A program made the position numbers and the translations under genes. Below, piece by piece: positions 1 to 64,000 of a stretch of 64,000 bases of DNA. The stretch comes from Mobula hypostoma (taxonomy: Eukaryota), in the NCBI RefSeq assembly GCF_963921235.1, contig NC_086097.1, positions 172,424,001 through 172,488,000 of the forward strand. The letters are read 5' to 3'. Position 1 is the first letter of the stretch. Each line of letters begins with the position of its first letter. The notes under the pieces were generated by a model, which saw only the letters and a program-made list of their open reading frames with translations, searched no databases and had not been told where the DNA came from.

Positions 1-1368
1 GAACATGCCCCAACAAGCCATTGAGTTTGGGACTCATTTGAAACTTTTACCAATGAGATTGGCAAATGGTTATAATTCTAATATGTGAAACCTTTGCAAG
101 TGAAATAGGGATCAATCATGATCTAAGACAGTTGTTCAAGAAGCTGAGTGGCTTGTTCCTCTGACTCCGTTGTTAACCTCCAAGTTTGGGTTGACAAAGC
201 TGAGTGCTGAACTCCATCTAGTAAAGAATGAATTATTAATTAGCAGCTTATTGGGTTTGCGTAATTTGACAGATATGAAAAGATGTGTATTTTAAAGCTC
301 AGAAGACGTTGATGATCTGTATACTATGTTAACAGCTAATTTTTCTCAAGCTTGCACTCATGGTGAGGAAAGATTTGCTGGGATGTTCGTGACTTCTTCT
401 CTTCGAATAAAGATCAATTTGGTCAGGCCATTTGTGTGACTTAGGGCATGTTTTAACATTTCTCATCGTTTTATACTGGCAGTCTTTCATTGTCAATGGC
501 ATTCTATATCTGCCACAGAAATGCTGTGCAATTAAAATAATGCCCTTTTCCTTGAGATGTTATTAAGCAGGGAATAAAGGGCAGGCTTTAGTGAAGGTCA
601 GAACCATGAACAAAGTTCTGAACTCTTAATTGTAAAGTTTCGTTGAAGATTTTCTGATCTCCGGCCCTACGAAAAGAAACTCATGAGCCAAGAACCAGGA
701 TGTCAGTTTTAACATGGGTCATAGACATGGAACATATTTTCAATAGGTCATAGTTTCATAGAAACAAACCCAAAGGAGTCTATGCTGAACACAAACCATT
801 AATCTCATTTCATTCTCCACTCATTCCCATCAACTCCCTCCCAATTTTGCAGGAGGCAAACAGAACTTAGAATACACAACTTGAGGGGGTGATGGATGCA
901 GATACCCTCACAGAATTTCAGCAGCATTTAGAGGAGAAATTTAATTATCATGAACGGGGTTTGTTTCTGTGCTGTCTGACACTGACACTGTGATGAACTG
1001 AATGACTTCATTTAGCATCCTAGCTTACCTACTATTTAATGTCTTACAACAGGAATCTTGAAAAAGAAGTTGGAGTATTTGGCAAATTGAGAAAATATAT
1101 GCCAGAGAATGTTGATCAAAATGTTACATGATGCAAAGAGGTTGAACAGTTGGGACTGATTCTGATTTTATGAAATCAACATTCAAGGTACCTTAAATGG
1201 GAATCTTGGTCGCCGAATGTTTTATTACCTCTGGATTTGGCTCCAATCATCTTCCATTCACAACCCTCTTTAATTGTCCTGTTCATATCCACAACATGTC
1301 CCTCTCACTCATTCCTTTAGTCCCTGCTTAGTTGATCCAAAGCTTCATACTTGCAGTCTTCACCTTGC

Positions 1369-1655
1369 TTATAACTCTCTCTGTTTCTCTGTGACTCCTC
1401 CTGAAACTTGCACACCAAAACCCCATCTCCAATCCACTTTATAAACTTCCGCTGTTTCTCAATGACTCCTTCCGAAACTTTCACACCAAAACCCCATCTC
1501 CAATCCACTTTATAAACGTCCTCTATTTCTCTGTGACTCCTTCTGGAACTATCACACCAAAACCCCATCTCTAATCCACTTTATAAACTTCCTCTGTTCC
1601 TCTGTGACTCCTCCCAAAACTTTAACACTAACACCCCACCCACCAATCCACCTTA
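1369..1655. repeat. Minisatellite, about 4 copies of a 71-bp unit
   Basis: CACACCAAAACCCCATCTCCAATCCACTTTATAAAC-like core recurs at 1411, 1482, 1553 and (degenerate) 1624; period 71. Confidence 0.9.
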
Positions 1656-1904
1656 TTTTTACACTATTTATTTCTGTTGATAATTTATAGTAATTTAATG
1701 TCTCTGAACGGTACTGCTGCCACAAAACAATGAATTTCACATGAGCCAAATTAGTGATAATAAATCTGATTTTTAATCCAATTCAGGGACCTTCAGAGAA
1801 GGAAGCAATTGCCCTTCCCCAGTCCAGTAGGTGTGTGCCTCCAGAACCATTAATGTGAGTCACATTAGCTGCCTTCTCTGTTCAGGGCAGTGTGGTAGCA
1901 TTTT

Positions 1905-2100
1905 AGGGAGGTATAGTAGTGTAGGGTTAGCAAAACGCTATTACAGCACCAGCAACCTGGGTTCAAGTTCTGTCATTGTCTGTAAGGAGTTTGTATATCC
2001 TTGGTGGGTTTTCTCCCACATTCCAAAGATAGTGGGAGAAATCGAGTGGAACAAGCTCATAGAGATACGGCACTGTATTTCTGAATAAAAATAATAAAAT
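1905..2100 (+). mobile_element. Degenerate V-SINE/HE1-like SINE
   Basis: tRNA-like head with GGGTTCAAG B-box, V-domain-like TGTAAGGAGTTTGTA...TTCTCCCACATTCCAAAGAT, A-rich tail. Confidence 0.6.
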
Positions 2101-3119
2101 ACTGTAAGTTGCAGAAAGCAGACTTACTGACCATGGAATGGTCTGGGATCTACAGTGTGTGAATATCTACAGTATGTGCTCAGTGACTGCTGACAGCTAA
2201 CATTGTTCTTATTGCCAAAGGGAAATATGTGGAAGAGAGAGACGGTAATGAATCCTTGGAGATTTTTGCACAAATCTTAAGGTAGTGATGTTGTATCTAT
2301 GACCATATCAGTGACACTGGAACTCATCAAGCTGGCCAATGGAATTGGAATTGGTTTATTATTGTCACATGTATTGAGGTACAGTGAAAAGATCACAAGA
2401 TCATTAAGACCATAAGAATTAGGCCATTCGAGCCATTGAGTCTGCTCTGCCATTCCATCATGGATGATTTTGCATACAGTTCATGCAGATTAAATCATTA
2501 CACTGTAATCATTACAGGTAGAACAAGGTAAAACAATAACAGAATGCAGAATAAAATGCAGCAGTTACAGTGAAAGTACAGTGCAGAGAGATAGGAAGAT
2601 CCTTCCATCATGGAAGGTCAAGATCCATTTTATCATATTAGGGAGCCATTCAATCATCTTATAGTAGTGTGACAGAAACTGCTCTTGAGCCTGTTGATGT
2701 GTGTTTCCAATCTTCTGTACTTTAATGCACATATATATGTAACAAGCCACAGGGATTAGAGGAAAATATTCAATCATATTAAATACAGCGGAGGCAAAGT
2801 GGGCACTTGCACTGGGGTCATTGCATTGTGCTAATGGAGGGAATTTGCTTGCCAGAGTTTTAATTGTGTTCTATAAGTTAATGTTTAAAAAAATGCCCAA
2901 CAATCAAAATATGACACCAGCAATGTTTTTTTTACAGACAGATCAGCATTTACCTATCTTAAGTTACAGAGTTTACCACATTGCTGGGGTTGTAGTCACT
3001 AGTTGGTGGGACATGAGTTTGTCACTTTAATACTCTAATAAACTACCATTCTGATCTTTCAACCTTTGTCCTGCACTGTTTGAATGACATCCAATGCAAG
3101 CCTGAGGAATGATAGAGAC

Positions 3120-3325
3120 AAGAGACCACAGATGCCGGAGTCTGGAAGAAAAAATAATGAACAGCTGGAGGAGCTCAGCAGTACTGACAGCATCTGTGAA
3201 GGGAAATGGTCGAGAACCTCCAACTTTCATGAGCCTACAGCAGATGAAGGGACACAAAACAAAACATTGACTGTCTTTTTCCCTCCACAGATGCTGCCTG
3301 ATTCACTGAATTGTTTTCTGCTTGA
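3120..3325. mobile_element. Old palindromic Penelope pLTR-derived mini-element
   Basis: Left arm GCTGGAGGAGCTCAGCAG..CAGCATCTGTG is the inverse of right arm CCACAGATGCTGCCTGATTCACTGA; decayed hammerhead CAGATGAAGGG..AAACATTGAC at ~3241-3272. Confidence 0.6.
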
Positions 3326-3359
3326 GAAGTGATACCTCATCTTCCATCCGAGCGCTTTG

Positions 3360-3985
3360 CAGAATCAGGGTTAATATCATTATCATACATTGTGAAATGT
3401 GTTGTTTTACAGTAGCAGTATATTACTATACGTAATTTTAAAAAACTATAAATTACCATGAGAAGTATGTATAAAAAATTAAATAAACAGGAAAAAAGAG
3501 AGGAAAATAAAAATAGAAAGAAAATAAAAATTGGATTCATTGTCCATTCAGAAATCTGATAGCAAAGGGGAAGAAGCTGTTCCTGAAATGCTGAGTGTAT
3601 GTTTTCAGGCTCCTGTACTTCCTCCTTGTTGGTAGCAATGAGAAGAGGCCATGTCCTAGGTAATGGTGGTCCTTAAAGATGGATACAGACTTTTTTAGGC
3701 ATTGTGTCCTCAATGCTGAGGAGCTGGTGCCCATTATGGAGATGGTTGAATTTGCAACTTTCTGCAGCTTTTTCTGATCCTGTGCAGTGGTCCCTCCATA
3801 CCAGACGGTGATACAATCAGTTAGAATGCTCTCCACAGTGCATCTGTAGAAATTTACATGTACTTTTGGTGACATACCAAGTCTCGTCAAACTCTTAATG
3901 AAATATAGCTGCTGCTGTGTCTTCTTTGCAATTGCATCAATATGTTGGGCCCAGTATCCTCAGAAATATTGACAACCAAGATGTA
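3360..3985 (-). mobile_element. Rex/Babar-type LINE 3' fragment
   Basis: ORF 3537-3890 with YRCTVESILTDCITVWYG...FRNSFFPFAIRFLN, the typical C-terminus; CTGATT-type tail. Confidence 0.8.
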
Positions 3986-6788
3986 CAGTGTTCTGGACTC
4001 AATACTGAATTCAGGTAATTCACTTTCTTTATGTCAGAACTGGCCAGCTCTGTTATAGATTTTCCTTCTGCAATATTAAGCTGGTCTCTCTCTCTCCCCA
4101 TGGACACTGTCAGGTATTACAAACTCCAGATGAAGTGGAACCACTGTGTGCCATTTTCGTGCTTGTATCAATCAAATCTTCTAGTGATAGTGATAGTGAA
4201 AGACCAACATCAAATTTGCCTTTCTCTTTGCTGGCTGTATCTGCTTATTAGCTCTTAGTGACTTTTGTAAAAGCACAACCAGATTCCTTTGAATATCAGG
4301 TATCTCGTCACTTAAAAAACATATAGCTTTTCTGTTTAACCAATCAAAGTGAATAATCTCCTTGGGGCCATTTTTGGTCTCCTCAGCTAAATAATTTTTT
4401 TCAAGCTGAAACACTCACTCCTTGTCTCTCTTCACAGATGCTGCCTGACCTAATGTGCATTTCCACCATTTTTCATCTACGTTTCAGTTTGCTATTGATT
4501 TTCTAACTTACATTGTACTCCATCTGCTTAAGACTGCAAAACACTATAGAGTTGTGAACACAGCCCAATCTATCATGGAGAGTAGCCTCCCCTCTGTGGA
4601 CTCTGTCTATATTTCTCACTGCCTCTGTAAAGCAGCTAACATATTCAAAGACCTCACCCACTGTGGTCTTTCTCCTTCTAACCCATCCTATCAGGCAGAA
4701 GATACAAAAGCTCGAAGCAAGTGCCAGTGGGCTCAGGTACAGCTTCTACTGACAGATTATTGAACTGACTTCTAATATGAACTCCTGATCTCCCAGTCTA
4801 CCTTGTCAAGGGGTTTGCACTGTTTCTCTGTCTGCACAGTACTTTCCTTGTCATTATAATCCTATCTTCTGCATTCTGTTGTTTTTTTTTCTCTCCTTTT
4901 GTACAACCTAGATCTACTTATGTATGAATGATCTATCTGAATGGCATGGAAACCAACCTTGGGGCATACAACAATAGTTACAGTCTGCCATGTTCTTGTC
5001 CACTTGTGCAGTTTGTCTAAATCTCTCCTTCTGATTACTCCTCACATTCTCATTGACATTTTATATCATTTGAAAATGACACAAACTTGTCAACAACAAA
5101 TTTGTAAATTCTACATTTGGACTCCTCAACCAAATCATTGAGACTGGTCGTATATACCTGGGGTCCAAGCACCAATCCCTGTGCCAGCCATCCCATTTGT
5201 TCCCACTCTTCTCTTTCTATCTGTCAACCAACTCTCAATCCATACTGGTACCTTACCATCAATTTTATGTAAGCTAACCTTGTTCACCAACATCGTGTGT
5301 GGACCGTATCAATAATATGGATACATCACATCCTTAAAGAACATTAGATTAGGCAAAAGTGATGTCCCTTTCACACATTCCTGTTGGATTTACTGCATCA
5401 TATTAATATTTTCTATGTGTTGCCATCTTTTATTTAAGATTCCACAACTTTTTTTCCCTGGTCCTAACAGCAGGCTAAAAGGTTGGAATTTCCCTGTTTC
5501 CTCTCACTTTATTTTTCTTTAATTTGTCCAGTCTCAAAGTTAAAGTTGAGTTTACTGTCACACACACAAGTAAGTATTTGCCCAACTTGCAGCAACATCA
5601 TGGGCTCAGAGCATCAGATAGACAAAGTCACAAAAAAAATAAATTAAATAGGCAAAATTTTTACAAGACAAAACACAGTTAGAACAAAAAAACCAACAAA
5701 GTTCAGTTTAGTGCTAAGCTATCAAAGTCATAGTAGCCATGGTGTTGCTATATTGAGATACAGATTGGGGTTTGCTGGCTTCACTAAGCAAATGGTTGAA
5801 AGAAGAAACTGTGCTGAACTTCAGGATTCTGTGCCTCCTTCCCAATGCGAGAAAAAGGGATGGACTCAATGGTGGGGATCTTTGATGATGGATGTTGCCT
5901 TGTTAAAGCAACACCTCTTGTGGATAGTAACAATGGTGGGGAGGATCTGTTCCTACATTTCTTTATCATTCCCTTTTTCTCTTTCACCTTCAGTATCACC
6001 ATCATCATCACACACTCCCTCTCTCTCTCTCTCTCTCTGACACATACATACACACGAAATTGCCAAACAGTTGATTTACTGTCAGTATCATATACTGTGA
6101 TTCAAACCCTAAGAATTGATTTAGTGCCTTCCTGTGGTAATGAGTATTGGACTTCCCTTCATGGAGAAATAACAAGCAGCTGGATTTGTGTATTTTGTGA
6201 AATGAATAATTTCTTCTGTGTGTCCCTCCTGTCAGTAAAATATAGATTCACACAGTTAGCTGCTATGTGTATAGATATTGCTTAAAGAGGTCTTCATTAT
6301 TTCCACGGCCCACTCATCCCTCTAAAATATTTCTGTTTCATGATCTTTGAGGGAAGTATCTATGAGCATTGCACCTCAGGTGATCCTAGGCAGGTACTAC
6401 AGTGCAGTGCTGACAAACTCCTCTTCTGTCGAGGCACCATCTTTCAGACGATAAGCTGAGGGCTTGTCTCAACTCAGCCAAATGTAAAAGATCCCCCAGA
6501 TGAGCCTTGAAAAAGAATGATCTGTTAATAATTGAATCCTGCCTAAATATTAAAATGTCACTCAAGATCATTAAGAATATCACCCACCCCTCCCCCTTTC
6601 TCCTGCATTTTTATAAATGACCTAGTGAGGAAGTGGAGGGATGGGTTAGTAAATTTGCTGATGACACGAAGGTTGGGGGTGTTGTGGATAGTGTGTAGGG
6701 CTGTTAGATGTCACAGCCGGACATCGATAGGATGCAAAACCAGGCTGAGAAGTGGCAGATGGAGTTCAACCCAGATAAATGTGATGTG

Positions 6789-7404
6789 ACCGCTTTGCTG
6801 AACATCTACGCTCTGTCCGCCAGAGAAAGCAGGATCTCCCAGTGGCCACACATTTTAATTCCACATCCCATTCCCATTCTGACATGTCTATCCACGGCCT
6901 CCTCTACTGTAAAGATGAAGCCACACTCAGGTTGGAGGAACAACACCTTATATTCCGTATGGGTAGCCTCCAACCTGATGGCATGAACATTGACTTCTCT
7001 AACTTCCGCTAGGCCCCACCTCCCCCTCGTACCCCATCTGTTACTCTTTTTTATGCACACATTCTTTCTCTCACTCTCCTTTTTCTCCCTCTGTCCCTCT
7101 GAATATACCTCTTGCCCATCCTCTGGGTCACCCCCCCCCGTCTTTCTTCCCGGACCTCCTGTCCCATGATCCTCTCGTATCCCCTTCTGCCTATCACCTG
7201 TCCAGCTCTCGGCTCCATCCCTCCCCCTCTTGTCTTCTCCTATCATTTTGCATCTCCCCCTCCCCCTCCAGCTTTCAAATCCCTTACTCACTCTTCCTTC
7301 AGTTAGTCCTGACGAAGGGTCTCGGCCTGAAACGTCGACTGCGCCTCTTCCTATAGATGCTGCCTGGCCTGCTGCGTTCACCAGCAACTTTGATGTGTGT
7401 TGCT
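6789..7404 (+). mobile_element. 5'-truncated Penelope-like element (GIY-YIG C-terminus plus pLTR) with 13-bp TSD
   Basis: Near-identical to ~30698-31317; encodes RFAEHLRSVRQRKQDLPVATHFN...LRLEEQHLIFR; TSD TAAATGTGATGTG at 6776-6788 and 7405-7417. Confidence 0.95.
7305..7340 (+). ncRNA. Minimal type-I hammerhead ribozyme
   Basis: AGTC-CTGACGA-AGG gtctcgg CCT-GAAAC-GTC-GACT: helix I AGTC/GACT, conserved core, helix II, palindromic ACGT in place of helix III, GUC site at 7334-7336. Confidence 0.88.
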
Positions 7405-8619
7405 TAAATGTGATGTGGTTCATTTTGGTAGGTCAAATATGATGGCAGAGTATAGTATTAATGGTAAGGCTCTTGGCAGTGTGGAGGATCCGAGTCCATA
7501 GGACACTCAAAGCTGTTGTGGTTAAGAGGGCATATGGTGCATTTGCCTTCATCAACCGTGGATTGAGGTTAAGAGCCGAGAGGTAATGTTGCAGCTATAT
7601 AGTAACCTGGTCAGACCCCACTTGGAGTACTGTGCTCAGTTCTGGTCACCTCACCACAGGAAGGATGTGAAAACTATAGAAAGGGTGCAGAGGAGATTTA
7701 CAAGGATGTTGCCTGGATTGGGGAGCATGCCTTATGAGAACAGGTTGAGTGAACTTGGGCTTTTCTCCTTGGAGTGGCGAAAGATGAGAGATGACCTGAT
7801 AGAGGTATATAAGATGATGAGAGGCATTGATCGTGTAGATAGTCAGAAGCTTTTCCCCAGGGCTGAAATGGCTAACATGAGTGAGCACAGTTTTAAGGTG
7901 CTTGGAAGTAGGTACAGAGGAGATGTCAGGGGTTAAGTTTTTTATGCGGAGAGTAGTGAGTGCGTGGAATGGGCTGCCGGCGACAGTGGTGGAGGCGAAT
8001 ATGATAGGGTCTTTTAAGAGACTCCTGGATAGGTACATGGAGCTTAGAAAAATCGAGGGCAATGGGTAACCTTAGGTAATTTCTAAAGTAAGTACATGTT
8101 CGGCACACCATTGTGGGCTGAGGGGCCTGTATTGTGCTGTAGGTTTTCTATGTTTCTATGTTTCTAAGTGGAGGAAGTGCAACACTTAGTCAGAGAGTCA
8201 CAGAGCACTACAGCACAGGAACAGGGCCTTCAGTCCATCTAGTCTATGCTGATCTGGTTTTCTGCCTAGTCCCATCTACTTGCACCTGGATTATAGCCCT
8301 TCATACCTTTCTCACCTATGTACCTATCTAAACCTCTCATAAGTGTTACAATTAAACCTGCATCTGCCATTTCCACTGACAACTCATTCCACATGTTGAG
8401 TGAAGAAGTTTCCCCTCTGGTTCCAGTTTAACCCTAAGCCAAACGCAGGAGAGAAAAACTGCATGCATTTACCCTATCTATGCCCCTCATAACTTTGTAT
8501 CTCTAAAAGATCTCCCCTTATTCTTGTGCACTCCAGGAAGTAAAATCCTAACCTACTGTTTTCAACCTTTTCCTGTGACTCAGATCCTCATACTGTTTAT
8601 ACAGATTGAACACTCCACA

Positions 8620-8960
8620 GTATTTCGAGCAGTCGTACAAGAGGTCTGGCCAAAAGTCTGACAACAGTGGGATAGAAGCTGTCCTTGAGCCCAGTGGTAT
8701 ATGCTTTCTGGCTTTTGTGTCTTCTGCCTGATGGGAGAGGGGTGAAGAGAGAATATCTGGGGTGTATGGGGTCTTTGATTATGGGAGCTGCTTCACGAAG
8801 GCTGTACGAGATATAGACAGAGTCCACAGAGTAAGACTGTTTCCATGGTGTGCTGAGCTACGTCCACAACTCTTTGCAGTCACATGCACAGCTGTTTCCA
8901 CACTAAGCCATTATGCATTCAGACAACATGCCTTCTACAGTGCTTTGATACACTGCTGCC
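8620..8960 (-). mobile_element. Old Rex/Babar 3' fragment
   Basis: IIKDPIHPRYSLFTPLPSGRR...KDSFYPTVVRLL. Confidence 0.7.
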
Positions 8961-10595
8961 ACGAAACAACAAACTTCAAGACATCTCAGTCAGTGATAAT
9001 AAATCTAATTCTGATTCTGTCTCTGCAGTTTGCAAGCATGGACACTCACGACTTCCTACATTTCGCTGTTTCCCAGTATGCTGCTTTTCTATTCTTCTCT
9101 TCATGTAAGGTTCTGAATGCATAAAGATGAACTCCAGATCCCTCAGTCTACCTCATCGTGGTTTCTGCACTTTCTCTGTGATACTGTGTTTTATATTCTG
9201 TTTTATTTTCCTTTTGCACTACTTCAATGCACTTATGTTTGGAATAATCTGTCTGGTTGGCATACAGACAAAAGCTTTTCACTGTATGTCAGCACATGAT
9301 AAAATTTATCAGAAGTGAATATTGCATCTCCCCACATGAACCATCTTTCCACCTCTCACTTCAACCGCCCATGTTGCGCTGCCAATTTTGAATCAGAATC
9401 AGGTTTATTATCACTTCCTTATACGATGTGGTTTGTTGATTTGCCCAGCAGCAGTAGAGTGAAAAGGTAGACAATATCTTTAAATTACATAATAAATAAA
9501 TAGTGCAATAAAAAGAAATAGTGAAGGAGTGTTCGTGGGCCATCCAGAAATCTGATGGCAGAGGGGAAAAGGCTGTATCTGAATTACTGAGTGTGGGTCT
9601 TCAAGCTCCTGTACCTCCTCTCTGACAGTAGTAACATGAAGTAGGCATGTTCTGAATAGTGTGTCCTTTATAACGGAGGCCACCTTCTTGAGGTACCACC
9701 TCCTGAAGCTACCCTCGATGGTGGAAAGGCATCATTGATGAAGCCGCCTGTCTACAACACTTCACAACCTATTGCAATCCTGTGAATTGGGGGCTCCAAA
9801 CCAGGCTAAGATGTAACCAGTCAGTATGCTCCTACTTCCTGCTTCATGCCTACTTTTCCATCCAGGTTTGCTCAATCAACAAATATTCAATGCAGTGAGT
9901 TTTGACACACAGTGTGGTTACTGATAAGATGCTTCCTTTCTTGGGGGATCCTTAAACTAGGACATGGCTTCGGAATAACATATCAGCCTTCAAGCTGGAG
10001 GCAAGGAGGAAATCTTCCCACAGAAGGTCCTGAATCTTCCACCCAAAGAGGTGTGAGGCAGAGTCACTGTGTACCTTCCACACTGAGATAGTCAGGTCAT
10101 TGCTAGGATACAATAGTGGTATAGAACAAGTCAGGCAGAATAGGCAGGAAAGTGGATCTAAGGTCAGCTGTGATCTCATGGAATGGTGGAGTAGGCTCAA
10201 GGGGTTACACTTATTTTTACTTTTATTCTAACACTACAGCCGAATCCTGCTCCTCTTTCTTCGCATAATGGTCAGCCATGGGTTCCCAAGGATTTATCCA
10301 CCATCTTCTCCTTCATCACATGCTAAGCAACAAGCTTCCTGAGCATGTACACAAGGGATGATTTGCCCCTGAACTGGAGGAGGTCTAATACCATAGTGGG
10401 AAGGTTTGCTAGTACTCCAACAGGGGAGTTTAAACTGGAGTTGTAAGGGGATGGGAACCAGAATACCAGAAGAGTTAGCTGAGAGGTTGTGGAAACATGT
10501 TGTTATGACCTCAAAGTCAGGAAGCAAAATGTTGAGCATGGTGGGACTAATGTTCTGAGTTACAGATATTTCAATGCAAGAAGTATTGTAGGAAA

Positions 10596-10958
10596 TGGGT
10601 GGCGGGGTGCAGATACATTACCAAAGGAAGTGTAAGGTGCTCCTTCCCTCTGCTAGCCTGCAGATCACCCTTGGGCAAGGTGCAGCACCTGCTTAGCACT
10701 CTGGTCAGGGACCCATGAAGCCATGGAAGCAGGTGGTGGATGGTTGTGTGAGCTGCTCGTGCATATTACAAGTATTGGTTATGCAGCCACTGATGTCAGA
10801 CAGATAATCTCTGAAGAGTATTGATAAGAGCTGAAGTCACCTGACTTTTAAAGACAGTGCCCAGAAGAAGGCAATGGCAAACCAGTTCTGTGGAAAAATT
10901 TGCCAAGGACCACAATTACCTACTTCATACGATACGGCACATGATGATAATGATGATG
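10596..10958 (+). mobile_element. Non-autonomous RTE-related short element with (GAT)n tail and 11-bp TSD
   Basis: TSD ATTGTAGGAAA at 10585-10595 and 10959-10969; AGAAGGCAATGGCAAACCA motif characteristic of RTE/BovB-related elements; no ORF. Confidence 0.75.
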
Positions 10959-11075
10959 ATTGTAGGAAAGACAGATGAGCTCAGGGCATGGAACAACACA
11001 TGGAATCATGATATTGTAGCCATTACTGAGATTCGGTTGCAGGAGGGGCAGGACCGGCAGCTCAGTTTTCTGGGA

Positions 11076-11866
11076 TTACGTTGTTCAACCCGAAGAAGTG
11101 TGAGGTGGTACACTTTGGAAGGACAAACTCCAAGGCAGAGTACAAAGTAAATGGCAGGATACTTGGTAGTGTGGAGGAGCAGAGGGATCTGGGGGTACAT
11201 GTCCACAGATCCCTGAAAGTTGCCTCACAGGTGGATAGGGTAGTTAAGAAAGCTTATGGGGTGTTTGCTTTCATAAGTCGAGGGATAGAGTTTAAGAGTC
11301 ACGATGTAATGATGCAGCTCTATAAAACTCTGGTTAGGCCACACTTGGAGTACTGTGTCCAGTTCTGGTCGCCTCACTATAGGAAGGATGTGGAAGCATT
11401 GGAGAGGGTACAGAGGAGATTTACCAGGATGCTGCCTGGTTTAGAAAGTATGCATTACGACCAGAGATTAAGGGAACTAGGGCTTTGCTTTTTGGAGAGA
11501 AGGAGGGCGAGAGGAGACATGATAGAGGTATACAAGATAATAAGAGGAATAGATAGAGTGGATAGCCAGTGCCTCTTCCCCAGGGCACCACTGCTCAATA
11601 CAAGAGGACATGGCTTTAAGGTAAGGGGTGGAAAGTTCAAGGGGGATATTAGAGGAAGGTTTTTTACTCAGAGAGTGGTTGGTGCATGGAATGCACTGCC
11701 TGAGTCAGTGATGGAGGCAGATACACTCATGAAGTTTAAGAGACTACTAGACAGGTACATGGAGGAATTTAAGGTGGGGGGTTATATGGGAAGCAGGGTT
11801 TGAGGATTGGCACAACATTGTGGGCTGAAGGGCCTGTAATGTGCTGTACTATTCTATGTTCTATGT
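11076..11866 (+). mobile_element. Young CR1 3' fragment nested in the older CR1
   Basis: Uninterrupted 240-codon ORF2 C-terminus (11081-11803); (TTCTATG)n tail; host CR1 APE sequence resumes at ~11867. Confidence 0.93.
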
Positions 11867-14800
11867 TTCAGACGTGATAGAATGGGAGGGATTAAAGGAG
11901 AAGTGGTGGTGTTACTAGTCAGGGAAAATGTCAGAGCAGTGGTAAGTCAGGACAGACTGGAGAACTCATCTAGTGACTTTTGCAAGAAACATAAAGAAGT
12001 GATAGTAGATGATTTTAACTTTCCACATATTGACTGGGAATCCCATACTGTAAAACGACTAGAGTTTGTAAAATGTGTTCAGGAACAAGTCCCAATGAGA
12101 GAGTGTGCAATACTTAAACTCCTATTAGGGAATGAGATGGGGAAGTTGACAGAAGTTTGTGTAGGGGAACACTTTGCATCTAGTGATCATAATGCCAATG
12201 GTTTCAAAGTAATTATGGAAAAGGATAAATCTGGTCCTTGGATTGAGATTCTAAATTGGAGAAAGGCCAATTTTTGATTATATCAGAAAGGATCTTGCAA
12301 GAGTGGATTGGAGCAGATTGTTTTATGGCAAAGGTGTACTTGGTAAGTGAGAGGCCTACAAAAGTGAAATTTTGAGAGTACAAAGCTTGTACGTGCCTGT
12401 CAGAATAAAAGGCATGGATAACAGGTTTAGGGAACCTTGGTTTCAAGAGATATTGATGCTCTAATTAAGGAAAAAAAAGGAGGTGCATAGCAAGTACAGG
12501 CAGGTTGGAAGAAACGAGGTACTTGACGAGTATAAGAACACTTAAGAAGACAGACTGGAGAGCTAAAAGAAGACATATAGTTGCCCTGGCAGATATAGTG
12601 AAGGAGAATCCTAAAGCTTCTACAGATATGTTAAAAGAAAAAGAATTGCAAGGAACAAAATTGGTCCTCTGGAATATCAGAACGGTAATCTATGCGTGAG
12701 CCAACAAAGATGGGAGAGATCTTAAATGGGATTCTTGCATCTGTATTTACTCAGAAGATGGACACAGAGTCTATAGAAGTGAGGGAAAGCAGCAGCAATG
12801 TCATGGACCCTGTACAGATTACAGAGGAGGAGATATTTCTTGTCCTGGGGTAAATCAAGGTGGACAAGTCCCCAGGGCCTGACAAGGTCTTCCCTCAGAA
12901 ATTGTGGGAGGCAAGTGCAGAAATTGCAAGGGCCCTAGCAGAGATATTTAAATGATCCTTAGCTACAGGCAAGGTACCAAAGTATTGGAAGATAACTAAT
13001 GTTGTTCTGCTGTTTAAGAAATACTCTAAGAATAAATCAGGAAAGTATAGGCCTGTGAGCCTGACATCAGTAGTGGGAATGCTATTGGAAGGCATTCTAA
13101 GGGACCGGATATATGAGAATTTGGATAGACACGTATTGATTAGGGATAGTCAGTATGACTTTGTGTGTGGTAGTTCACGTCTAACCAATCATATGGAATT
13201 TTTTGAGAATGTTACCAGGAAAACTGATGAAGGCAAAGCAGTGGATGTTACCTACATGGACTTCAGCAAGGTCCCTCATGGGAGGTTGGACAAAAATGTT
13301 TGACTTCTTGGCATTGAAGATGAGGTAGTAAATTGGATTAGACATTGACTTTGTGGGAGAAGCCAGAGAGTGGTAGTAGAAGGTTGCCTCTTTGACTGGA
13401 GGTCTGTGACTAGTGGAGGGCCACAGGGATTGGTACTAGGTCCATTGTTGTTTGTCATTTGTATCAATGATCTAGATGATAATGTGGTTAACTGGATCAG
13501 CAAATTTGTGGATGACACCAAGACTGGGGGTGTAGTGGATAGTGAGGAAGGCTATCTTGACTTGCAGCAGTATCTGGACCAGGTGGAAAAATGTGCTGAA
13601 AAATAGCAGATGGAACATAATGTAGACAAGTGTAAAGTGTTGCACTTTGGGAGAAGCAACCAGGGTAGGGCACCAAGGAGAGTGGTAAAACAAAGTGATC
13701 TGGCAATTCAGGCCTAGCTTGGAGTATTGTGTGCAGTTTTGGTCACCTAACTACAGGAAAGATATAAACAAGATTGAGCGAGAGCAGAGAAAATACATAA
13801 GGATATTGCCGGGACTGAAGGACCTGAGTTATAAGGAAAGATTGAACTTTATACCTTGGAACATAGGAGAGATTTGATGGAGGCATAAAAAATTATGAGG
13901 GGTATAGACAGGGAAAATGCATGCAAGCTTTTTCCACTGATATTTGGTGAGACTGCAACTAGAGGTCATAGGTTAAGCAGAACGGTTAAATGCTTAAGAG
14001 GAACATGAGAGGAAGCTTCTTCATTCAGAGGGTCATGAGAGTGTGGAACGGGCGGCTAGCACAAGTGATACATGCGATTTCCAATTCAACGTTTAAGAGA
14101 AGTCTGGATAGGTACATCAATGGGAGAGGTACGGAGGGCTATGGTCCAGATGGATGCCGGTCAAAGGGAGTAGGCAGTTTAAACGGTTCAGCACAAACTA
14201 GATGGGCTGAAGGACTAGTTTCTGTGCTCTTAGTTTTCTATGACTCAATGACAGTATGGCAAACTGTCTGCTGGAGGAACTCAGTGAGTCAAGCAGCATT
14301 TGTGGGGCAAAGAGATTGTCGATATTTTCTGTTCAATTTATTGTCATAGGCATATATACACAGGGTATAAATGTCATAAAATCTTGCCCTTTGAAGCAGC
14401 AGCAAAGTACATTAAAAACATGACATACACAAGTTAACAGAAACTTGAATTAACATAAATTATACATAACTTAGACAACAAAATAATCATGATGGAACTT
14501 AGTACAAGAAAGAGTTTCAGGTCAAAGAATTCATGACAATTTATTTCTCCCCCACAGATGCTGCTCGACCCACTGAGTTTCTCAGCAGCTTGTTTGCAAC
14601 TCCACATTCCAGTATCTGCATTCTGTTATGTCTCCATGCAGGAATCTAATTAGGCCCTCTCTTAACCAAACTAAAAAATGTCCCTTGGGACCTTTCTTCA
14701 TCATTGTCAACCAATGTTGATCCCGCTGCCGGCATTACCAAATTGAGCTGATTATCCAGTCGTTATCATGTTGCTGCTTGTGTGATCTTACTTTGTGCCC

Positions 14801-15439
14801 ACAAGCCCTGCAATGCCACACTGACCAGTCTTCAGGAGTATTTCAGTGGCTGTGAAGCATTTATTTGTGGCACTGTAGAAATGGAAGTCTTTCTTTCATG
14901 TTAAGCACAGGCTTGGTTATGAAGGAAAAAAAATAAACCAATCCTAAAGCTGCTTAGCTCCCTTTCAGCCCTGGGGGAGCAGATTTCTCTATCATAAGCA
15001 GGCAGTCACTTAAGCTCTTTATTTTTTCCAGAGTTTGACTGCAATGAGCCAGTGGAACTATTCATCGATCGGGCTGCTACACATCAGACAAGCACTGAGC
15101 TCTGCCTTGTGTCATTTTGCTTAACTGCCAGTCAGCAAGTGTGTGGACAACTTGCTTTTTCTCTCACTTCTAACTTAGCACTTTCCCAGGGAAGCATTTC
15201 ATCTCCTGCTCGTTCCCAGGGACCATTTCAGCGTCTTGTTCCCGCTCAATGCACAATGTGTTGCGTTCTTGCCACGCTGCAGTGTGAGTGATTTAGTCAA
15301 TGAATGAGATCTGACTCATCTCCAGAGTTTTCAAAAAGGAGTCTCTTCCATTAAAGGGTATTAGTGACTGCCGCTTTTTTATTCAAATGAAAGAGAAGAA
15401 CTTACACTTACTCAAGAAACCGACCTATCAGTCCAGACG

Positions 15440-16025
15440 GAAAAGTGCTGGAGAAATGAAATGGGTCAGGCAGCATCAGTGGAGGGAAATGGACAGTCGA
15501 TGTGATGGGTTGAGACCTCTCACCTGGATTGTAAGAAGGAGGAGAGGTAGCCAGTACAAATAGGTGGGAGGGTGGTGTAGAATAAGAGGTGGATCCAGGA
15601 GAGGGTGCGATAGGCAGATGAGAGAGTGGGATGAGTGGGGATGGTATCACAAGTTAGAGCTGGATGGCGGAATTGACAAAGGGATGACGATTATGGAATC
15701 TGATTAGAGAGGAAGGGAGAGCATAGAAAATAGGGAGGAAGTTGGGGAGGGGAATCAGTGAGGTGAGAATTCAAATGAGGAATGTTGGGTGATGGGCAGA
15801 TGGAGAGGATGAGGAAGTAGAAAGACGAAATGAGATGGGAGTCACTGGTATCAGGGGAGCGAGAAGAAAAAATGGGGCAAAGGGAGCAACATACACATAA
15901 TGCTGGAGGAACAGACAGACGACTGCATATTCCCCTCCTTAGATGCTGCTTGATTTGCTGAGTTTCTCCAGTATTTTGTGTGTTGCTCTAAATTTCCAGC
16001 ATCTGCAGAATCTCTTGTGTTTAGA
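15440..16025. mobile_element. Old Penelope pLTR-derived inverted elements
   Basis: GGTCAGGCAGCATCAGTGGAGGGAAATGGACAGTCGA (inverse pLTR) and AGATGCTGCTTGATTTGCTGAGTTTCTCCAG...TTTCCAGCATCTGCAGAA (forward pLTR end). Confidence 0.65.
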
Positions 16026-17319
16026 GGGGAGCAGTTTCTTCAGAAGCATTCTCATGACTGAAAAGTATTTGGGATTTCCCTAGCTTGCTCAAGACACTGT
16101 AGATATGAAAATCTTTCATGTTAAATGCAGACTTGATTATGAAGTTTACCACCTACCACTCTTGCACCACCACTCCCATCCACTTCATCAGGTCTCCCTT
16201 AGGCCTCAACTCTCCAGAAAATACAACACACATTTGTCCTCACACCCTTTAAATCAGGCAGCATCCTATGATCCTCTTCTGCAATCCTTCCTGTAATGAA
16301 TGACCAGAACTGAACTCAATACTCCAAGATCGGCCAAAACAAAATTTTGTGTTGCTGCAACATGAGTTCCTGATTTTTATACTCAATGCCCTGAGCACTG
16401 AAGACCAGCATGCTACATGCCTTCTTTACCATAATATCTACATGTGCAGTCACTTTCAGGGAATTATGGACTTGGACCCCAACATCCCTCCATACAGAAA
16501 ATGTAAAATGTTCATGATATGAATACTGAGTTTTCCAACTTCAGGTAACGCATGCTCTATGTGTTGTTTTCCCTCTCCCAGCAGCCCACCGAAGTTCTCT
16601 CTCCCTGTCTTCATATTTTCCATCTCTCACCAAAACCCCCTTATGACTTAGACACATCACTCTCTGAAAGTGTGGAGACACACGCGCTGTCCCCAGCATG
16701 TCATTGGATGGTGTTGTAGATGTTTTGATGTACATGGGACAGATAAAGCCTATCTTATGTTATCCTCTCTTAGACTCTCAGTCCTGATTCAGGGCCTTGA
16801 CCTTAAATATTGACTATCCCAACCCACTGAGGCTTCCAGTAGTTTATTTTTTGCTCCAGATCCCATCATCTACAGTCGCTTGTGTATCCATTGCTGCTTG
16901 GAACATAGATAAAATGCTAATGCCCATGAAATATCTAAAAATCAATAATAAACATAACTTGCATCTATGAAAGTTCAACATAACCTCTGAGTCTTGAACA
17001 AATCCTAATGATGGATCTCGATCTGAAATGTCCATTTCCTTCCATAGATGCTGCCTAATTCATTGAGTTCCTCCAGATCCTTTGTGTGTTGCTCAGCATA
17101 ACATCCCCACTTTCGTATTCTGTGCTGTTGTTTTTGACTTCCAGGATCACCATACTTTTGACTAAGTACATCTGTTATTTTTCTTTATCAATAATGAAGT
17201 GTCAGGCAGAATGTGAAATTCCATACAGCCAAGCTAATTGTCAGTTTTTCTGCATTGTAAGTACCTGAATCAGAAGAATTTGTATTCCAGCAACACTCTT
17301 TGAATCTTGAGCAGTCTTC

Positions 17320-17520
17320 AGAGGGAGAATGAGAGAGAAAGAGACAGATAGAGAGAAGGGGAGACAAAGGGGGAGTTGGAGGGAGAGAAGAGAGAGAGAA
17401 GTGTCAGAGCGGAGAGTGAGAAGAGAGAGGAGAGAGAAAAGAGAGAGAGAGAGAGGATAGAGAGAAGAGAGAGGAGAGAGAGAGGGAGAGAGACAGACAG
17501 GCAGACAGCAGGCAGACAAA
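17320..17520. repeat. GA-rich simple repeat
   Basis: (GA)n-like purine tract. Confidence 0.9.
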
Positions 17521-18922
17521 AGTGAAGGCAGCCACGTAAACTGACCCTTGAAGATACTGTGAGCAGGAGAGAGTGTGAAATGACAGGACAGATGATGAAA
17601 TATCTAGACTGAAACCGATGTATTGCTGTTGAGAAGCGTGGTGACCTTCAGTACCAGTAGCTATGCACTACCGACTCTGCAGAGCCTGATCGTGACTCTC
17701 CTGAAATACTGCTAATTGCCAATCCCTTTTATCTTCCAGCAGGGTCTGACAGTGAATCATCGGATTGCCACAGCTGACTGAGTCACTATTAACTCCTATT
17801 AATCCAATCAATGGCATGTGCCGGATTTTTTTCCACTGGCCTGAAAATTACTTCCCTCTCATACCTTTAAGACCAAGAGATTGTGCTCCCACCCTCTTTC
17901 TGGAAGTAATTTCCAGATCCTAACTATTCTCTGCATAAAGAAATTTGCCTCATATCCCCTTTGTAGCTGCTTCCCAAAACTTTGAACCTGTGCTGATTAA
18001 AAAAAAATTACAAATGTTGGAATCTGCAACAGCAAAAAAATCTGGAGGAACTTAGCAGGTCAAGCAAATCTGGATGCAGAGTTCTCTCCAGCCTTCACAG
18101 ATGCTGCTCGACCCGCAGTGTTCCTCCAGCAGATTGTGTGTTGCTTTACATCTGTGCTGCCTGGTTCCTGAATCGTCTACTAATGGAAACATCATCCTTC
18201 TATTTATCTGTACATCTCTGGGAAATTGACACTCTATTTGTGACCTTCATATCATTCTTCAAATGCCATGACTGGAACATAAACTTTGAACACAGAACAG
18301 TGCTGTATAATATGGACCATTCACCAACAATGTTGTGCTGATCTACTCCAAGGTTAATCTATCCCTTCCTTCCTACACAGCCAATAACTCTCCATTTCTC
18401 TTTCATCCATGTGCCTATCTAAGAGTCTCTTCAATGTCCCTAATGTATCTGTCCCTACCATCGCCACCAGCAGTGCATTCTAGATACTTACCACTCTCTG
18501 TCTATAAGCCCTATCTCTAACATCTCCCCTAAATTTTTCACCACTCATCTTAAAAGGAATGTCCTCTGGTATCAGCTATTTCCACTCTGGGAGAAAAGGC
18601 ATTGGCTGTCCACTGTCTTTGTCTCTTACAATCTTATGTACTTCTATCAAGTGACTTGGAAGTGGACACAGTAATCCATTCATGGTATAAGATTATATGG
18701 GTTCAGACCAGGTTTACTATCAACGATATATATATAGTTGAATTAAATAAGTAGTGAAAAAATAAAATTAAAAACAAAAAAGTAACGAGGTGGTGTTCAT
18801 GGGTTTGATGTCCATTCAGAAATCTGATGGCAGGGGGAAAAGCTGTTCCAGAGTCACTGAGAGTGTGCTTTCAGGCTTCTGTACCTTCTCCCTGATGGTA
18901 GAAATGAGAACAAGGCACATCC

Positions 18923-19968
18923 ATAAGACCATAAGACAAAGGATCAGAAGTCAGCCATTCGGCCCATCAAGTCTGCTCTGCCATTTTATCATGAGCTGAT
19001 CCATTCTCCCATTTAGTCCCACTCTCCCGCCTTCTCACCATAAACTTTGGTGCCCTGGCTTCTCAGGTATCTATCAATTTCTGCCTTAAGTACACCCAAT
19101 GGCTTAGCCTCCGCTGCTGCCCGTGGCAACAAATTCCATAGATTCACCACCCTCTGGCTAAAAAAAATTCTTCGCATTTCTGTTCTGAATGGGCTCCCTT
19201 CAATCCTAAAGTCATGCCCTCTCATACTAGACTCCCCCATCATGGGAAACAACTTTGCCACATCCACTCTGTCCATGCCTTTCAACAATCAAAATGTTTC
19301 TATGAGATCCCCCCTCATTCTTCTAAACTCCAAGGAATACAGTCCAAGAGCGGACAAAAACATTCCTCATATGTTAACCCTCTCATTCCCGGAATCATTC
19401 TAGTGAATCTTCTCTGTACTCTCTCCAACGTCAGCACATCCTTTCTTAAATAAGGAGACCAAAACTGCCCACAGTACTCCAAGTGAGGTCTTACCAGTGC
19501 CTTATAGAGCCTCAACATCACATCCCTGCTCCTATACTCTATTCCTCAAGAAATGAATGCCAACATTGCATTCACCTTCTTCACCACTGACTCAACCTGG
19601 AGATTAACCTTAAGGGTATCCTGCACGAGGACTCCCAAGTCCCGTTGCATCTCAGAACTTTGAATTCTTTCCCCATTTAAATAATAGTCTGCCCGTTTAT
19701 TTCTTCTGCCAAAGTGCATAACCATACACTTTCCAACATTGTATTTCATTTGCCACTTCTTTGCCCATTCTTCCAATCTATCCAAGTCTCTCTGCAGACT
19801 CTCCGTTTCCTCAGCACTACCGGCCCCTCCACCTATCTTTGTATCATCAGCAAACTTAGCCACAAAGCCCTCTATTCCATAATCCAAATCGTTGATGGAC
19901 AATGTAAAAAGAAGCGGCCCCAACACGGACCCCTGTGGAACAACACTGGTAACCGGCAGCCAACCAGA
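18923..19968 (-). mobile_element. CR1 LINE 3' part (second subfamily, CTTATGGT tail) inserted in a Rex/Babar fragment
   Basis: GPLLFTL..KFADDTKIGG, LYKALVRPHLEYC, FFSQRVVNLWNLLP; Rex sequence AAGGCACATCC|...|TATCCTGGGTGATGG rejoins across it. Confidence 0.92.
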
Positions 19969-20715
19969 ATATCCTGGGTGATGGGGGTCCTTAATGATGG
20001 ATGCTGCCTTCTTGAGGCATCACGCCTTGACGATATCACTTCAATGTCACTTCATGCTTCTCTGTCGAAAGAAGGACATCTTCAAAAGGTAGTGCCTCAA
20101 GAAGGCATTGTCCATCATTAAGGATCCTCACCATCTAGGACATGTCTTCACTATTCTTCGTTTGCACTTTGTTTATTTTATTTTTTATTGTTACATATTG
20201 TCTTTTTATATGCCTTGCCACATGGTTGCCACATAAATATCAAAGTTCACGACATCTGACTGTGATAATAAACCTGATTCTAATCTTCATAAATCAATTT
20301 GATGTGATTTAAAAAGAAAATATGCTTTATACCATTCTCAGCATGTCAAGGGGAGGGGCAATGATGGGAGGGACAGGGACTGACAATCAGTACTAATGAG
20401 TGCTCAAGCCATGATGAAATTTCACTTTTAGGTGTGTATGCACCTACGGCCAAAATAAGCTTCAACATAATTGCCTGGCAGCTGGCAAAACTACTGGCAG
20501 CCTGCCAGCATTCCTATGCCACTGAATCCCAAGAGCAGTAGGAATAGCATGGGAGATGGGGGTTTGGGGATGGTGGAAAGATAGACAACAACATACCCCA
20601 GGAGTTCCTGATGTAGCCCTTACGTGTGAGGAATACTAAGGGTGAGCTGTAACCCGAAGCTTGGCCTTTGCAAGGCTCATTTTACGCTCAATGCCGCAGG
20701 GTAATACGCATTTTA

Positions 20716-21020
20716 GGGAGGGAGTGGGAGGGACGGAGCGGGAAGCAAGTAGAAGGAGGGGGCGGTACAGGGAAGGAAAGAAGGGAGGAAAGAAGGGGGG
20801 AAGACAGGAAAGGAGGGAGAGAAAAAGAGAAAAGGAGAGAGGGAAAGAAGCAGAGAGAAAGAAAGACGGGGAGAGAAGGAAGGAGAGTGAAAGAAAGACA
20901 AGGGGGGAGGGAAAGAAAGGGAAACAGGGTGAGGGAAAGGGAGGGAAGGAGGGAGATGAGAAGAAGAGAAAGAGAGGGAACAAAGGCAGAAGGGAGAAGA
21001 GAGGGAGGGAGGGAGGGAAT
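20716..21020. repeat. Long polypurine low-complexity tract
   Basis: ~300 bp almost entirely A/G on the + strand. Confidence 0.92.
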
Positions 21021-22377
21021 GTAGACTCAGACCATGAGAGGCCTGCATCGGGCATTTTCATGCTTTACAAGGCGCAGATTGGAAGAAGAGAGAGAGAGAA
21101 GGAAACAGGGCTGAAAGGATCAGGGGCAATTTAAATCTATGAAAAGATTCATCATTGTTTTCATTTTTAACATTTTCTTGATAAGTAGAGCCTTTTTGTA
21201 AGTTTTTGAAATTATATTATATTTTTTTCTGATTCCCTTAAGAATATTTCAGTTTGCTGGAACTTGCAGTGTTATAAAAGCAGTTAATAAGGGTTGATGT
21301 TTTCAGGAGGCGAGGCAGCAGTATAGACTGATGACAGGCAATTAGGTCATTTTTAATGACTGAGTCCAGCACCTAACTCTCAGCAGTGGTATCCCAGAGG
21401 CTATTTCCTAATTAGGTAATAGTTTCTTAAAATTGTTCATTCAGCCAGCACCTCACAATAACTAACTGTTCCATTACACACCAACATTACACCGGCAAGT
21501 TTATTTGTCTTTTAGCACTTCTTCTTTTCACTCCAGGCAGTCTGCTTTGTTCTTCCCAGTCCCAGTAATTGGTTGAGTCCCCTGAGTGTCTGTGGGCAGA
21601 TTACTTCCAAGAGGAATAGAGCACTGAAAAAAACGATGCCTCTATTATCCATGTGTAACCACCCACCATCGCTATTTTACACTGCCTAAATCATCTGCAG
21701 AATTCCCAACAATTCTGTGACAAATGTTGACCTCTCTTATCAAATACCAAGGATCAACTTTATTTGCCATATATGTTTACATGTACATATTAGGAATTTG
21801 TTCTAGTGTGTTGGCACATCATGCAATAAAACCAACAACATTCAACAAATATAGGAATAAAAAATATATAAAAATAAAGTTTGAGGTTACAATATGGATA
21901 TGGAATTAAATGTGCATAAATACATAAACAGTATCTTTTATTTTTGTATTTATGCACATTTTATGGTGTGAAAGTTCAGGATTCTTGTCCAAGCATAACA
22001 GTTCCAAATTTACAGACATTGAACTGAGGAATTTACTGAACTTGGAATCTAATGGCAGGGTTCGAACTTGTCTCAGCTGTTTGAACTGCATTCTCCTTCT
22101 GAGATCACATCTGAGAAGATTCAAGCTTGAGTATAAGGGAAGACCAAGATACAGCATAGCTGGTGAGTTTTTGCTTGTGGAGTTGTGCTGCAGTGAGATA
22201 TGTACAGCGGAAATTGGTGAACTTTGGATTCACTGTAATGTTTCTGACTGACATTGCTCACAGGGCGTTCTTCAGACACAGGATAAACCTTCCTCCTAAG
22301 TCATTTGTAACTGGATGGTACGGTGCAGATGTAATATGTTTTAATCCATTTATTTTCTGGAATGACTGAAACTGTTT

Positions 22378-22627
22378 TAGGTGCAGAGCAAATATCAGGG
22401 ATAAGTTTTTTTATCCAGAGAGTGGTGAGTGCATGGAATGGGCTGCTGGCGACAGTGGTGGAGGCAGATACAATAGGGTCTTTTAAGAGACTCCTGGACA
22501 GGTATATGGAGCTCAGTAAAATAGAGGGCTATGGGTAACCCTAGGTAATTTCTCAGGTAAGGACATGTTCGGCACAGCTTTGTGGGCCAAAGGGCCTGTA
22601 TTGTGCTGTAGATTTTCTATGTTTCTA
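22378..22627 (+). mobile_element. CR1 3' end inserted in the Gypsy integrase
   Basis: Same 3'UTR and TTCTATGTTTCTA tail as 7900-8166; integrase frame (VAK|QFQS) rejoins across it. Confidence 0.88.
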
Positions 22628-22885
22628 CGTTTTGCAACAAATTGTGTTCCATTGTCACTGACTAACTGTTCTGGAACTCCAGTCCTTGAGAAGAGGTTTT
22701 TCAACACATCAGTGGTGTGCAAGGCAGTAGTGGAGGCTATTGTGAAAATTTCTGGCCATTTTGATGTCGCATCCACTGCTAACAAGAAATTTGTGCCCAT
22801 GAATAGTCCGGCAAAATCCACATGAATCCTCTGCCCAGGCAAAGCAGACCATTCGCAGGGATGGAGAGGCGCTGCTCTTGGCATC

Positions 22886-23461
22886 TTACATTAGATTCAA
22901 CTTTATTGTCATTGTGCCGAGAACAGATACAAAGCCAATGAAATGCAGTTAGCATCTGACCAGAAATGCAAAGAATAGTATTATTTACAAAATTACTGTG
23001 AATAAAAAGTAAGTGCTACAGCACACAAATATAAAAGTAGTGAGACAGTACAATATGGGTGCAATACTGCTTAGCGCTGTGATGTGAGGTTCAGCAGGGT
23101 CACAGCCTCAGGGAAGAAGCTCTCCCTGTGACTGCTGGTGCGGGAGCGGAGGCTCCTGTAGTGCCTACTGGATGGGAGGAGAGTAAAAAGTCCATGGTTA
23201 GGGTGAGATGCATTCTTGATAATGCTTTTCACCCTGCCCAAGCAGCATTTATGGTAGATGTTCTCAATGGTGGGCAATTGGGTGCCGATAATCCTCTGGG
23301 CAGTTTTCACCACACACTGGAGTGCTTTGTGGTCTGATACGGGACAATTGCCATACCACACTGAGATGCAGTTGGTGAGTATGCTCTCAATGGTACAGCA
23401 GTAAAAGTCCGTCAGTATCCTGGGACAGAGGTGAGCTTTCTTGATGCTCCGCAGGAAATAT
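22886..23461 (-). mobile_element. Rex/Babar 3' fragment inserted in the Gypsy integrase
   Basis: YFLRSIKK..CTIESILTNCISVWYG..SFFPEAVTLLN; AATAAA-containing tail. Confidence 0.88.
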
Positions 23462-24081
23462 TCTGGACGTGTTAGCATCCTAAGCAATGCATGGCAAGAT
23501 GCTCAACCTGCTGATTTATCCCAGGCTACCCAGACAAATCTTTGAGCCAATTCTTTCATTTTGACCATGCCTAGATGACAGGTATGTAGCTCCTCCAGCA
23601 CTTTAGCTCTCAGCTTGGATGGTACAACAGCTCTCAATCCCCACACAAGGCAGCACCCATCAAGGGCAAGTTCATCCTGGCAATTTCTGCTCATATTCCT
23701 GCCACTTAGATCGCCATGTAGACCTGAAACTGTGTGGGTTCTTTTCTGGTTTTGCTTAGGATCTCCTCTGCCTTAATAGGGAGACTTTTGATTTGCAGTA
23801 GGGAGAACACATTTCCTCTTTTGTAAATTTTACAGGTAGTATCTTTTCCAAGGGTAAACATGACAGTACATCACCAATTCCATGATTAGCTGTCGTCTTG
23901 AGTTCAATCTTTTAATTGTGTCCTCCAGCTTCCATGCGATCTAGCTCACTGGTTACTTTATCACTGTAATAAGCTCTCCATCCCTTAATTGGCTAATTAT
24001 TGTTTAACCAGCATTGTTAATTGTTTAACTTGTTAAGTTTATTTTGATAGGCTCAGGGATTCTGTGTTAACTGTATAATTT

Positions 24082-24958
24082 TTGATATGTTCAGATTCAT
24101 CCTCAGTTCTAGCAAGTTTAAGGTCTTTTCATACAAACAGTCGGCAAGATGTACTTTATGAAGTCCTTCAGTTAGTTACAAGAATTGCAAATCAGGGAGG
24201 TCAGGTAAAATTTCTATGGGTTCCAGCACATGTAGGGGTGAGGGGGAATGAGAGGGTGGATGAGTTGGCAAAGAGGGCGTTAAAGAAAGAAAATGTGGAA
24301 ATGCACATTAGTATCAGTAAAGCAGAGGTTAAGTGTGTAATCTGGGAAAAAGTCAACCGATTGTGGCAAGAAAGATGGGACAGGGAGGGGAAAGGGAGGC
24401 ATTTATATCAAATACAAAAGAGTGTTACAGTTACTAGGGTAGGTAATGGAAACAGAAGAGAGGAAATTGTGTGGACTAGGTTAAGGCTGGGGCATTGTGC
24501 ATTAAACAAAATATTGAAAATGATAGGGAAACACCAGACAGGATTGTGTGAGGAATGTCAGGAAGAGGAGTCAGTAGAACATGTAGTTTTGTGTTGCAGG
24601 AAGTATGGGATACAGAGAGAGATGATGAGAAATAAATTAAGGGAGTTGGGGATGCAGGAATTCACATTAAAAGGGTTGCTGGGCATGGGTGAGAGAGCAC
24701 AAGTCCGGGTATTTTTAGCGTTTTTAAGGGGTACAGGGGTTTTTTATAGAATATGACGAATAAACAGGAATAGGATACTAGGATGGTCAAAGGTGGGAGG
24801 GTGAAGTGTAGGTTTGTATATATATATATGTGTGTGTGTGTGTGATTGGGTGAAGGGATTTAGAATGTATGTCTAGTGCACATTCTGGAGCAGAGGGTGG
24901 CGGTAATGCACCATTAAGCTGGATGCCAACTGCCGTAAAACAAGATACAGACATTCAA
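24082..24958 (+). mobile_element. 5'-truncated I/Nimb-clade LINE (RNase H plus CCHC, 3'UTR) with 13-bp TSD
   Basis: Open ORF 24082-24756: SDS..WVPAHVGVRGNERVDELAK, RLRLGH, CEEC..ESVEHVVLCC; TSD AACTGT(A/G)TAATTT at 24069-24081 and 24959-24971. Confidence 0.88.
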
Positions 24959-25692
24959 AACTGTGTAATTTGAGCGCAGGTTTCTCTGCGGTTATCACAG
25001 TCTCCTAGTTTTGAGAATGTTTCATCTCGTGGGGCCACTCAGTTGAGCCTCTGACTTTTTCTAGGAATTCCTCTGTGTAAACTCTGTTTTCCATCTCTAC
25101 TTGGGAGTCTGTCTTTCCTCCACATTAGAGTCTCATCATTGCCAGCACTTGGACATCGGTCAGCTGGAGGTAAGGATGCCATCTATTCTCTAGTCACACT
25201 CCGAGTTCACGTTCAAAGCTTCTCTATTCTACACTCAAGGCTTTTTCTGAGATTCACAGGGTCGACAAGGTCTGCAAGATTTTCTTTGTTTCCATGGTTT
25301 ATTTCATGTTCCTGAGCTTTATTCAAAGTTTCCTCAATTTTTTTCACTGTCTCAAGTTCCCTGAGCTTTTCTCAAGTTAACCAGGCATAACTTGAGTTCC
25401 CCAGGTCTGCCTCAAGCTTACCAGTTTTGTCTCCTGGAGTCCCTAGACCTCAAGCTCCCCAGGTCTCCCTGAGCAGTCAGGTGCCGGCCATAGGGAGAGG
25501 TATACTGTAATGAGCTCTCCAGGCCTGTGCTGGGAGCTGGAGAGCATTTGCCTCTGAGGTTTCTGGAGTGCCTTAATTAGAGAATTGTTGTTTAACTAGT
25601 ATTGTTAACTGTTTAACCTTGTAAAGTTTATTTTAATAGGCTTGAGAATTCTGGGTCACCTGTACAATTTAAGCATACATTCCTCAGTGCTT

Positions 25693-26670
25693 AGATAGAT
25701 AGATAGATAGATATACTTCATTGATCCCGAGGGAAATTGGGTTTCGTTACAGCTGCACCAACCAAGAATAGAGCATAAATATAGCAGTACAAGAACCACA
25801 AACAATCAAACAACAAAATGCAAACTATGCCAGATGGAAAATAAGCCCAGGACCAGCCTATTGGCTCAGGGTGTCTGACCCTCCACGGGAGGAGCTGCAC
25901 GTTCGACGGCCACAGGCAGGAACGACCTCCCGTGCCGCCCAGTGTTGTATCTCGGTGGAATATGGCCGAAGTCCAACAGTAAAAAGTTCAATATCCAGTC
26001 TACAAACACGTTCCTCGATCATAATATGACCCGGATTGCACCATCTGTTGTTAAGCAGAACAGTAAGCACCCAACTCCTTCACGCTTACCGCTCTCAGTG
26101 CACTTCCGGTCAGCCCAAACGGTCTGGAAGTCCTCCATACAAAAGTTTTGATCGGGTATGTCCTCGTGCAGCCCCGTTCCAGTGAAACACATAACATTGC
26201 ACTCCCGAAATGTTCTCTGATGCCTGGCTAGCACCGTGAACTCATCCTTTTTATTACCCACTGAACTCCTCTTCTCCATAAGTCTCTGTTGTCTCGACCC
26301 GGTCCTCTTTCCTCGACTTTGTGATTCCCCCTCTGCCTCCTCTGTGTGTTTTCCTCCAGATTTCAGCAGGGGTGTCCACCACTCTGCTCGCTAAACCGGC
26401 CGGCATAAGCGCAAGCAGCTTGTCCCTGGAATAAACAATGCGACCATACTTCTGTCCCGCTAATGAGACGTGTCGGAATGTAACTATTTCCAGCGCTAAA
26501 AACCCAAATAAAACTCTCTCTACCAGCATGTTAGAGAGGGTGCAGCTTCGACGTGTTACCGTGGAAAAAAATACAAAAATAACGTAAGTTAAAAAGTAAG
26601 AAGAAAAAGGTAAGAATACTGATCAGAACGGCTGTAACAGCCTGCATGCACGACCAGCGCATGCGCACTG
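25693..26670 (-). mobile_element. Internally deleted non-autonomous Rex/Babar-type element retaining both ends
   Basis: YSRDKLLAL..RGGRGG N-terminus, APE start RECNVMCFT..ADRKCTESGKR..IELFTVGLRPY, then directly a 3'UTR ending in (CTAT)n. Confidence 0.8.
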
Positions 26671-27279
26671 ATCATGGGTTCCTAGTTTTGAGAATGTTTT
26701 GTTTCATAGTGTCACTCAGTTGAACCATTGATATTCTGTTGGAATTCCTCTGTATAAACTCTGTTTGTCATCTCTACATGGGAGTATGTATTTTCTCCAC
26801 ATTAGACTCCCATCATTGAGACATATTCATTTAACACTATTTTATCCTTGATATGTTTGAGTTTGCCAATGCAATCCTTGAACACTGCTGTGACATCATC
26901 CAGTACTTTTCTTAATTTGCTTTCAGTTGACTCTATTGCAGGGATGTAGCGTGCAAACGTTGGATGGATCTCCAAACAAGTTGCATTTGTCTCAGCCAAT
27001 CATAACCCTACAATGCTGACCTCTGTTTTTGCCACATACATATAGTCATAATGTGGCTTGCTGTGTTTCACTGTTATGAATATCATTCCCACAGGAGTTA
27101 TCTTTTTTCCAGTATAAGTTCTTAGTTGGATATCTGCAGGCTTTAGTTCAGTATCCACGAAGTGCTACTCAGACACATTTTTTTGAATGACTGAAACCTG
27201 AGCCAGTGTCCAATTCTATGTTAATTAATTTTCCATTCACTTCTGGTGTAAGCCATATTGCTTGTCTCTTAAAAATACA

Positions 27280-27442
27280 TTAGGGTCGTTTAAGAGACAC
27301 TTAGATGGTTACATGGAGCTTAGAAATATAGAGGTCTATGCGGTAGGGAAATTCTAGGCAGTCTCTAGAGTAGGTTATATGGTCAGTGCAACATTGTGGG
27401 ATGAAGGGCCTGTAATGTGTTGTAAATTTCTATGTTCTATAT
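27280..27442 (+). mobile_element. CR1 3' end inserted between Gypsy gag and protease
   Basis: TTTAAGAGAC..ACATGGAGCTTAG..GAAGGGCCTGTAATGTG..TTCTATGTTCTA. Confidence 0.85.
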
Positions 27443-27991
27443 TCTTGTCAGTTTTCATATTGTAAATCTCAGGCTACTCAGTCTGTCATTTCAATTATCA
27501 GACTCTTCATCAACAGCATACAGATTAGTGTCTTTTTGAAGCTCCATCTTGACTTTTTAAAATCTTTTTCACTTCCCTGGACATTCCATTATTTCTGTCG
27601 GCCGACATGCTCTATAATATGTATCCTACTTCACCACATTTTCTGCAAGTTTTTCTCCTTTAACCCTGCATTGGTCTGGAGTGTGTGAGCTCTGCCATAA
27701 CGGTAACACAATCTGTTTGGTCTGGAAGGTTTCTGTTTAGACATTACAATTTTGTTCACGTTGACTTTCATTCCTGACTGCGACTCCCTTGTGTCTCTGG
27801 CTGCTGTTTCCATTGATACAACAATTTCACCTGTTCTTTTAATTACAAGTTGTGCTTAAGATAGGAGCCACTTTGTAAGATTTCACAAACTAAACTATCT
27901 TTCAGTGCATTATCAAGCTCATCACTGAGCTGACGATACTTAGACAATTTCTTCAATTCAGCCACGTAAGCTGAAATGGCCTTCCTTATCC

Positions 27992-30921
27992 CAGACCCTT
28001 CCACACCTTCGGGACACTTTCTTCGCCGTCTGTAATGGTCCTACCCGTTATTTCATCCTCCGTCGGATTCACGCCTGCAATCGCCGTTTTTTTGACTTTG
28101 TCATGTTAGGCAAAGATCGCAAGATCCTACATCTACGGACTCCAGAGCCTGCCGGCCCCGACGCTAGCAGGCATGAACTTCAAATTGCGGCCCCTGCCAT
28201 TGATCTCGGCGGCTCCAACACCTCAGGACATATTCAAAACCCGGACTCCAGCAATGACCATGGACACATTCGAAGTGATTGCGCAACCACCAACTGCGAC
28301 TCCAGCCTTGAACTCCAGGCCGGGTCTTTATGTGCTGCTATTGTGACTCCCGTCTCCCCTTCCCCCACCAATACTCTGCAATCCCGTCTCCTTCAGATCC
28401 CATCGTCAGCTCCTGGGTCCTCAGAGGCTCCATCTTCCTCTCAGCCCAACCATCTGCTCTCCACTGACACCCCCAGCCTCCCCCCTCCCGCCTCTGATCC
28501 CAGCTCTCAAAATTCCAGCCTTGAACTCCAGGCCGGGTCTTTATGTGCTGCTGTTGTGACTCCCGTCTCCCCTTCCCCCACCAATACTCTGCAATCCCGT
28601 CTCCTTCAGATCCCATCGTCAGCTCCTGGGTACTCAGAGGCTCCATCTTCCTCTCACCCCAACCCTCCCCTCTCCATTGACACCCCCAGCCTCCCCCCTC
28701 CCCGCTCTGATCCCAGCTCTCATCCGTGCCGGGTCTTTACCATCCCCTCCGACCTTCAACTGTCGGAGGCAGAACGCTCTGTCCTCGGTAAGGGCCTCAC
28801 GTTTGTCCCCCTTCGCCCACACCTCAGCGAGTTCCGTGTTCGCCACGATGCGGAACTTTTCTTCCGCCGTCTCCGTCTCCGAGCCTACTTCTTCGGCAAG
28901 GACTCTTCCACCCCCACCGATGACCCCTTCTCCCGTCTTCAACCCTCCTCTTCTTCATGGACACAGCGCTCTGGTCTTCTGCCTGCTCTGGATCTCTTTA
29001 TTGCTAACTGCCGACGGGACATCAACCGTCTCGACTTCACCGCACCTTGTTCCTATTCCAACCTCACTCCTTCGGAACGCTCTGCTCTCCACTCCCTCCG
29101 CACTAATCCTAACCTTATTATTAAACCCGCTGATAAGGGAGGTGCTGTTGTAGTCTGGCGTACTGACCTCTACCTTGCCGAGGCGCAGCGACAACTCGCG
29201 GATACCTCCTCTTATTTACCCCTCGATCGTGACCCCAATAAGGAGCACCAGGCCATTGTCTCCCACACCATCACCGACTTTATCCGCTCAGGGGATCTCC
29301 CATCCACTGCTACCAACCTTATAGTTCCCACACCCCGCACTTCCCGTTTCTACCTCCTACCCAAGATCCACAAACCTGCCTGTCCTGGCAGACCTATTGT
29401 CTCAGCTTGCTCCTGCCCCACCGAACTCATTTCTGCATACCTCGACACTGTATTATCACCCCTTGTTCAATCCCTTCCGACCTATGTTCGTGACACTTCT
29501 CACGCTCTTAAACTTTTCGATGATTTTAAGTTCCCTGGCCCCCACCGCTTTATTTTCACCATGGATGTCCAGTCCTTATATACTTCCATCCCCCATCAGG
29601 AAGGTCTCAAAGCTCTACGCTTCTTTTTGGATTCCAGACCTAATCAGTTCCCCTCTACCACCACTCTGCTCCGTCTAGCGGAATTAGTCCTTACTCTTAA
29701 TAATTTCTCCTTTTGCTCCTCCCATTTCCTCCAAACTAAAGGTGTAGCTATGGGCACCCGTATGGGTTCTAGCTATGCCTGCCTTTTTGTTGGGTTTGTG
29801 GAACAATCTATGTTCCGTGCCTATTCTGGTATCTGTCCCCCACTTTTCCTTCGCTACATCGATGACTGCATTGGCGCTGCTTCCTGCACGTATGCAGAAC
29901 TCGTTGACTTTATTAACTTTGCCTCCAACTTTCACCCTGCCCTCAAGTTTACCTGGTCCATTTCCGACACCTCCCTCCCCTTTCTAGATCTTTCTGTCTC
30001 TGTCTCTGGAGACAGCTTATCCACTGATGTCTACTATAAGCCTACTGACTCTCACAGCTATCTGGACTATTCCTCTTCTCACCCTGTCTCTTGCAAAAAC
30101 GCCATCCCCTTCTCGCAATTCCTCCGTCTCCGCCGCATCTGCTCTCAGGATGAGGCTTTTCATCCTAGGACAAGGGAGATGTCTTCCTTTTTTAAAGAAA
30201 GGGGCTTCCTTCCTCCACTATCAACTCTGCTCTTAAACGCATCTCCCCCATTTCACGTACATCTGCTCTCACTCCATCCTCCCACCACCCCACTAGGAAT
30301 AGGGTTCCCCTGGTCCTCACCTACCACCCCACCAGCCTCCGGGTCCAACATATTATTCTCCGTAACTTCCGCCACCTCCAAAGGGATCCCACCACTAAGC
30401 ACATCTTTCCCTCCCCCCCTCTCTCTGCATTCCGCAGGGATCGCTCCCTACACAACTCCCTTGTCCATTCGTCCCCCCCATCCCTCCCCACTGATCTCCC
30501 TCCTGGCACTTATCCGTGTAAGCGGAACAAGTGCTACACATGCCCTTACACTTCCTCCCTTACCACCATTCAGGGCCCCAAACAGTCCTTCCAGGTGAGG
30601 CATCACTTCACCTGTGAGTCGACTGGGGTGATATACTGTGTCCGGTGCTCCCGATGTGGCCTTTTATATATTGGTGAGACCCGACGCAGACTGGGAGACC
30701 GCTTTGCTGAACATCTACGCTCTGTCCGCCAGAGAAAGCAGGATCTCCCAGTAGCCACACATTTTAATTCCACATCCCATTCCCATTCTGACATGTCTAT
30801 CCACGGCCTCCTCCACTGTAAAGATGAAGCCACACTCAGGTTGGAGGAACAACACCTTATATTCCGTCTGGGTAGCCTCCAACCTGATGGCATGAACATC
30901 GACTTCTCTAACTTCCGCTAA
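27992..30921 (+). pseudogene. Penelope polyprotein (RT, Cys-rich linker, GIY-YIG endonuclease) with one 1-bp frameshift at ~30208
   Basis: KGLTFVP, KPADKGGAVV, YLLPKIHK..GRPIVS, MDVQSLYTSI, GVAMG, RYIDD; after the shift CKRNKCYTC and VIYCVRCSRCGLLYIGET; frame is open back to the insertion junction. Confidence 0.93.
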
Positions 30922-31216
30922 GGCCCCACCTCCCCCTCGTACCCCATCTGTTACTCATTTTTATGCACACATTCTTTCTCTCACTCTACTTTTTCTCCCT
31001 CTGTCCCTCTGAATATACCTCTTGCCCATCCTCTGGGTCACCCCCCCCCTTGTCTTTCTTCCCGGACCTCCTGTCCCATGATCCTCTCTTATCCCCTTTT
31101 GCCTATCACCTGTCCAGCTCTCGGCTCTATCCCTCCCCCTCCTGTCTTCTCCTATCATTTTGCATCTCCCCCTCCCCCTCCAACTTTCAAATCCCTTACT
31201 CACTCTTCCTTCAGTT

Positions 31217-31252
31217 AGTCCTGACGAAGGGTCTCGGCCTGAAACGTCGACT
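31217..31252 (+). ncRNA. Minimal type-I hammerhead ribozyme in the Penelope pLTR
   Basis: AGTCCTGACGAAGGGTCTCGGCCTGAAACGTCGACT; GUC at 31246-31248. Confidence 0.88.
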
Positions 31253-33257
31253 GCACCTCTTCCTATAGATGCTGCTTGGCCTGCTGCGTTCACCAGCAAC
31301 TTTGATGTATGTTGCTTGAATTTCCAGCATCTGCAGAATTCCTGTTGTTTTCCTTATCTTTTGATTCCTCTGATGAAACCTAAAGCATTCTGCAATCAAC
31401 AGTGGTTTTGGTTCTAAATGTTCCTGCATTATGTCCACAATATCAGAAATGTTCATTTTAGCTGGTTTGATTGGAACAATTAAACTTCTAAGCAAGCTGT
31501 ATGCTTTTCCACCAATTGCACTCTGCAACACTGGCACATGTTTTTTTTTATTGGCTATTTCATTTGCCTCAAATACTGATCAATTTGTTCTGTATACATC
31601 ATCCAGTTATCTGTCTGTCTATCTTTTCAACATAACCAGCCATTTCTGCTTTTTTAAAATTCATTATTATTATCACCCAGTACTCGCTGTTTATGAACCC
31701 ATGGCTGTACTCCGTTACCTTCTCACCAGAACTTGTATTCAAACTTGGCTCTCTAGCTAACTCTGCTATAGGCCATGTAACTCGGTGGTGAGAAGGCCAC
31801 CTTTCATAAACAATATGCGTCTAGTGTCAGTATGGTTGGGGGTTCAACCAAATAGGAATGTCATGATGTTCTGATTAAAGGAACCTCGATTGGAGAGAAT
31901 GCTATGTAAATACTACCTATACAGAATTATTTGTCAGCAAGAAAAAACAGATTGTACACCACATAAAATTATTAAAAAAAAGTATATTTACCAATTTCAG
32001 CTTTATCAAACAGTTAATAGGAAAAATAAAAAAGAAGAAAAGAAAAGGACCCATTACAGTTACACCGGTCCAATTTGGACATAATGTTGGAGCTCACACT
32101 GGAGCCATTGGGAGTGTATCCCCTTACTCACTGGCTGGACCCACAGTCTGTGTGAAAGCACTCATCATATTCTGAAGTTCCCTCAAAGTCCATCTCGAAC
32201 AAACTGGTTCTCTCTCTGGAGTACTAGCCCTTCCTCCTTGGAGCCATTCATCTGCACAATGCACTTCTTGCAATGGGGACGCTCCCTCCAATGGCACTCT
32301 GTGGCATCTTCCCTTGTGGCCCATTCCACAGCTTCCGCCAAAAGACCCCAAACCAGACTACTGTCCATCACAAATCACTCTCTACCCAGCGTTCTCTAGA
32401 AACTTCTCCTGATCCCATCATCCTAAGTGGCTGAAACAGCATTCCTAAGTTGAACAACAGGGCTTCTTATCTTTACCCGAAAAAAAACCTATTCTACCAG
32501 CAGGACACTTTGCTTTTACAGAAAACTGCTAAAATGAAATAGCTACAGCATAGCAGTAGTAATCTCATTACAACTTGTTGCTTGCTAACTTCATTCGTTT
32601 CCTGCCTTTTTTTACTCGAATATCTCTACCCTAATGAGGAAAAACATGCTGTGCACTTTTTTGACTCGAAGGTCTCACTTCCTTTCCTATAAAAAATGTA
32701 CCACACTTTTTAAACTCAAATATCTTTCTCTCTCTCTAGCTCCTGCTGAAGAAAAATGGCTGCAATTCAACAGGTAGGTAGTCATCACAGGTTCATTTTA
32801 AAACTTCCTCAGTGCCACTGTTATGTTTCTAACTCCAGAAAATAATTAAAATAAAACCACACAGACCAGGGATGTGTCTATTTAGTTTTTCTTCTTTGAT
32901 GAGGTGCACACATATGACCTAGTGGCATAATGACATATGCCATTCATATACTTCTAATATATAACTCATAATGGATTATGTAAACAAACTGAATGCTTAA
33001 TTAGTCAATATATTTACAATATTACTCAAATTTTAAATGCGCCACATTTGAGTAGGCTAAGACTTCATTATTTAAAGTGCAGGAGTCTGAGGGATATCTT
33101 CATAGACCAATATAAGATCAAAGGGAGCATAGAAAGGGTAAATGCACACAGTCTTTTTCCCAAAGAAAGCAAATCAAAAACTTAGGGATGTAAGGTGAGA
33201 GGGGAAAGATTTAAAAGGGACAGAGGGTGGTTGTGCATATGGAATAAACTGCCAGAG

Positions 33258-34848
33258 GAGGACATTAGAAGGGCCTTCCTGAAGATAAATCCAAGGAAGG
33301 CGACGGGCCCAGATGGCGTCCCGGGACGGGTTCTCCAGGCCTGTGCAAGTGAGCTAGCTGAAGTGTTTGCTGACATCTTCAACTGCTCCTTGCTTCAGTC
33401 TAAGATCCCCTTGTGTTTCAAGAAGGCAACGATAATCCTGGTGCCAAAGAAGAGCAAGGTGGCATGCCTGAATGACTATCGACCTGTGGCTCTGACATCA
33501 ATTGCTATGAAGTGCTTTGAGAGATTGGTTATGGTGCACATCAACCACAGTCTACCAGTCAATCTCGATGCTTTGCAATTTGCCTACTGGAGCAACAGGT
33601 CAATGGCAGATGCCATCTCTCTGGCCCTACATTCCTCCTTAGAACACCTGGAGAATAAAGACACATACATAAGGTTCCTTTTCATTGACTACAGCTCTGC
33701 CTTTAATACCATTATGCCAAATAACTTGATTCCTCAGCTCCGGAACCTGGGCCTTAGCACTCAGATCTGCAGCTGGATCTTCAGCTTCCTCACAGACAGG
33801 ACCCAGGCTGTAAAAATAGGGGACAAACTCTCCTCTACAATCACTCTGAGCACCGGTGCCCCACAAGGCTGTGTACTCAGCCCCCTGCTGTACTCACTGT
33901 ACACCCATGGTTGTGTAGCCAAGTTTCCATCAAACTCAATATATAAGTTTGCTGATAACACAACAATTGTAGGCCGTATCTTGGGTAATGATGAGTTTGA
34001 TTACAGAGAGGAAATTAAGAACCTAGTGGTATGGTGCGAAGACAATAACCTATCCCTTGACGTCAGCAAGACGAAGGAATTGGTTGTTGACTTCAGAAGG
34101 AGTAGCGGACCACACGACCCAATTTACATCGGTGGTGCGCAAGTGGAACAGGTCAAAAGCTTTAAGTTCCTCGGGGTCAATATCACAAATGACCTGACTT
34201 GGACCAACCAAGCAGAGTCCACTGCCAAGAAGGCCCACCAGCGCCTTTACTTCCTGAGAAAGCTAAAGAAATTTTGACTGTCCCCAAAAATCCTCACTAA
34301 TTTTTATAGATGCTCCGTAGAAAGCATTCTTCTAGGGTGCATCACAACCTGGTATGGAAGTTGTCCTGTCCAAGACTGGAAGAAGCTGCAGAAGATCGTG
34401 AACACGGCGCAGCACATCACACAAACCAATCTTCCATCCTTGGACTCACTTTACACTGCACGCTGTCAGAGCAGTGCTACCAGGATAATCAAGGACACGA
34501 CCCACCCAGCCAACACACTGTTCATCCCTCTTCCCTCCGGGAGAAGGCTCAGGAGCTTGAAGACTCGTACGGCCAGATTTGGGAACAGCTTCTTTCCAAC
34601 TGTGATAAGACTGCTGAACGGATCCGGACCCAGATCTGGGCTGTACCCTCCAAATATCCAGACCTGCCTCTCAGTTTTTTTTTGCACTACCTTACTTCCC
34701 ATTTTCTATTTTCTATTTATTATTCATAATTTAAATTTTTAATATTTACTATCGATTTGTACTCCAGGGAGCGGGAAGCGCAGAATCAAATATCGCTGTG
34801 ATGATTGTCCGTTCTAGTATCAATTGTTTGGAGACAATAAAGTATAAA
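33258..34848 (+). mobile_element. Young 5'-truncated Rex/Babar LINE (RT plus C-terminus) inserted in a CR1 3' end
   Basis: [54 protein letters not shown]; frameshift ~34270; CR1 CTGCCAGAGGA|AGTGGTTGAGG rejoins across it. Confidence 0.93.
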
Positions 34849-35487
34849 GGAAGTGGTTGAGGTGAGTACAGTAACAATACTTAAAGAGAGTTAGGCAGGT
34901 ATATGTATAAGAAAGGATTAGAGGGATATGGGCAGAAATAGGCAAATGACACTATGTATCTTGCTCAGCATGGACACCTTGGGCCAAAGTGCCTGTTGTT
35001 GTGCTCTATTACACCATGAGTCTTTAACTCGGTGAAGGTGATGGTGTGGTAATATATTTAAAAATCAAGATGGTAACTGCATTGAAGGGCAACTTCCATG
35101 ACATTGTTACTTAAATAGGGGTCTATTACTATATACCATACTTGGGTGTGATCTTACTCATGCTTTGTACAATGTGGTAAGATCTTACTCCCTTGTGCAT
35201 AAATGTACTTGTGCATCCGAAATTCAACTCAACTTTGACTTTCCTGTAAATAATAGAGTCAGCATTTCAGGCTGGAGATCCTTCATCAGAACCATGTACT
35301 ATTAACAGATGGGAGATTAACTCTGATGACATAATTGATAATTACCTCTCCAATTTCCTCCCATATTCCAAACACCTATGTAAGAATGCAAACAACAGGA
35401 ATTCTGCAGATGCTGGAAATTCAAGCAACACACATCAAAGTTGCTGGTGAACGCAGCAGGCCAGGCAGCATCTCTAGGAAGAGGTAC

Positions 35488-35523
35488 AGTCGACGTTTCA
35501 GGCCGAGACCCTTCGTCAGGACT
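35488..35523 (-). ncRNA. Minimal type-I hammerhead ribozyme
   Basis: Exact reverse complement of the 36-nt motif at 7305 and 31217. Confidence 0.88.
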
Positions 35524-35754
35524 AACTGAAGGAAGAGTTAGTAAGAGATTTGAAAGTGGGAGGGGGAGGGGGAGATCCAAAATGATAGGAGAAGACAGGG
35601 GGGGGGGGGGATGGATATATGGCTGTGATAGTGAGTCTGAGTCAAAATGTGGTCGAAAAGTTGAAGAGTCCTCCCCCTCCTGTCTTCTCCGATCATTTTG
35701 GATCTCCCCCTCCCCCTCCTACTTTCAAATCTCTTACTCACTCTTCCTTCCGTT

Positions 35755-35790
35755 AGTCCTGACGAAGGGTCTCGGCCTGAAACGTCGACT
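35755..35790 (+). ncRNA. Minimal type-I hammerhead ribozyme
   Basis: Identical 36-nt motif. Confidence 0.88.
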
Positions 35791-37934
35791 GTACCTCTTC
35801 CTAGAGATGCTGCCTGGCCTGCTGCGTTCACCAGCAACTTTGATATGTGTTAACTATGTAAGAAGTAAGGTTTAGTAAGTTGTGGGCATGCTATGTTGGC
35901 ACAGGAAGCACAGTGACACTTGCAGGGTGTCCCCAGTACATCCTCGGACAGTGTTGGCCATTGATGAAAGCAACGCATTTCACTGCATGTTTCAATGTAC
36001 TGTGATAAATAAGGCTTGATTTATTATTGTCCCTTCTACTGAGGTAGCATGGAAAGCTTTGCTTTCTGTGCAATGCAGGGAGATGATTCCAAACATAGAT
36101 ATATCAAGGTAGGTAGGACAAATGGAAAAGCAATAACAAAATATAGAATATAGTGTTACACTTACAGAGAAAGTGCAGTTAGATTTTTCGTGTGAATGTG
36201 TGAAACTGATGCTCAGTGCTTGTGATACAGCTGCATACAAGTTTTTCATTGCATCAGTGCATGCATGTTCTTCTGCTTTTTTTCAGTTTGTTTTCAGTTT
36301 GTTAACCAGTAGTCTGGTCCTACCAACATGTGGACATCAGCTCTTATTTTGTTTGTGTAACCTTTTGAGTGACACTTTGCTGAATGCCTTGTGAAAGTCC
36401 AAATATATTACATTCACTTTAGTTGATAAATCTCAAAGAATTTTAACAGGTTTGTCAGAAATCATTTCCCCTTCATGAAGCCAGCCATTTGAGAGTACTA
36501 AGGAGGCTTCGATAAAAGTCTCCAACCTGAAGCATTAACTCCATTCCTCTCTCCACAGTTACTGACTGACATGCAGAGTATTTGTTGATTAAAAGAGGAA
36601 CATTAATCTCGTCTCCAGGGCTGTGAGGAGAAGCAAAAACAGAAACCCCATCACAATTAAGTAAGAGAGAACAGTATGTCAGTTTTATGTCCAGAGAAGA
36701 TGGGGGAAGGGATGGACAGAACAAAGAGAGCAAGAAAATAAAATTGCTGGAGGAACTCAGTGGGTCAGTTGGCATCTGTGGTTGGAAATAGATGGTCAGC
36801 ATTTTGGATCTAAATCCTTCATCTGGACATAGGGAGCATCTGGGAAAGACTGAGGCCAAGGTTACTGTGGGAATAAATTTCTAGCAGTGTTTTCCATTAT
36901 TAAGTGAGCAACTGAGCAGTGAAGTGAACTCTGGAGATACCAACCAATAGAATGTTAAATGATAGTTCAAGAAAAGGGTACTGCATAGTCAAGTCTCAGA
37001 AACAGACAGAGGGAACACACCAGAAACTGACATTTTGAGTCCTGCTTTTGGACCGTTAGATCTGTGAAACAGAGAAAATAAGCAGGGCCTTAAAGAGTGT
37101 TGTAGAACAGAGGGATCTAGAAGTACAAGTACTTAGATCCCTGAAGGTGGTGTCATTGGTAGACATGTGACAGTGGTAGCTTTTGGCACACTGGCCCTCA
37201 TCAGCAAAGCCATTGAGTTTAGGAGGCAGTACGCTATGTTGCAGTGTCACAAGACGCTAGTGAGGAAACATTTGAAATATTGTGTAGTTTGGTCATTCTA
37301 TTTTTGCAAAAGGTCATTAAGCTGGAAAGAGTGCCGAGAAGATTTGAGAGAAGTGATGGATTTCAATGTTTAATTCCAAGGTTAGTTTAGAAGTCAGAAA
37401 CAAGACATAAAACTTGTTGCTTCATGATCATTTTATTAAGAGTTGATAGAACAAAGAAAACCGGAACAGGAGAGTGACAAGGGGAAGAAGAGCAGTTCTA
37501 AAAAAAGATGGCACCTAGCACAAAGCAGCTACTTTGTTGCCATTGAGATAAGATAAATTCCATTCTAATCTACAGATAATAACAATCTAATTAGAAAATA
37601 ATGATTTAGTACTGCAGTAAAAACTAACCAAAGAGAAAATACTAGCTGCTTAATGCGGAGCTTCCAGAGCATTTCAGAATTATACTTTGTACAGCCAATA
37701 GAGGCATATTCAATTGTTAGGCATATAAATTCTACCCAAAATACAAGCAGATAATTAAATTGTTAATTGTTAAATTATGAGGGGCATGGATAAGATAAAT
37801 GCAACTCGGCTTTTTCCACTGAAGTTGGGGAGATCAGAACTAGAGATCATAGATTAAGGGTGAAAGGTGAAATATTTAAATGAAACCTGAGAGTGAATTT
37901 CTTCACTTAGAGGGTGGTGTGAGCATAAAGGAAA

Positions 37935-39370
37935 AGGTTCAAAGGTTCCAAGGTTCATTTTACTTTCATGTACAATACAGCTCTGAAATTTGTCTTCTCC
38001 AGATAATCATGAAATACAGAAAAACCATGGGAGTCATTGAAATAAAAGACATCAACCCCCCTCCTCCCTGCATGAAAAAGAAAACAAAACAAAACTCGCA
38101 ACCCCCAAAACCCCCCACCCCCTTCCTCGCTAAAAATCAGCAACAATAATATCAAAATCCCAACCCCACCCCTTGCAAAAAAGAACAGCAACAATGACAT
38201 CAGACACCCAACCCCCCCTCACAAAAACTAACAGACTGCCCATACAGAAAAGCCAACAAGAACATGGATACCAAGTCCCCAACCCCCTCTCACACACAAA
38301 AACTAACAGACTGCCCATACAGAAAAGCCAACAAGAACATCAGATACCAAGTCCCCAACCCCCTCTCTCTCACACACAAACTAACAGACTGCCCATACAG
38401 AAAAGCCAACAAGAACATCGGATACCAAGTCCCCAAACCCCTCTCTCTCACACAAAAACTAACAGACTGCCCATACAGAAAAGCCAACAAGAACATCAGA
38501 CCCCAAACACCCAACCCCTTCCTCCACACAAAAACTAACAGACTGCCCATACAGAAAAGCCAACAAGAACATCGGATACCAATTCCCCAACCCCCTCCCT
38601 CACACACAAAACTAACAGACTGCCCATACAGAAAAGCCAGTAAGAACATCGGACCCCAAACACCCAACCCCCCCTCTCTCACACACAAAAACTAACAGAC
38701 TGCCCATACAGAAAAGCCAACAAGAACATCGGACCCCAAACACCCAACTCCTTCCTCCACACAAAAACGAACATATCGCTCACCCAGAACCCTAAACCAT
38801 CAGCAACAGGAAAGAAAACGCAAAAACCTGAAGGAGACCAATATAAGCTAGTCTAATAATCACATAAATCTTACAATTTTGAAAACATCCACCCATCAGA
38901 ATAAAGGAGAGCAGCTGTTTGAACTCAGTCATTGTGTGAAGAGGGACCGCCACACCAGCATGCTGCTGTCCTGAGGCCTTCTGAACGCCGCTGACCCAGC
39001 TATCAACCGCCATCAACACATGGCCTCCATGGAAGAGCCACCACTGACCTCCTCCATATTCACCTCAATGCTTCAATCTTCCCTGACAATTCAAAATGGA
39101 GTAAATCATGACCTCACAACCTGGTACATGTACATGACCTGGTCTTCTGCACAGAGCAGCTTGTGCTCACAGTCCTCTCTGGGGACAACAGAATACTCAA
39201 TAGTTTGATTGAACTCCAAACTGTACGTCACAGGCTCCAACAGTTTCTGAAATACAATCAAGACAAAAAGAACAAGCAGAAGGCATAGAAAAAGTGAAAT
39301 AAATGAAGAGATTGGCTATCTGAAAGATTTCACCCAAGGAATCGTTGTTCACTGGCACCATCTTGACTGG
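37935..39370 (-). mobile_element. Non-coding LINE-derived element inserted in a CR1 3' remnant
   Basis: Minus-strand 5' end CCAGTCAAGATGGTGCC (YY1-like LINE start) and (TGAACCTT)n-like tail; CR1 3' sequence on both flanks (37770-37930 and 39370-39550). Confidence 0.55.
38200..38770. repeat. Minisatellite, 7 copies of a 75-80-bp unit
   Basis: ACTAACAGACTGCCCATACAGAAAAGCCA at 38227, 38302, 38380, 38458, 38534, 38611, 38691. Confidence 0.95.
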
Positions 39371-40165
39371 ACAAGAGCATGGCTGGGCTCCATTGTATCA
39401 TTTAAGAGAAATTTGGATAAGTATATGAATGGAAGAGGTACGGGGGTCTATAGTCTAGGAGTGGGTTGATGTGACTAGGCAAAATATTAATTATGGACTA
39501 GATGGGCCGAAGGTTCTGTTTCTACACTGTAGTGCTCTATGACTCTATATGTAACCCCTGGGCACAACAGAATACTATATAATACCTGTGGAATTCTACT
39601 AGCCATAGACTCCCAGTCAAAATACTCCCCTCCACCACTGCCTTCTATTCTGCAGCCAAGGCAATTCTGAATCAAAACTTGCAAGTCAACATTAATGCCA
39701 TGCATTTTAATCTTATTCCGCCAACCATGAGCGATACCTTTCATCATGTTCAGCTTCCCCCTCAAGTTTCACACCATTCTGATTTGGAAATGCCTCACTG
39801 TTTCTTATTGTCACTGGGTGTACCTCCAGTTGAAAGGTTGTACCCTTTCAAGAAGGTGGATCACCATCACGTTCTCTAGTGCATTTAGCCATAGGCTCTA
39901 AGGGCTCTGTAAACCAGTGAGACTAGATTTCACAGAAGATAATGAAAAATTGGGGTAATCAGTCCAAATGGGTCCTGCTAGTCAACAGTCTCCAAGTGAA
40001 TCAGCTATCAGAAACTATGAAAAAGCAAGGTAATGACTCTGGTCTTTTACATTGTACTGCTGACTGCCTAGGTATTGTTTATTGGTTTATTATTACCATG
40101 TGTACCAAGATATTGAAATACTTGTCTTAAACACTGTTACATAGTACTTTGAGCTAGAATATAGA

Positions 40166-42543
40166 ATTTTTTTGTAGCAATACATAGAGGTACCAACTAG
40201 GGAAGGGGCAGTGTTGGATCTCCTGTTGGGGAATGAGATAGGTCAGGTGAAGGAGGTTTGTGATGGGGAGCACTTCGGGTCCAGTGATCACAATGCCATT
40301 AGTTTCAATATAATTATGGAGAAGGATAGGTCTGGACCCAGGGTTGAGATTTTTGATTGGAAAAAGGCTAACTTTAAGGAGATGCAAAAGGATTTAGAAG
40401 GAGTGGATTGGGACAATTTGTTTTATGCGAAGGATGTAATAGAGAAATGGAGGTCATTTAAAGGTGAAATTTTGAGGGTACAGGATCTTTATGTTCCTGT
40501 TAGGTTGAAAGGAAAGGTTAAAATTATGAGAGAGCCATGGTTTTCAAGGGATATTGGAAACTTGGTTCGGAAAAAGAGAGATATCTACAATAAATACAGG
40601 CAGCATGGAGTAAATGAGGTGCTCAAGGAATATAAAGAATGTAATCTTAAGAAAGAAATTAGAAAAGCTAAAAGAAGATACGAGGTTGCTTTGGCAAGTA
40701 AGGTGAAAATAAATCCGAAGGGTTTCTACAGTTATATTAATAGCAAAAGGATAGTGAGGGATAAAATTGGTCCCTTAGAGAATCAGAGTGGACAGCTATG
40801 TGCGGAGACAAAAGAGATGGAGGAGATTTTAAACTATTTCTTTTCTTCGGTATTCACTAAGGAAAAGGATATTCAATTGTGTAAGATAACGGAAACAGAT
40901 AGGGAAGTTATGGAAACTATGATGATTAAGGAAGAGCAAGTACTGGAGCTTTTAAGGAATATAAAAGCGGATAAGTCTCCTGGTCCTGACAGGATATTCC
41001 CTAGGACCTTGAGGGAAGTTAGTGTGGAAATAGCAGGGGCTCTGACAGAAATATTTCAAATGTCATTAGGAACAGGGATGGTGCCGGAGGATTGGCGTAT
41101 TGCTCATGTGGTTCCATTGTTTAAAAAGGGTTCTAAGCGTAAACCTAGCAATTATCGGCCTGTGAGTTTGACGTCAGTGGTGGGTAAATTGATGGAAAGT
41201 ATTCTTAGAGATGGTATATATAATTATCTGGATAGACAGGGTCTGATTAGGAACAGTTAACATGGATTTGTGCGTGGAAAGTCATGTTTGATAAATCTTA
41301 TTGAATCTTTTTGAAGATGTTACCAGGAAAGTTGATGAGGGTAAAGCGGTGGATGTTGTCTATATGGACTTCAGTAAGGCCTTTGACAAGGTTCCACACA
41401 GAAGGTTAGTAAGGAAGGTTCAATCGTTAGGTATTAATATTGAAGTAGTAAAATGGATTCAGCAGTGGCTGGATGGGAGATGCTAGAGAGTAGTGGTGGT
41501 TAACTGTTTGTCAGATTGGAGGCTGGTAACTAGTGGTGTGCCTCAGGGATCTGTACTGGGTCCAATGTTGTTTGTCATATACATTAATGATCTGGATGAT
41601 GGGGTAGTAAATTGGATTAGTAAGTATGCAGATGATACTAAGATTGGTGGAGTTGTGGATAATAAAGTAGGTTTTCAAAGCTTGCAGAGAGATTTAGGCC
41701 AGTTAGAAGAGTGGACTGAAAGATGGCAGATGGAGTTTAATGCTGATAAATATGAGGTGCTACATTTTGGTAGGTCGAATCAAAATAGGACATACATAGT
41801 AAGTGGTAGGGCATTGAAGAATGCAGTAGAACAGAGGGATCTAGGAATAATGGTGCATAGTTCCCTGAAGATGGAATCTCATGTGGATAGGGTGGTGAAG
41901 AAAGGTTTTGGTATGCTGGCCTTTATAAATCAGAGCATTGAGTGTCGGAGTTGGAATGTAATGTTGAAATTGTACAAGACATTAGTGAGGCCAAATTTGG
42001 AGTATTGTGTACAGTTCTGGACACCAAATTATAGGAAAGGTGTCAACAAAATAGAGAGAGTACAGAGAAGATTTACTAGAATGTTACCTGGGTTTCATCA
42101 CCCAAGTTACTGAGAAAGGTTGAACAAGTTGGTTCTTTATTCTTTGGAGCATAGAAGGTTGAGGCGGGTCTTGATAGAAGTATTTAAATTTATGAGGGGA
42201 ATAGATAGAGTTGATGTGGATAGGCTTTTGCCATTGAGAGTAGGGGAGATTCAAACAAGAGGTCATGAGTTGAGAGTTAAAGGACAAAAGTTTAGGGGTA
42301 ACATGAGCGGGAAATTCTTTACACAGAGAGCGGTAGCTGTGTGGAACGAGCTTCCAGCAGAAGTGGTTGAGGCAGGTTCGATGTTGTCATTTAAAGTTAA
42401 ACTGGACAGCTATATGGACAGGAAAGGAATGGAGGGTTATGGGCTGAGTGCAGGTCAGTGGGACTAGGTGAGAGTAAGCATTCGGCGTGGACTAGAAGGG
42501 CTGAGATGGCCTGTTTCTGTGCTGTAATTGTTATATGGTTATA
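40166..42543 (+). mobile_element. Young CR1 LINE, 5'-truncated within APE, ORF2 with a few stops
   Basis: [58 protein letters not shown]; (GTTATATG)n tail. Confidence 0.95.
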
Positions 42544-42544
42544 G

Positions 42545-43430
42545 TAAAACAATAACAAAGCAGGATTGAGTGTAAAAGCTACCAAACAAGTGCAGTGCAG
42601 GTAAGTGATAAAGTGTAAGATCATATTGAGGTAGATTGTAAGGACAAGAGTCCATCTTATCTTACAAGAGGTCCATTCAAGAGTTTGGTAACAGTGGGAT
42701 AGAAGCTGTCCTTGGGCTGGGTGATATGTGCTTTCAGGCTTTTGTATCCTCTGCCCTTTGGGAGAGGGAAGGAGAGAAAATGTCTGGGGGGTGGGGGTCT
42801 TTGATTATGCCAGCTGTATTATTGAGGCAGCAAGAGTATAAACAGAGGCCATAGAGGGAAAAGCTGGTTCCCGTAATGTGCTGAATTGTGTCCAGGGCGA
42901 TACCAAGTTGGACCATCTATGGTGCACCAATAAAAACTGGTAAGAGTTGACAGAGACATGCCAAATTTCCTTAGCCTCCTGAGGAAGTAGAGCCATTGGT
43001 GAGCTTTTCTTGCCCATGCCACCAATGTGGTTGGACCACAACAAGCTACGGATGATGTTCACACCAAGGAACTTGTAGCTCTCAACCTCATCACACTGAT
43101 ATGTAGACAAAAGCATGTGCACTCCCACCTTTTTGAAGTCAATGGCCAGCCATCTTGTTTTGTTGAAATTCAGGGAAAGGTTCTGGTAATGATACCATGT
43201 GACTATGCTGTTTATATCCTTCTGGTACACAATTTATTTTTATTTGAGATTCAGCCTACTACAATAGTGTCATCTGAAAACTTGTAGATGGTGTTAGCAC
43301 AGAATATTGGCCACGCATTCATTACTGTACAGAATTGTAGAGGACTGAGGGCTCATCCTTGTGGAGCACCAGTGTTTAGAGTAACCATGGTGGAGGTGTT
43401 AGTGCCTCTCCTTACTGATTGTGGACTGAG
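42545..43430 (-). mobile_element. Old Rex/Babar 3' fragment
   Basis: GAPQG, YKFLGVNI, AHQWLYFLRRLRKFG remnants. Confidence 0.8.
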
Positions 43431-44354
43431 GAAAAAAAATAGTTCAATCCTACAAATGAAAATGCAATCTTTGCGAAAAGTCCAGTTCTGACTGTCAGCT
43501 AATATTTGTCAAGTAAACACAGCAAAACTTGCCAATTTATCATTATTTTCAAAAATTGTTCTTCAAAAGCTATGGATCAGCTACCTTGTTACACAAAATC
43601 CGCTGCTGCAATTTCCTTGCTCTCTGACTCAACCACTCAGTTGCCTGATAGGTAATACAAGGTGATGTCACATCTGCAAGATCATAATGCTGACTGAATG
43701 TTTTGTGACAGATTGATAGCAAGGAAAATGCAAAACAGGATTTATTACATCCTGCACAAGCCTCTTAAACCTTACTCTAATCATCAGAGCAGGTTTTGAG
43801 ATTTTAGCAAAGTGGATTTATGGAAATATATTGTCAAGCAAAACAAAACTCAGAGGGCTCTGCAAAGTATTTCAGGATAAGGAGGTACTTAAAAAATCAT
43901 AGAAAGTTATGGCAGAGAATTAGGTCGTTCAGTCCATCATATGCAGACTGGCCTGAACAAAAATGCAAGTTAAATTATGAATCCTAGGCCTAAAGTTCTT
44001 GGTCTGTAGTCTGCAGTTCATTGCTCTTGAAACGCTCAGCCAAATTCTTTTTAAACTTTAACTAATAAGACATTCAAATACCAACAAGTTAAAATAAAGT
44101 GCAGTAACTAAGTACGTTCCTCCATCTAACATCTGGTATAAGGATGGTGCTTTTGGTTAACTGAATTGAGTGGCTGTTCCATCACCAGGCCTAGATGGCA
44201 TGAAGCCAAGTGACTGGATATGAGGTACACTCAGACTCTCCACCACGTCTGTGGGCTCGATGCGATGTCCAACACTGGAGCAGGCTTGAGCGGTGGGGCT
44301 GGTCGGATGCATTGACATCTGACCATCAGCTCATCTCTGGTGCATGCCTTAGAG

Positions 44355-44515
44355 TAGTGGTCCCCAACCTCCGGGCCGCAGACTGATACATTGCCGCGAA
44401 GCTGCAAGGGTGCAGCGATATCCGGAGTGCACCCAGCACATCTTTAAGGAAAAAGCTAAAATAAACAAGCTAATTAATTAGGTGCCGCCCAGCACGTAAA
44501 TGTCAGCCCAGAGTG
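44355..44515. mobile_element. hAT/Charlie-like MITE terminus
   Basis: TAGAG|TAGTGGTCCCCAACCTCCGGGCCGC resembles the Charlie TIR CAGTGGTCCCCAACC in TAGA target context; partner end not seen. Confidence 0.55.
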
Positions 44516-44799
44516 AGGTTGCACTGCAGTCTCTCACTCTCAGACCCTCAATATGGGCTGTCTCAGCCTGGGCAGCTAGCCACACTCATACAGTAGTTTT
44601 GACAATGACAAGACCCTGCACCAAATCCCTTCTACACTTGTTCCTCACCTCACCAGGTATCAGTGGAATTGATGCATTAGGAATTATTGAATATCTTTTT
44701 CTTTCACAACATTCAGTCATACAAGTCTGTTGAAGGTCTTTAAATATGTATTTTGTTTAGCAACAGCTGTTGAGGATTCACATACAGGAGTCATGGAGA

Positions 44800-45370
44800 C
44801 AGTAGTTACTGGAATCCGAAGCAACACAAAGGTGCTGGAGGAACTCAGTGAGTCAGGCAACATCTGTGGAGAGAAATGAACAGTCAACATTTTAACTCAA
44901 GACCCTTCATTTGAACTGATGAAGGATCTCGATCCAAAACCTGATTCCAGATGAAGGCCCCTGACCCAAAACATCAACTGACTATTCCCTTCCATAGGTG
45001 ATACCAAATGTTGAAAGGGCTGGATCTAGTGGACATGTAGTGGGAGAGTCTAATACCAGAGGATACAGCCTCAGAATAGAGATGAGGAGGAATTTCTTTA
45101 GGCAGAGTATGATGAATCTGTGGAATTCATTGCCACAATGGCTTTGGAGGTCAATTATTGAGTATACAGTATTTAAAGCAGCAGTTGATAGGGTCTTGAT
45201 TAGTAAGGGTGTCAGAGGTAACAGGGAAAAAGACAGCAGAATGCAGTTGAGATTGAAAACAAATCAGCGATAATCGAATATTTGAGCAGACTCGATGGGC
45301 TGAATGGCCTAATTCTGCTCCTATGTCGTCTGCTCCTAGCCCACTGAGCTCCTCCAGCATCTTGTCTGTT
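44800..45370. mobile_element. Old palindromic pLTR element with three decayed hammerheads, interrupted by a CR1 3' piece
   Basis: Inverse arm GCTGGAGGAACTCAG..CATCTGTGG; remnants at 44881-44915 (-), 44916-44940 (+) and 44947-44980 (+); forward arm ends CTGAGCTCCTCCAGCA. Confidence 0.6.
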
Positions 45371-45809
45371 GTGAGGATTCACGTAAAAGACCAACCTTCA
45401 ATGCAAGTGCATCCATCGTGGTACTGATGTCACTGCTGAACAACACAATGGGTAATGAAGATTAAAGAAGCATGTAAACCTGCAGACATTTTAGTAAATA
45501 CTATAAATTAACTGGTTCCTAAACATCATTCCTGACACAGTTTATTTCTGATTTCATTAAAGTAATCAGGATAAACAAGCCAGCTACAGATCAGACAAAT
45601 AAATATAATCTCTGCCTCAAACCAAAAGCCGTGGCAGATTAGGATTAAAAATAGCTTCTTACTTGCAATCAGCAAACTGTAAAAACATTTGTGCATTGAG
45701 TTCTGCCATGCTTTGCCATTTAATTTACATTTATTATCGTAGTGTTTTCCACTCAAGGATCATCACAGATTAAGGCAAAATTTTCTTGTGTTGAAGAATG
45801 TAGAACAAG

Positions 45810-46250
45810 GGGTGGAAAAAAAAGGAGTTGGAAGAACAGAAGGTTAACCAGCATCTGTGGTGGAAAATGAGCAGTTAGTATTTCAGCCTGAGACCCTTCA
45901 TCTGTACTGAAAGACTAGAGAGGAGATAGAAAGAGGTGAGGGGAAAGGCTACAGCAAGAGCTGGCAAGCAATAGGAGGGGTAATGGCAGATGGAGGAGGG
46001 GAGAAGTGAAAATTATAACAGAGGGAGATGATGGGTGGGGGCAGATTGTGGAATCTGATAAAAAAAGTAAAGAAAATAAAGAGGAGCAAAATAAGGGAAG
46101 TATGAATGGACCAGGGAGATGAGGAGAGAGAGATCCTTGCAGAAAGAAAGGGGTGGGGAGGGGCAGATGTGGCTGGTGGTGGGATCTCCTTGTAGCTGGG
46201 GAGAGAAATGTCAGAGAAAGGTGCGCTCGATGCAAAGGCTGGCAGGTGAT
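45810..46250 (-). mobile_element. Ancient internally deleted Penelope remnant
   Basis: 46110-46240 resembles the FRHLQRDPTTKHIFPSPP region of the 28-31 kb element; pLTR with decayed hammerhead at ~45870-45910. Confidence 0.6.
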
Positions 46251-46389
46251 AAGTTAGTTGGGATGCTATGTTGTAAATGTACAAAATATTGCTTAGATCA
46301 CACTCGGTATTTTGTGTGGAGTTCTGGTCACCAGTCTAAAGAAAGAGAGGGTGCAGAAAAGATGCTGCAGGGACAGAAGGGCTTGAGTT

Positions 46390-46905
46390 ATAGTAATGCA
46401 ATCACTCGAGCTGAGTATGATGTTCTCCTAATGGGTTGTCTATTGTTGGGTCCACAGGTGGCTGTAGAGGCCGATTTGGGATCCACATTTTCTGGCCACT
46501 TGCTGATCGCCATGGGATTTGCATAATTAGGATATATTCCAGCAATGGAGAACATCTGTCCATAACTTCCTTTAATGTAGGGAGGTTGATGCATGGGCAG
46601 CCATCACATAGTCCTTGGCAGATTGGGGTCAGGGTTCTGTGGAATGGAGTGCAAGATGACTGGGGATGCTTCACTGCTGCAGCCATCTCTGCCTTCACTC
46701 CCATTCTGAATTGTCATCATTTTTCCACCAGCTCCACTGTAGAGATCTGGATTGGGCCATTCTTTGTCTGGAACTTGCCCCGTGACCTTACTGCCATGGG
46801 TGATCCTAGCAGGATCTCAGCTCCAGCTGGCTAACTGAACAGCATCGTTCTTGAGATCTCAGGAGCTCACAAGCCTCTCCACTACAGGGTGACAATCCTC
46901 AGAGG
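46390..46905 (-). mobile_element. RTE-derived non-autonomous element (tentative)
   Basis: Minus-strand start TCACCCTGTAGTGGAGAGGCTTGTGAGCTC...GGATCACCCATGGCAGTAAGGTC resembles RTE/BovB 5' ends. Confidence 0.5.
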
Positions 46906-47333
46906 CTCTCAATGAGGAGCTTGTGGAAAATCGCTGTCATCCTGGTCCTTGTACTACAAGATCTGCATCGATGACAGACCTTGGGAGAAGCACAAGAATT
47001 CTGGGACAAGAAGCACCGGGACAAGATGCAGGGCCTGGTTCTACAACGTTAATAAGTTGGCGAGTCAGGAGGTGAGAGGTCTTTTACTGATCACTCAGCA
47101 GAGGAGCTATGCAGCCCTGTTGAGAGATCAAGAGTTTATGGAGCAAGTCATTTGCTTGAGTTACATACATACAGGGGATTCTGTAGTATATTGGGACACA
47201 TCGGGTCTAGTACATTTTGGCCCAATTAAGTGGTTGCTCCAATCGCCAAAGTTTCATGAAAATAGTTAAAAAAGTATAAAAAAGAAAAAAACTAGGTAAC
47301 AAATGATGTATTCAAATGAAATACAGAACAAAC

Positions 47334-48152
47334 GGGACATTGCGAGACAGAGCGGGCAATGATAGGGTGCAGAAATGGGCTGAGAAGTGGCAGATGGAGT
47401 TCAACCCAGATAAGTGTGAAGTGGTTCATTTCGGTAGGTCAAATTTGAAGACAGAATATAATATTAATGGTAAGACTCTTGGCAGTGTGGAGGATCAGTG
47501 AGATCTTGGGGTCCATGTCCATAGGGCACTCAAAGCTGCTGCGCAGGTTGACACTGTTGTTAAGAAGGCGTATGGTGTGTTGGCCTTCATCAGCCATGAG
47601 CTAATGTTACAGCTGTATGAGACTTTGGTCAAACTTCACTTGGGATACTGTGTTCAGTTCTGGTCACGTCACTACAGGAAGGATATTGATACTATAGAGA
47701 GAGTGCAGGGAAGATTACAAGGATGTTGCCTGGATTGGAGAGCATGCCTTATGAGAATAGGTTGAGTGAACTTGGCCTTTTCTCCTTGGAACATGGAGGA
47801 TGAGAGGTGGCCTAGAGGTGTATAAGATGATTAGAAAAATTGATCGTGTGGATAGCCAGAGGCTTTTTCCCAGGGCTGAAATGGCTAGCACAAGGGGGCA
47901 TAGTTTTAAGGTGGTTGGAAGTAGGTACAAGGGGGATGTCAGAGATAAGTTTTTCACTCAGAGAGTGGTAGGTGGATGGAATGCACTGCCAGTGAAGGTG
48001 GTAGAGGTGGATACAATAGGGTATTTTAAGAGACTCTTAGATAGGTACATGGAGCTTAGAAAAATAGAGGGCTATGTGGTAGAGGAATTCTAGGCGGCTT
48101 CTAGAGTAGGTTATATGGTCTGTAATGTGCTGTAGATTTTCTATGTTTCTAT
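47334..48152 (+). mobile_element. CR1 3' fragment nested in the Tigger
   Basis: WAEKWQMEFNPDKC, FFTQRVVGGWNALP; TTCTATGT tail. Confidence 0.92.
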
Positions 48153-48599
48153 GTAAATTAGAATGCTACCAATATTACTACAGTATTATAAAACTGTGTA
48201 TTAGCTCCTAATGAGTATTGACAAAGGAATTAATCTAGTGTACGCAATGAATAAAATCAGTGCAGATAACGAACTGTCTTCATGCAAAGCTATCGACAAC
48301 TGTATTCTTCAGATCCTCATTTACATTGTAATATTCAAGATGACTGTTGTTACCTTCAAATTTTTCGTAGTTCCCAACTTGTTGAAGTAGTGAAATTATT
48401 GATTTTCACTCTCAGTCATTTCTGGCACCTCCAAGCCTGTACACTTGAAACTGCAGTGAGCAAAACAAGTTAGAATTGCCTTACTACTTACTTCTCACCA
48501 ACTATCAGTGACAAAAATCACTGCATCTTGAACACAAACACATGCTAAAGATGCTATTTAAAAACTGTTCAATCTAGGCATGTGCAATTAGAACCTAGA

Positions 48600-49646
48600 T
48601 TTCATCAATTGTACACGTCAGTCAGTTCAGATCAGCAAAAATATTGGCTTCACAATCTCCATCAGTATCGGAGGGCCACAGGGATGTGTACTTAGCCCCC
48701 TACTCTACTTGCTCTACACCTATGACTGTGTGGCTAAGTACAGCTCCAACAGCATGTAGAAGTTTGCTGATGATACCACTGTTGGGGGATACATCAAAGG
48801 GGCTGATGATTCAGCATACAGGAGGGAGATAGAAAACTTGACTGAGTGGTGTATAACACCAACCTCTCACTCAATGTCAATGAGATAGAGAAACTGATTG
48901 TAGACTTCAGGGGAGGGAATCCATGAGCCTGTAATCATTGGAAGATCAGAGGTGGAGAGGGTCAGTAACTTTAAATTCCAGGGTGACACTATCTCAGAGG
49001 ACCTGTCTGGGACCCATCATAGAAATACTATTGCAAAGAAAGCACACCAGCACTTCTACTTCCTCAGGAGTCTGCAGAAGTTTGGCATGTCATCGAAATC
49101 CTTGGCAAGCTTCTATAGATGTGTGGTGGAAAGTCTGCTGACTGGCTGCATTATGGCCTGGTATAGGAACACCAATGCCTTTGAGCGAAAGATCCTACAA
49201 AGGTAATAGATTCGGCCCAGTACGTCACAGGTGATACCCTCCCAACCACTGAGCAGATCTACATGAAATGTTGCCATAGAAAAGCAACATTCGTCAAACA
49301 AAAATCCTCACCACCCCAGGCCATGCTCTTTTCTTGCTGTTGCCATCAGGTAGAAGGCATAGGTGCCTCAGGACTCACATGACCAGATTCAAGAACAGTG
49401 ACTATCCCTCAACCATGCGGCTCTTGAAGAAAAGGGGCTAACTACACTCATTTAAGAACTCTGTTACATTGTTATTTTGTGCTTGTTATTTTTTGCTATT
49501 TATTTATATCTGCATATCTGCACAGTTTGTTTATAGTTTACAGTTACTGTTCTACAGATTTGCTCAGTATGCCAGCAGGAAAAGAACCTCAGGGTTGTAT
49601 GTGGTGATATGTATGTGCTCCGATAAATTTTACTTTGAACTTTGAC
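48600..49646 (+). mobile_element. Rex/Babar 3' fragment nested in the Tigger
   Basis: KFADDTT, AKKAHQHFYFLRSL, YRCVVESLLTGCI; TAAATTTTACTTTGAACTTTGA tail. Confidence 0.88.
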
Positions 49647-50184
49647 TGACACTAGTTAGAATCTGTTGGGCAACAGTCTTCCTGCCCCAATTAAGCATCA
49701 TAGTGTCCCAAATAAACTAAGGGAATCCCAGAAATTTCCTCTATTAGTTTTTTTTTCCTGTAAGAGTTGTCCCAAATAAGCAGCGGCCAGATTAACCAAT
49801 GGCCCAATTAACAGGAATCCACTGTATATACATCTTCCGGAATTTATAGTTTTTACTATTATGTAATGCAATGCACTGCTGCCACAAAGCAACAAATTTC
49901 GTGACATATGCCAGTGAGATCAAACCTGATTCTGATTCTGAGGGTGCAGAGGAGATTTACCAGGATGCTGCCTGGATTAGAGAACATGTCTTATGAGGAA
50001 AGGATGAGCAAGTTGGGGCTTTCATCTTTGGAGCGAAGAATTCAGGTTTAGATTCATTCATTTATCACATGTACATCGAAGCGAACAACACAACCCAACG
50101 ATATGTTCAGGGCCACACATTCTGGCACCAACATTGCACGAGACACAGTGGTCAGCTGAACATCACATGCAGCAGCAACAACAA

Positions 50185-50468
50185 CCCACTGAAGTGCAGC
50201 AGTTAGCTATTTAAGCTCGGGATGTTCCGGAGTTCAGACTTCAATTCCCGCGTCATCTGTATGGGGTTTGTATGTTCTGCCCCGGACCACATGGGTTTCC
50301 TCCGGATACTCCAGTGTCCTCCCACAGTCCAAAGATGTACTATTTAGTTGGTTAATTTGTCAGTGTAAATTGTCTTGTGATTGGGCTAAGGTTAAACAGG
50401 GGGGTTGCTGGGTGGTGCAGCTCATTGGGCTGGAAGGGCCTGTTCTGCACTGAATCTCTGAATACATA
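50185..50468 (+). mobile_element. HE1/V-SINE-like SINE with CR1-derived tail
   Basis: GGGTTTCCTCCGGATACTCCAGTGTCCTCCCACAGTCCAAAGATGT V-domain; 3' GGGCTGGAAGGGCCTGTT resembles CR1 3' ends. Confidence 0.8.
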
Positions 50469-50469
50469 A

Positions 50470-50883
50470 GTAGGAGAGGTGATTTGACAGAGTGATTGAG
50501 GTGTATAAGATGGTAGGAGGTATAGAGTGATAGGGGTACATAAGATGGCAGGAGGTATAGAGTGATTGAGGTGTATAAGATGACTGGAGGCATAGATAGA
50601 GTGGATAGGCAGCACCTTTTTCCCCCAAGGCAAAAATAGCTAATATGAGAGGGCATAATTTTAAGGTGATTGGCAGAAAGTATACGAGGGGGAGGGATGT
50701 CAGATGTCTTTTTTTTAACACAGAAAGCGGTAGGTGCATGGAACATGCTGCCTAGGGTCAGGACACTTAAGAACTTTTGGATAGGCACATGGAGGAAAGA
50801 AAAATAGAGGGCTTTGCAGGAGGGTCAGCACAACGCCATGGGCTAAGGAGCCTGCACTGTGCTGTACTGTTCTATGTTCTATG
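50470..50883 (+). mobile_element. CR1 3' fragment with an internal 35-bp triplication
   Basis: AGAGTGATTGAGGTGTATAAGATG-like units at 50489, 50524, 50559; TTCTATG tail. Confidence 0.85.
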
Positions 50884-51807
50884 ATCAATGTGAAGCCCAA
50901 CTCCATGTTTCATTCCTTGATCTGAAATGAACTCATTGTGTTCCCTGCACAGCAAATGAGTTTGAGATATACCATGCTGTAAAATTTCTTCCACATATCT
51001 GGAAATCCCATCGCTCATTTCATTTCAGTACAGGAGAAACATTCATCTTCAGTGAGGAACCGGGGCATGACAACACCTCAGAGAAAGGGATTTACAAGCT
51101 ATCACTGAGCCATGTAATCTCATTAGAAATCAACTAATAATGCCACATTTAACTAGAAAATGGAAATACTATTTGATATGGTAGAAAATAATTTCAAAAC
51201 TCTGCCTGAATTTCTTGCCTTCCTCATGGTCCATTGAATACAGTTTTATTTCTAAATCACTCTCAATACATAATCATTTCCATAGGAACAGCACTATGCA
51301 AGTAAGAAAATTTCATGCAATGAGTTCAACCAGTGTTTTCTAATAGACTTATGGGAAATCATTCAAACAGAGTATTTAATCCCTGTCTATGACAGATGTT
51401 CCCTTTGCTTCTTATTTTCATTTCAACTGTGCTTCAATAATCCATTTCCTCAAAGCATCTGTTCGCCCTGGCATTCACTCAACGACAAGTTGGAGGGGAC
51501 ACCTGAAATTCACTGAAATGTTAAGCCTGATTCTCTCTCCACGGAAGAAGCCAAACCTGCTGAACATTTTCAAACATTTCTATTTTGTTTCAGATTTACA
51601 ACATCTGCAGTATTTTGCCTTAGTGAACAAGAGAGGGAAATAGGAAGCTGGGATAGCCATAAAAAATAAAAATGCTGCTGATCCTATAGATCTGAAATGA
51701 AAATCAAATAAGGTGAAAACAATTAACGTTTCAGGCCAATAGATGTTATGATAGAAAGAGACAACTTTACATGTTATAGGGGGAGAGGGAATAACTGGGG
51801 ATGAATT

Positions 51808-52060
51808 TCACAGTGCCATACTTAGTCGAGTCACTGCCTCATGGGTCCAGAGACCCAGGTTCAATATTGACCATGGGCTCCGCCTGTATGAAGTTTGCAC
51901 GTTTCCCTTGGAGGCTCCAATTTTCTCCCATAGCCTAATGGCATGCCATTTGGTAGGTTAATTAGCCATTGTAAACTGTCCCTCGCATGAGGGTGAGTGG
52001 CAGAATCTGACAAGAATGCCAGTATAATAATGTAAGATTGGTGTATAGATGACCATTGTG
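51808..52060 (+). mobile_element. Degenerate V-SINE
   Basis: CTGCCTCA..CCAGAGACCCAGGTTCAAT..TGTATGAAGTTTGCACGTT..TTTCTCCCA. Confidence 0.7.
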
Positions 52061-54423
52061 TGAGAAGGGTGGAGCTTGCATTTCTAAAAATGGTTCGCAT
52101 TTTGAATTTCCATAACATGAAGTCATTATTTGTGCACGTGTCAAGAAGCACAAGCTGAAAAGTATGTGTTAAATGTTTACGTTTGTTACACGAACACTAA
52201 ATTTTTGATTGTGATTTGTGAATTCTGTAGGGGTGAGTTTCCGTAAACTGAACGACCATACCGCGGGATTGCCTATACAAAAGGTGGTTGATGATCGAGA
52301 TGGAGAGGATGGGCTAACTGGCCTGTTTCCATGCTGTGCACTATGACTCGATGAAAGCCAGCTGCAACTAAAACTCTGGCACCATCGGTAGCTCTGTTGC
52401 ACAAGAGAGGAGGAACAAGACTTGGGGGGGGGTGCTACAGTGGTGGTATTCAAGGTATTCACTGTAAGGGGAATGGACACATTAACATATCCATAGGGTG
52501 GTATGCTGCTGTGCCTCCTCTCTTTTGCTGGAACAACCACATTGGATCGTAGAGTCATAGAATTATACAGGCTCTTCAGACCAACTTTTCCATGATGACC
52601 AAGCTCGTCCAATTTGCCTGTGTTTGGCCCATATCCCTCGAAACACCTCCTATCTATGCACCTGATCAAATGTTCAAATGGTACCCGCCTCCAAGGCTTC
52701 ATCTGGTAGCTTGTTCCATACACCCACCATCCTTGATATGAAAAAAAGTGTCCCCTCGAAGTTATTCCCCTCTCACCTTCACCCAATGTCCCCTAGTTTT
52801 AATTTGTCTTGGTAAAAAGACTGTGACCATCCACCTTATCTACTCCTGAACTCTATCATGTCACCCCTCTGCTGTTTCCACTCCAGGTAAAAAAGTCATC
52901 CATCCTTTGACTGGGAGTCGAGAAGTGCACACAGTATTGGTCTGGTCTCAGTTGCAAAATCATGTCCTAATTCCTGTATTCAGCACTCTGACTGATGAAG
53001 GCAAGCATGACAGAAATCTCAGAGAGAGTTGCAGTACACATTAGTGCCAACAAAATCGAGCAATAAAAGGGATCAGATCATAAAAACTGCTGTTTCCATG
53101 TTTCTTTGGGCTTTTGTTACAGTTTTGATAAAGATTACAGTATTAGAGAGAAGAAAGACCATAGAGAGATTAGTCAACACTGTCAAACCTGATAGCATAT
53201 TTCTAATGTCTCTTTTCATTTCTATCTTAATATCATTGGCAAATGTCACAAAACTTGTTATTTTCAGGCAGGAGTAAATTGCAATACAAAATAATGAAAA
53301 CTTTAAATTATGATAAGAAGTATATCTAAAAAGAAAATTAAATAAGTAGTAAGTAGGGCAAAAAGCGAACAAAAATATGGAAGTAGTGTACATTTTTCTT
53401 TTCTTTTTTGTTGTTAATTCAGGTGAATTCCGTTGTTAATTCAATTTAATGAAATTTCAAATGAATTTTGGAAGTTTGAAATTATTCATTAACAATTAGT
53501 TTTTCCTGTACCAAAGCTGATGCACAGAAAGCTTCCCCAATTGAAAGGTTAAATGTGCATCATTGTTGAGGTGTGAAGATGCCTAGTAACCAATTTCAGA
53601 GTCTAGTTCTTCTCATTATATTATGCAGCTCAAGCACCTTATTGCAATCAATACCAGAAGCTCTTTTGTTTAGTGTGAGGAGCATTTCATTGGGTTTGTG
53701 GTTCAACCTCCTTAGAAACCTGAGAGCACAATTAATCAGCAGTCTACAATAAAATACAAGCTTCTGCAGACATGATGAACTGTTAAAATGTGTGCAGGTT
53801 CATCACATTATCGTCTAAATTGTCATTCTTCTAGTAAGTTAACTAGTGGCGAGATGCTAAGATGGTGCTGGTGAAACCCAGTGACGTATTATGGGCTGCT
53901 TTCAAAACTTCTAAAGATATCTTTTTGAATTATTCTTTCAGCAATTTCAGCATGTAATTTCCCTTTAAGCGACCTACTTTTGAATCTCTTAATGAGCTAG
54001 TGATGTCACAATCTGTTGAAGGACTCAGCAGACTAAACTCTCAAGCATGGAGCTACTGCACCTTTAAGAGGATGAAGGTACATCACCACAGTCATAAGAG
54101 AGGGAGGAAGGGTGGACTCCAAACCAGACACAGAGGTATGAGACCACTCCCACCCCCCCACCCAGCATCTTCCTCGCAAATGCGCAGAGATTGAGGACCT
54201 AAGGGCAAGGTTGCTCTACTGGGGGGACTGAGGAGCTGCTGCATTCTGTGTTTCACAGAGACGTGGCTCACTCTGAACATGCTGGATTCAGAAATCAGAC
54301 TCGAGGGCTCTTCAATACACATGTGGACCAAATTTCTGATTCACAGAAGGCAAAAAATTGGGGACGGTGGTCTGTGCTTCATGATAAACTCTCTGTGGTA
54401 CTTGGATGTGGCAATTTTCTCGT

Positions 54424-57400
54424 AACCATATAACATTTACAGCACAGAAACAGGCTATCTCAGCCCTTTTAGTCCATGCTGAATGCTTACTCTCACCTAA
54501 TCCCACCGACCTGCACTCAGCCCATAACCCTCCTTTCCTTTCCTGTCCATATATCTATCCAATTTAACTTTAAATGACAACATCAAACCTGCCTCAACCA
54601 CTTCTGCTGGAAGCTCGTTCCACACAGCTACCACTCTCTGAGTAAAGAAGTTCCCCTCATGTTACCCCTAAGCTTTTGCCCTTTAACTCTCAACTCATGT
54701 CCTCTTGTTTGAATCTCCCCCAATCGCAATGGAAAAAGCCTATCCACGTCAACACTATCTATCCCCCTCATAATTTTAAATACCTCTATCAAGTCCCCCC
54801 TCAACCTTCTACGCTCCAAAGAATAAAGACCCAACTTGTTCAATCTTTCTCTGTAACTTAGGTGCGGAAACCCAGGTAACATTCTAGTAAATCTTCCCTG
54901 TACTCTCTCTATTTTGTTGACATCTTTCCTATAATTCAGTGATCAGAACTGTACACAGTAGTCCAAATTTGGCCTTAACAATGCCTTGTACAATTTCAAC
55001 ATTACATCCCAACTCCTATACTCAATGCTCTGATTTATAAAGGCCAGCATACCAAAAGCTTTCTTCACCACCCTATCCACATGAGATTCCACCTTCAGAG
55101 AACTATGTACCATTATTCCTAGATCCCTCTGTTCTACTGCATTCTTCAATGCCCTACCATTTACCATGTATTTCCTATTTTGATTAGTCCTACCAAAATG
55201 TAGCACCTCACATTTATCAGCATTAAACTCCATCTGCCATCTTTCAACCCACTCTTCTAACTGACCTAAATCTCTCTGCAAGCTTTGAAAACCTACTTCA
55301 TTATCCAAAACTCAACCTATCTTAGTATCATCTGCATACTTGCTAATCCAATTTACCACTCCATCATCCAGATCATTAATGTATATGACAAACAACATTG
55401 GACCCAGTACAGATCCCTGAGGCACACCACTAGTCACCGGCCTCCAATCTGACAAACAGTTATCCACCACTACTCTCTGACATCTCCCATCCAGCCACTG
55501 CTGAATCCATTTTACTACTTCAATATTAATACCTAATGATTGAACCTTCCTAACTAACCTTCCGTGTGGAATCTTGTCAAAGGCCATACTGAAGTCCATA
55601 TAGACAACATCCACCGCTTTACCCTCGTCAGCTTTCCTGGTAACCCCTTCAAAAAATTCAATAAGATTTGTCAGACATGACCTTCCACACACAAATGCAT
55701 GTTGACTGATCCTAATCAGACCCTGTCTATCCAGATAATTATATATACCATCTCTAAGCATACTTTCCATCAACTTACCCACCACTGACATCAAACTCAC
55801 AGGCCGATAATTGCTAGGTTTACACTTAGAACCCTTTTTAAACAATGGAACAACATGAGCAATACGCCAATCCTCCGGCACCATCCCCATTTCTAATGAC
55901 ATTTGAAATATTTCCGTCAGAGCCCCTGCTATTTCCACACTAACTTCCCTTAAGGTCCTAGGGAATATCCTGTCAGGACCAGGAGAGTTATCCACTTTTA
56001 TATTCCTTAAAAGTGCCAGTACTTCCTCCTCTTTAATCACCATAGTTTCCATAACTTCCCTACCTGTTTCCCTTACCTTACACAATTCAATATCCTTCTC
56101 CTTAGTGAATACCGAAGAGAAGAAATTGTTCAGAATCTCCCCCAACTCTTTTGGCTCCACACATAGCTGTCCACTCTGATTCTCTAAGGGACCAATTTTA
56201 TCCCTCACTATCCTTTTGCTATTGATATAACTGCAGGAACGCTTTGGATTTATATTCACCTTACTTGCCAAAGCAACCTTATATCTTCTTTTAGCTTTTC
56301 TAATTTCTTTCTTAAGATTCTTTTTGCATTCTTTATAATCCTTGAGCACCTCATTTACTCCAAGCTGCCTATATTTATTGTAGATCTCTCTCTTTTTCCG
56401 AACCAAGTTTCCAATATCCCTTGAAAACCATGGCTCTCTCAAACTTTTAACCTTTCCTTTCAACCTAAGAGGAACATAAAGATCCTGTACCCTCAAAATT
56501 TCACCTTTAAATGATCTCCATTTCCCTATTACATCCTTCCCATAAAACAAATTGTCCCAATCCACTCCTTCTAAATCCTTTCACATCTCCTCAAAGTTAG
56601 CCTTTCTCCAATCAAAAATCTCAACCCTGGGTCCATACCTATCCTTCTCCATAATTATACTGAAACTAATGGCATTGTGATCACTGGACCCGAAGTGCTC
56701 CCCATCACAAACCTCCTTCACCTGACCTATCTCATTCCCCAACAGGAGATCCAACACTGACCCTTCTCTAGTTGGTACTTCTATGTATTGCTGCAAAAAA
56801 CTATCCTGCACACATTTTACAAACTCTAAACCATCCAGCCCTTTTACAGTATGGACTTCCCAGAATAAAATTTCCCACAATTACAACCTTGGGCTTACTA
56901 CAAATATCTGCTATCTCCTTACAAATTTGCTCCTCCAATGCTCGCTCCCCATTTGGTGGTCTATAATACACCCCTATAAGTTTTACTGCACCTTTCCCAT
57001 TCCTCATTTCCACCCAAATAGCCTCCCTAGACGAGTCCTCTAATCTATCCTGCCAGAACACCGCTGTAATATTTTCTCTGACAAGCAATGCAACACCTCC
57101 CCCTCTTGTCCCTCCGATTCTATCACATCTGAAGCAATGAAATCCAGGAATATTTAGTTGCCAATCACACCCCTCCTGTAACTATGTTTCACTGATAGCT
57201 ACCAAATCATACTTCCAGGTATCAATCCATGCTTTAAGCTCATCCACCTTTCTTATAACGCTCCTAGCATTAAAATAAATGCATTTAAGAAATTTTCCAC
57301 CTCTTACTCTCTGTTTATCACTAACGGTGCAAACAACTTTACTATTTTCTTTTTCTTCCTTCTCCCCTACATCTATTCCTACACTCTGGTTCCCCTCCCC

Positions 57401-58589
57401 CCTTGTATCTAGTTTAAATCCACTGGAGCCTCTCTAGCAAACCTACCTACAAGAACATTTGTCCCCCTCCAGTTCAGATGTAAACCGTCTCGCTAGAACA
57501 GGCCCCACCTTCCCTGGAAAACTGCCCAATTATCTATAAATCTGAAGCCCTCCCTCCTGCTCCATGGCTTCAGCCACGTGTTGATCTGTGCTATCTTACT
57601 ACTTCTAAACCTGCCTGCACATGTCACTGGTAGCAATCCTGAGATTACTATCCTGGAGTTGCTGTCCTTTAACTTGGTGCCTAACTCCCGAAACTCGCCT
57701 TTCAGGACTTCCTCACTCTTCCTACCCACGTCATTGGTCCCTACATGGACCACGACATCTGGCTGCTCACCCTCCCTCTTGAGAATACCGAGAACTCGAT
57801 CCGAGATATCGTAGACCTTGGCATCAGGGAGGCAACAGACCATCCGGGATTCTCCATCTCTTCCACAGAACCTCTTATCTGTCCCCCGAACTATCGAATC
57901 CCCTATCACTACTGCTCTCCTCTTTTCCCTTCTTCCCTTCTGAGCTGAGGGTCCCGTCTTGGTGCCAGAGACGCAACCACTGCAACTTGTCCAACAGTAT
58001 CCAAAATGATATACTTATTATTGGTGGGAATGGCCACAGGGGTGTTCTGCTCATTCTGTCTATTCCCCTTCCCTCTCCTAACAGTCACCCAGCTACCTGT
58101 CTCCTGACTCTTAGGTATGACTATCTCCCTGTAACTCCTGTTTATTTCTGCCCTTGCATCCTGAATGATCCGAAAGTTCATCCAGCTCCAGCTCCAGTTC
58201 CCTAACTCAGTTTGTCAGGAGCTGCAGCTGGATGCACCTTTTACAGGTGTAGTCATCAGGGACGATTGTGCTCGACCTGACTTCCCACATACTGCAAACG
58301 GAGCACTCAACTTCCCTAACTGCTGCCTCCATTACCTACTCTTAAGGTAATTAGATTTATTGAAGGAACTTACCCGGCCTTACCTCACTTGGAGTGAAGC
58401 CCTTCCTCAGCCTCTGCTCACCGAAGCCTCAGGAGCCAAAGCCTTCCTACTCTGTCTCCCTCTACTCTGTCGCCTGCTACAACGTCGCCCGCTCCGTTAA
58501 TCTCCTCGCTTTTAAGCACTTCCGCTGCCTCATGGTCCGACTTACACGCGCTTGCGCAGTCGTGACCCATTCAACTGCCGAAGAAAAAA
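54424..58589 (-). mobile_element. Full-length CR1 LINE (5'UTR, ORF1 Zn/coiled-coil/SGNH esterase, ORF2 APE-RT), few disablements
   Basis: ORF1 from ATG 58332 (CSVC..CKRC, IGDSIVR, HVGTND); ORF2 pieces in 54520-57300 with YRPPN, YADD; flanks TTCTCGT (54417-54423) and TTCTTGT (58590-58596) are TSD-like. Confidence 0.95.
58505..58560 (-). promoter_or_regulatory. Putative CR1 internal promoter
   Basis: CpG-rich; minus strand TGCGCAAGCGC (NRF1-like), GCGGAAGTG (ETS), CTTAAAAG (TATA-like) in succession. Confidence 0.5.
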
Positions 58590-60509
58590 TTCTTGTTACT
58601 TGACCTGGAACATCTAACAATTAAATGCTACCTATTCTACTTAGCAAGAAAGTTATCCTCCATGATCCTGACTGGCAAAAGCTAATGATAATCAGGCACT
58701 CGGGATAGTCGATTCTGCCATCATCAAACAAGAAACAATTCATACATTTCAAACCATGGTCGGGGACTTCATTCAGGCTTGTTAGAAGAAATCTCTGCTC
58801 AATTATCATCAGCATATAACCTGCAGCACCAGGGATCCCATCAAACAGGACCATTGCTATACTATGATAAGAAATGCTACCATTCCATGCCCAGACCGAA
58901 TTTTGGGAAATTTGATCAGTTGGCTGGTTTTCTACCTGCGTGTAGGTAGAGGCTAAAAAGCAAGTCTCCAAGCATAAGGACAACAAAGAGGTTGTCATGG
59001 GAGGCAATGGTGCAGTTATTAGATTGCTTCGAATCAATGGACTTGGGCTGTGTTCAAAGTCTCATCAGAGGATCTAAATGAATATACTATGGTTGTCATG
59101 GACTTTATAAAAACTGTTGTAGATTAACGTGTCCCCACAAAATCATTCAGAGTCTCCCTCAGCCAGAAGCACTGGATGAACCATGAGATCTGCAATCTGC
59201 TGAAGGCCAAATCAATGGATTTCAGGCCTGGTGAGCAAATAAGATAAAATAGAACCATATACAATCTCCAGAAAGCCATCTCACGGGTAAAGTGGCACTT
59301 CCAGACTAAACTTGAATCACTGAAGGACATTCAACAGCTGCAGCAGGGGTTTATTGCTATTACCTTTTATGAAGAGAAACCAAGTAACACTGGTGACAAC
59401 AAAGCTTTGCTTCCAGATGAGCTCAATGCCTTCTACACTCACTTTGACCATCAAAACATAGATGAACCTTCGCAAACTTCCACAAATCCTGATGACTCCG
59501 TGATTTCAGTCTTTGAGCCCCACGTGAGAGCATCCTTTAGGAGGATGTACTCACGTAAGGCATCCGGCCCAGATAGGGTACCACACTGAATACTAAAGAC
59601 TTGGACTGATCAACTGGCTGGAGTATTCACTGAGATCTTTAACCACTCACTTCAGAAGTCTGAGGAACCCACCTGTTTCAAGCAGGCTTCAATTATACCA
59701 GTGCCTAAGAAGAACGTAGTAACCTGGTTCAATGATCATCATCCAGTCGCACTTACACCCACTGTCATGATGTGCTTTGAGAAGGTGGCGATAAAGTATA
59801 TCAACTCCTGCCTAACAAGTGGTTTCGATCCCCTCCAATTTGCCTACCAGGCCAACAGATTCACAGCAAATGCCATTTCTTTGGATCTTCGCTGAACTCT
59901 AAACATTGGAAGAGCAAAGATGCATATATCAGGATGCTCTTTATCGATTACAGCTCAACATTTAATATTATCAACCCTGCAAACTGATCAATAAGCTTTA
60001 AGATCTAGGCCTCAATAACCTCCTTGTGCAATTGGATTCCCCATTTCCTCACACGTAGACACCAGTCAATTCAGATTGGCAACAACATCTCCTCCACAAT
60101 CTCCATCAGCACAGTTGCACCACAAGGCTGTGTGAGCCCCTACTCTACTCACTTTATGCTCATGAGTGTAAGGCCAATCACAGCTCCAATTCCATATTTA
60201 AGTTTACTGACGACACTTTCGTCAGCCGAATCAAAGGAGGTGATGAATCAGCATATAGGAGACAGATTGAAAATGTGGCTGAGAGGCACCACAACAACAA
60301 CATCTCACGCAATGTCAGCAAAACCTAGGAACAGATTACTGATTCTGGAGGTGGAAACTGGAGGTCCCTGAGCCAGTCCTCATCAGGGGATCAGAGGAGG
60401 AGAGGGTCAGCAAATTTAAATTCCTCAGTGTTGCCATTTCAGAGGATCTGTCCTGGGCCCAGCACATAAGTGCAATTATGAAGAAAGTATGACATCACCT
60501 CTACTCCCA

Positions 60510-60833
60510 TAGAAACATAGAAAGCCTACAGTACAATACAGGCCCTTCGGCTCACAAAGCTGGGCCAAACATATTCTTACTATAGAAATTATCTACGATT
60601 ACCCAGAGCCCTCTATTTTTCTAAGCTCCATGTACCTATCCAGGATCGTATCTGCCTCCACCACCGTTGCCGGCAGCCCATTCCACACACTCGCCACTCT
60701 CTGCCTAAAAAACTTACCCTCTCCTCTGTACCTATTTCCAAGCACCTTAAAACTGTGCCCTCTCACATTAGCCATTTCAGCCCTGGGAAAAAGCCTCTGA
60801 CTATCCACATGATCAATGCTTCTCATCATCTTG
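60510..60833 (-). mobile_element. CR1 3' end nested in the Rex/Babar
   Basis: IDHVDSQRLFP..FFRQRVASVWNGLP; ATAGAAAC tail on + strand. Confidence 0.88.
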
Positions 60834-61749
60834 TAGAAGTTAGCAAAGATTCAGCATGACATCTAAAACTTTGACGAACCTCTATGGATGTGCGGTGGAG
60901 AGTATATTAACTGGTTGCATCACAGACTGGTATGGAAACAGCAATGCCTTTGAACAGAAAATCTAACAAAAGGTAATGAATACAGTCCAGTACATCAAGG
61001 GTAAAGCCCTCCCCACAACTGAGCACATACACACAGAGCACTGTCGCAGGAAAGCAGCATCCATCATCAAGGACACCCACCACCCAGGCCATGCTCTCTT
61101 CTCACTGCTGGCATCAGAGAGAAGGTACAGGAGCCTCAGAACCCACACCACCAGGTTCAGGAAGAGTTCTATTACCACTCAACCCATCAGACTCTTGAAA
61201 CAATGGGGATAACTTCACTCAACCCTAAAACTAAGCTGTTTCCACAACCTATGGACTCACTTTCAAGGAATCTTCATCTTATGTTCTTGATAATTTGCTT
61301 ATTTATTTGTTTGTTTATTTATTTGTTTGTTTGCTTGTTTATCTATAATCCATTTATCTGTCTGTTTGTTTGTTTATTTATTTATTATTTTGTATTTGCA
61401 GTTTGTTGTCTTTTGCACATTGGTTGTTTGTCCGTATTGTTTGATTCTATTACGTTCCTGGCTATTCTGAGCATGCCCACGGGAAAACAAATCTCAGGGT
61501 TGCATATGTTCACATATATGTACCTTAATAATAAATTTACTTTGAACTTCGTACTTTGAAACTTTAACTTTCTTAATGCTTGCTTGTATGTTTGTATAAT
61601 TCCCTGTTTGCAAATGTTCTGTGGATTTTCAGTAATTTGTAGTTTAGTTAATTCTGTGTTTTGTTTCTTTGTCTGCAAGCCTGTGTCACTGCAGCATGAC
61701 TGAAACTGTCTCCTAGGCTGTTCTTATCAATGGAATATTTTTAGATTAT

Positions 61750-62120
61750 GTATATACAAACGTTTATTCAAACAATTGCATTATCACAGCAATACACTTC
61801 AGATAATATACAGAACTTCATTAAACATACTATTTAAAAATAAAAATGCAGTTATCACTGTCCACAACACACTTAAGCCCCCGAAGGACCCACTGTTTCC
61901 AGAAATCCCCCATTATATCAACGGACATCACGTGCTCCTTCTTCAGGAATATCCAGACATGGACATAAGCCTGAAAGAGGGCCAGTGGTCAGCTCAGACA
62001 GAATTCTCGACCTATGAACAGCCATTTTGGCTGGATACAGGAACAAACCAACCAGTAGATCCTCCAAATGACTTAAACCCCTCCTCATTCAGTGGCCATA
62101 ATCAGGAACTATCCGTCTAG
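61750..62120 (-). mobile_element. Tx1-like LINE 3' remnant
   Basis: Minus-strand DLLVGLFLYPAKMAVHRSR and downstream EH..FWKQW-like remnants resemble the Tx1 ORF2 C-terminus; AATAAA at the 3' end. Confidence 0.55.
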
Positions 62121-62439
62121 TCTCAGCACAAGTTCTTTCTTTGGTTCATTCTTTGTTTTTTCTTACTTAGTGAGTGAGTTGGTTACAGTTATTTCTATGT
62201 CTTGAACATCTAATAAAGCAGCAGTAACCAGAAGATTCTCGTTCTTGATTTCCAAATATCATGTCCAGATACAATAGTGGGCTGAATATCCTGTTCTGGT
62301 TGCCATTTAGAATCACACACAACACCAAAATCTCTGGCCCAGCGTGTCCAACTGACTGTTAGGCACCCATCTCCACCATTCCTATGGTTCCACTTGCCTC
62401 CCTTCAACTCACTGTAAAGCCAACTCTCCCCAACCGCAC

Positions 62440-62672
62440 CCACCACCACCCGCATTCATCTCCCAATTCTCTTAGCAGTCTGCAGAGGGCAGCCTGCAAT
62501 GGCCAGTTAACCCACCAACCAGCACACTTTTGGGATTTGGGAAGAAACTGGAACACCTAGAGGAATTTCACATGGTCACAGGGAGCACAAACTCCATACT
62601 TACAGCACCCGAGGTCAGAAATGAACCCCAGTTGTTGGAGTTGTGAGTAAGCAGCTCTAATCACTGCACCAT
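62440..62672 (-). mobile_element. Degenerate V-SINE
   Basis: Minus strand GGGTTCATTTCTGACCTCGGGTGCTGT..TGGAGTTTGTGCTCCCTGTGACC..TTTCTTCCCAAATCCCAAA. Confidence 0.7.
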
Positions 62673-62809
62673 TCCTAAACAATGGTGAGGGTTGTCAGGT
62701 AACTGAGTCTTTTAGAGGTACAGGAGGTGGAGTATATTTTAACATTAACTTATCATGGTGCACAGATGTGGTGGTTTAGTCTCAGTCCTTTCTTTTTCTC
62801 TCTCAATCT

Positions 62810-64000
62810 TTTTTTTAAATTTCAGATTAATATACATAACAATATTAATGATACAAAGAGATCGGTATAACATTGATAATGGTTAACATATACAAACATA
62901 ATTCGAGTAAAATATATAATTCAAGCCTCCCAATCTTTAAGTAATTGAACATGAGAAAAGAATTTTATAAAGAATCCCCTAAATTAAAAAAAAACAAAAC
63001 AAAACTGGGATGTCCTATTCCTTCGGCTAAGAACATTATTTGTCATTAACTCCACTCCTCCATAGATAAACAAAAGATTGTTTATAGAAAGGGTTCTGAA
63101 AGGGACAACTTACATCATATGAAAATGTTGAATAAACGGTCTCCAGGTTTCTTCAAATTTAACTGAAGAATCAACCATACCACACCTAATTTTTTCCAGG
63201 TTTAAACATAATATAGTTTGAGAAAACCATTGAAAAGTAGTAGGAGGATCAGAATCTTTCCATTTAAGTAAGATGGATCTTTTAGCTATTAGTGTAACAA
63301 ATGCAATCAAACAGCAAGCCGAAAAGGATAAATGACCAACATCTGTCATTGGTGATCCAAAAATTGCAGTAATAGAGTGAGGTTTTAAATTAATATGCAA
63401 AACTGTTGAAATAATATCAAAAATATCTTTCCAATATTTATCTAAAAGAGGGCAATTTTAGCATTGCCAAATTTTAGATTTTATTATTGGGCAATTAATA
63501 TCCGATATTTAATGTTTTGGACGCAAGATTGGGATGAAACTCCTTGTCCACGATGGGTGAACCTGGAGGGTGAGTCTGTGCAGGGGTGCAGGGGTTCTCA
63601 TTAGTTTCTATTTTAGGAGCTTTGCCCCCCCCCCAACTTTTTGCATTAAACACACTGAATAAACAAATAATTAATCCAATAATTAAACATACAATACAAA
63701 TATGGTTTCAATTTCGCAAATTTTTTGGATTTTATCTAGTCCTATTATATCTAATTTTTTCTTTCAACCTTCTAGAATTGATCAAGTTTTTTTTCCTTAT
63801 GGAAAACAAGGGGAATAGCATGCTTTCGTGATTTATCCATGGATAATTGTTTCATGTCGTTTGAACAATTATCTAATAAATATAAGTTGCCTAGTTCACA
63901 TTTTTTTAGATATCTGCAGATTAGAAGTTTTTTGAATGATATTTTACCTAACTCTCCAATATTTCATGCAACTAATATTACAGAAAAAATTTGGGGTTTA
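62810..64000. mobile_element. L1-clade LINE with 5' inversion (runs off the window)
   Basis: 62810-63455 minus: CPLLDKYW..LIAKRSILLKWK..LNLEKI..W then 3'UTR and poly(A); 63456-64000 plus: LALPNFRFYYWA..IWFQFRK..FEQLSNKYKLP..FFRYLQIR. Confidence 0.85.

Follow-up and report, generated by a model that had tools for sequence, protein, structure and literature searches.

The typical insertion of an endonuclease-bearing Penelope-like element (PLE) has been described as an inverted 5'-truncated copy with a tail of 30-40 bp at one end (Craig et al., 2021; PMC8557442). In rotifers, Pen2a_Av is a further example of such a unit, and internally deleted PLE copies are found between inverted repeats, as in a Pen2 derivative (Arkhipova et al., 2013; PMC3846280), the account of which combines the inverted repeats and the internal deletion with a 10-bp duplication (PMC3846280). 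For PAc (Poseidon of Anolis carolinensis), the purified protein was reported to nick and extend both target strands (Frangieh et al., 2024; PMC11167929), and reverse transcription to start at two internal sites 30-40 nt apart, a spacing that corresponds to the tail (PMC11167929). The minimal hammerhead motif of PLEs was described as not cleaving when single and as cleaving at a low level when dimeric (Cervera and De la Pena, 2014; PMC4209133), and dual minimal hammerheads, 100-700 bp apart and on opposite strands, were described in Schistosoma (PMC4209133). Generation of siRNAs from inverted Penelope copies has already been reported in Drosophila (PMC3681739).

The 465-bp palindrome analyzed here lies in a 64,000-nt stretch of Mobula hypostoma DNA (the window, to which all coordinates refer), and is a head-to-head insertion of two 5'-truncated PLE 3' ends within one target-site duplication. 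We hold the identity of its parts with high confidence. The unit is a dead copy of a very abundant retroelement in an already published head-to-head layout, and itself carries only a short fragment of a PLE ORF.

Architecture of the insertion and related copies in the window

The two inverted arms (35427-35608 and 35670-35851) are 96% complementary over 182 nt, with 175 of the 182 bases paired and seven differences. All hammerhead core bases are kept in both, in agreement with the original prediction of two near-identical arms that point outward and carry intact hammerheads. The left arm (35387-35615, minus strand) is a 5'-truncated PLE 3' end that comprises terminal repeat and tail, as identified by DNA comparison within the window (95% to 31131-31350 and 93% to 7214-7409). 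Its tail of 37-40 nt (35387-35426, minus strand) matches 31314-31350 and represents the common outer end of the family. The PLE terminus of this arm lies at 35390, or at 35387 when the three bases beside the duplication are included, and in public contigs the loose ends of the family are commonest at 35388-35390. The right arm (35670-35851, plus strand), recognized from complementarity and window similarity, is an inverted 5'-truncated terminal repeat without tail, which ends 37 nt before the equivalent of left-arm position 35390. As had been noted from the sequence, the arms therefore end at different terminal-repeat positions. The left one alone has a tail, and no mirrored counterpart exists for the outer 37-40 nt of the unit. 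The inner ends of the two arms, in terms of element position, are no more than about 5 nt apart.

Of 18 common family polymorphisms, 2 distinguish the arms, versus 5.6 expected for random copies (a rough figure, as the sites are linked), which points to one source lineage for both arms. One arm-to-arm difference (35539/35739) is a common family variant and hints at two templates. The left arm contains a run of 13 G residues at 35598-35610, in place of the interrupted purine tract of the right arm and the other copies; this run could be slippage or a sequencing artefact.

The unit is bounded by CTATGTAAGAA, an 11-bp target-site duplication that is exact and present on the plus strand at 35376-35386 on the left and at 35854-35864 on the right. 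An 11-mer was shared by chance in 13 of 200,000 random flank draws, which supports the duplication that had been predicted. When read as 13 bp with one mismatch (35374-35386 and 35852-35864), it directly abuts the right arm, and a duplication of 13 bp is also present at the family copy around 7 kb. Comparison of the reconstructed empty site with repeats in the window gave short matches to the left flank alone and none spanning the site, and no empty site was seen in the public contigs of four runs, those of organism D being without flank cover. A contig of run X5 (organism B) crosses the flank-arm boundary and covers 28 nt of the arm, with no loose end and 9 differences over 355 nt; this contig and one of run X1, which extends 23 nt past the left junction, both stay below the 31-letter bridging rule. 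These sequences indicate that the left junction is probably common to organism B and that the insertion would be older than the split from organism B, an age with which the seven arm-to-arm differences are consistent.

The target itself (flanks at 35340-35376 and 35865-36020) looks like a decayed short interspersed repeat, presumably a SINE, the left flank of which has short matches at 2009, 50309 and 51915 and a raised contig depth. Approximately 90 bp to the left of the insertion, on the minus strand at 35250-35300, lies a decayed hammerhead-like PLE remnant, which is repeated sequence in runs X1, X5 and X10.

A related 5'-truncated PLE occupies 27944-31350 (plus strand). From domain and homolog matches, it encodes a reverse transcriptase and a GIY-YIG endonuclease with a CX4CxxC linker, and is frameshifted. 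Within 27944-30921, RVT_1 is matched at E=6.8e-4 (below the curated cut-off) and GIY-YIG at E=7.6e-5, and 2,397 homologs are found at E<=1e-20, the best named of which is 74% identical and derives from the shark Chiloscyllium punctatum. A protein search with the low-complexity N-terminal part of this copy gave no matches. The linker is located in the 30196-30921 frame, before the GIY-YIG motif, and would fit a Neptune/Nematis-type PLE, as these elements are described with a CX2-5CxxC linker before this motif that is absent in Poseidon (PMC8557442). The copy had been taken for the parent of the unit; however, 10 of 182 sites distinguish it from either arm, and the two arms have four bases in common that are absent from both other window copies. 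Judged by these positions, the long copy is a member of the same PLE family from a different subfamily, and not the direct parent.

In the Ser/Pro-rich region upstream of the reverse transcriptase, the long copy contains a tandem duplication with a period of 213 bp (28301-28509 and 28514-28722, 96% identical) in which the frame is kept. A 9-mer is present on both sides of the copy (27982-27990 and 31351-31359), and weak protein similarity reaches about 30 nt upstream of the left 9-mer; this repeat may be microhomology rather than a clean duplication. A second related 5'-truncated copy, identified by window similarity at 6788-7409 (plus strand), has its 13-bp duplication and no inverted arm. 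It stops part-way into the tail, about 4 nt beyond the end point of the right arm, and appears to break up an older repeat element, presumably a LINE. Elsewhere in the window, an older PLE 3' end with tail (79% identical) is found at 15936-16022, and a tandem array with a period of 75-78 bp at 38130-38700.

Identity of the spacer

Between the arms lies a spacer of 54 nt (35616-35669), which has an open frame on the minus strand, the sense in which the left arm also lies. A spacer of about 58 bp at 35611-35668 had been proposed; the spacer is real, and its limits shift, since 35611-35615, which agree with the terminal repeat of the 7-kb copy, were assigned to the left arm. At the joint, a 3-nt word (TCC on the minus strand, 35613-35615) agrees with the terminal repeat and also continues the reading frame of the ORF fragment, the ORF side being derived from the protein motif, and we infer that this word is microhomology.

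At the DNA level, nothing in the window matches the spacer significantly (best E=0.15), and the earlier observation that it is unmatched to the 28-31-kb copy holds. The best match, 15 of 16 nt in the reverse transcriptase region, was rejected as chance. The long copy begins around residue 94 of homolog P0004 and is truncated downstream of an N-terminal motif located at residues 28-44, which accounts for the missing match. It is this motif that the spacer resembles at the protein level. The peptide encoded on the minus strand (35669 to 35610) has its three best local matches among 120 PLE homologs in this one N-terminal motif, with 9 identities over 16-17 residues, and the approximately 18 codons of the spacer match residues 28-44 of P0004. 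A profile of the motif was made from 39 distinct homolog motifs, without inclusion of the spacer; its source was the 40 of 263 homologs in which the motif pattern occurs within the first 160 residues, and the remaining homologs were left out. The spacer scores 15.7 bits against this profile and ranks 1 among 49,938 stop-free 20-mers of the window (the next scores 3.7), and none of 20,000 base shuffles reached its score. The in-sample profile members score 37.5-57.9, well above the spacer. A tile control (0 of 3,045) was set aside, as its 21-nt step misses the spacer's own register. The spacer was not reported at E<=10 by a broad HMM of 69 homolog N-termini, and when longer proteins were searched with the frame of the spacer, 10 candidates came up, none of them at E<=10. 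The 20-nt spacer pattern was found in 0 viral loci, and one metagenome locus with this pattern (L001; 23 of 24 nt) was regarded as chance, as it shows no other similarity and no PLE protein match.

Public contigs of 4 of the 23 listed runs were compared over 35060-35705 (left flank, left arm, spacer and 36 nt of the right arm). In the bin wholly within the spacer (35632-35653), the summed contig depth is 41,749 in X1 versus 6.62 in the unique flank, and 14,594 in X5 versus 12.9; it amounts to 328 in X11 and 628 in X10, two runs in which the unique flank bins are uncovered (X11 is a presumed RNA run, for which the absent flank cover says nothing on expression). X1 is possibly the sample behind the window assembly and gives no independent support. 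The spacer is plainly repeated DNA in contigs from three species. Its depth is 0.05-0.31% of that of the arms (0.31% in X1), where summed contig depth is not equivalent to copy number and a junction in a deleted subfamily would likewise raise the spacer depth. Repetition at this level excludes a single-copy host donor, and is what the 5' part of a retroelement with mostly truncated copies would show. Among the 15 joints listed, with 87 more beyond the listing, at least two, both in X1, connect arm and spacer (35533 to 35622 and 35589 to 35633), at breakpoints that differ from that of the insertion; their shorter flanks measure 26-28 nt. Junctions of the terminal repeat with this ORF 5' stretch may exist at further loci, with breakpoints of their own, and no fixed junction family for the unit was found among the contig joints listed.

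From the peptide motif and the repeated DNA, the spacer is most likely the 5' region of the element's own PLE ORF and not host DNA, an assignment made at the peptide level. The original prediction of a coding-free, foreign filler has to be abandoned, as the spacer reads as a PLE N-terminal motif and is repeated DNA. Before a sequence between PLE arms is called foreign filler, comparison with the full-length element is needed, as local copies are 5'-truncated.

Origin of the back-to-back unit

The route that we favor, and consider probable, is a template switch onto the 5' RNA of the element's own ORF during a single integration. The GIY-YIG endonuclease would have introduced staggered nicks 11-13 bp apart, and a first cDNA, with tail, would have been initiated at the outer start site of reverse transcription. 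After copying about 229 nt of terminal repeat, the enzyme would have switched at the 3-nt shared word to the ORF 5' part of the PLE RNA and continued for a further 54 nt. The second arm would derive either from priming of the other strand at the inner start site or from fold-back copying of the first cDNA, and as a last step the two cDNA ends would be joined. A second arm made as a fold-back copy would explain why the arms end within about 5 nt of each other, and this proximity of the inner ends favors a coupled process, either fold-back or hairpin-limited deletion. The idea that both target strands were primed and that the two cDNAs were joined through a foreign template survives in its first half, for priming on two strands is reasonable in the light of the PAc work (PMC11167929); its second half does not, the spacer being most likely the element's own ORF.

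A later deletion would lead to an identical final sequence, and is the main rival of the template switch. An initially long insertion, consisting of the inverted arm and a near-full-length direct copy from near ORF codon 27, could have lost about 3 kb, later or during repair, by one microhomology-mediated deletion between the ORF fragment and the 3' terminal repeat, perhaps promoted by arm pairing. A single deletion would suffice, given that spacer and left arm are of one sense and that the spacer precedes the arm in element order; the breakpoint is at most about 5 nt from the end of arm pairing, and for rotifers a PLE copy is on record that combines inverted repeats and a 10-bp duplication with a microhomology-mediated internal deletion (PMC3846280). 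Nevertheless, we regard this course as unlikely, because near-full-length insertions look rare (as judged from the 0.31% spacer-to-arm depth in X1) and two uncommon events would be needed; there is no long allele in the contigs, which could not clearly have shown one. The spacer and left arm might also have been copied together from an internally deleted, non-autonomous source, or the whole unit might be a small mobile family. Such a history would suit a spacer that is repeated in three species, and non-autonomous PLE derivatives are known (PMC8557442), but it appears quite improbable in view of the two arm-to-spacer joints with other breakpoints among the 15 listed, of termini that correspond to PLE reverse-transcription ends and not to transposase-type inverted repeats, and of full-length elements that account for the repeated spacer signal.

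Joining of the two cDNAs through a foreign template (host DNA or an unrelated repeat) we consider highly improbable: the spacer is the window's top match to the PLE N-terminal motif, shares the PLE sense of the left arm and occurs in more than one copy, even though it has no DNA match in the window, its protein match is short, and capture of unrelated DNA between solo terminal repeats has been published for rotifers (PMC3846280). Finally, it is hardly credible that two independent insertions surround original genomic DNA, or that the 11-mer was already present twice. No empty allele was recovered and no window repeat runs across the reconstructed empty site, as such a history would allow, but the duplication is present at both outer ends (13 of 200,000 in the random draws), the arms are of common source lineage, and the tail is found on one arm only, as in published single units.

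With respect to the template switch, a broader claim, that jumps of the PLE reverse transcriptase from the terminal repeat to the ORF 5' RNA just downstream of the internal start sites are recurrent, is decidedly doubtful. In Anolis, the PLE protein depends on this stretch for its activity, and the two further X1 joints, with their short sides, are a hint of recurrence. If the claim is true, mini-palindromes with ORF-start spacers would be genomic footprints of the way in which the ribonucleoprotein holds its RNA and builds inverted arms. A literature search, with subscription papers largely outside its coverage, gave no report of a repeat-to-ORF-start switch in PLEs. The observation would gain weight if ORF-start spacers prove common, as the building of inverted arms and one-sided tails is still unresolved in the published accounts (PMC8557442; PMC11167929).

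Hammerheads, read-through RNA and relation to known systems

Each arm contains a minimal type I hammerhead motif, located at 35488-35523 (minus strand) in the left arm and at 35755-35790 (plus strand) in the right arm. The core is intact in both, as well as in both other window copies, helix III is palindromic and without loop 3, and there is one motif per strand in the unit. No Rfam match at gathering score was obtained in the window. When one arm segment was folded alone no hammerhead fold was obtained (z=0.50), and helix probabilities in isolated arms are below 0.01, as expected of a dimer-type motif and no sign of decay.

Whichever way the unit is transcribed, the outward orientation of the arms places the antisense arm first. 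The predicted fold of the 465-nt RNA has an energy of -384.5 kcal/mol (z=-32.8), in line with the long hairpin that had been anticipated for transcription either way, and the predicted pairing probability of hammerhead helices I and II is 0 in both read-through folds. The hammerheads are predicted to be passengers that are inactive in a read-through transcript, and the outward orientation together with the zero helix pairing makes a ribozyme function for the unit unlikely. The read-through transcript, if made, would be a long double-stranded RNA, and by analogy the unit is a possible siRNA source.

The suggestion of a MITE-like ribozyme element finds no support, given a dimer-dependent ribozyme, the absent helix pairing in both directions and joints without a fixed family among those listed. 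The terminal inverted repeats of MITEs derive from a transposase-encoding element (PMC8969392). The arms of the unit derive instead from PLE 3' ends, with 37-40 nt at the outside that are unmirrored, which does not fit a MITE.

In comparison with the minimal metazoan PLE hammerheads as described (PMC4209133), the motifs share the intact core, a short helix I and an extra base before helix II, as well as the palindromic 15.2-16.2 and the lack of loop 3. Unlike the usual minimal hammerheads, helix II is only 3 bp here, and G10.1-C11.1 reads as G-U in both arms. The dual motifs of Schistosoma are separated by 100-700 bp (PMC4209133), and those of the unit by about 230 bp, likewise on opposite strands; a second hammerhead on the same strand, for the active dimer fold, is absent from the unit. 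As in the inverted Penelope copies of Drosophila (PMC3681739), read-through RNA of our locus would form long double-stranded RNA.

Among the features of an endonuclease-bearing PLE, the following are present: reverse transcriptase and GIY-YIG domains in the related copy, a hammerhead terminal repeat, 5' truncation, inversion and a tail at one end. As for PAc, two start sites would account for arms with and without tail (PMC11167929). In contrast to PAc, the family of the insertion has the CX4CxxC linker, and Poseidon is without this linker; the main text of the PAc paper reports no switch onto ORF 5' RNA (PMC11167929). The unit resembles the canonical PLE unit in its head-to-head truncated copies, its tail on one arm and its short target-site duplication, as described for other PLEs (PMC8557442; PMC3846280). 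It differs from that unit in its size of 465 bp, in inner ends that are at most about 5 nt apart, and in an internal piece of 54 nt that probably corresponds to the ORF 5' region.
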